Positions 1-39,032 of a stretch of DNA of 39,032 nucleotides are shown here, one piece after another (positions within the stretch are counted from its first letter, which is position 1; every line of letters starts with the position of its first letter). The position numbers and the translations under genes are program-made. This DNA is from a virus (Duplodnaviria > Heunggongvirae > Uroviricota > Caudoviricetes), in IMG/VR virus record IMGVR_UViG_649989948_000008, positions 1 through 39,032 of that record, one strand, 5' to 3'. Under the pieces are notes generated by a model. The model was not told where the DNA came from and made no database searches. It worked only from the letters and a program-made list of their open reading frames with translations.

Positions 1-232
1 CGGAAAGAAAAACTTTATGTTCTTTGGCAGCGATCACGGCGGCGAGCGTGGAGCACTGTTGTACGGGCTGATCGGCACCTGCCGTCTGAACGGTATCGAT
101 CCGGAAGCGTATCTGCGCCATATCCTGAGCGTACTGCCGGAATGGCCTTCCAACCGAGTTGATGAACTCCTGCCATGGAACGTAGTACTCACCAATAAAT
201 AAGCGTCAATACGGTGCTCCGTTGACGCTTAC
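1..232 (+). mobile_element. IS66-family insertion sequence, right end (transposase 3' fragment plus terminal inverted repeat ending ...GTTGACGCTTAC at 232)
   Basis: Protein tail ...GGERGALLYGLIGTCRLNGIDPEAYLRHILSVLPEWPSNRVDELLPWN is typical of the IS66 TnpC C-terminus; the 30 bp after the stop contain an internal 9-bp inverted repeat and end with the reverse complement of GTAAGCG, as I recall for IS66 termini. Confidence 0.6.
2..202 (+). CDS. IS66-family transposase, C-terminal fragment (5' end lies outside the window)
   Basis: Open frame from window edge to TAA at 200-202; conserved IS66 TnpC C-terminal motif. Confidence 0.6.
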   Translation, partial: GKKNFMFFGSDHGGERGALLYGLIGTCRLNGIDPEAYLRHILSVLPEWPSNRVDELLPWNVVLTNK

Positions 233-1828
233 GAATTTGTCGCGATACTCACCTTTTTTAGTGACATCCATCGTCGACCACTCAGCAGTAATATTCCCGT
301 CAGACAACGTATTGAGATACTCGGCAGTGCGTGTATTCAGGAAAGGCGTAACAGACGTCAAAATATGAGAACGCACCCCGGCAGGAGAGTAGACCTGACG
401 AGCTTTTTCCAATAGCAACGTTTGTTCCTGAATAGCCTTCAGCTCATCTTTTAAGGACTTGAAGGTAGACTTACTGGATACCAGGTTATCTTCGTGTCTG
501 GCGATAAGAGCAATAAACGGATTAATCTCTTTTGATATACGATCGACCTCAGTACGAGCACGAGTCACAAGAGACTCAATAGCAACAACCTCCTTCTCAC
601 GATGACGCAAAGATGAGAGTTGTTTCGTAAGCTCTTCAATCCGGGCAATGATAGCCGTTACATCAGGTGTCGTTTTAACAAGGGCAGACTCAATGCTTAA
701 CGCTTTCTCAAGATTCGTTTTGTGTTTAGCCATTGCCTCTGCAAGTGTCTTCGCCTGACCAATTTCCTGACGTGCTTGTTCAATGAAATTCTCCTTCACC
801 GTTGATAGATCTTCTTCGCAGTAGGCTTTGCCACAAGTAGGGCATGGTGATCCCACTTTAGTACCAACCTCTTCTGCTTTGGTCTTAAAATTACGCGCGC
901 GGTTCATTGCATCAGCCTGACTATTTTCTGTAGCTTTGATGCTTGCCCGAATATCAGTTATCGCACCACGAACTTTGAGCAACTTGGCGTCATGTTCTTC
1001 TTTTGAGGCTAACTTTTTGCGCTCACTTTCGATTGCCTTCTCGGTATCACGGATCTGTTCGGGAAGAGTGCGGATCTCAAGTTCAACTTCCGTTAACTCA
1101 ACTTCGGCACTTGCCAGCCCAGCCAGGGCATCGTCATAACGTTTAGAACGCTCTTGTTCCCATGATTCAGAAGAGGCTTTCGCGGACTCAATTTCTGACT
1201 GTGTTGCCTCAATGGTCGAGATTGTCGACTCCAATTTGGTTTTAACCACGTCCATGCGTGCGGCAGCTGCGTTAGCTCGTTCACGAGCAATAGCGTAGGC
1301 GCGTGTCAGTCTGTCAACGCCAGCGGCTTCTTCTACGATGGTTTTGAGGTTTTTGTCGGACATTCCAGGTAAATCTGGCATAGCTTCTTGGCTCGCATAG
1401 ATGGAAGCCATGAAAACCTCTTTAGATGCACCGATCAGACGCTCGACGAACTCTTGCGTCAGCGCATCTTTGCCTTTCGTCATATCGCCGTCTTCACCAC
1501 GAACGATAAGCCGATTTTTGAACTCTTTGTGTTTACGGTGACGAATGATCGCATATCTTTTGCCTTCATCCTCGATGGTTACTGCAACACGACAGTTCTT
1601 TTCATGGTCGGTAGACAACACATCGTCACCCTTCACACCATGAGCTGTTTCGCCATAAAGACACCACATCAGGCTATTCATTAGCGTTGACTTTCCAGAG
1701 CCATTACTTGATGCGGAACTATCATCACTATTAACACCCTGAATGAGCACTAAACCACGCTGATCTAACTCGACCTCCGCGCTGGCGATAGCCATAAAAT
1801 TCTCAACCTGGAGCTTTAAAAACTTCAT
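206..1828 (-). CDS. sbcC: SbcC/Rad50-like SMC ATPase, apparently C-terminally truncated by the IS66 end
   Basis: N-terminal Walker A (NGSGKSTLMNSL), long coiled-coil, central zinc hook CPTCG at residues ~329-333, second coiled-coil; the C-terminal ATPase lobe (signature motif, Walker B) is absent and the last 9 codons fall within the IS terminal sequence. ATG at 1828 preceded by AAGGTG. Confidence 0.65.
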   Translation of the reverse strand: MKFLKLQVENFMAIASAEVELDQRGLVLIQGVNSDDSSASSNGSGKSTLMNSLMWCLYGETAHGVKGDDVLSTDHEKNCRVAVTIEDEGKRYAIIRHRKHKEFKNRLIVRGEDGDMTKGKDALTQEFVERLIGASKEVFMASIYASQEAMPDLPGMSDKNLKTIVEEAAGVDRLTRAYAIARERANAAAARMDVVKTKLESTISTIEATQSEIESAKASSESWEQERSKRYDDALAGLASAEVELTEVELEIRTLPEQIRDTEKAIESERKKLASKEEHDAKLLKVRGAITDIRASIKATENSQADAMNRARNFKTKAEEVGTKVGSPCPTCGKAYCEEDLSTVKENFIEQARQEIGQAKTLAEAMAKHKTNLEKALSIESALVKTTPDVTAIIARIEELTKQLSSLRHREKEVVAIESLVTRARTEVDRISKEINPFIALIARHEDNLVSSKSTFKSLKDELKAIQEQTLLLEKARQVYSPAGVRSHILTSVTPFLNTRTAEYLNTLSDGNITAEWSTMDVTKKGEYRDKFVSVNGAPY

Positions 1829-2057
1829 ATAACACCTTTGATACCGTGTGTTAGCTTTTGACCTTCTTTCAATCTGAACTCCGTATGCGCCGGGAAGGAT
1901 CTGCGCCTCAATACGCCTTTTCTGGTTAACCTTCCAAGATAAAACGCTACGGGATTTCCTTGTGGCGGGTAGGGCTTGTGAAACATCACCGTCTGGCCTC
2001 GTTCAAGTCTTTTCATCGTGATGGCAAAGTCTCGAAAGCTCCCATAACGACTTTGCC

Positions 2058-3143
2058 TCACACAGCCTCCGAACTCTCCGCTTCGGTGAGGATTTCCTGA
2101 CACAAAATATCCAACTTGCTCAGATCAAATCCGCCGTCAGTATCGTGGACAATCTTGCAATAAGCAGATACCGACTCTCCCAGGCTATCGATTTTGCTGG
2201 TTTCCGTTGTGCTTGCTGTCCCTTCCATCATTGATGACTTACGGATGAAGTTGCACACGACACCTTTTGCACCCATTGTTTTGAGGATGTTCTGGTACTT
2301 AATGCCTTCTTCATCGTTCTCAATTACGGCGCGGAAACGCACGTAGTTGCCGCGAATTTGGTCATCGGCAACATAATCTTCCAGGTTAATGAATTTAGGC
2401 GCACTGGTTTCGTAGTGACTGAAACTGCCGTCCGGGTTTACGATCATGTAACCAGCCAGAGATCCAACATCTCCCCAATTTTGATGGGTCAGCGCACCGA
2501 CACTGATAACTCCAGGAATGACCTCTTTGTGGTTGTGGTAATGCCCACTAAGCACGAGACGAAAGCCGATATCCTTTAACTCCTGCGCATCGATACCGAC
2601 GTCAGGCATTGTTGGAATGGCTTTGTTAATGGATGTATGGATAACAACGTCATGATTATCACCTTCTACGCTCTTACGTAATGCTTTCAGATCGCTGATA
2701 AGCTCCGCATGATTGTTACGCCAGCTAATCAGGTGGACAGTCACATCACCAATTTTTATTGAGTGTGGGCGTTTGCCACATACGATTACCACGCCGATAG
2801 AACTCAGCGATGCTGCTGCGTTGGCGCTATATACTGAATCGTTGGTTTCAAGATCGTGATTACCGGCCAGCATTACTACTGTCAGATCAAGCTCGTTGAT
2901 AATCCACTTGTACGTTTCAGTTACGTAATGCAAAACAGAAGGGGACACAGTTCCTCGGACGTGAAATGTATCACCGGCAACCAACATGTACTTACAACCG
3001 GCCTTCTTCATGGCGATGGCTGCTTCTTTCGTTGCTTCCAACTGTATTTCAAGTCTGGAGTTAAGCCCCTCTGCGTTCGTCGTGGAGAACGCATCCCATT
3101 TGTGGTAGTGGCAGTCAGAAATGACGCCGTATGGCAAAGTCAT
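2058..3143 (-). CDS. sbcD: SbcD/Mre11-like calcineurin-type phosphoesterase (nuclease)
   Basis: Metallophosphoesterase motifs: D-x-H near N-terminus (SDCHYH), GDTFH, GNHD, GHYH. ATG at 3143 in the conserved start context. Confidence 0.7.
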   Translation of the reverse strand: MTLPYGVISDCHYHKWDAFSTTNAEGLNSRLEIQLEATKEAAIAMKKAGCKYMLVAGDTFHVRGTVSPSVLHYVTETYKWIINELDLTVVMLAGNHDLETNDSVYSANAAASLSSIGVVIVCGKRPHSIKIGDVTVHLISWRNNHAELISDLKALRKSVEGDNHDVVIHTSINKAIPTMPDVGIDAQELKDIGFRLVLSGHYHNHKEVIPGVISVGALTHQNWGDVGSLAGYMIVNPDGSFSHYETSAPKFINLEDYVADDQIRGNYVRFRAVIENDEEGIKYQNILKTMGAKGVVCNFIRKSSMMEGTASTTETSKIDSLGESVSAYCKIVHDTDGGFDLSKLDILCQEILTEAESSEAV

Positions 3144-3407
3144 GTGTTTTTCCTTTGTGGTTATTTTGATACAAATTTTAAGAGCAATGAGAAGGTAAAC
3201 AACTATGCATAACGGTATGTTAGGAATGAAACGAGCATCTTAATATACAAAATTTATAAGTAAGTATATACCTATTTATCGTGGCGCAACTTTGCTTGTC
3301 TGTATGACTAAAAATAAGACAGGATCACTGTAGAACGCTATGAGAGCTATTTTGAGGAGGCGTAGATTCTATCTACGCCTATATACGATCTGGAGGGTTA
3401 CAGCGCG

Positions 3408-4043
3408 TCAGTGGGCTTTTTTACGCGCTGCGTTTATGCTTATGACGCCAGCTTTTGGACGTGGGTCAACAAGGTTAAGCTCTTCTTCGCTGTGGTATTC
3501 GAGGTCGAACTCACGTTTTACATGTCTGATGTAGATTGCGGTGAGCAGGCTATCTTTGGTCAGAAAGTGTCCGTAGGATTTGCGGATCACTTCTTCTACC
3601 TTCTCGATTTTCTCACCACCCATACAGAGATGATTAAACCGGCTGTGTTTCCGCAACATTTCGTCTACTGGGCCTGAGTAAACCTTGTCTACTTTCCCAA
3701 AACGGATGATTTTCCCTGTGTCTGCGGATACGAGGCAAATCAGCTTGTCTGGTGATAAACGATCTCGCCACGTCACACCTGAACGGAGTGTGTTGAAGTA
3801 GGGAGCATCCAATCCGATGATCGGTTTACGAAATGCGAGTAATGGAACGTACCTGATGCAACTGTTTAAATGAAAATTCACACCAGCCTTATCAAGTTTA
3901 ATTCTGGTTTCGTAGATCGGGCACTTCGCCGCTATACCGCAGATGTCACAAAGCAACTTCTGCTTATTCAGGTTGGAATTTGATTCGATAGTGTAGGAGC
4001 CGTCTTCAAGACGACGAACCCAGCGCGTGCGTTTTAGATCCAT
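3408..4043 (-). CDS. hypothetical Cys-containing protein next to the replication origin
   Basis: 211-aa ORF with ATG start; Cys cluster CDICGIAAKC; no family recognised by eye. Confidence 0.4.
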   Translation of the reverse strand: MDLKRTRWVRRLEDGSYTIESNSNLNKQKLLCDICGIAAKCPIYETRIKLDKAGVNFHLNSCIRYVPLLAFRKPIIGLDAPYFNTLRSGVTWRDRLSPDKLICLVSADTGKIIRFGKVDKVYSGPVDEMLRKHSRFNHLCMGGEKIEKVEEVIRKSYGHFLTKDSLLTAIYIRHVKREFDLEYHSEEELNLVDPRPKAGVISINAARKKAH

Positions 4044-4121
4044 ATGTCATTTTTCTGTGATTGTTAGCCGAGGCAACGATAACCCACCAGGTGCGCCGAA
4101 GGTAGTAAATGCCTGTTTTAA

Positions 4122-4138
4122 TTATTCACATATCCACA
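4122..4138 (+). promoter_or_regulatory. tandem DnaA boxes (TTATTCACA and ATATCCACA)
   Basis: First 9-mer matches the TTATNCACA consensus exactly, the second with one mismatch; located just upstream of the GATC cluster and iterons. Confidence 0.55.
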
Positions 4139-4143
4139 GGATA

Positions 4144-4202
4144 GATCCTAATAAAGAGATCCATAGATAGATCCTTATATAGATCAAATAAGATCCCCGA
4201 TC
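4144..4202 (+). promoter_or_regulatory. cluster of six GATC (Dam) sites in short AGATCC-type repeats; origin-like
   Basis: GATC at 4144, 4158, 4170, 4182, 4192 and 4199 within 59 bp; same arrangement as the P1 oriR methylation-dependent repeats. Confidence 0.55.
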
Positions 4203-4242
4203 GCTGTAAGCCGCGCCACGACTGGTCTGAAGTCATGTTCAT

Positions 4243-4344
4243 GTATGCTGTCAGCGGTAATTGATAGTCTGTCAGCGGTTCACCGTATGCTGCCAACTGT
4301 TTTTGGTATTCTGTCAGCGGCAAATCAAGTATGCTGTCAGCGGT
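4243..4344 (+). repeat. upstream iteron array (about 5 copies of TATGCTGTCAGCGGT-like repeats), incC/origin-like
   Basis: Copies at 4243-4258, 4265-4279, 4284-4300 (degenerate), 4305-4321 and 4328-4344, immediately 5' of repA. Confidence 0.7.
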
Positions 4345-4364
4345 TGAATGACAAAGGTGTCCAC

Positions 4365-5459
4365 ATGTCCACAAAAAATAAAAAAGGTAAAAATAACAAA
4401 GAAGTAGAAGATAACATCGACAACTTTGAAGAAGGTTCCCTTGAATTGTACACAGGGGAACTTGTCCCTAATAGCAACAATACAGTCCAACCAATTGCGT
4501 TGATGCGACTGGGGTTGTTCGTCCCCACGCTTAAGGGAACAAAATACAGTAAACGTAACAAGCCAAATGAGATCGATGCTTCAAAGGAGCTTGTCCAGCT
4601 CGAAGTAGCCCGTTCTGAAGGCTATTCCGATATCAAGATAACCGGTCCTCGTCTCGACATGGATCATGATTTCAAAACGTGGGTGGGCGTTGTGCGTTCG
4701 CTGGCAGAATACGGCGAACCTAACGGTCGTGTCGAGTTAAGCATCACGAAATTTGCTAAGTTTTGTGGCTATCCATCGTCACAGATCCGCAAAACACTCC
4801 GCGACCGGCTTACAAACAGTCTTTTGAAGATCATGCGTACAACTCTGTCTTTCCAGAGAACGTATGAAGAAAAGAACGTCGACGGCTCTAACAAGATCTC
4901 GCTTCTGATGGTGCACCTCATCAATAGCGTGGACTACAACGAGCAGAAAGATACGGTGGTGTTCTATGCAGAACCGAAGCTGGCCGAACTATATCGCTTT
5001 GACCATAAGGTTCTTTTGCAGTTAAAGGTTATCAATAAGCTACCACGCAAAGAAACAGCACAGGCTCTGTACACCTTCATCGAAAGTCTTCCAACCAAGC
5101 CTGCGCCGGTATCGCTTGCTCGATTGCGTGCGCGACTCAATTTGAGTAGCAGAAATGTCAGCTCGCAGAATCAGACTATACGTAACGGCTTAAAAGCTCT
5201 CCAAGATTTGGGCTATCTCGAATACAGCGAGATTAAGCGTGGGCGGTCGATCTATATCCAGATTCACAGCCGCAATCCAAAACTCAAAGTCGCACCGCCA
5301 AAACCTGAAGACATCGAACCCAAAAAACCAGATGAGAAAGCTGGGGAAATTGATGCCAAACAGAACATTATCAACAAGATAACCGAACTTTCGCAGAATT
5401 TGACGCCTGAAAATATCAAGATGATTGAGATCCTTTCCAATAGTCTCAAACTGCTTTGA
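4365..5459 (+). CDS. repA: iteron-binding replication initiator RepA (P1/RepFIB-like)
   Basis: 364-aa ORF flanked on both sides by iteron arrays; start chosen at the ATG at 4365 because the upstream in-frame part of the track ORF runs through the iterons. Family assignment rests on architecture and recollection. Confidence 0.65.
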   Translation: MSTKNKKGKNNKEVEDNIDNFEEGSLELYTGELVPNSNNTVQPIALMRLGLFVPTLKGTKYSKRNKPNEIDASKELVQLEVARSEGYSDIKITGPRLDMDHDFKTWVGVVRSLAEYGEPNGRVELSITKFAKFCGYPSSQIRKTLRDRLTNSLLKIMRTTLSFQRTYEEKNVDGSNKISLLMVHLINSVDYNEQKDTVVFYAEPKLAELYRFDHKVLLQLKVINKLPRKETAQALYTFIESLPTKPAPVSLARLRARLNLSSRNVSSQNQTIRNGLKALQDLGYLEYSEIKRGRSIYIQIHSRNPKLKVAPPKPEDIEPKKPDEKAGEIDAKQNIINKITELSQNLTPENIKMIEILSNSLKLL

Positions 5460-5576
5460 TATGCTGTCAGCGGTGAAATGTATGCTATCAGCGGCTATTT
5501 TTCTGAAAAGTATGCTGTGAACGGTTAAAGATATGCTACCAGCGGTATAGTGAGATGAACGTATGCTGTGAGCGGT
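5460..5576 (+). repeat. downstream iteron block 1 (5 copies), incA-like
   Basis: TATGCT(G/A)(T/C)(C/G)A(G/A)CGG(T/C) copies at 5460, 5481, 5511, 5533 and 5561. Confidence 0.7.
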
Positions 5577-5736
5577 AAATCATCTATCACCACTCAATGC
5601 TCTGTCATACCTCCCCAGTGGTTACTAACCTCGAAGAGTGCATTCCATATAGGTTTGCGCTCACTAACATTCTATTGCTATTGCGCTGATTGCTTGTAGT
5701 GAAAGGCATTTATTGCCTGCTACTCCCTGATAGAAC

Positions 5737-5991
5737 GTATGCTGTCAGCGGTGTTTTATTGAGGAATTTTTGTTTGGATATGCTATCAGCGGTAATTAAT
5801 GGTATATGTCAGACATTCGTATGCTGCCAGCGGTAATTTTGTTCTGGTTATACCCATACCGGGACACATTATTCATGCAATTTCTTAAGTATGCTGTCAG
5901 CGGTAAAAAATCGAGTAAAGTATGCTGTGAGCGGTGAGATAGACTCTCGATATGCTATCAGCGGTAGTTGATTGTGTATGCTGTCAGCGGT
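5737..5991 (+). repeat. downstream iteron block 2 (7 copies), incA-like
   Basis: Copies starting at 5737, 5779, 5819, 5889, 5920, 5951 and 5976; separated from block 1 by a 160-bp spacer. Confidence 0.7.
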
Positions 5992-6008
5992 GACGACTAT
6001 GAAATATG

Positions 6009-6030
6009 ACTGCGGAACGTGCCGCAGTCA
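6009..6030 (-). terminator. hairpin GACTGCGG-n6-CCGCAGTC just 3' of the 70-aa gene (weak U-tract)
   Basis: 8-bp perfect stem; the following T-run on the minus strand is poor. Confidence 0.3.
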
Positions 6031-6038
6031 GTTTGCAT

Positions 6039-6251
6039 TTAGTGTATTTTCTTTAACAGACCCCAAAGTGTTCCGGCTTTTGTAGTCAGTTTTCCTGTTT
6101 CTGGATCGTACATACGCCATTCACGCCGCTGGTGGACGATATACCCATCTTCACGTTCCAGACGCTCAAGAATGCCAGGCTGCTTGAAACCCTTAGCACG
6201 CCAGTAGCCGCTTGTTTTCTCGATTTCCAGACCTGCCAGTGTTAATGCCAT
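6039..6251 (-). CDS. hypothetical protein (70 aa)
   Basis: ATG start sharing one nucleotide with the stop of the upstream gene (TAATG). Confidence 0.4.
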   Translation of the reverse strand: MALTLAGLEIEKTSGYWRAKGFKQPGILERLEREDGYIVHQRREWRMYDPETGKLTTKAGTLWGLLKKIH

Positions 6252-6586
6252 TACCCAACCTCCTTGCAGTCATCGAAAAGGTAGCTTTGCTGAGAAGCGT
6301 GAACGCCATAGAAGCCCTTGTATTTGTTGTATACGAAGTGGTCTTCTCCGACGCCGGTTAATTTGCCATTACGATTTGTGAGATATGGGGATGACAACAC
6401 TCGATCGTCACGCACAACATAGAACTGGTCGCCGCTGTCTACGACCATCGCTCCATATGGTGCTTTTATGACGTCGGTAAGAGTGCCATTCTTAACGTCG
6501 GCTACAGACATTTCACACTGATAAACAGTGGTGTCGGCCACAACGATCGAAGAAAGAAACAACAGCGCGAATGGGATGGTCTTCAT
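6251..6586 (-). CDS. hypothetical secreted protein with N-terminal signal peptide
   Basis: MKTIPFALLFLSSIVVA signal-like N-terminus; RBS GAGGTGG upstream of the ATG. Confidence 0.5.
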   Translation of the reverse strand: MKTIPFALLFLSSIVVADTTVYQCEMSVADVKNGTLTDVIKAPYGAMVVDSGDQFYVVRDDRVLSSPYLTNRNGKLTGVGEDHFVYNKYKGFYGVHASQQSYLFDDCKEVG

Positions 6587-6762
6587 GCTGCCACCTCTTT
6601 GATTACATCAAATGCTGAATTAAATACGAGCACGATAGCCAAAGCGTTTATGACTACGTCGTGCACCGGGGAAAAGACTTTACGAATGACACCAGTGAAA
6701 ATGCAGTCGATGACAAAAGCTATTGAAACGATGAGTAACAAGTATTCAATAAAAATCTTCAT
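6583..6762 (-). CDS. small hydrophobic membrane protein (59 aa, below the ORF-track cutoff)
   Basis: Hand-translated MKIFIEYLLLIVSIAFVIDCIFTG...; stop overlaps the next start (ATGA). Confidence 0.35.
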   Translation of the reverse strand: MKIFIEYLLLIVSIAFVIDCIFTGVIRKVFSPVHDVVINALAIVLVFNSAFDVIKEVAA

Positions 6763-6875
6763 GATAGGTAGATACTAACTTATATAAACTTTACTGTAAA
6801 CTCACTCAAAAGTGCTGATGCTTAAAATACGCTCAAGATGTTCAGCATCTTCATTACTGATTTGTTGAGTCTCTT

Positions 6876-7076
6876 CTACGTCCAACAGTTGCCGTTATGC
6901 CAACAAACACCATCATCATCAACCATCACTGAATCAGCGTCATGACCTGTATATTCAACAAGAGTACGCTGGATCAGCGCGTCAGTTTCTTCATCGTTAA
7001 GGCCATCGACTTTGACCATAAAAAGCGGAAACACGTCATAGACAGTGCTGGTAACGATTCGAACTAAAACTCTCAT
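6876..7076 (-). CDS. hypothetical protein (66 aa)
   Basis: ATG at 7076 in the conserved CACAAAGGAAAAACACATG-type start context. Confidence 0.4.
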   Translation of the reverse strand: MRVLVRIVTSTVYDVFPLFMVKVDGLNDEETDALIQRTLVEYTGHDADSVMVDDDGVCWHNGNCWT

Positions 7077-7131
7077 GTGTTTTTCCTTTTTTGGTTAGTG
7101 TTTACTTATTTTGTTAGTTATGAATAGGCGA

Positions 7132-7557
7132 TCAATCTTCTTGGTTAGGGAAAAACTGTTCAATAACTCTGTCAACGGCTGTGTCTATATGGAGTAGATG
7201 CCACACAACCATATCTTTGCTTCCCATGCCTTGTGTGAATATCACGTCATACTTACGCCATGCGCAGTGGAACCAATATGCTGAGTCATCAATTGGTAAA
7301 TCCTCTCCCGCCTCTTTGAAGTATTTCAGCAGCATTGCCTGCTCTGCCGTTGGCGTTGGACCTATTTCCTGAGCGTACATACGGATGAATCGCTGCCAGT
7401 CTGTCTCGTCGGGGGTTGGATCTGGTGGGGTCATTTCTGCGATAGCGTTTCGTAGCTGATGCGCCCAATCAGGTTCAGGAAAGCCTTTTGCTACTTCATC
7501 ATCAATAACATCCAGAGCCACGTTTGCGGCATCGTAGAGTTTCTTAATAACTGTCAT
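7132..7557 (-). CDS. hypothetical protein (141 aa)
   Basis: ATG start preceded by the AAACAAATTGTTTTCTTA motif. Confidence 0.5.
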   Translation of the reverse strand: MTVIKKLYDAANVALDVIDDEVAKGFPEPDWAHQLRNAIAEMTPPDPTPDETDWQRFIRMYAQEIGPTPTAEQAMLLKYFKEAGEDLPIDDSAYWFHCAWRKYDVIFTQGMGSKDMVVWHLLHIDTAVDRVIEQFFPNQED

Positions 7558-7606
7558 GTTTTCTTATCCTTTTAAACAAATTGTTTTCTTAATAAGATAA
7601 TTTCGA

Positions 7607-7632
7607 TAAAAAAGGCGTCCAACTGGACGCCT
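7607..7632 (-). terminator. rho-independent terminator after the SPFH gene
   Basis: Stem AGGCGTCC/GGACGCCT with a 4-nt loop, followed by a T-run on the minus strand. Confidence 0.6.
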
Positions 7633-7648
7633 GAACTTTTTAGGGGAG

Positions 7649-8479
7649 TTATTTCACTGTAATGAAAGGAGTGTTAGCCCCTTGAGTCATGTACTGCGGT
7701 AACTGGCCATTCCATTTATTGATGGCTTCCAGTTCCATAACGTTCGGGTTTTGACGCAGAGCTTCACCGCGCAGACGAATGGCGTCTGCTTCTGCTTGCG
7801 CACGAGCACGGATAGCATCAGCTTCACCATTAGCCTGTTCACGTAGCATATTCGCCTCAGCTTTACGTTGTTCAACTTCCTGCTGACGTTGCAGAGTACG
7901 CTGGTTAGCCGTTACTTTGGCGTTGATAGATTCAATGACGGTTTTTGGGTAATCAGGCTTTCCAACCCATGACAGGCTCAGTACCTCAATACCAACCGGA
8001 GACATCTCTTTCTGAATGTCTTTCAGTGCGTTGTCCAGCAATTGCGCCTTACCACCGTCGATAAATGAGTCAGTGGTCATACGGCTGGCCAAACGGTTTA
8101 GAGAGTCGGCAATTTTCTGACGCAGATCTGATTCGGTGATATCGTCTACGCCTTTGCGATAGGTCTGGAACACCGTCGTTACCTTGTCACGATTAACCAG
8201 ATACGCAACGCCAATTTTGTGACCAATAGCAGTACCGTCACTCATCTGGAATGTGAACGGTTCGTCGTAGGTCTTCATTTGTTTGAAGGTCGGGAATACG
8301 TAAAGTTCGGTGTTAAGACCTGTCCATTGGCGACCAACGCCAACCACTTCACCGATCCCTTTGTCTTCACCTAATTTGTTTACTTTGATGCCAACGTATC
8401 CAGGCTCCACGCGATCACAGCCAGTAAGACCCATTGTGCAAATAGCCGCCAGAGCAACTGCAAGTAAACCTTTCTTCAT
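7649..8479 (-). CDS. SPFH/band-7 (prohibitin/flotillin-like) domain lipoprotein
   Basis: Signal peptide with lipobox LTGC; C-terminal Ala/Glu/Arg-rich helix QRKAEANMLREQANGEADAIRARAQAEADAIRLRGEA typical of band-7 proteins. Confidence 0.65.
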   Translation of the reverse strand: MKKGLLAVALAAICTMGLTGCDRVEPGYVGIKVNKLGEDKGIGEVVGVGRQWTGLNTELYVFPTFKQMKTYDEPFTFQMSDGTAIGHKIGVAYLVNRDKVTTVFQTYRKGVDDITESDLRQKIADSLNRLASRMTTDSFIDGGKAQLLDNALKDIQKEMSPVGIEVLSLSWVGKPDYPKTVIESINAKVTANQRTLQRQQEVEQRKAEANMLREQANGEADAIRARAQAEADAIRLRGEALRQNPNVMELEAINKWNGQLPQYMTQGANTPFITVK

Positions 8480-8482
8480 TAC

Positions 8483-8683
8483 TTATTTCCCCTTTGCTTT
8501 GATTAATGAGTTGATAAACTTACGACCAGCAATAAGACCGATTACAGGAGCACCAAAACCAACGATAACTCCAAACATGACGGCTAAATCACTCTTGGTA
8601 GAAATCAGCGACGGAACCAGTAAACCGTAGATGAGAGCCACTGAAACGCCTGTGGCTACTGCCAATAGATAGATTTTGATCAT
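8483..8683 (-). CDS. small two-helix membrane protein, possible partner of the SPFH protein
   Basis: 66 aa, two hydrophobic segments; 3-bp gap to the SPFH gene; conserved start context. Confidence 0.45.
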   Translation of the reverse strand: MIKIYLLAVATGVSVALIYGLLVPSLISTKSDLAVMFGVIVGFGAPVIGLIAGRKFINSLIKAKGK

Positions 8684-8746
8684 GTGTTTTCCTATGTGGT
8701 TGTTATGCGAAAATAATAAGTAAGTACTTATATATTTTCAAGAGAT

Positions 8747-8772
8747 AAAAAAGGCGTCCTGTGGACGCCTTG
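8747..8772 (-). terminator. rho-independent terminator after the RecA-like gene
   Basis: Stem AAGGCGTCC/GGACGCCTT followed by a T-run on the minus strand. Confidence 0.6.
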
Positions 8773-8775
8773 TGT

Positions 8776-11115
8776 TTACTCTTCTACTGACTCGGTGGGG
8801 TTGTCTTTTGCTCTTCGGTCGTCGATTGCCTGCAAAGCCGCAATGATTTCAGCCAGTGGCTTCTCCCGATACATCTCGACGATCTGCGATTTGGTGTATT
8901 TCTTGTCACCAATTTCAACTCGCCCGCTGGCGTTCTTTGGCAGGTATCCTTCTTCCAGCATGTACTCGACGAGCGATTCGATAACGTCGAGGCCACGAGT
9001 AGGATCGAAGTAGAATTTCCAGGTGCATTTGCCATACGGTGGTGCAACTTTGTTTTTGATGCATTCTGCGCCTACGTCCTGGCCGATCTTCTCTTTACCA
9101 TCCTTCATCACCGATGCACCAAGACGGATACGTACAGAAGCGTAGAACTTCGGTGAATCTCCACCTGGCGACGTAGTAGGGTCGCCAAACATTACACCGA
9201 TTTTTGTGCGAACCTGATTCAAGAAGATGATGCAGGCGTTGTATTTGCGTGCCCACAAAGCCAGAGTAGGGAAGTTCGCACTCGTCGCACGAGCCAGTGC
9301 CGTATTGTCGTTCATGTTTAGCTGATCTTTGTCTTTGGCTGTGCCTTCAGCCATCTTTTCGAACTTCTCGGCTTTGGAGTTCGGAACCATAGACGCAAGA
9401 GAGTCAGCCACGATACAGATAGGTGCTGATTCGGGGATAAGCTCTTCATCACGAACCAATTTAAGTATTGTGCCGATCAACTCTACAGAGTCTTCGAAGG
9501 TATCTGGCTGCTTGTATACCCACTGACCGTCATCCTCATCTGCGTTCAGGCCATTGGCTACAGCCAGGCCAACGTCAAAACTGTTTTCATGATCGAGGAA
9601 TACCGCCAGACCATCTTGTTTTTGAGCGGAGATCATCGCTGCTGTTGCAAGGAATGTGTTGTGGCTGATAATCCCGTTAGACCAGAAAGAGTGTGTTTCC
9701 GGCATCGCTACGTCGAACGTTGGTGCTTCACCTTCCTCAATAGCCACGACTTCGTCGTAGAACAAGTTAGAGCCAATTACCGCTGCCAGTTGTGCAAACA
9801 GATGCTCGTTAAAACGATTCTTTCTGCCAATGAAGGAGACATAGATTTCTCGCAGTTTGTCTATTCCGACACGATCGCCGCGGCCAATAACGTGGTCTAC
9901 CAGAGCGTAGTCTTCACGGGTGGTCTTGGTGAGCGACTCGTAGAGTGATTTCACTAAGCCGCTGATGTGCGGAACATAGCCTGAGTAAGTGCGGTCAAAA
10001 CCAATGTCCCGTTTGGTTGCCACTGATAAACGTGCCGGAGATTCGAAACCAATCGTTGACAGAAAAAGGTCGTAATTAGAGCCACTGAATGACAGCCGGT
10101 AATATGTATTTTCATAACCCGCGACGTGTTTTTCAGAGATAGTTGACGTAATCCCCAGATTCAGGAGCATGAGGCGAATTTGCTGTAGCAGCAGCCCACT
10201 CGCGCTCACAACCTCAATGCAGCGACCATCATTGACGTGGCATTCCAGCTCAAAGTAGCCGCGAAGGAATGCAATTTGAGCCTCGCTATTGGCGCGACGC
10301 ACACTCAACGGAACCTGCTTGCCAGCAGCTTTCTCATACTCCAGACCATATTCTTTAAAAAGCAGCGAACGCACCTCTTTGCTAAACAGCACATGGTCTT
10401 CCGAGCCGTTATGTTTTCTCGTAACTGGCATCTTGTCTGATACCAGCGAAATGAGGCGGTAGTACTCATCCTTGATGAAAGGATCTGTGTTAGAAAAATT
10501 CACTGAATTTTCAGAGGCCACGTATCCGTCAGCAATTAAATAGCCCATCAGTTTTGCGATATTGGCATCCAGGTGCTGATCGCCGAATTGATGTGTGCCA
10601 ACCATTGAAGGAATCGTGTCGCCTACACTGATTTTTTCAGCATGTCGCCAGACGACATTACCTAAGTCGTCAACCACACGGATTGGGTGACGGAACGTAG
10701 CCTCGATATAACCGCCTGATGCCAGCTTAATACGCTTGAATTTGCGACGGTTGTTCCATGTCAGGTGTGAGGTCTTCTCTATCACGCCATTTTCATTGAT
10801 GAGTCCAACGTTATGCTCTACATCGCGAGTAGTGCATGTCGCTTTGTACCCTTCAATCTCAAACAACTCTTTCACTGTTACCATTCCACGCTCCGTCAGC
10901 AGCATGGTGTCTGCGGTAACACATTTCCCCGCGCTTGGTGGCCCGAATACTTCTACGATACGACCACATGGGAAACCGCCATCGTAACGACCGGAAATCG
11001 CTTTGTTTAACGGAGGAAAGCCTGTGTCAATCCAATGAGTTACTTTCTGAATTTCGTCGTTGCTACCGATTTTCTTTTTCAGAGCAAGTGCCAGTGCGGA
11101 TTTTCCTTTTGCCAT
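8776..11115 (-). CDS. recA: RecA-family recombinase interrupted by an intein (779-aa precursor, ~357-aa predicted mature protein)
   Basis: Exteins resemble RecA: GRIVEVFGPPSAGK|..|TFLA (Walker A), VFLDHENSFD, VMFGDPTTSPGGDSPKFYASVRIRLG; ATG with AGGAG RBS. Confidence 0.8.
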   Translation of the reverse strand: MAKGKSALALALKKKIGSNDEIQKVTHWIDTGFPPLNKAISGRYDGGFPCGRIVEVFGPPSAGKCVTADTMLLTERGMVTVKELFEIEGYKATCTTRDVEHNVGLINENGVIEKTSHLTWNNRRKFKRIKLASGGYIEATFRHPIRVVDDLGNVVWRHAEKISVGDTIPSMVGTHQFGDQHLDANIAKLMGYLIADGYVASENSVNFSNTDPFIKDEYYRLISLVSDKMPVTRKHNGSEDHVLFSKEVRSLLFKEYGLEYEKAAGKQVPLSVRRANSEAQIAFLRGYFELECHVNDGRCIEVVSASGLLLQQIRLMLLNLGITSTISEKHVAGYENTYYRLSFSGSNYDLFLSTIGFESPARLSVATKRDIGFDRTYSGYVPHISGLVKSLYESLTKTTREDYALVDHVIGRGDRVGIDKLREIYVSFIGRKNRFNEHLFAQLAAVIGSNLFYDEVVAIEEGEAPTFDVAMPETHSFWSNGIISHNTFLATAAMISAQKQDGLAVFLDHENSFDVGLAVANGLNADEDDGQWVYKQPDTFEDSVELIGTILKLVRDEELIPESAPICIVADSLASMVPNSKAEKFEKMAEGTAKDKDQLNMNDNTALARATSANFPTLALWARKYNACIIFLNQVRTKIGVMFGDPTTSPGGDSPKFYASVRIRLGASVMKDGKEKIGQDVGAECIKNKVAPPYGKCTWKFYFDPTRGLDVIESLVEYMLEEGYLPKNASGRVEIGDKKYTKSQIVEMYREKPLAEIIAALQAIDDRRAKDNPTESVEE
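9658..10923 (-). mobile_element. intein with LAGLIDADG homing-endonuclease domain (422 aa) inserted in the RecA P-loop
   Basis: Starts with Cys (CVTADTMLL), TxxH block (ATFRH), LAGLIDADG blocks (LMGYLIADGYV, FLRGYFELECHV), ends ...ISHN followed by Thr; junction codons checked by hand. Confidence 0.8.
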
Positions 11116-11117
11116 GA

Positions 11118-11390
11118 TCAGGCTCCTTTTGTTTCGTTGATTCGTTTTAAAGCGGCGGATTCGTCGAATACAATCGCATCGTGGTTAAGGAGTCTGGATA
11201 CACGAGCGAGGATTTTTACGACCTGCTCGCTGACTAATCCAAACTCGCGATCTGTCGCTTTCATTCCGGCAGCGCCTAGAATTGACGGCAGTGCGATGAC
11301 AGCGTACTCACCGTGATAAAAGACAATCTCTTTTGCCAGTTGGGCAGGGGTGGTTGTAGCGCCATTAATAATCGATTTAAGCATTAGCAA
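11118..11390 (-). CDS. hypothetical protein (90 aa)
   Basis: ORF between the exonuclease and the RecA-like gene; no motif recognised. Confidence 0.35.
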   Translation of the reverse strand: MLMLKSIINGATTTPAQLAKEIVFYHGEYAVIALPSILGAAGMKATDREFGLVSEQVVKILARVSRLLNHDAIVFDESAALKRINETKGA

Positions 11391-12328
11391 TACCTTTCGA
11401 ATGGAAGAACAAACACTTCAAGGTCTTCAAGGAACGAACGGAAATTCAGCTCGTAGCACAGTTGCTCGAATGCTTTCACGTCACGATTGCCTTTGATTGT
11501 TTCGATTTCGGTAGGCGGAAACTTCGTCTCAATCAGGTTCATTAGCGTGATGTTTCTCTTGAACGCTTCGAGCATTCGACAGCCTGTTTTCTCGTTGAAG
11601 GCATTCTTCGCTAGTTTGTTGAAGGCGGTCTTATGGCGTCCTTTGTCAACCACGATTGAGCCGTCGTTGATGCCGCGTACCATCGTTGCGACACTTCCCC
11701 ATTCATGCAGCAGCTCTTTCGCACCGCCAGCACCAATGCCACCAACACCGCTAATGTTGTCCGATTTATCGCCTTGTAATGCTTTTGCTTCCAAAAATGC
11801 GCGAGGAGTAGCGAATCCTGTCAGCTCCGCAAATTGCTCAAAATTAACCTGCTTGTTTTTGGCGTCTTCGCGCAGGCTTACCCAGCTTACGTTTTCGCGA
11901 ACTAACTGAAGCCAGTCGCTATCGCCTGTTAACAGATAGATGTGTTCAACGATTGGCTGCGGTGCAATGCTGGCTACCAGCAGCCCGGCCAGATCATCCG
12001 CTTCTGCATCTTTTGCAATGAGTTGGGTAACTCCAAGCGCGGTCATCATTTTGAGGATGTATGGCTTCTGGATAGCAAAGCCTTCCTTCATCTTTTTCAT
12101 ATCAGGATCGTCGTCGCGATTTGCTTTGTAGTCCGGGTAAAAGTCGCGACGCTTGTCACTAAATCCATCCCAAAGAATCATAGGTCGGGCATGGAGGATG
12201 GAGGCATAACGACGGACGTTCTTAACAAAGCCGAAAGCAGCCTGTACTTCCATTTCGCCGTTGTGCAATTTGTCAGATTGTTGGTGGTAATAACCCAGGC
12301 TATTGCCATCTACGAAGAGATAATTCAC
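11384..12328 (-). CDS. 5'-3' exonuclease / flap endonuclease (T4 RNase H / T5 D15-like)
   Basis: N-terminal LFVDGNSLGYY and H3TH motif GDKSDNISGVGGIGAGGAKELL. The track ORF starts at 12379, but that part overlaps a terminator hairpin; a GTG at 12328 with RBS GGAAGGA is the more likely start. Confidence 0.7.
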   Translation of the reverse strand: MNYLFVDGNSLGYYHQQSDKLHNGEMEVQAAFGFVKNVRRYASILHARPMILWDGFSDKRRDFYPDYKANRDDDPDMKKMKEGFAIQKPYILKMMTALGVTQLIAKDAEADDLAGLLVASIAPQPIVEHIYLLTGDSDWLQLVRENVSWVSLREDAKNKQVNFEQFAELTGFATPRAFLEAKALQGDKSDNISGVGGIGAGGAKELLHEWGSVATMVRGINDGSIVVDKGRHKTAFNKLAKNAFNEKTGCRMLEAFKRNITLMNLIETKFPPTEIETIKGNRDVKAFEQLCYELNFRSFLEDLEVFVLPFERYC

Positions 12329-12343
12329 CGGTACATTCCTTCC

Positions 12344-12372
12344 AAAAAGTAAGGCGTCCGTAGACGCCTTAC
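12344..12372 (-). terminator. terminator hairpin between the SSB-like and exonuclease genes
   Basis: Stem GTAAGGCGTC/GACGCCTTAC with loop CGTA and a T-run on the minus strand. Confidence 0.55.
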
Positions 12373-12388
12373 TGGTCACGTAATGGGA

Positions 12389-13417
12389 TTACAGAGAGTC
12401 CAGCTCTCTCAGTAGGTCATCCAGACCTTCATCTTCCGTCGCAGATGCGGCTGCTACAGATGTCGCTGCGACTGCTTCAGACTCTTTGACTGATACTGCA
12501 ACGGCAGCGGAACTTGCTTCTGGTTTAAATTCAGTTTCAACGGCACGGAGGATTTCTTCATCAACCAGACTGGTTGGTTCAGAAGCTGGGGTATGAGCGG
12601 TAGCTACAGCAGTCGCACCCTCCGTATGACCAGTGACAGAGCCAAATCCAGGTAGTGCCGCAGCCGATGTTTTCGCGGTTGAGGAAATTGCTGGTGCAGA
12701 TGCTGCGGCAGTTGGTGCAGCGATGCCAATCAGACGACCCATAGTGCGAACTGTCGACAGAAGACGAGTTTCATCAGCCTGATTTGCGTATGCGATCAGA
12801 TCATGCTGGGTATTCCAGAATTTATCTTCGATATCGCCTTTGTAGACTTTACGCTTAGGCGAGACGTCATATTTGGTATCGCGACCAGAGCCAGTACGTT
12901 TAATCAGGAATGCGTAGCCTTCCTCTTTGCTCAGTGGATTGCCGATATCATCAGCGATGTCTTCGGTGATTGCTTTGCAGATATCATCGAATACAGTAGA
13001 CGGCAGCTCGATTAACTGGCATTTCTCAGCATCTGCGAAATCCTCACGAGCAGAAAGAATGCCGTTGACCAGGTAGCGAGGAGTGGCACGCATTTGACCG
13101 ATGCGTTCTTCCATTGCTTTGTTACCCTTGTGACGAGCGCGACCTTCCATCACCATTTCGCATAGCTGACAAGCGCGACCGTGAGTATGTTGCTCACAAA
13201 TATAAGCGTTGGTTGCTTCTTTACCTTCCTCGTTCTGATACTTAACGTAGTGCATACCGAAAGTCTGGAAGAACTTACCGTTTGGGTCGTCTTTATTCGG
13301 GAAGATGCGGATATAGTTGACGCCGTCTTTTAAGCGAGTCAGATCAACGTTGTTACCACGTTTGGCGGCAATGTCTTCACGAGTTTTGTTAAGCAAATCA
13401 AGTAATGTCTTAGACAT
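12389..13417 (-). CDS. putative ssDNA-binding protein, T4 gp32-like zinc-binding type with acidic C-terminal tail
   Basis: His ... C-x9-C-x2-C spacing (MHYV ... CEQHTHGRACQLC) matches my recollection of the gp32 Zn site; Ala/Ser-rich linker and acidic end EDEGLDDLLRELDSL; sits in a recombination/replication cluster. Confidence 0.5.
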   Translation of the reverse strand: MSKTLLDLLNKTREDIAAKRGNNVDLTRLKDGVNYIRIFPNKDDPNGKFFQTFGMHYVKYQNEEGKEATNAYICEQHTHGRACQLCEMVMEGRARHKGNKAMEERIGQMRATPRYLVNGILSAREDFADAEKCQLIELPSTVFDDICKAITEDIADDIGNPLSKEEGYAFLIKRTGSGRDTKYDVSPKRKVYKGDIEDKFWNTQHDLIAYANQADETRLLSTVRTMGRLIGIAAPTAAASAPAISSTAKTSAAALPGFGSVTGHTEGATAVATAHTPASEPTSLVDEEILRAVETEFKPEASSAAVAVSVKESEAVAATSVAAASATEDEGLDDLLRELDSL

Positions 13418-13534
13418 GTGTTTCTCCTTGTTGTGATTTGGCCGATGGCGCTATGCGCGTTGGGCTTTCGTTCATTCGTGGCTCTTTCGAGCTGTTAAAT
13501 GATAGATCAGTACTTACTTATTATCTATCAAAAA

Positions 13535-13966
13535 TCAACGGGGAGTAATAAAGCGTTCAGAGCCTAATCGCTCTAATTCAACGATGGCCATCTTTGACGC
13601 CTGAACGATCATGTCTCGGCGATGCGAAAAGGCGGCGACAGCATGTTTGTATATGTCTGCGATGTGCCGTGCTTCATCCAACTTCTGCCTTTTAGACAGA
13701 TACTGTGGGTTTGTTTTAACCTTAGCGTCCAGTACAGATTCGTTGAACTTAATGCCGTTCATACTCAAGTTCTTACGCTCTGTGTCGTATAGCTTTGCTT
13801 CAACAGCTTCAAGGTTAAGTTTTGCCTCTGCGACACTTCTTTCTGCATGAGCGAGTTTTGAGCCATACTCCATTAAAAGGCGGGGTTGTCTACGCCAGAC
13901 TTCCTCCAGATTGTCTCGGTCAAACTCGAGATCAGACATTATTTTCTCGTAAATATCGGTGATCAT
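13535..13966 (-). CDS. hypothetical protein (143 aa, helical)
   Basis: ATG in conserved start context; no motif recognised. Confidence 0.4.
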   Translation of the reverse strand: MITDIYEKIMSDLEFDRDNLEEVWRRQPRLLMEYGSKLAHAERSVAEAKLNLEAVEAKLYDTERKNLSMNGIKFNESVLDAKVKTNPQYLSKRQKLDEARHIADIYKHAVAAFSHRRDMIVQASKMAIVELERLGSERFITPR

Positions 13967-14091
13967 GTGCTTTCCTTTTTACTTATCATCTTATATTGAT
14001 TATATCATTGTGATGATAAGGCAAGGAGTTCGAGGATAGGGGATATGAGGGGATAAGAGAAAACATGGCCATAGAGGCCATGTTTATTGGA

Positions 14092-15261
14092 TCACGACTT
14101 AATAGTTTCTGCTACGTCGGCTAATATCGCTTCTAGTCGTTCTCCCTCTTCAGGTCTGAAGTAAAGAATGTTGGGGTTAAACCCGTAAAAGACAGTAACG
14201 TCAAGGTCTGGAAGATACTCCTTCCTGCCGACCAAATCGGATGGCTTGTTTTTGTTGTTAAACAATGCCGTTGCCCGGCTACCACACGTCAGCACATAGG
14301 TCGGGCGCACCAGATTGATCTCTTCACGCATAAAGTCGGTGAACTGGCCGATCTCGTCTTTGGTGTAGTCCTTTTCTTTGTCTTTCACCTTTTTGCAAAC
14401 GCCTGTGACATAGAGATCGCCCATGCGCAAATCCCCAGCCGTCAACAGCTTGGCCTTAAAATCGTCGTATCCGTTCTCCATAAAGTAACCGGTTCGAGCA
14501 TCATTGCCGTTCGCATTGTCCAGAATGATCATGATTTTCGGCTTAATACCAATGCTGGGGCGGATTAGTTCATCACCTAAGCCCATTTCAGCCGCCATCC
14601 GCGTCATGAGTACGTTAATCTCAGCCGAACGTTTGGGGTTCATCTCAAACGGACGTGACGCTTTAACTGCGTCTATGACAAGGTTTCCCATCAATTCAGC
14701 CTGGTCGCGTAGGCGCTCTGGATCAGTTGCTGGCAGACTACCTGGCTCGATGGATGCAAACGCCCCTACTTTTTGCAGCGATTCGCGCACTCGACTATTA
14801 CAGGCACGTTTCTCGACAGCTTCTTCGAATTGCGCCAGTGACTCGAATTTGCCGCCAACTTTTTCTCGCGCTCTCATGATGGCTTGGCAGCCATTCTCAG
14901 AACACCCTTTCACAGCAGAGAAGGGCGCATACAGCACCTGGCTGCCATCTTCAAGCGTGCGGATCTCGATTCGGTTAGATGACACGTTAACGTCTGGTGG
15001 CAATACGCGAATACCATAGGTCAGCGCATCTTTAACCAGCCCCTGGTGTTTATCTTCGCCAAGAATAGTGAGAGCAGCAGCGAAGAACTCCGCGGGATAA
15101 TGAGTTTTCAACCACATAGATTGATAACTGATTAAGGAGTAAGCAACAGAGTGTGATTTGTTGAAGGCATACGCGCCGGATTTCTCAAACATATTCCAGA
15201 TTTCTTCGGCTCGTTCGTGCGTCAGGCCATTGCTCTCTTCGACAACACCGGTAATTTTCAT
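14092..15261 (-). CDS. dnaE: DNA polymerase III alpha-like (DnaE), C-terminal fragment of a split gene
   Basis: Begins within the conserved region AYAFNKSHSVAYSLISYQSMWLKTHYPAEFFAA; its ATG overlaps the HNH gene stop (ATGA). Confidence 0.75.
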   Translation of the reverse strand: MKITGVVEESNGLTHERAEEIWNMFEKSGAYAFNKSHSVAYSLISYQSMWLKTHYPAEFFAAALTILGEDKHQGLVKDALTYGIRVLPPDVNVSSNRIEIRTLEDGSQVLYAPFSAVKGCSENGCQAIMRAREKVGGKFESLAQFEEAVEKRACNSRVRESLQKVGAFASIEPGSLPATDPERLRDQAELMGNLVIDAVKASRPFEMNPKRSAEINVLMTRMAAEMGLGDELIRPSIGIKPKIMIILDNANGNDARTGYFMENGYDDFKAKLLTAGDLRMGDLYVTGVCKKVKDKEKDYTKDEIGQFTDFMREEINLVRPTYVLTCGSRATALFNNKNKPSDLVGRKEYLPDLDVTVFYGFNPNILYFRPEEGERLEAILADVAETIKS

Positions 15262-15992
15262 GCAGTCACCTCATCAATCTTCACGAACTCATACCCATTG
15301 GAGGCCAGCCAGTTCCGTTGGCGCTCCCAGCTCCATATCTCTTCACGCATTTCACTATGCAGGCGAATGTGGGCGTCTTCTGGAAGTGCTACAAGATTCC
15401 CAGGGGCGTTATCTATCGTATCGCGGTTAATATGGTGGACATGTTCATCGTCACGTAGCTCCCGACCGAGACGTTCTTTCGCTATCAATCGATGAACGTA
15501 TTCGTATTGCGAAACGCCATTGTTACCAACCAGCTGCATCATGTAGCCGTTGGTTTTTACGATGATGCCACCTTTGTAGTTGTTCGCTTCTTCTCCGATC
15601 TTTCCGCGTTTGGCAGCCGCCAGCTTTTCCTTCGTCTCCGCGCGGATTGTTCTGCCGGTTAGCTTTTTCGAAACGGTGGCCACTCGCTCATCGATATCAG
15701 CACGCAGACCGGCATTCCACGAGGTTTTCCCATACATAGGGTTGCCAGTGCCAGTCCGGGCTTCGGAGAGACGCTTCATACGTTCGTCATTATTTTTGTT
15801 TTTGCCACGATTCCAGGCTGGGGTAGCGGAGATCCGCGCGCTTCCGCGCCTGATCCCCCATTTGGCTAATAAGCGGTCAATATTTGCCTTGCTGCAACCA
15901 GCTTCGGCGGCAATGTCTTCTTTTCTCATCAGGTCAACCATGTAACGCTGACGTAACCATTCTTCTGTGATTTTGTACTTCGTACTCGGCAT
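15258..15992 (-). CDS. HNH homing endonuclease inserted between the two DnaE fragments
   Basis: HNH motif EHVHHINRDTIDNAPGNLVALPEDAHIRLH, NUMOD-like repeats and an N-terminal HTH-like segment; preceded by its own AAACAAATTGTTTTCTTA motif. Confidence 0.75.
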   Translation of the reverse strand: MPSTKYKITEEWLRQRYMVDLMRKEDIAAEAGCSKANIDRLLAKWGIRRGSARISATPAWNRGKNKNNDERMKRLSEARTGTGNPMYGKTSWNAGLRADIDERVATVSKKLTGRTIRAETKEKLAAAKRGKIGEEANNYKGGIIVKTNGYMMQLVGNNGVSQYEYVHRLIAKERLGRELRDDEHVHHINRDTIDNAPGNLVALPEDAHIRLHSEMREEIWSWERQRNWLASNGYEFVKIDEVTA

Positions 15993-16040
15993 TTCTAAGA
16001 CTCACTAAACAAATTGTTTTCTTATCTTATAAATTAATTC

Positions 16041-18404
16041 TCAAATATCGAAGCTCGTTATGTCGGCATTTATTGCCATTGCTTCGGCATAAGTGCGACG
16101 CTCACCATCAGCACAAAGTAGGCGTGCTGCTTTATGGATTTTTCTCGTAGAACCATCATCCAGTGACACTGTCACCCAGCCTTCCTCCGCTCGCTTAATG
16201 AAGTCGCCGCCAATGGATTTCATTTTCTCCATATCTTTTTTCCCGATCGCTTTCCTGACCGAGTCTGCTTCCGCCATTGAGAACCCCGCCAAGATTCGCG
16301 TAGCAGCCATGATCTGTTCCTGATAAATCAGAACTCCGTTTGTGTCGCGAGAGATGTCGTCCAGCATTGGGTGTAAGGAATGTGGGGCCATGAAGCCTTT
16401 GGCCACGGACACATAATCGTCCAACATGCCGGATTGAATCGGGCCAGGTCGGAAGAGCGCAGTTGTAGCGACGACCGTTTTAAAGCTCATTGGCTCAATT
16501 CCACCACCTAAATCTTTAAGCAGCTTGCGCATTGGGCCTGATTCAAGCTGGAATACGCCCTGTGTATACCCTGCAGCAAAACCATCCAGCACCTTGCGAT
16601 CTTCAAGAGAAATGGCATCAAGATTGATATCTTCACCTGTGTTCTCTTTTATGTAGCGTTTTGCACTATCGAGCAAATCGAGAGTTGCCAGGCCAAGCAC
16701 GTCCAGCTTAATTAGGCCCATAGCCTCGCAGTAACGCTTGTCAAATGCGATACAACGCGCGTCACCACGGCGTTCAACCGGTGTACGTTCTGTCAGAGGA
16801 ACACCTGCTACGATCATCCCTGCCGCATGTCTACCAAAGCCACGCATAAGGCTTTGTAACTTGCAGGCTGCATTGAATGCATCAGGATATTTTGTTGCGT
16901 ATTTGTCGAGACTTGCCAGTTGTTCGCGCAGCTCTTCCAATGGAAGGCTATCATCCTCGACGTTCTTCAGTTCTTTTGATACCGCCATATCTGCGGACTC
17001 CACACCATAAATACGAGCGGTGTCACGTAGTGCAGAGGCTGCGCCCAGGTAGGTGAAGTTCGGAATGCCTGCAACGTAATCTTCGCCGTAGCGTTCATTC
17101 AGATACTCGATCACCTCATGGCGACGTGCCTGGCTGAAGTCCAAGTCCGCATCCGGCAAGTCGAGACGCTCAGGGTTGATGAAACGCTCAAACAGAAGAC
17201 CGTGACGGATTGGGTCGACGTTGGTTATGCCTATGCACCACGCCACCAGAGAACCGGCAGAGGAACCACGACCAGGCCCAACGGGAATGCCAGTTTCACG
17301 ACTATGATTCATCAGATCGCGCACCATCAGGAAGTAACCACAGAATCCCAGGCGAGTCAGCGTGTCCATTTCGTACTTTAGCCGCTCAACATAAACCCTG
17401 TTCTCAGAAGCAGGTGGTGTGTAGCCAAACTCTTTTGTGGTAAGACGTTTACGCAGCCCTGCAACAGCCAGTTTCATAAGCGTTGCAGGCTCGTCGTCTG
17501 CCATCTTGGGCAGTGCTGGTGGCAATTCATGCCAGCGCCATGTGCAGGCATCGATAATGGAGTCCTGCGTTGTTGAGGCCATTGCAGCTGTTACTGGCAC
17601 ATCCATGCGAACGGAGAAGGCTTTAAGCGCCTCAAGGAGATGGCGACGACCATTGATGGCGTTATCTCGCTGGTGGGGGATACGCAGACGATGCGGCTGG
17701 TCGATTTTTATGTTGTTCGTAACCATGTGCGCAATGTCTTTAATGTCAGCATCGTCGATCGATTCGTAATAAGCGGGATAGAACGCTACTGGCTCTATTT
17801 TCAGTGCGCTGGCGACTTTCATCGCCCGGACGTTAATCTGGTCGTAGAATGGGGTAGGGTGCGGATAGACCACACTATAGAAGTTGTCTTTTCCACCCGC
17901 TGTAATCAGTGTGCTTATGATTTTTGCAAAATCGTTGCGTTGGAACACGCTACCGATGTCGGAAGTAAGCAGGATGATGTTGCCTTTGGCATATGTAGAA
18001 ACCAACTGTTCGAGCGAGAGACGCGGTACAAAGTAGAACTGTTCTCGTGTGTTGGCCACCGTCATTAGTTCGCAGATGTCGCGATATCCTTGCTCATTTT
18101 TAATTAGAGCGGTAAACGAGTAGTTACGTCCCCGCTCTAATGATTCCATACATCTCATAGATTCTTTAGCAAGTTTAGCCCGGTGCTCGTATGTGGGATC
18201 ATCAACAATGTTTAGTTTCACACCACAAATAACCGCCATGTCGTCACCAGCGGCACGTTGTAGTGGAATAACGCTCGCAATATTCATGCTATCTGCTGAA
18301 ATTACAGCGGTGTAGCCAGCTTCTCTGGCAATCTTCACCGCGTTTTCTGCTTTTAGAGCCGACTCCCCAAGTGAGAAGTCAGTTCGAACCATCAGTGCCT
18401 TCAT
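16041..18404 (-). CDS. dnaE: DNA polymerase III alpha-like (DnaE), N-terminal fragment (PHP and polymerase core)
   Basis: GRGSSAGSLVAWCIGITNVDPIRHGLLFERFINPERLDLPDADLDF and RHAAGMIVAG match the Pol III alpha core; ends just after RKAIGKKDMEKMKSIGGDFIKRAEEG. Confidence 0.8.
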   Translation of the reverse strand: MKALMVRTDFSLGESALKAENAVKIAREAGYTAVISADSMNIASVIPLQRAAGDDMAVICGVKLNIVDDPTYEHRAKLAKESMRCMESLERGRNYSFTALIKNEQGYRDICELMTVANTREQFYFVPRLSLEQLVSTYAKGNIILLTSDIGSVFQRNDFAKIISTLITAGGKDNFYSVVYPHPTPFYDQINVRAMKVASALKIEPVAFYPAYYESIDDADIKDIAHMVTNNIKIDQPHRLRIPHQRDNAINGRRHLLEALKAFSVRMDVPVTAAMASTTQDSIIDACTWRWHELPPALPKMADDEPATLMKLAVAGLRKRLTTKEFGYTPPASENRVYVERLKYEMDTLTRLGFCGYFLMVRDLMNHSRETGIPVGPGRGSSAGSLVAWCIGITNVDPIRHGLLFERFINPERLDLPDADLDFSQARRHEVIEYLNERYGEDYVAGIPNFTYLGAASALRDTARIYGVESADMAVSKELKNVEDDSLPLEELREQLASLDKYATKYPDAFNAACKLQSLMRGFGRHAAGMIVAGVPLTERTPVERRGDARCIAFDKRYCEAMGLIKLDVLGLATLDLLDSAKRYIKENTGEDINLDAISLEDRKVLDGFAAGYTQGVFQLESGPMRKLLKDLGGGIEPMSFKTVVATTALFRPGPIQSGMLDDYVSVAKGFMAPHSLHPMLDDISRDTNGVLIYQEQIMAATRILAGFSMAEADSVRKAIGKKDMEKMKSIGGDFIKRAEEGWVTVSLDDGSTRKIHKAARLLCADGERRTYAEAMAINADITSFDI

Positions 18405-18584
18405 GTGTTTTTACCTTTCTGGTTTTTTTGATTTTGTCATTGGGGAAGCCTACGAACTTCCCATGCATCGAAATCGCAACTTCTTTTGCTGATTGGTGAC
18501 AATCGGGCTTGTCTGGACACACCAGACAAGCCTTACCAGTTTCAGAAGCAGCGATAAGAGAGCCGAAACATCCTTTACGCACGA

Positions 18585-27771: not shown

Positions 27772-28062
27772 TTATTCGGTTGTGACTTTTTTGATCAAGG
27801 CCACTCTACGACTAGGTGTTCTTGTAATGGTGGCAGTGAATCGTTTCGCTTGGATAGTAATGGTTTCGTTCTCCTTAAGTTGCCCGTAGCGAGTTTCCAC
27901 TAGGGTGCCAAGACGCCACAGACCATCATCGATACGTTTATGACTAGCAAATTTAATCAGCAACAGTTTTACGACTAACTGACCTACGTAAAAGGCGAAT
28001 GCGACTCCGGCCGCTAAGAAATAGGTGGCCAACCACCATTCCCAAGAAGTTAAATTGCTCAT
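27772..28062 (-). CDS. hypothetical membrane protein (96 aa, N-terminal transmembrane helix)
   Basis: WWLATYFLAAGVAFAFYVGQLVV hydrophobic segment; start overlaps the stop of the upstream small ORF. Confidence 0.45.
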   Translation of the reverse strand: MSNLTSWEWWLATYFLAAGVAFAFYVGQLVVKLLLIKFASHKRIDDGLWRLGTLVETRYGQLKENETITIQAKRFTATITRTPSRRVALIKKVTTE

Positions 28063-28211
28063 TTTTTCACCTTTATTTCATGAACTACCCGATACACACG
28101 CTTTCCGATGCACAGTGTTTTGGTTTTAAGTTCCTGCTTAATTAAATCACGACAGATGCCGAAGCCGATAAGGAAGCCACCCATAAAAGCTAATGAGATG
28201 TATGGAATCAT
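28059..28211 (-). CDS. small membrane protein (50 aa, below track cutoff)
   Basis: Hand-translated MIPYISLAFMGGFLIGFGICRDL...; ATGA overlaps at both ends; the start codon lies inside the repeated TGTATGGAATCAT motif. Confidence 0.35.
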   Translation of the reverse strand: MIPYISLAFMGGFLIGFGICRDLIKQELKTKTLCIGKRVYRVVHEIKVKK

Positions 28212-28423
28212 TTTAACACTCCTGATTCTACTAATTGCTGTAGCAATACTTTCCCTTTATCAGTTAACTGGTAGTTGGCCGAACACCACGTTTCAGAAAC
28301 GTTTGCAACCAACCCTAAACGCTCTAACTTAGCTCGCGTTTTAGGCTTCCAGTACTCAGGGAACTCCGGCCACTTACTGATTTCATGAAGCGTTTCCTTC
28401 TCCCGTTTACTTAATACGATCAT
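28208..28423 (-). CDS. hypothetical small protein (71 aa)
   Basis: Charged helical ORF with ATG start, translationally coupled to the downstream ORF. Confidence 0.4.
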   Translation of the reverse strand: MIVLSKREKETLHEISKWPEFPEYWKPKTRAKLERLGLVANVSETWCSANYQLTDKGKVLLQQLVESGVLK

Positions 28424-28586
28424 CCTTAATCTCCTTCAGGGTGTTGGTTATTTCTACAATGCGATAAATACGACCGCGTCTTTCTATAACACCGCTTTTA
28501 ATGTAGTCATTGATGCAACTGGACATCACCACAATACCTATGAAAAAACCAACTGCTAAAAATGCAATCATCCAGCCGAGCATCAT
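28407..28586 (-). CDS. small membrane protein (59 aa, below track cutoff)
   Basis: Hand-translated MMLGWMIAFLAVGFFIGIVVMSSC...; its ATG overlaps the ligase stop (ATGA). Confidence 0.35.
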   Translation of the reverse strand: MMLGWMIAFLAVGFFIGIVVMSSCINDYIKSGVIERRGRIYRIVEITNTLKEIKDDRIK

Positions 28587-29905
28587 TCTTTATCTCCGAT
28601 TCGATCTTCTGTATCGCGTAAGCAACGCGGCCATTTCAGTCGTGGGTGGCGTAAGCTGCCGTCCGGTGTTTTCTCGTGACAATGAACCTCGACAATACGA
28701 CCACGGTACTTCTCTTTGTTGTTCCAGATCTCATCCAGATATTTATGCTTAATGCCGCTCGCACGAACGATGACGCCGTTTTCAAGACGAATAACAATTT
28801 TTCCAAGTGTGTTGGCAAAACCAGAGTCCGGGTCGCCCGGCTCAAAGTCGATAATTTCACCATCTTCTGAATCTTCGTCTTTTAACTTCCACCAGCTGCG
28901 GGTACGTTTAAACTCGTAAACAGAGTTCGGATCTTTGCCCATCTCCCCTTCTTCGTTATCGTCCAGGCGTTTCATGAAGCGTTCGATGAAGTCTTCGTGG
29001 CTATGGATGATATAGAACGGATGCAGGTGAATGTCTTGTGTGTAGCCTTCACTGCGATCGTTTTTGAACAACGCCACCAGCATAGCCAGGCGCTCTTTCA
29101 GCTTCATACCTGTCTTTGCATACTCTTTGGATTTAGCCTGTGCTCGCCATTCCGGTAGGAAGAAGTCGAAAACATGATAAATAGCGCCAATTGCCTGCAC
29201 GTTCTTTTTGCGCAATGCAGATACGGACTGGTTAAATGAACCGGCAGTTCCTTCACCATCGAAGAAGATGTGTTTGTGGCCTGAAAGTTTGCCTAATTCG
29301 AGCATTGCTGGCTTTAGGTGATCGAGAGACGTGATTGGATTACCAGTACGAGAAAGGAAGTTAACCTCTTCCTCGTCAACAATAACCTCGCAAATTACTC
29401 GCAAACCATCGAGCTTAAGACTGCCAATCATCGGCCATTTTGCTTTAGGATTTGGCTTGAAGGGGTATTTGTCGCCTTTTTCTTTATACGGTGACGCCAG
29501 CTGCACCTCGAATTTCGGAATGGGATTTTCAAAAACCTTGTTGCATAGGCTAATCCCAACACCTGCTTTCGGGTCTTTTAAGAGGAAACGACGGAACACG
29601 TCCTGCCCATCGGCGCACATTGACGCCACGATAGACTCAACAGCTGCTATTGCTGCGTTCCCCGTTAGCTCGCGAGAGGCCAGCTTATTCAGTACATCAA
29701 TGGCTTTTTCGTCACTTGGGATGGACTCACTAAGCGGCTCTGCCACTTTGTATTTCTTTACCCCAAAACGGATGAAAGGGTTGAGCATCAATGAAACCAT
29801 GCTTTGCTCGAAGTCATCCATGTTGGCCAATGCCTCTTTTTTTGCATTGGTTCCCATAGCTTTCATTTCGTCCAGCTTATGCTTAAGTGCGATCAACTTT
29901 TTCAT
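28583..29905 (-). CDS. ATP-dependent DNA ligase
   Basis: Nucleotidyltransferase motif I KLDGLR, motif III FFDGEGT, motif IV EGEMGK, motif V WWKLK, then an OB-fold-sized C-terminus. Confidence 0.7.
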   Translation of the reverse strand: MKKLIALKHKLDEMKAMGTNAKKEALANMDDFEQSMVSLMLNPFIRFGVKKYKVAEPLSESIPSDEKAIDVLNKLASRELTGNAAIAAVESIVASMCADGQDVFRRFLLKDPKAGVGISLCNKVFENPIPKFEVQLASPYKEKGDKYPFKPNPKAKWPMIGSLKLDGLRVICEVIVDEEEVNFLSRTGNPITSLDHLKPAMLELGKLSGHKHIFFDGEGTAGSFNQSVSALRKKNVQAIGAIYHVFDFFLPEWRAQAKSKEYAKTGMKLKERLAMLVALFKNDRSEGYTQDIHLHPFYIIHSHEDFIERFMKRLDDNEEGEMGKDPNSVYEFKRTRSWWKLKDEDSEDGEIIDFEPGDPDSGFANTLGKIVIRLENGVIVRASGIKHKYLDEIWNNKEKYRGRIVEVHCHEKTPDGSLRHPRLKWPRCLRDTEDRIGDKE

Positions 29906-30384
29906 TGTTGTTTTACCTCCATATGTTGATCGATTTGCTCATGTGTTTCTTTTGTTGTTTCTTCAAGCAACGCCGCATACACGTCAGTGATCGCTGTTTG
30001 TGATGTGGTGCTCTTCTTAACCATGCTATTAATCGTTACACTGTCACGTTTTCGTTTTAAAGTTCTGGCTTGTTTATTCCGTTCTTCAACCTCCTTAATG
30101 AGCACGGTCATATCTTCGAAATACAGAGATTCTCCTTTACGAATCTCTTCAACCATCATTTTTAACGCCTTGCATTTGCCTGCTTTGATAGCGGTTGCGC
30201 ACGACTGGAATGAAGTTCGAGGAAGACGGTTTTCTTTGAAGGCAAGAATGGTGTGCTGGCAAACGGAGTAGCTGCAATATGCCGACTCACCGTTTATCTT
30301 TACTTCCTCACAACGAAGTGAATAACCATTATTTCCTGAAATAGAGGGGATTTTTGACAAATCAGCTTTCACAACTACCGCCAT
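29902..30384 (-). CDS. hypothetical protein (160 aa)
   Basis: ATG start; stop overlaps the ligase start (ATGA). Confidence 0.45.
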   Translation of the reverse strand: MAVVVKADLSKIPSISGNNGYSLRCEEVKINGESAYCSYSVCQHTILAFKENRLPRTSFQSCATAIKAGKCKALKMMVEEIRKGESLYFEDMTVLIKEVEERNKQARTLKRKRDSVTINSMVKKSTTSQTAITDVYAALLEETTKETHEQIDQHMEVKQQ

Positions 30385-30439
30385 AAATAATCTTGTACTT
30401 ACCTATCGTTATTTGCGTAAAAAACGACGCGCGGAGAGA

Positions 30440-31216
30440 TTACCAACTTCCCCAGCTAATCATCTTGCGCTGATTGCTTTCTAAGCGATAGGGGGCAAGA
30501 AGCTCTGTGATATGATTGGTGGCGTATGATTTAGCCTCTTGCTCTATCATCGGTAATTCGTTAGCAATCCTGACCACCTTCCAAGCAAATTCCGCCATTA
30601 CGCCATCACATGCCTTCCCAGCATCAATAACGATATGCACCAGATCCAACTGGCTTTTGCACATGTCGCAAAGAGACGCATACTCACTCTCTCTGATTAC
30701 ATTTACGGCATCATTAGCCCCTTTATTAAGCAAGACTTCCAACAGATTTTTCGGGGTAACGAAATCTGCTTTCAGAGATAATGTCTTTTCACCACTTATC
30801 GAACGCAAGTACTCTTCGTAGTTATTCTTCATCAAACCGCTGCTGCGCATTGCTAGAACTGCTTCTTGAATGGCCGCTTCAATAGTTTCGTCGTTTGAAA
30901 GACAAAAAACGGTATTTGTGTAGATCACTCTGCCATCAAGCCATGCTCCAACCTGCACTTTAAGACTGAGCGGGTTTTCTTTGCTAATAAAAACAACTAA
31001 TGCAGAACGTCGTGCACAAGAAGGTTCACCCCATACGTGTAACTTAACCTTCAGATAAGGTAGCCCCGGTAGCGGGATCTCGACCAAACGAGTGGCGATA
31101 TGATCCATTGCTGTTTTTACCGCTTTTTCAATGATGTCTAGTCGATTGCTCTCGCTGATTTCTAAACCAGTTTTATCAATGATGTCGCAGGCTAATTTCT
31201 GAATTTCGTCTTTCAT
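30440..31216 (-). CDS. hypothetical protein (258 aa)
   Basis: ATG start preceded by an ATAAGTA-n6-TACTTAT palindrome. Confidence 0.5.
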   Translation of the reverse strand: MKDEIQKLACDIIDKTGLEISESNRLDIIEKAVKTAMDHIATRLVEIPLPGLPYLKVKLHVWGEPSCARRSALVVFISKENPLSLKVQVGAWLDGRVIYTNTVFCLSNDETIEAAIQEAVLAMRSSGLMKNNYEEYLRSISGEKTLSLKADFVTPKNLLEVLLNKGANDAVNVIRESEYASLCDMCKSQLDLVHIVIDAGKACDGVMAEFAWKVVRIANELPMIEQEAKSYATNHITELLAPYRLESNQRKMISWGSW

Positions 31217-31291
31217 ACCAACTCCTAGCTAACAGATGAAAGTATTCTCACAGAAAGATAAGTAATCGTCTACTTATTTTAAAGGTGATTG

Positions 31292-32473
31292 TTATGATAG
31301 AGCCTTAATGCCCAAAACCTTGCTTTGCAACTCCAACTGTTTGGTATACGGTTTTGCCCGATAATAGGCTTTGATAATTTGTTCTGGCGTTGCACCGCCC
31401 GGGTCGAGTCCTTCCTCACCCAAACACGCAACTTTGACATTAAGACCGATACTGGTCAGTCGCCTGGCTGCGGCCATCGTGTTGCGTATAGCTTGCTTTT
31501 CACTATCCCACATCATGATCACATTACGTAATCCACGCGCCTTGAGCGTCAGGAACGCGCCTAACTGATCTTCTGCATCCTGAGTGGTGTTACCAGATAG
31601 ATGCATCCCGAACGTTCCTATTGGTTCCACGTAATCACGTAATGTTTCTTCGTCAAAAATAGCTCGTTTAACCCCCATAACATCGAACGCCCCCTCACAG
31701 ACAACTACAGTCTGTTTGCCGACTGCATTATGGCCGTTGTAGAGAAACTTACCTGAAGCTGGAAGTTGCATAGGAAAGAGGTAGCGGCGTTCTGCTGTAC
31801 CGGTAATGTCTCGTCCCTGAAATGTCTTCATTACCCCATCCAGATCGTAAACCGGTATCAGTATTCGCATATCGAATATCTGTCCTTTAACCTGATCTGT
31901 ATACGGATCTACATAGGCGTGCTTGCCTTCGACGCAGTATCGTAGGTCAAAATACTTTGCCATTTCAGGCGATATGTTTCGTTCAACCAGATAGTCTGGA
32001 AGACGGCCATCTATAGGAAGCTCGTAATGACGAGGGAGTGCAACTGGCTCCTCTAACTCGACTGTGCTTGCAAGCACTAGCTCTTCTTTCTTTGGTGCCC
32101 ACCCCTGGGAAAGAAGGGCGTTCTGCACATATTCCTCGAACTGTCGTCGTGATTTGCCGCTGTAGTGCTTGAGGAAGACCAGCTTATTGAACTGAATCTC
32201 TTCGGGATGATCACCAGCGAAGCATTTACCGACGCCACTGGTCAGATTGAAATATACCTTCCAGTTGGAGCTGCCGCATACCGGACACTCCTTGATATTC
32301 ACTTCACGACCGCGAGTACTCACGCCTCCACGTCGATAAACGATACCTTCAGTATCCAACCATTGTTCAAAATCTAATTCGGTAATTAGCTCTTTCAGCT
32401 CGCTCACGATAATTCCACTTTTAACAGGCAATATTGTGACCAACCTAAATGTTGATATAACATAAAGGCTCAT
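31292..32473 (-). CDS. DNA primase (zinc-ribbon plus TOPRIM)
   Basis: Zinc ribbon CPVCGSSNWKVYFNLTSGVGKCFAGDH and TOPRIM acidic motif VVVCEGAFDVMGV. Start placed at the ATG at 32473, which has the conserved start context (track ORF begins at 32545). Confidence 0.65.
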   Translation of the reverse strand: MSLYVISTFRLVTILPVKSGIIVSELKELITELDFEQWLDTEGIVYRRGGVSTRGREVNIKECPVCGSSNWKVYFNLTSGVGKCFAGDHPEEIQFNKLVFLKHYSGKSRRQFEEYVQNALLSQGWAPKKEELVLASTVELEEPVALPRHYELPIDGRLPDYLVERNISPEMAKYFDLRYCVEGKHAYVDPYTDQVKGQIFDMRILIPVYDLDGVMKTFQGRDITGTAERRYLFPMQLPASGKFLYNGHNAVGKQTVVVCEGAFDVMGVKRAIFDEETLRDYVEPIGTFGMHLSGNTTQDAEDQLGAFLTLKARGLRNVIMMWDSEKQAIRNTMAAARRLTSIGLNVKVACLGEEGLDPGGATPEQIIKAYYRAKPYTKQLELQSKVLGIKALS

Positions 32474-32554
32474 GTGTTTTTCTTTTGTGGTTTGGCAAAA
32501 GAAAAGTTGTTTCACCAATGAATCAAGCGTGGAGGTGTTCTCCACGCTTATTTT

Positions 32555-33895
32555 TTAGGTAACGTCTAAGATTCGCTCAATGAAGCGCATTTGTTCGAGG
32601 TTTTGTTTAACGCGAATGCTGATCCCTCCCTGCTGGTTACGTGAACCGGCAAAGTAGAGACGAGCCTCTCCTTTCGCTTCTTCTTCTTCGGTTTTGTTGA
32701 TCGTTATTACCAGGTCAGCAATACGTACTTTTTCGATGTTGTCGGCAGCGTGCATCATTGTGGCAACTTCTGACGCGCCACCTTCACGGTTTGTCTGCGA
32801 TGCCGTGATCCCAGCAACGTTATGCTTGTCATAAAGAGCACGTAAATCGGTGTAGATACTACGAATGTTGGCGCGATCATCACGAAGGTCATAACTGGCA
32901 CGCATCAAATCTGCGTAGTCGACAACAACCATGTCAGGTACCATGCCGTTGGCTTTCATGCTGTTAAGCATACGGTCCAGATCTGCCGGTGACATACTTC
33001 CTGACGGACGCTCAACCACCCACAAACTACCAATCCCCTTCGTGGCTCCCAACTCTGCCAACTTACGATGAACCTCATCGCGCCGTTCCACCAGCTTGGA
33101 CATTTCTGTCTCCGACAATCTTGCATCAAAACGGTCGGATAAAATGGTGGTGTGAACCTCCAGCGAGAGATACAGAACATTGTAGCCAGCAAGCGTTGCG
33201 TTTATGGAAAACTCACCCATTGCGGTCGATTTACCGGATTTAGCGAACCCCATGAAGAGCACCATTTCGCGCTTTGCCCAGCCTTTTTGGTACAGCAACC
33301 TATCGAGAAGAGGGAGTCCAGTTGTAATACTGTTTGGTACATACTCCTCTGAAGCCTCATATTCACGCGCTTTCAATCGCTCACTTGCGGAGGTGTAGTA
33401 GTCATAGATTCCGGTCGCTTCGTTCGATCCAATCTGCTGAACCCTGGCCATGATTGCCATCGCCCCCTGAAAGTCGCCTTTCTCTTTCAGTTCAGCAGCC
33501 TTAATCAGAGCATCATCAAACGCTACACTTTTTGCGAAGGTTGATACCTGGTCAACCATGTACGAGGTATCGGACAATTTTTCTGCAAGAATGCGCTTAA
33601 ACGCAGCAACAACATCGGCGAATAGTTCCTCACGGATAGTCTTATCGCGTTTCGCACGCTTAAGCATATCCAGAATTGCAGATGAAGAGGGCGCGCTCTT
33701 GTACATACGGTAATAGCCCGAAACCATATTAACCAATATGGCATTGGCCGCATTGGCAAACTGGCTAGGCACAACCAGATCTCCCGCACGAGTAAGAAAC
33801 TCGTGATCACGACAAAAATATGCCGTCAGTCTGTTCTGGAAATCTTCATCAAACTCTTCGGACAGCCCGCGTCCTGTATGGCAAAGTTCGGTCAT
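32555..33895 (-). CDS. dnaB: DnaB-family replicative helicase
   Basis: Walker A GFAKSGKST, Walker B VVVDYADLM, and ITASQTNREG resembling the DnaB SQLNR motif. Confidence 0.75.
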   Translation of the reverse strand: MTELCHTGRGLSEEFDEDFQNRLTAYFCRDHEFLTRAGDLVVPSQFANAANAILVNMVSGYYRMYKSAPSSSAILDMLKRAKRDKTIREELFADVVAAFKRILAEKLSDTSYMVDQVSTFAKSVAFDDALIKAAELKEKGDFQGAMAIMARVQQIGSNEATGIYDYYTSASERLKAREYEASEEYVPNSITTGLPLLDRLLYQKGWAKREMVLFMGFAKSGKSTAMGEFSINATLAGYNVLYLSLEVHTTILSDRFDARLSETEMSKLVERRDEVHRKLAELGATKGIGSLWVVERPSGSMSPADLDRMLNSMKANGMVPDMVVVDYADLMRASYDLRDDRANIRSIYTDLRALYDKHNVAGITASQTNREGGASEVATMMHAADNIEKVRIADLVITINKTEEEEAKGEARLYFAGSRNQQGGISIRVKQNLEQMRFIERILDVT

Positions 33896-33938
33896 GTGCT
33901 TTCCTTTGTTTTTTAAACAAATTGTTTTCTAGTGTTAG

Positions 33939-34679
33939 TTAATTAGATAGGGGATCAATAAACCGCCGTGCTTCTTCCAGTTCTTCTGGAAAGTGGGCGG
34001 AAATAAGGCGCTCTGGAACGATTTCCATTAGCCAGATAGCGGAGAAAATTGCGCGTATGCGCTTGCTGCGAGGGATGGTGCGCAAACGCTCCAGAATCCA
34101 CTCAAAATAGCTTTCCTGAATCGGGTTGAACTGCATGTCTCCCATATGCTTAAAGCTAACCAGAGAGTCATCCAGACGGGTTGTTGCGCGTCTGGCTAAT
34201 TTCTCTTCAAATATCTCAATCAGTTCTGGCTGCCACAAATGCTGTGGGCGCGGCAGCTTGTTCCACAGCCGTCGTGCAGCTGCGGAAAGAACGGTGGAGA
34301 TAAAGTAGTCGTATGAGCAGCAATAGCGATCCGCAAACTGGCGTGCTTTCCATAGCGACGTTTTATTGGCAGTCGACAACTCCTGATAAGGCAGGCGTTT
34401 TAACCCGGTGGTGAACGGAGCTGTTTCAAAGTGTTCGCGACCGTGCGTCAGCATGATATTTGAGTACTGACGTTTGTATGCCTCCGTAAAAAGACAGGTG
34501 GCCATGAGAGGATGCATGTCGCGGTAATCAAACCACTTCGTCTCGAAGAGTTCAGCCTCGTCTTTACAGCGCGACAAACCAATGTTTTCAGCGACCCACT
34601 TGTCCATAACAGCGGTATTCCACTCTGTCATGAAGTCGTACTGGTCGTTGTCGATGGTATCGAAAAAGATTTGGCTCAT
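33939..34679 (-). CDS. hypothetical protein upstream of the helicase (possible helicase-associated factor)
   Basis: ATG at 34679 with AGGTGA RBS (track ORF starts at a GTG at 34688); no motif recognised. Confidence 0.45.
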   Translation of the reverse strand: MSQIFFDTIDNDQYDFMTEWNTAVMDKWVAENIGLSRCKDEAELFETKWFDYRDMHPLMATCLFTEAYKRQYSNIMLTHGREHFETAPFTTGLKRLPYQELSTANKTSLWKARQFADRYCCSYDYFISTVLSAAARRLWNKLPRPQHLWQPELIEIFEEKLARRATTRLDDSLVSFKHMGDMQFNPIQESYFEWILERLRTIPRSKRIRAIFSAIWLMEIVPERLISAHFPEELEEARRFIDPLSN

Positions 34680-34961
34680 GTGGCTCACCTGGTAGGTAGT
34701 TACTTACTTATCACAATGAGCGGATGATAGCGACTGGTGGCAGTTTTTGGAAGTGGAAACGGAAGGGAGTTGTTCTGGTGGTGTCTTTTAAAAGACCTGC
34801 TTCCGTATATATTTAATAAGTTACTTATTATTTATATATACAGAAGCAGGCATAACTTGTCGTCTTAGACGCCCAGAAGCTCTACACTTTGAGCCTGTTA
34901 AATTGATTAAAAACTTATGTGTAAAATAGAACGCATTAGTCAGTAGCAAAGAGATGCAATA

Positions 34962-35729
34962 ATGGACGATTTATCGGTATACGCGAGATCATTGGATAAG
35001 GCTAAATACTATGTTTACTGTCTCTATGATACAGAAGACAAGATGAAAAGACCGTTTTACATAGGAAAAGGCAAATCGACTCGTTGTCTCGATCACATCA
35101 AGTATCCCGATGACTCTCCCAAATCCATGCGGATCAAAGAACTTTTGGCTAATAAAAAATTAGGCATAGATATACTTCGTCATGGTATGGATGAAACCAC
35201 AGCCAAACTTGTTGAGGCGACATGCATCGACCTTATGGGGGTCGGAGAGCTTACGAATAAGGTACGAGGAAGTGGTTCCATGATGGGCAGAATATCACTA
35301 GACGCCTACCATCACTTAGTGCTGCAAGAGGAAACTGAAATTGCTCCTGAGCACGCCGGTCTTGCCTTCCTGCTAAACAGCACCTACAAGTCAGGAATGT
35401 CCGCTCTGGCATTATATGAAGCTACGCGTGGCGTATGGGCAAAGGTTCCAAGAGACGAGAATCTCAAATATGCCTACGCTACATATGGTGGGCTGATAAT
35501 GGAAGTTTATCAGATTGAATGCTGGGTCAAAGCCGGCTCTCAGCAGTACTTTACAAGGGATATAGCTCTTGGCCCCGACACAAAACGTTATGAATTTGTT
35601 GGCAGAATAGCCGATGAGCATATTAGAAAACTGTATGTAGGCAAATTAATCAAGAAGCCACCAAGCTACGGTAGCCCTTTTGTGAAGGTTGGGGTGGTTA
35701 GGACTGAACATAGTGTTAGCGCGGCATAA
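34962..35729 (+). CDS. GIY-YIG nuclease-domain protein with uncharacterised C-terminal domain
   Basis: YYVYCLYD ... PFYIGKGKSTRCLDH (GIY and YIG elements, Arg), later LVEATCID (Glu) and LTNKVRG (Asn); one of the few plus-strand genes. Confidence 0.6.
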   Translation: MDDLSVYARSLDKAKYYVYCLYDTEDKMKRPFYIGKGKSTRCLDHIKYPDDSPKSMRIKELLANKKLGIDILRHGMDETTAKLVEATCIDLMGVGELTNKVRGSGSMMGRISLDAYHHLVLQEETEIAPEHAGLAFLLNSTYKSGMSALALYEATRGVWAKVPRDENLKYAYATYGGLIMEVYQIECWVKAGSQQYFTRDIALGPDTKRYEFVGRIADEHIRKLYVGKLIKKPPSYGSPFVKVGVVRTEHSVSAA

Positions 35730-35745
35730 AGCTGACACTGTAGTT

Positions 35746-35783
35746 ATGCATTGGCGCAATGTACGCGCCAATGCATGATTTTT
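35746..35783 (+). terminator. hairpin terminator between the convergent GIY-YIG and ParB-like genes
   Basis: Perfect 12-bp arms ATGCATTGGCGC/GCGCCAATGCAT with a 7-nt loop, followed by TTTTT on the plus strand. Confidence 0.55.
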
Positions 35784-36141
35784 AACCTTTCTTCATCAAC
35801 TCTCGTTTGATTTCATCGGTACGCATCGTGACATCGGCAGCGGTGATCGCCTCATTCAATTTCACGATGTCCTCGATTTCCTGCGGTGACTTCTCTGCCA
35901 GATGGAAAATGGCTGCTCGAATCACGTCAGAACGAGTGAACTTCTCGAAGCGAGGGATGAACTTCATCATCTCCAGCAGTTCGAAGTATTCGTCCTCCAG
36001 TGACATTGTGCGGCTTTTAATTTTCTCTTTGCCACGAGTCGGGCGTCCCTGTGGTCTGACTGGTTGGCGCAAAGGAGTTGTGTTCTTAGCCGGTGCATCA
36101 GGCTCTTTGCGCTTTGCTAGGTCACCCATTTTCATGGACAT
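35782..36141 (-). CDS. small partition-associated DNA-binding protein (ParB/ParG-like)
   Basis: 119-aa basic protein immediately downstream of parA and translationally coupled (TAATG); identity inferred from position and size only. Confidence 0.45.
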   Translation of the reverse strand: MSMKMGDLAKRKEPDAPAKNTTPLRQPVRPQGRPTRGKEKIKSRTMSLEDEYFELLEMMKFIPRFEKFTRSDVIRAAIFHLAEKSPQEIEDIVKLNEAITAADVTMRTDEIKRELMKKG

Positions 36142-36809
36142 TATTCTTCTTCCTCCAGACTCAACAGATAATCTACAAATTCTTCAAACTCGGCTTCAGC
36201 CTTTTTGTCGCGCTCGCTACCGGTCATTTCGAAGATAGAACGACCAGACTCTTCCGCATCATCGTAGACGTTGCGGTTATATAGATTGACTGGCGCAGAC
36301 TCGATGCCAAACGTCTCGACAATCTCTTTAGCCGCCAGAATGCGAGACACTTGTGATGGCAAAGCCGGGCACTGGTTCATGACCGCGCGGACCTTCACTT
36401 TATCGTTTACATTACGAACATTGTCGATAATAGGATCGATGTCACGCAGAGATTTCAAATCACGACGCTTAGGACGAAGCGGGATAATGATAACGTCGGC
36501 CATCAGCATCGCTTGTCGCTGAATTTCGGAGTCAAAGCCACCAGCATCTACCACTACAAACTCAGCTCTACCCTGAAGCGATTTTAGGTGCTTAATGATG
36601 TCATCCTGAACGTATGCAAAAGGAATCAGCTCAAGGTCTTCGTTCTGTCGACGGTCTTCACACCAGCTTGTTGTCGTGCGCTGAATATCTATATCAGTGA
36701 TATAAACCTTCTTCTTCTTTTTGACTTTCAGGCAAACGGCAATTTGCTGGGCAACAGTGGATTTGCCAGGCCCGCCCTTTGTGCCGCCAACCACAAAGAT
36801 CTTGGTCAT
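36141..36809 (-). CDS. parA: ParA/Soj-family partition ATPase (small, type Ib-like)
   Basis: Deviant Walker A GGTKGGPGKST at the N-terminus; 222 aa; preceded by the AAACAAcTTGTTTTCTTA motif. Confidence 0.75.
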   Translation of the reverse strand: MTKIFVVGGTKGGPGKSTVAQQIAVCLKVKKKKKVYITDIDIQRTTTSWCEDRRQNEDLELIPFAYVQDDIIKHLKSLQGRAEFVVVDAGGFDSEIQRQAMLMADVIIIPLRPKRRDLKSLRDIDPIIDNVRNVNDKVKVRAVMNQCPALPSQVSRILAAKEIVETFGIESAPVNLYNRNVYDDAEESGRSIFEMTGSERDKKAEAEFEEFVDYLLSLEEEE

Positions 36810-36954
36810 TGGAGAGTTCCCTTTGCGTCTATTATTATTGTCTGAAACAACTTGTTTTCTTATATGTGATATAGCCTAAATGCCTACGGCTGCTGTGTAA
36901 AGGTTAAATGGTAGGTGCTGCCTTAGAATTTTTAGGCGAGAATCAATGGCTGTT

Positions 36955-36980
36955 AACAAAAAAGGCGACCGAAGTCGCCT
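36955..36980 (-). terminator. rho-independent terminator upstream of the parA promoter region
   Basis: Stem AGGCGAC/GTCGCCT with loop CGAA and a T-run on the minus strand. Confidence 0.55.
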
Positions 36981-36985
36981 AATTG

Positions 36986-37738
36986 TTAATCTTTTAGATA
37001 TAAACCAACTGGGGTTCTTGTTTTGCGGGAGATGATAAGTACGATAAATTTCTCAACGTTAACTTGCACCTTATTTGGAAACCAAGAGCTTAATTCTGGA
37101 TCAAGTAACAATCCTCTGTTCCACGGCAAAAAGCCGGTTTCTTTTCCCATCCCATATTCGCCTAACACATCCTCGAACGTCTCAGTTTTTGCGTTGTAAA
37201 TTCTTACATCACCTGTTCGCATTAATGGACCGGCCCAGATTTTTGCGCCAGGAATGGTCTGATTGTAATCACAGACAAGATGTTCGTACCAATGAAGGAG
37301 GAAGCGATACGTGAGGTTGCACAGTCCCCTTTGCCTTATTGCTCTTTCTGTCTCAACACCTGCAATCTGATAGCAGTCAATCTCTACCCCATCCTCGATG
37401 AATGTGTATTCACGCAATGCAATTCTGCCTGCTATCGTGTTTCTGCTCTGATCGAGCATGTCGGAACGCAGAATTGCTTGAATAATGTCCGAATCAGACA
37501 TTCCATCTTCGCCTCTGTCCAGAATGAAGTCCATCAGTTCACCCTGATCTCGTGCTCCAACTTTCTCCATCAGGATATACAGACAGATATCATCATCAGG
37601 CTCGATAATGGTTATTTCGGATATTTTGAAAAGCGATGCTTCGTTGATGAGGTAGCCAAAACGTGAAACGCGAGTTTCCCCACGGTGAGGAAACTCATAA
37701 AGATTTTTAGAGTATGTGCGTTCTAGTGTAGGTGCCAT
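36986..37738 (-). CDS. hypothetical protein (250 aa)
   Basis: ATG start confirmed by hand; no motif recognised. Confidence 0.5.
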   Translation of the reverse strand: MAPTLERTYSKNLYEFPHRGETRVSRFGYLINEASLFKISEITIIEPDDDICLYILMEKVGARDQGELMDFILDRGEDGMSDSDIIQAILRSDMLDQSRNTIAGRIALREYTFIEDGVEIDCYQIAGVETERAIRQRGLCNLTYRFLLHWYEHLVCDYNQTIPGAKIWAGPLMRTGDVRIYNAKTETFEDVLGEYGMGKETGFLPWNRGLLLDPELSSWFPNKVQVNVEKFIVLIISRKTRTPVGLYLKD

Positions 37739-38106
37739 CTTAGAGCAGTACCATCAGCAGTTGTATTGCTGACAATGCTACCATGAGTATTAAGAAAGCG
37801 GCGAATTGCACTCTCAATAATTTCAGAGAATTGGTCACTAAACCGTGCTAATTCAGGGTATTGTTTTGCTGGCTTCACAATGAAACGAACACGATCGTTC
37901 AGGAAAATCGCTTCAGCCAACGGTTTTACACTGGCACCAGCATTCTCAACATCGTCTTTGAAAGTTACGATGAAGCGAGTGTCTTTTGGCGCAGTCGCAT
38001 CGTTGTTAAGTTTACGCACCTCAAGTTTGCGCTTATTCAGCACATGAGTTGCGATAACACTCGTGCAATCGCGAATTGTTTGTATAGAACGTTTTTCGTT
38101 CAGCAT
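37723..38106 (-). CDS. hypothetical protein (127 aa)
   Basis: ATG start; 16-nt overlap with the downstream gene. Confidence 0.45.
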   Translation of the reverse strand: MLNEKRSIQTIRDCTSVIATHVLNKRKLEVRKLNNDATAPKDTRFIVTFKDDVENAGASVKPLAEAIFLNDRVRFIVKPAKQYPELARFSDQFSEIIESAIRRFLNTHGSIVSNTTADGTALRWHLH

Positions 38107-38283
38107 GTGTCCACCTTAGCCGGTATTAACTTAATGTCATAGCGGCAACCCTTGTCAGGGTTTAGAGGCTACGAGTATGCGTCGCAGCATTAATGCAAGG
38201 GATGATTTACTTGACATCCATGTGCCAAATCTACCTTGTGCTCTAATAATATGCAAATTTTATGTTAGAAAACTCCTCTTCTG

Positions 38284-38514
38284 TTATGGTACTTTTCTGC
38301 CCCATCCACACAATCGCTCCCCTATCATATTGTGAAAAAGCACCTCTCTTTCAGTCTCTTCTGTCATGAGATCATCACGGCTGATGTATAGCGGTGTAGC
38401 CGCATCGCAGAAAAGCACACCAGCGGGTTGAGGCTTAATCACGCAACCACTTATTGTGCAACTCATGATGAACAGTAGAAGCATCCTTGCTCCGTAACTC
38501 ATCAAGTGTTTCAT
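38284..38514 (-). CDS. small lipoprotein, possible o-spanin (Rz1-like)
   Basis: Lipobox ISGC after a hydrophobic leader; gene begins inside the 3' end of the upstream membrane protein gene in another frame. Confidence 0.35.
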   Translation of the reverse strand: MKHLMSYGARMLLLFIMSCTISGCVIKPQPAGVLFCDAATPLYISRDDLMTEETEREVLFHNMIGERLCGWGRKVP

Positions 38515-38686
38515 TTTTGACGTCCAATGTGCTTTGAAGTCGTTTCCTGTCTTCCTGTTTTGCCTTCTCTTCTATTGCTCGTCGCGCCGCATTTCCGCCC
38601 ATCGTGTAAGCGCCGACCAGAACGAAAAGAACGGCAGCCAGCGTAATCAAAGCAACTTTTAGCTTTGTCATCAGGCTGCCTAGCAT
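38435..38686 (-). CDS. single-pass membrane protein with charged helical tail, possible i-spanin (Rz-like) or holin-type protein
   Basis: N-terminal TM (KLKVALITLAAVLFVLVGAY) followed by EEKAKQEDRKRLQSTLDVKNETLDELR; overlaps the lipoprotein gene by 80 bp. Confidence 0.35.
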   Translation of the reverse strand: MLGSLMTKLKVALITLAAVLFVLVGAYTMGGNAARRAIEEKAKQEDRKRLQSTLDVKNETLDELRSKDASTVHHELHNKWLRD

Positions 38687-38687
38687 A

Positions 38688-39032
38688 TTAGACCATCCCT
38701 TTCTGGTGTTTTCTTACCTGCGACCAGGCAATGAATCCTGCCACAACAATAGTGGCAATACCGAAGATGATGCGTACTGTATCCCCGCTAGAGATATGAC
38801 CTTGTGCTTTATCCATAGCAGCGGAAACCTGCGGCATAACATCGGCCAGCTGCGCCAGACCAATACCTGCTGTAACAGTTGCGCCTGCAGTTTCTTTAGT
38901 TACAGGAACAGCCTTCACGGTTTTCACCGGCTTAACAACGCCAGCTCGACGCAGACCTTCCTCAATAACTTCTGCCGCATACCAGGTGTTCAGCGTTTTT
39001 AGCGGGCCTCGACCATTCTCGTGGCGAATGAT
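38688..39032 (-). CDS. lysis-associated protein with C-terminal transmembrane helix, partial (5' end beyond window)
   Basis: The reading frame stays open to the window edge upstream of the GTG that the track uses as start; C-terminal hydrophobic helix IIFGIATIVVAGFIAW; directly upstream of the spanin-like pair. Confidence 0.3.
   Translation of the reverse strand: MIRHENGRGPLKTLNTWYAAEVIEEGLRRAGVVKPVKTVKAVPVTKETAGATVTAGIGLAQLADVMPQVSAAMDKAQGHISSGDTVRIIFGIATIVVAGFIAWSQVRKHQKGMV

Follow-up and report, generated by a model that had tools for sequence, protein, structure and literature searches.

The window (the whole 39,032-nt stretch of DNA that was analysed) is 100% identical to E. coli plasmid NZ_CP146657.1 and represents the end of an SSU5-like E. 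coli phage-plasmid at which its lysis genes lie. The original prediction described a partial open reading frame (ORF), an 83-aa gene and a 76-aa gene at the right edge of the window, and all three are present where it placed them, on the minus strand. The features of the locus, with gene names that follow the assignments discussed below, are as follows:

38284..38514, minus strand: predicted o-spanin gene, 76 aa (ORF and phrog_1275 match)
38435..38514, minus strand: dual-coding overlap of 80 nt (i-spanin codons 58–83 in frame 0, o-spanin codons 1–27 in frame +1)
38435..38686, minus strand: predicted i-spanin gene, 83 aa (ORF and phrog_1026 match)
38530..38550, minus strand: approximate recombination junction in the i-spanin gene (sliding-window identity)
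38688..39032, minus strand: 3′ third of the endolysin gene, last 114 codons and stop, cut by the window edge
38688–38690, minus strand: endolysin stop codon TAA

The ATG of the i-spanin gene lies 1 nt past the endolysin TAA, and the o-spanin gene starts 172 nt 3′ of the i-spanin start, which places it in the +1 frame. The 76-aa lipoprotein gene had been described as starting inside the 3′ end of the previous gene in another frame, and the frame, the 80-nt overlap and the lipoboxes all agree with that description. Extension of the sequence to the right had been proposed, and was carried out by means of the identical plasmid. There, the remainder of the 230-aa endolysin gene continues past the window edge, and the gene of a 107-aa holin candidate lies upstream of it; SSU5, Cyrano and PhiR41_1 show the same synteny of holin candidate and endolysin. 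Genes without a link to lysis at these upstream positions would have spoken against the call, and were seen neither here nor in the close relatives. The two small genes overlap and directly follow an endolysin gene, which is the adjacency expected of a two-component spanin (Kongari et al. 2018). On the downstream side, the two ORFs after the pair had no match in PADLOC or Pfam, and the 177-nt intergenic region that follows the o-spanin gene showed no promoter, terminator or RNA fold beyond shuffled expectation. An Rfam scan of the window returned only tRNAs, located elsewhere.

The endolysin fragment matched phrog_873 ('endolysin') at 3e-23 and begins within an Enc34-type (PHA02564) catalytic domain, the end of which is followed by a linker, then an amphipathic helix, and finally a C-terminal transmembrane (TM) helix at fragment residues ~85–107 (about 38712–38780). 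Its only strongly hydrophobic 19-aa windows lie at residues ~83–107 (KD up to 2.07), in agreement with the C-terminal TM helix first attributed to the partial ORF; by hydropathy the distal helix is clear and the proximal helix is only moderately hydrophobic. The full-length endolysin of the identical lineage has 230 aa. A 230-aa endolysin of a close relative, 98% identical to that of the window lineage, matched the Enc34 endolysin structure PDB 7Q47 (E = 6.8e-54), and the match covers IIRHENG...EGLRRAG, the segment that opens the window fragment. By these similarities the endolysin is of the Enc34 type (PHA02564), with a predicted lysozyme-fold catalytic domain and C-terminal two-helix membrane domain, an architecture that has been described (PMC8943055, PMC7143992). 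The holin candidate falls in phrog_5093, for which PHROG gives no function, and has a single C-terminal TM helix, unlike the Chi/Enc34 holin. Pfam and NCBIfam scans of all four cassette proteins gave nothing above threshold. A specific tie between the spanin family and the TM-anchored Enc34-type endolysin was rejected, as about 25 loci carry the same o-spanin family without that endolysin. Two rearranged derivatives (L029 and L031) were at first sight candidates for an exchange of catalytic domains on a shared TM tail, a reading that was also rejected; these are deletion fusions of a scaffold-like ORF with the endolysin tail.

The 83-aa protein has one N-terminal hydrophobic segment (residues ~9–29, KD 2.38, about 38600–38662), as expected of the single-pass membrane protein first reported, and the 56 residues after it are highly charged and free of proline and cysteine. 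It matched phrog_1026 ('Rz-like spanin') at E = 5.4e-22 over profile positions 2–84 of 85. The window i-spanin is 78% identical to that of SSU5, which is listed in a published spanin census as an 83-aa overlapped i-spanin with 72% predicted helix and no predicted coiled coil (PMC6139136). Its C-terminal motif L76..W80.R82.D is conserved in the family, and L76, W80 and R82 are invariant in an alignment with the i-spanins of Siskin, Shy and Pseudomonas. The flanks of the TM segment carry charges of +2 (N-flank) and +1 (C-flank) by simple counting, which does not settle whether the protein has the N-in, C-out orientation of i-spanins, and the Siskin record annotates its I-spanin as 'N out C in'.

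The 76-aa protein begins with a signal-peptide-like segment with a K/R-containing N-region and carries tandem lipoboxes, FIMS-C19 (codon 38458–38460) and TISG-C24 (codon 38443–38445), at which the +2 residue is V or T and not Asp. All 36 distinct o-spanins of related loci have a lipobox, and none (0/36) has Asp at +2. The protein thus has the sequence marks of an o-spanin, namely a predicted signal peptide, a lipobox cysteine and no inner-membrane retention signal. It matched phrog_1275 ('Rz-like spanin') at E = 8.8e-23 over profile positions 4–74 of 81. Homologues were found in 226 phage records, including the curated O-spanins of Siskin and Shy, and tblastn against Siskin, iEPS5 and Enc34 gave 41–42% identity (E~1e-10). 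Residues C36, D48 and C69 are invariant in the alignment of 72 o-spanins, and the window protein has every invariant residue and most of the near-invariant ones. Homology of the mature domain places it in the phage Chi o-spanin family (phrog_1275).

The conserved core of the o-spanin runs from C36 to W71 (about 38302–38409). The AlphaFold2 model has a mean pLDDT of 81 and block means of 83–98 over residues 31–70, and its best structural neighbours in BFVD are annotated O-spanins; a Foldseek search against the PDB gave no match. The mature protein contains 4 Pro in 53 residues and is not proline-rich. The model suggests a small, confidently predicted folded core between two invariant cysteines, Cys36 and Cys69, which may form a disulfide. 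The periplasmic part of the i-spanin has no cysteine and the mature o-spanin has two invariant ones (C36 and C69). At least one periplasmic cysteine that could serve disulfide-linked oligomers occurs in 507 of the 528 spanin systems of the census, in which none in the i-spanin with two in the periplasmic o-spanin is the commonest combination (PMC6139136).

Several independent contigs encode an o-spanin with 100% identity to that of the window. A homologue search with the 76-aa sequence alone returned 9 protein clusters and a search with the family alignment 271, the small first number arising because gene callers rarely call the o-spanin gene. Its start is annotated differently in each of four public phage records, and the ATG of M1 is the sole start codon common to all four SSU5-like lineages. 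M11 has a GGAG Shine-Dalgarno sequence but was rejected as the start, since the SSU5 lineage lacks it; the Cyrano lineage in turn lacks M5.

The overlapped spanin pair is real, but it has been catalogued before for the SSU5 phage group. The SSU5 pair (SSU5_028, i-spanin; SSU5_029, o-spanin; 83/76 aa) was listed as an overlapped two-component spanin by Kongari et al. (2018), with the o-spanin in the phage Chi family and the i-spanin as a singleton (PMC6139136). The window pair belongs to the same phage-plasmid group and shares with SSU5 the location after a holin candidate and a 230-aa endolysin, the 83-aa i-spanin, the tandem lipoboxes, the identical cysteine pattern and an overlap of 80 nt when counted from the common M1 start (68 nt from M5, the start used in the census and RefSeq). 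Other SSU5-like o-spanins are about 64–69% identical to that of the window, whose C-terminal tail is 4 residues shorter than that of SSU5 (76 vs 80 aa from the equivalent start). The o-spanins of Chi-like phages (Chi, iEPS5, Enc34 ORF40/41, Siskin gp39/gp40) are of the same family, with 41–49% identity and the same core, C..PIY.S..D..T..T..QI..HN..GE..CGW, and their genes also overlap (74 nt) after an Enc34-type endolysin. The Chi-like i-spanins resemble the window protein in size, build and the C-terminal L..W.R..D motif, with marginal pairwise similarity (27% identity in local BLASTP, 16% in the multiple alignment, E = 3e-4). The Chi-like phages differ in having another holin type and o-spanins with a single legal lipobox. 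In Siskin, the Texas A&M phage group annotated the same four genes, the I-spanin having 84 aa and the O-spanin, whose gene overlaps, 67 aa; the same four-gene layout was reported for Enc34 (PMC8943055). Full-length PHROG spanin matches, SSU5 homologues in the census (PMC6139136) and the lysis neighbours uphold the call of a spanin-like pair in a lysis cassette. The original prediction was tentative because both proteins are shorter than typical spanins; this gives no reason for doubt, as members of the family normally have such lengths (83/76 aa in SSU5, 84/67 in Siskin).

The layout had also been called the classic one for Rz/Rz1. The overlap is real, but in lambda the whole of Rz1 lies within Rz, and overlapped genes are the mark of the P2 LysB/LysC class (PMC6139136; PMC8943055), which the window genes resemble in architecture. 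By architecture the window pair would be a functional analogue of the lambda pair, with a putative type II inner-membrane protein and a predicted outer-membrane lipoprotein, and in both cases the two genes close the lysis cassette and use common DNA in different frames. They show no sequence kinship, as no Pfam family reached threshold even with the E-value limit raised to 1. Lambda Rz has 153 aa, two coiled-coil helices and two Cys, and the unstructured Rz1 contains a single Cys and has Pro at 10 of 40 residues (PMC6139136), whereas the window pair combines an 83-aa i-spanin without Cys and an o-spanin with 4 Pro in 53 residues, a predicted folded helical core and two Cys. The window pair is analogous to lambda Rz/Rz1 and not homologous. 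T4 PseT.3/PseT.2 shares the distribution of cysteines (none in the i-spanin, two in the o-spanin, both essential in T4) and a partly helical o-spanin, and differs in separated genes and longer proteins (117 and 83 aa). Pfam and PHROG searches detected no sequence similarity of the window pair to T4 PseT.3/PseT.2 or P2 LysB/LysC.

The i-spanin of the window is a mosaic, in which the first ~50 codons are near-identical to the Cyrano type and the C-terminal third, together with the o-spanin, is of another type. The junction with the Cyrano-type lineage lies near i-spanin codons 46–52. Identity to that lineage is 95–100% upstream of the junction (98–100% as far as the start of the i-spanin gene) and only 62–77% downstream of it, and the partitioned differences number 7–13 in 171 nt, then 19–24 in 80 and 35–40 in 132. 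The block shared with the Cyrano lineage spans the whole endolysin and holin genes, so the junction is simply the edge of a conserved phage module. The i-spanin C-terminus and the o-spanin are inherited as a single block.

Between SSU5-like lineages, pN/pS was 0.17–0.50 in the i-spanin frame and 0.05–0.31 in the o-spanin frame, compared with about 1.0–3.6 in the two control frames, and purifying selection acts on both small genes in their own frames. Within the overlap, most lineage pairs gave 0.34–0.48 in the i frame, 0.44–0.86 in the o frame and 1.06–1.80 in the third frame; in the closest pair (L025/L029, 7 differences), constraint there was seen in the o frame only. An overlap of 74–128 nt occurs in 34 of 35 distinct related loci, and essentially all 35 retain the overlapped layout, a lipobox and a residue other than Asp at +2. 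These data bear directly on the reading of the 76-aa ORF as a chance open frame over a real 83-aa gene, for which one could cite the absence of a RefSeq/PGAP call in NZ_CP146657.1, the four start positions in public records and the 9 clusters found with the single sequence. The o-spanin calls are missing because gene callers penalise an 80-nt same-strand overlap, and selection and conservation rule the chance frame out. The constraint in its own frame, the 226 phage records and the 271 protein clusters in which homologues with a lipobox and the three invariant residues occur, the M1 ATG common to the four lineages and the confidently predicted fold leave this reading a negligible probability.

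We consider it very unlikely that the 83-aa protein is a small regulator of the tethered endolysin, of the holin, antiholin or pinholin type, and the 76-aa protein an unrelated accessory lipoprotein such as a Cor/Bor/Llp-like exclusion protein or moron product. The 83-aa protein is small and single-pass and directly follows a TM-anchored endolysin that is released in an unexplained manner (PMC8943055); the upstream holin is merely a candidate, given phrog_5093 and a single C-terminal TM helix unlike the Chi/Enc34 holin; the flank charges of the i-spanin leave its topology unsettled; a PHROG holin family gives a weak hit (phrog_1350, E = 0.14); and SSU5-like elements carry the exclusion lipoprotein gene cor nearby. 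However, the strong PHROG hits, at ~1e-22, are to spanin families, the overlapped pair is kept across very different phages, and the i-spanin C-terminus is co-inherited with the o-spanin. Moreover, Chi-like phages, which are strictly lytic and would not be expected to carry exclusion morons, have members of the lipoprotein family in their lysis cassettes. The spanin family is also found with endolysins of other types, which shows that it does not serve the TM-anchored endolysin alone as an accessory. It is likewise highly improbable that the spanin genes, though intact, are relics in an element that has degenerated or formed a cointegrate and has lost the ability to lyse cells. The source plasmid has 198 kb, vs ~103–115 kb for typical SSU5-like phage-plasmids, and the fusion ORFs of the derivatives L029 and L031 lack the endolysin catalytic domain. 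Against this stand the four of four cassette genes that are intact in the identical lineage, the o-spanin kept without change across independent contigs, and PhiR41_1, a 95%-identical element that was deposited as a phage of E. coli K-12 MG1655.

The pair is best explained as the last genes of a four-gene lysis cassette, encoding the two-component spanin of an SSU5-like phage-plasmid, and we put the probability of this reading at about 0.88. The cassette would read, in order, holin candidate, membrane-anchored Enc34-type endolysin, i-spanin and o-spanin. The i-spanin would be the inner-membrane subunit, anchored by its N-terminal TM helix, with a charged helix of ~56 residues projecting into the periplasm. 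The o-spanin would be exported and then lipid-modified at the lipobox cysteine, and, as Asp is absent from +2, its expected destination is the outer membrane. If the pair works like lambda Rz/Rz1 and T4 PseT.3/PseT.2, the two proteins would bind through their C-terminal parts and bridge both membranes through the mesh of the cell wall. Once the endolysin has destroyed the wall, the spanins would be free to oligomerise and to fuse the inner and outer membranes, which would remove the final barrier to phage release. The combined periplasmic length of the window pair is ~109 residues, and the census range is 62–300 (PMC6139136). We infer the spanin function, since no experiment on the SSU5/Chi-type spanin family was found in the literature, where the studies of M4Lys and Enc34 tested the endolysin and holin candidate only.

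The SSU5 i-spanin has no predicted coiled coil and the o-spanin is not Pro-rich, so the lambda mechanism may not transfer in detail. A mechanism of another kind is suggested by the short length, the i-spanin without predicted coiled coil and the predicted compact helical mini-domain of the o-spanin, with its putative bracketing disulfide, in place of an unstructured Pro-rich tail. It is possible, if unlikely, that this short spanin family disrupts the outer membrane in a manner unlike the lambda coiled-coil/proline-rich model; for example, the folded o-spanin domain could dock onto the L..W.R..D motif of the i-spanin, with disulfide isomerisation as the trigger. In a weaker variant, the tandem lipoboxes may be two alternative lipidation sites.

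The SSU5/Chi-type family would offer a compact model for how very short spanins bridge and fuse two membranes. SSU5-like phage-plasmids are of clinical interest because they spread resistance genes in Enterobacteriaceae. The practical value of the present result lies in the annotation of the lysis cassette, and it carries little weight as a discovery. In the RefSeq record NZ_CP146657.1, the o-spanin gene is uncalled and the other three cassette genes are labelled 'hypothetical'. Among 5,426 complete E. coli genomes, 214 contain matches to the region, which in the records listed is likewise labelled just 'hypothetical' or 'membrane protein'.

The following features, all on the minus strand, were found at the right-hand edge of the window, where the original prediction had placed an overlapped spanin-like pair:

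39032..38688, minus strand, 3′ part of the endolysin gene (last 114 codons), cut by the window edge and ending in a TAA stop
38686..38435, minus strand, predicted i-spanin gene (83 aa), beginning 1 nt past the endolysin TAA
38514..38284, minus strand, predicted o-spanin gene (76 aa), in the +1 frame because its start lies 172 nt after the i-spanin ATG

Residues ~83-107, at the end of the endolysin fragment, are clearly hydrophobic (mean Kyte-Doolittle up to 2.07), matching the C-terminal transmembrane (TM) helix originally described for the partial ORF. The i-spanin was confirmed as an 83-aa single-pass protein, with one hydrophobic N-terminal segment (~9-29) and a remainder of 56 residues that is rich in K, R, D and E and contains no Pro or Cys. 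At the N-terminus of the o-spanin, an N-region with K/R is followed by hydrophobic residues and then by the lipobox I-S-G-C24, with another lipobox (I-M-S-C19) five residues before. The two spanin genes overlap by 80 nt (38435-38514), and the description of a 76-aa lipoprotein gene beginning within the 3′ end of its neighbour in another frame was thus correct.

Whole-length matches to PHROG 'Rz-like spanin' families were obtained for the i-spanin (phrog_1026, 5.4e-22) and the o-spanin (phrog_1275, 8.8e-23), and neither protein gave a match in Pfam. The 2018 spanin census lists SSU5 as having an overlapped two-component spanin, with the i-spanin as a singleton family and the o-spanin in the 'Chi' family together with those of Chi, Enc34, iEPS5, FSL_SP phages and Redjac (PMC6139136). 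The census tables give the SSU5 i-spanin 83 aa, of which 50 are periplasmic, with 72% helix and no predicted coiled coil, and the SSU5 o-spanin 76 aa with 57 mature residues (PMC6139136). Homologues of the o-spanin occur in 226 phage records, Chi-like siphoviruses among them; the specialist-curated phage Siskin has the same layout of holin, TM-anchored endolysin, 84-aa I-spanin and overlapped 67-aa O-spanin. On sequence similarity, the window pair is assigned to the SSU5/Chi spanin families. A spanin pair is already known for the SSU5-like phage group, and the original interpretation is supported by the PHROG matches, the cassette context and the census listing. The small size that had been considered a concern is real but normal for this family and inside the census limits (combined periplasmic length 62 to 300 residues; PMC6139136).

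Selection and conservation were analysed using 80 related IMG/VR loci together with annotated phage and plasmid records, and pN/pS was computed between four SSU5-like lineages in each gene's own frame and in control frames. The i-spanin-only part gave 0.17-0.50 in its own frame versus 1.0-1.8 in control frames, and the o-spanin-only part 0.05-0.31 versus 1.0-3.6. Within the overlap, the five more divergent pairs gave 0.34-0.48 in the i-spanin frame, 0.44-0.86 in the o-spanin frame and 1.06-1.80 in the third frame. The closest pair has just 7 differences there, and in it the o-spanin frame alone seems constrained. Both genes are under purifying selection. A lipobox was present in all 36 distinct o-spanins from related loci, none with Asp at +2, and the upstream TM-protein gene overlaps the lipoprotein gene by 74-128 nt in 34 of 35 distinct loci. 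The single 'separated' locus, which is Chi-like, was rejected as an artefact of the start-codon heuristic, since the curated Siskin record has that arrangement overlapped. These data exclude the 76-aa frame being a chance ORF, a view implicit in RefSeq, where the o-spanin gene is uncalled. The start of the o-spanin differs among four phage records (39, 48, 52 and 76 aa); M1 is the sole start codon common to all four SSU5-like lineages, because the Cyrano lineage lacks M5 and the SSU5 lineage lacks M11, and the original 76-aa call is thus the best supported.

It is unlikely that the genes encode a holin-like regulator and an unrelated lipoprotein, because highly dissimilar phages, strictly lytic ones included, inherit the pair as an overlapped unit, and the same spanin family is also found beside other endolysin types. 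It is possible, though improbable, that the genes are relics in a cointegrate: a 2.1-kb stretch including the region is 100% identical to NZ_CP146657.1, a plasmid of E. coli MS 145-7 whose 198-kb size leaves room for this reading, whereas the intactness of all four cassette genes speaks against it. No experiment on the SSU5/Chi-type spanin family was found in the literature, and the spanin function of the window pair is consequently predicted on good grounds rather than demonstrated. What novelty remains concerns the mechanism of a short spanin family of predicted function, and annotation hygiene.

By analogy with lambda and T4, the subunits would bind via their C-terminal regions, linking the inner and outer membranes across the peptidoglycan mesh; once the endolysin clears the mesh, the complexes would oligomerise and the membranes fuse (PMC6139136). 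In the i-spanin, a single N-terminal TM segment is followed by a long tail, charged and helix-prone, whose end carries a motif kept in Chi-like, Lokivirus and Pseudomonas relatives (L76, W80 and R82 invariant). The o-spanin carries a lipoprotein signal and lacks a residue for inner-membrane retention. Across an alignment of 72 sequences, C36, D48 and C69 show no variation, and G23, P41, I42, Y43, T54, L59, H61, G65 and W71 almost none. AlphaFold2 with this alignment predicted two helices, a short one at 35-38 and another at 52-69, with a loop between them, a mean pLDDT of 81 and block means of 83-98 over residues 31-70. No solved structure resembled this model, and the best similar predicted viral structures were annotated O-spanins. 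An i-spanin without Cys paired with an o-spanin with two is the commonest census pattern and is shared with T4, in which neither o-spanin cysteine is dispensable and isomerisation of an intramolecular disulfide into intermolecular links has been proposed (PMC6139136).

The pair is predicted to work like lambda Rz/Rz1, yet lies outside those sequence families. The original comparison to the classic Rz/Rz1 overlap holds for DNA shared in two frames but not for layout: in lambda the Rz1 gene is embedded, whereas the overlapped arrangement is that of P2 LysB/LysC. Moreover, the i-spanin has roughly half the length of Rz and none of its cysteines, and the o-spanin has 4 Pro in 53 residues and is predicted to be folded, compared with 10 in 40 for Rz1. 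Through the overlap, the constrained i-spanin C-terminal motif lies opposite the loosely constrained o-spanin signal peptide, as is usual where spanin genes share DNA. Tandem lipoboxes, FIMS-C19 and TISG-C24, lie at o-spanin codons 19-24 (38443-38460). C19 is the position to which the lipobox Cys of most family members aligns, and their near-invariant Gly four residues on aligns with G23; only the second lipobox is legal in Chi-like phages, and both are in SSU5-like elements. One IMG/VR variant (L010) has TINGC, weakening the second.

Related phages share this region at 95% identity (Escherichia phage PhiR41_1), about 90% (phage Cyrano) and 80% (Salmonella phage SSU5), and it was matched in 214 of 5,426 complete E. 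coli genomes, every time on plasmids. Records of 156 kb carry two 99.3%-identical matches; a size of ~103-115 kb is typical of SSU5-like phage-plasmids, and the larger sizes, including that of NZ_CP146657.1, suggest cointegrates or enlarged derivatives. A recombination junction was located inside the i-spanin gene (~38530-38550). Identity to the Cyrano lineage is 95-100% across the holin candidate, the endolysin (98-100% in its tail) and the first ~45-50 codons of the i-spanin, then falls to 62-77% over the i-spanin C-terminus and o-spanin and to random level past the o-spanin stop. This drop indicates that the C-terminal third of the i-spanin and the o-spanin travel together with the variable cargo region, apparently as one exchangeable block.

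Rightward extension, called for by the original prediction, was made using NZ_CP146657.1 and an identical IMG/VR lineage, and revealed the remainder of the endolysin (230 aa in full), a holin candidate of 107 aa, a cor exclusion lipoprotein gene and tail-fibre genes. The genes immediately upstream, endolysin and holin candidate, do not refute the lysis reading. SSU5 has that gene order, and Cyrano and PhiR41_1 have that cassette. A close relative's complete endolysin matched the Enc34 endolysin catalytic-domain crystal structure 7Q47 (E=6.8e-54), and the alignment covers IIRHENG...EGLRRAG, the segment opening the window's fragment. This endolysin class, including Enc34 and M4Lys of phage BSPM4, combines a PHA02564 catalytic domain with a C-terminal two-helix membrane domain (PMC8943055, PMC7143992). 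The SSU5-type 'holin' (L008 1298-1621), upstream of the endolysin just beyond the window, belongs to phrog_5093 (function unknown) and consists of a long soluble N-terminal part with one TM helix at the C-terminus. The Chi/Siskin holin carries its TM helix at the N-terminus and showed no similarity to this protein, which is a holin candidate by position only.

In the RefSeq/PGAP annotation of NZ_CP146657.1, the o-spanin gene (window 38284-38514; 7385-7615 in L087) is uncalled. The i-spanin, endolysin and holin candidate are each a 'hypothetical protein', a label explained by Pfam and NCBIfam having models for none of the four proteins of the cassette. In two rearranged loci (L029 1559-2326 and L031), a portal gene precedes a scaffold-like ORF with coiled coil that continues in frame into the C-terminal TM tail of the endolysin (83-86% identical). 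[quoted passage not shown] Between the lysis cassette and parA lie ORFs of 127 and 250 aa (36986-38106, minus strand), which had no match in Pfam or PADLOC. The same slot holds a KacT acetyltransferase toxin-antitoxin pair in Cyrano and two hypothetical genes in SSU5 (DNA 57-73% identical), and this variable slot may be a hotspot of accessory or defence cargo among SSU5-like elements. Elsewhere in the window, four clustered tRNA genes (26443-26993, minus strand) were found, namely, Ser-TGA, Thr-TGT, Tyr-GTA and Asn-GTT, three of which were confirmed by Rfam.
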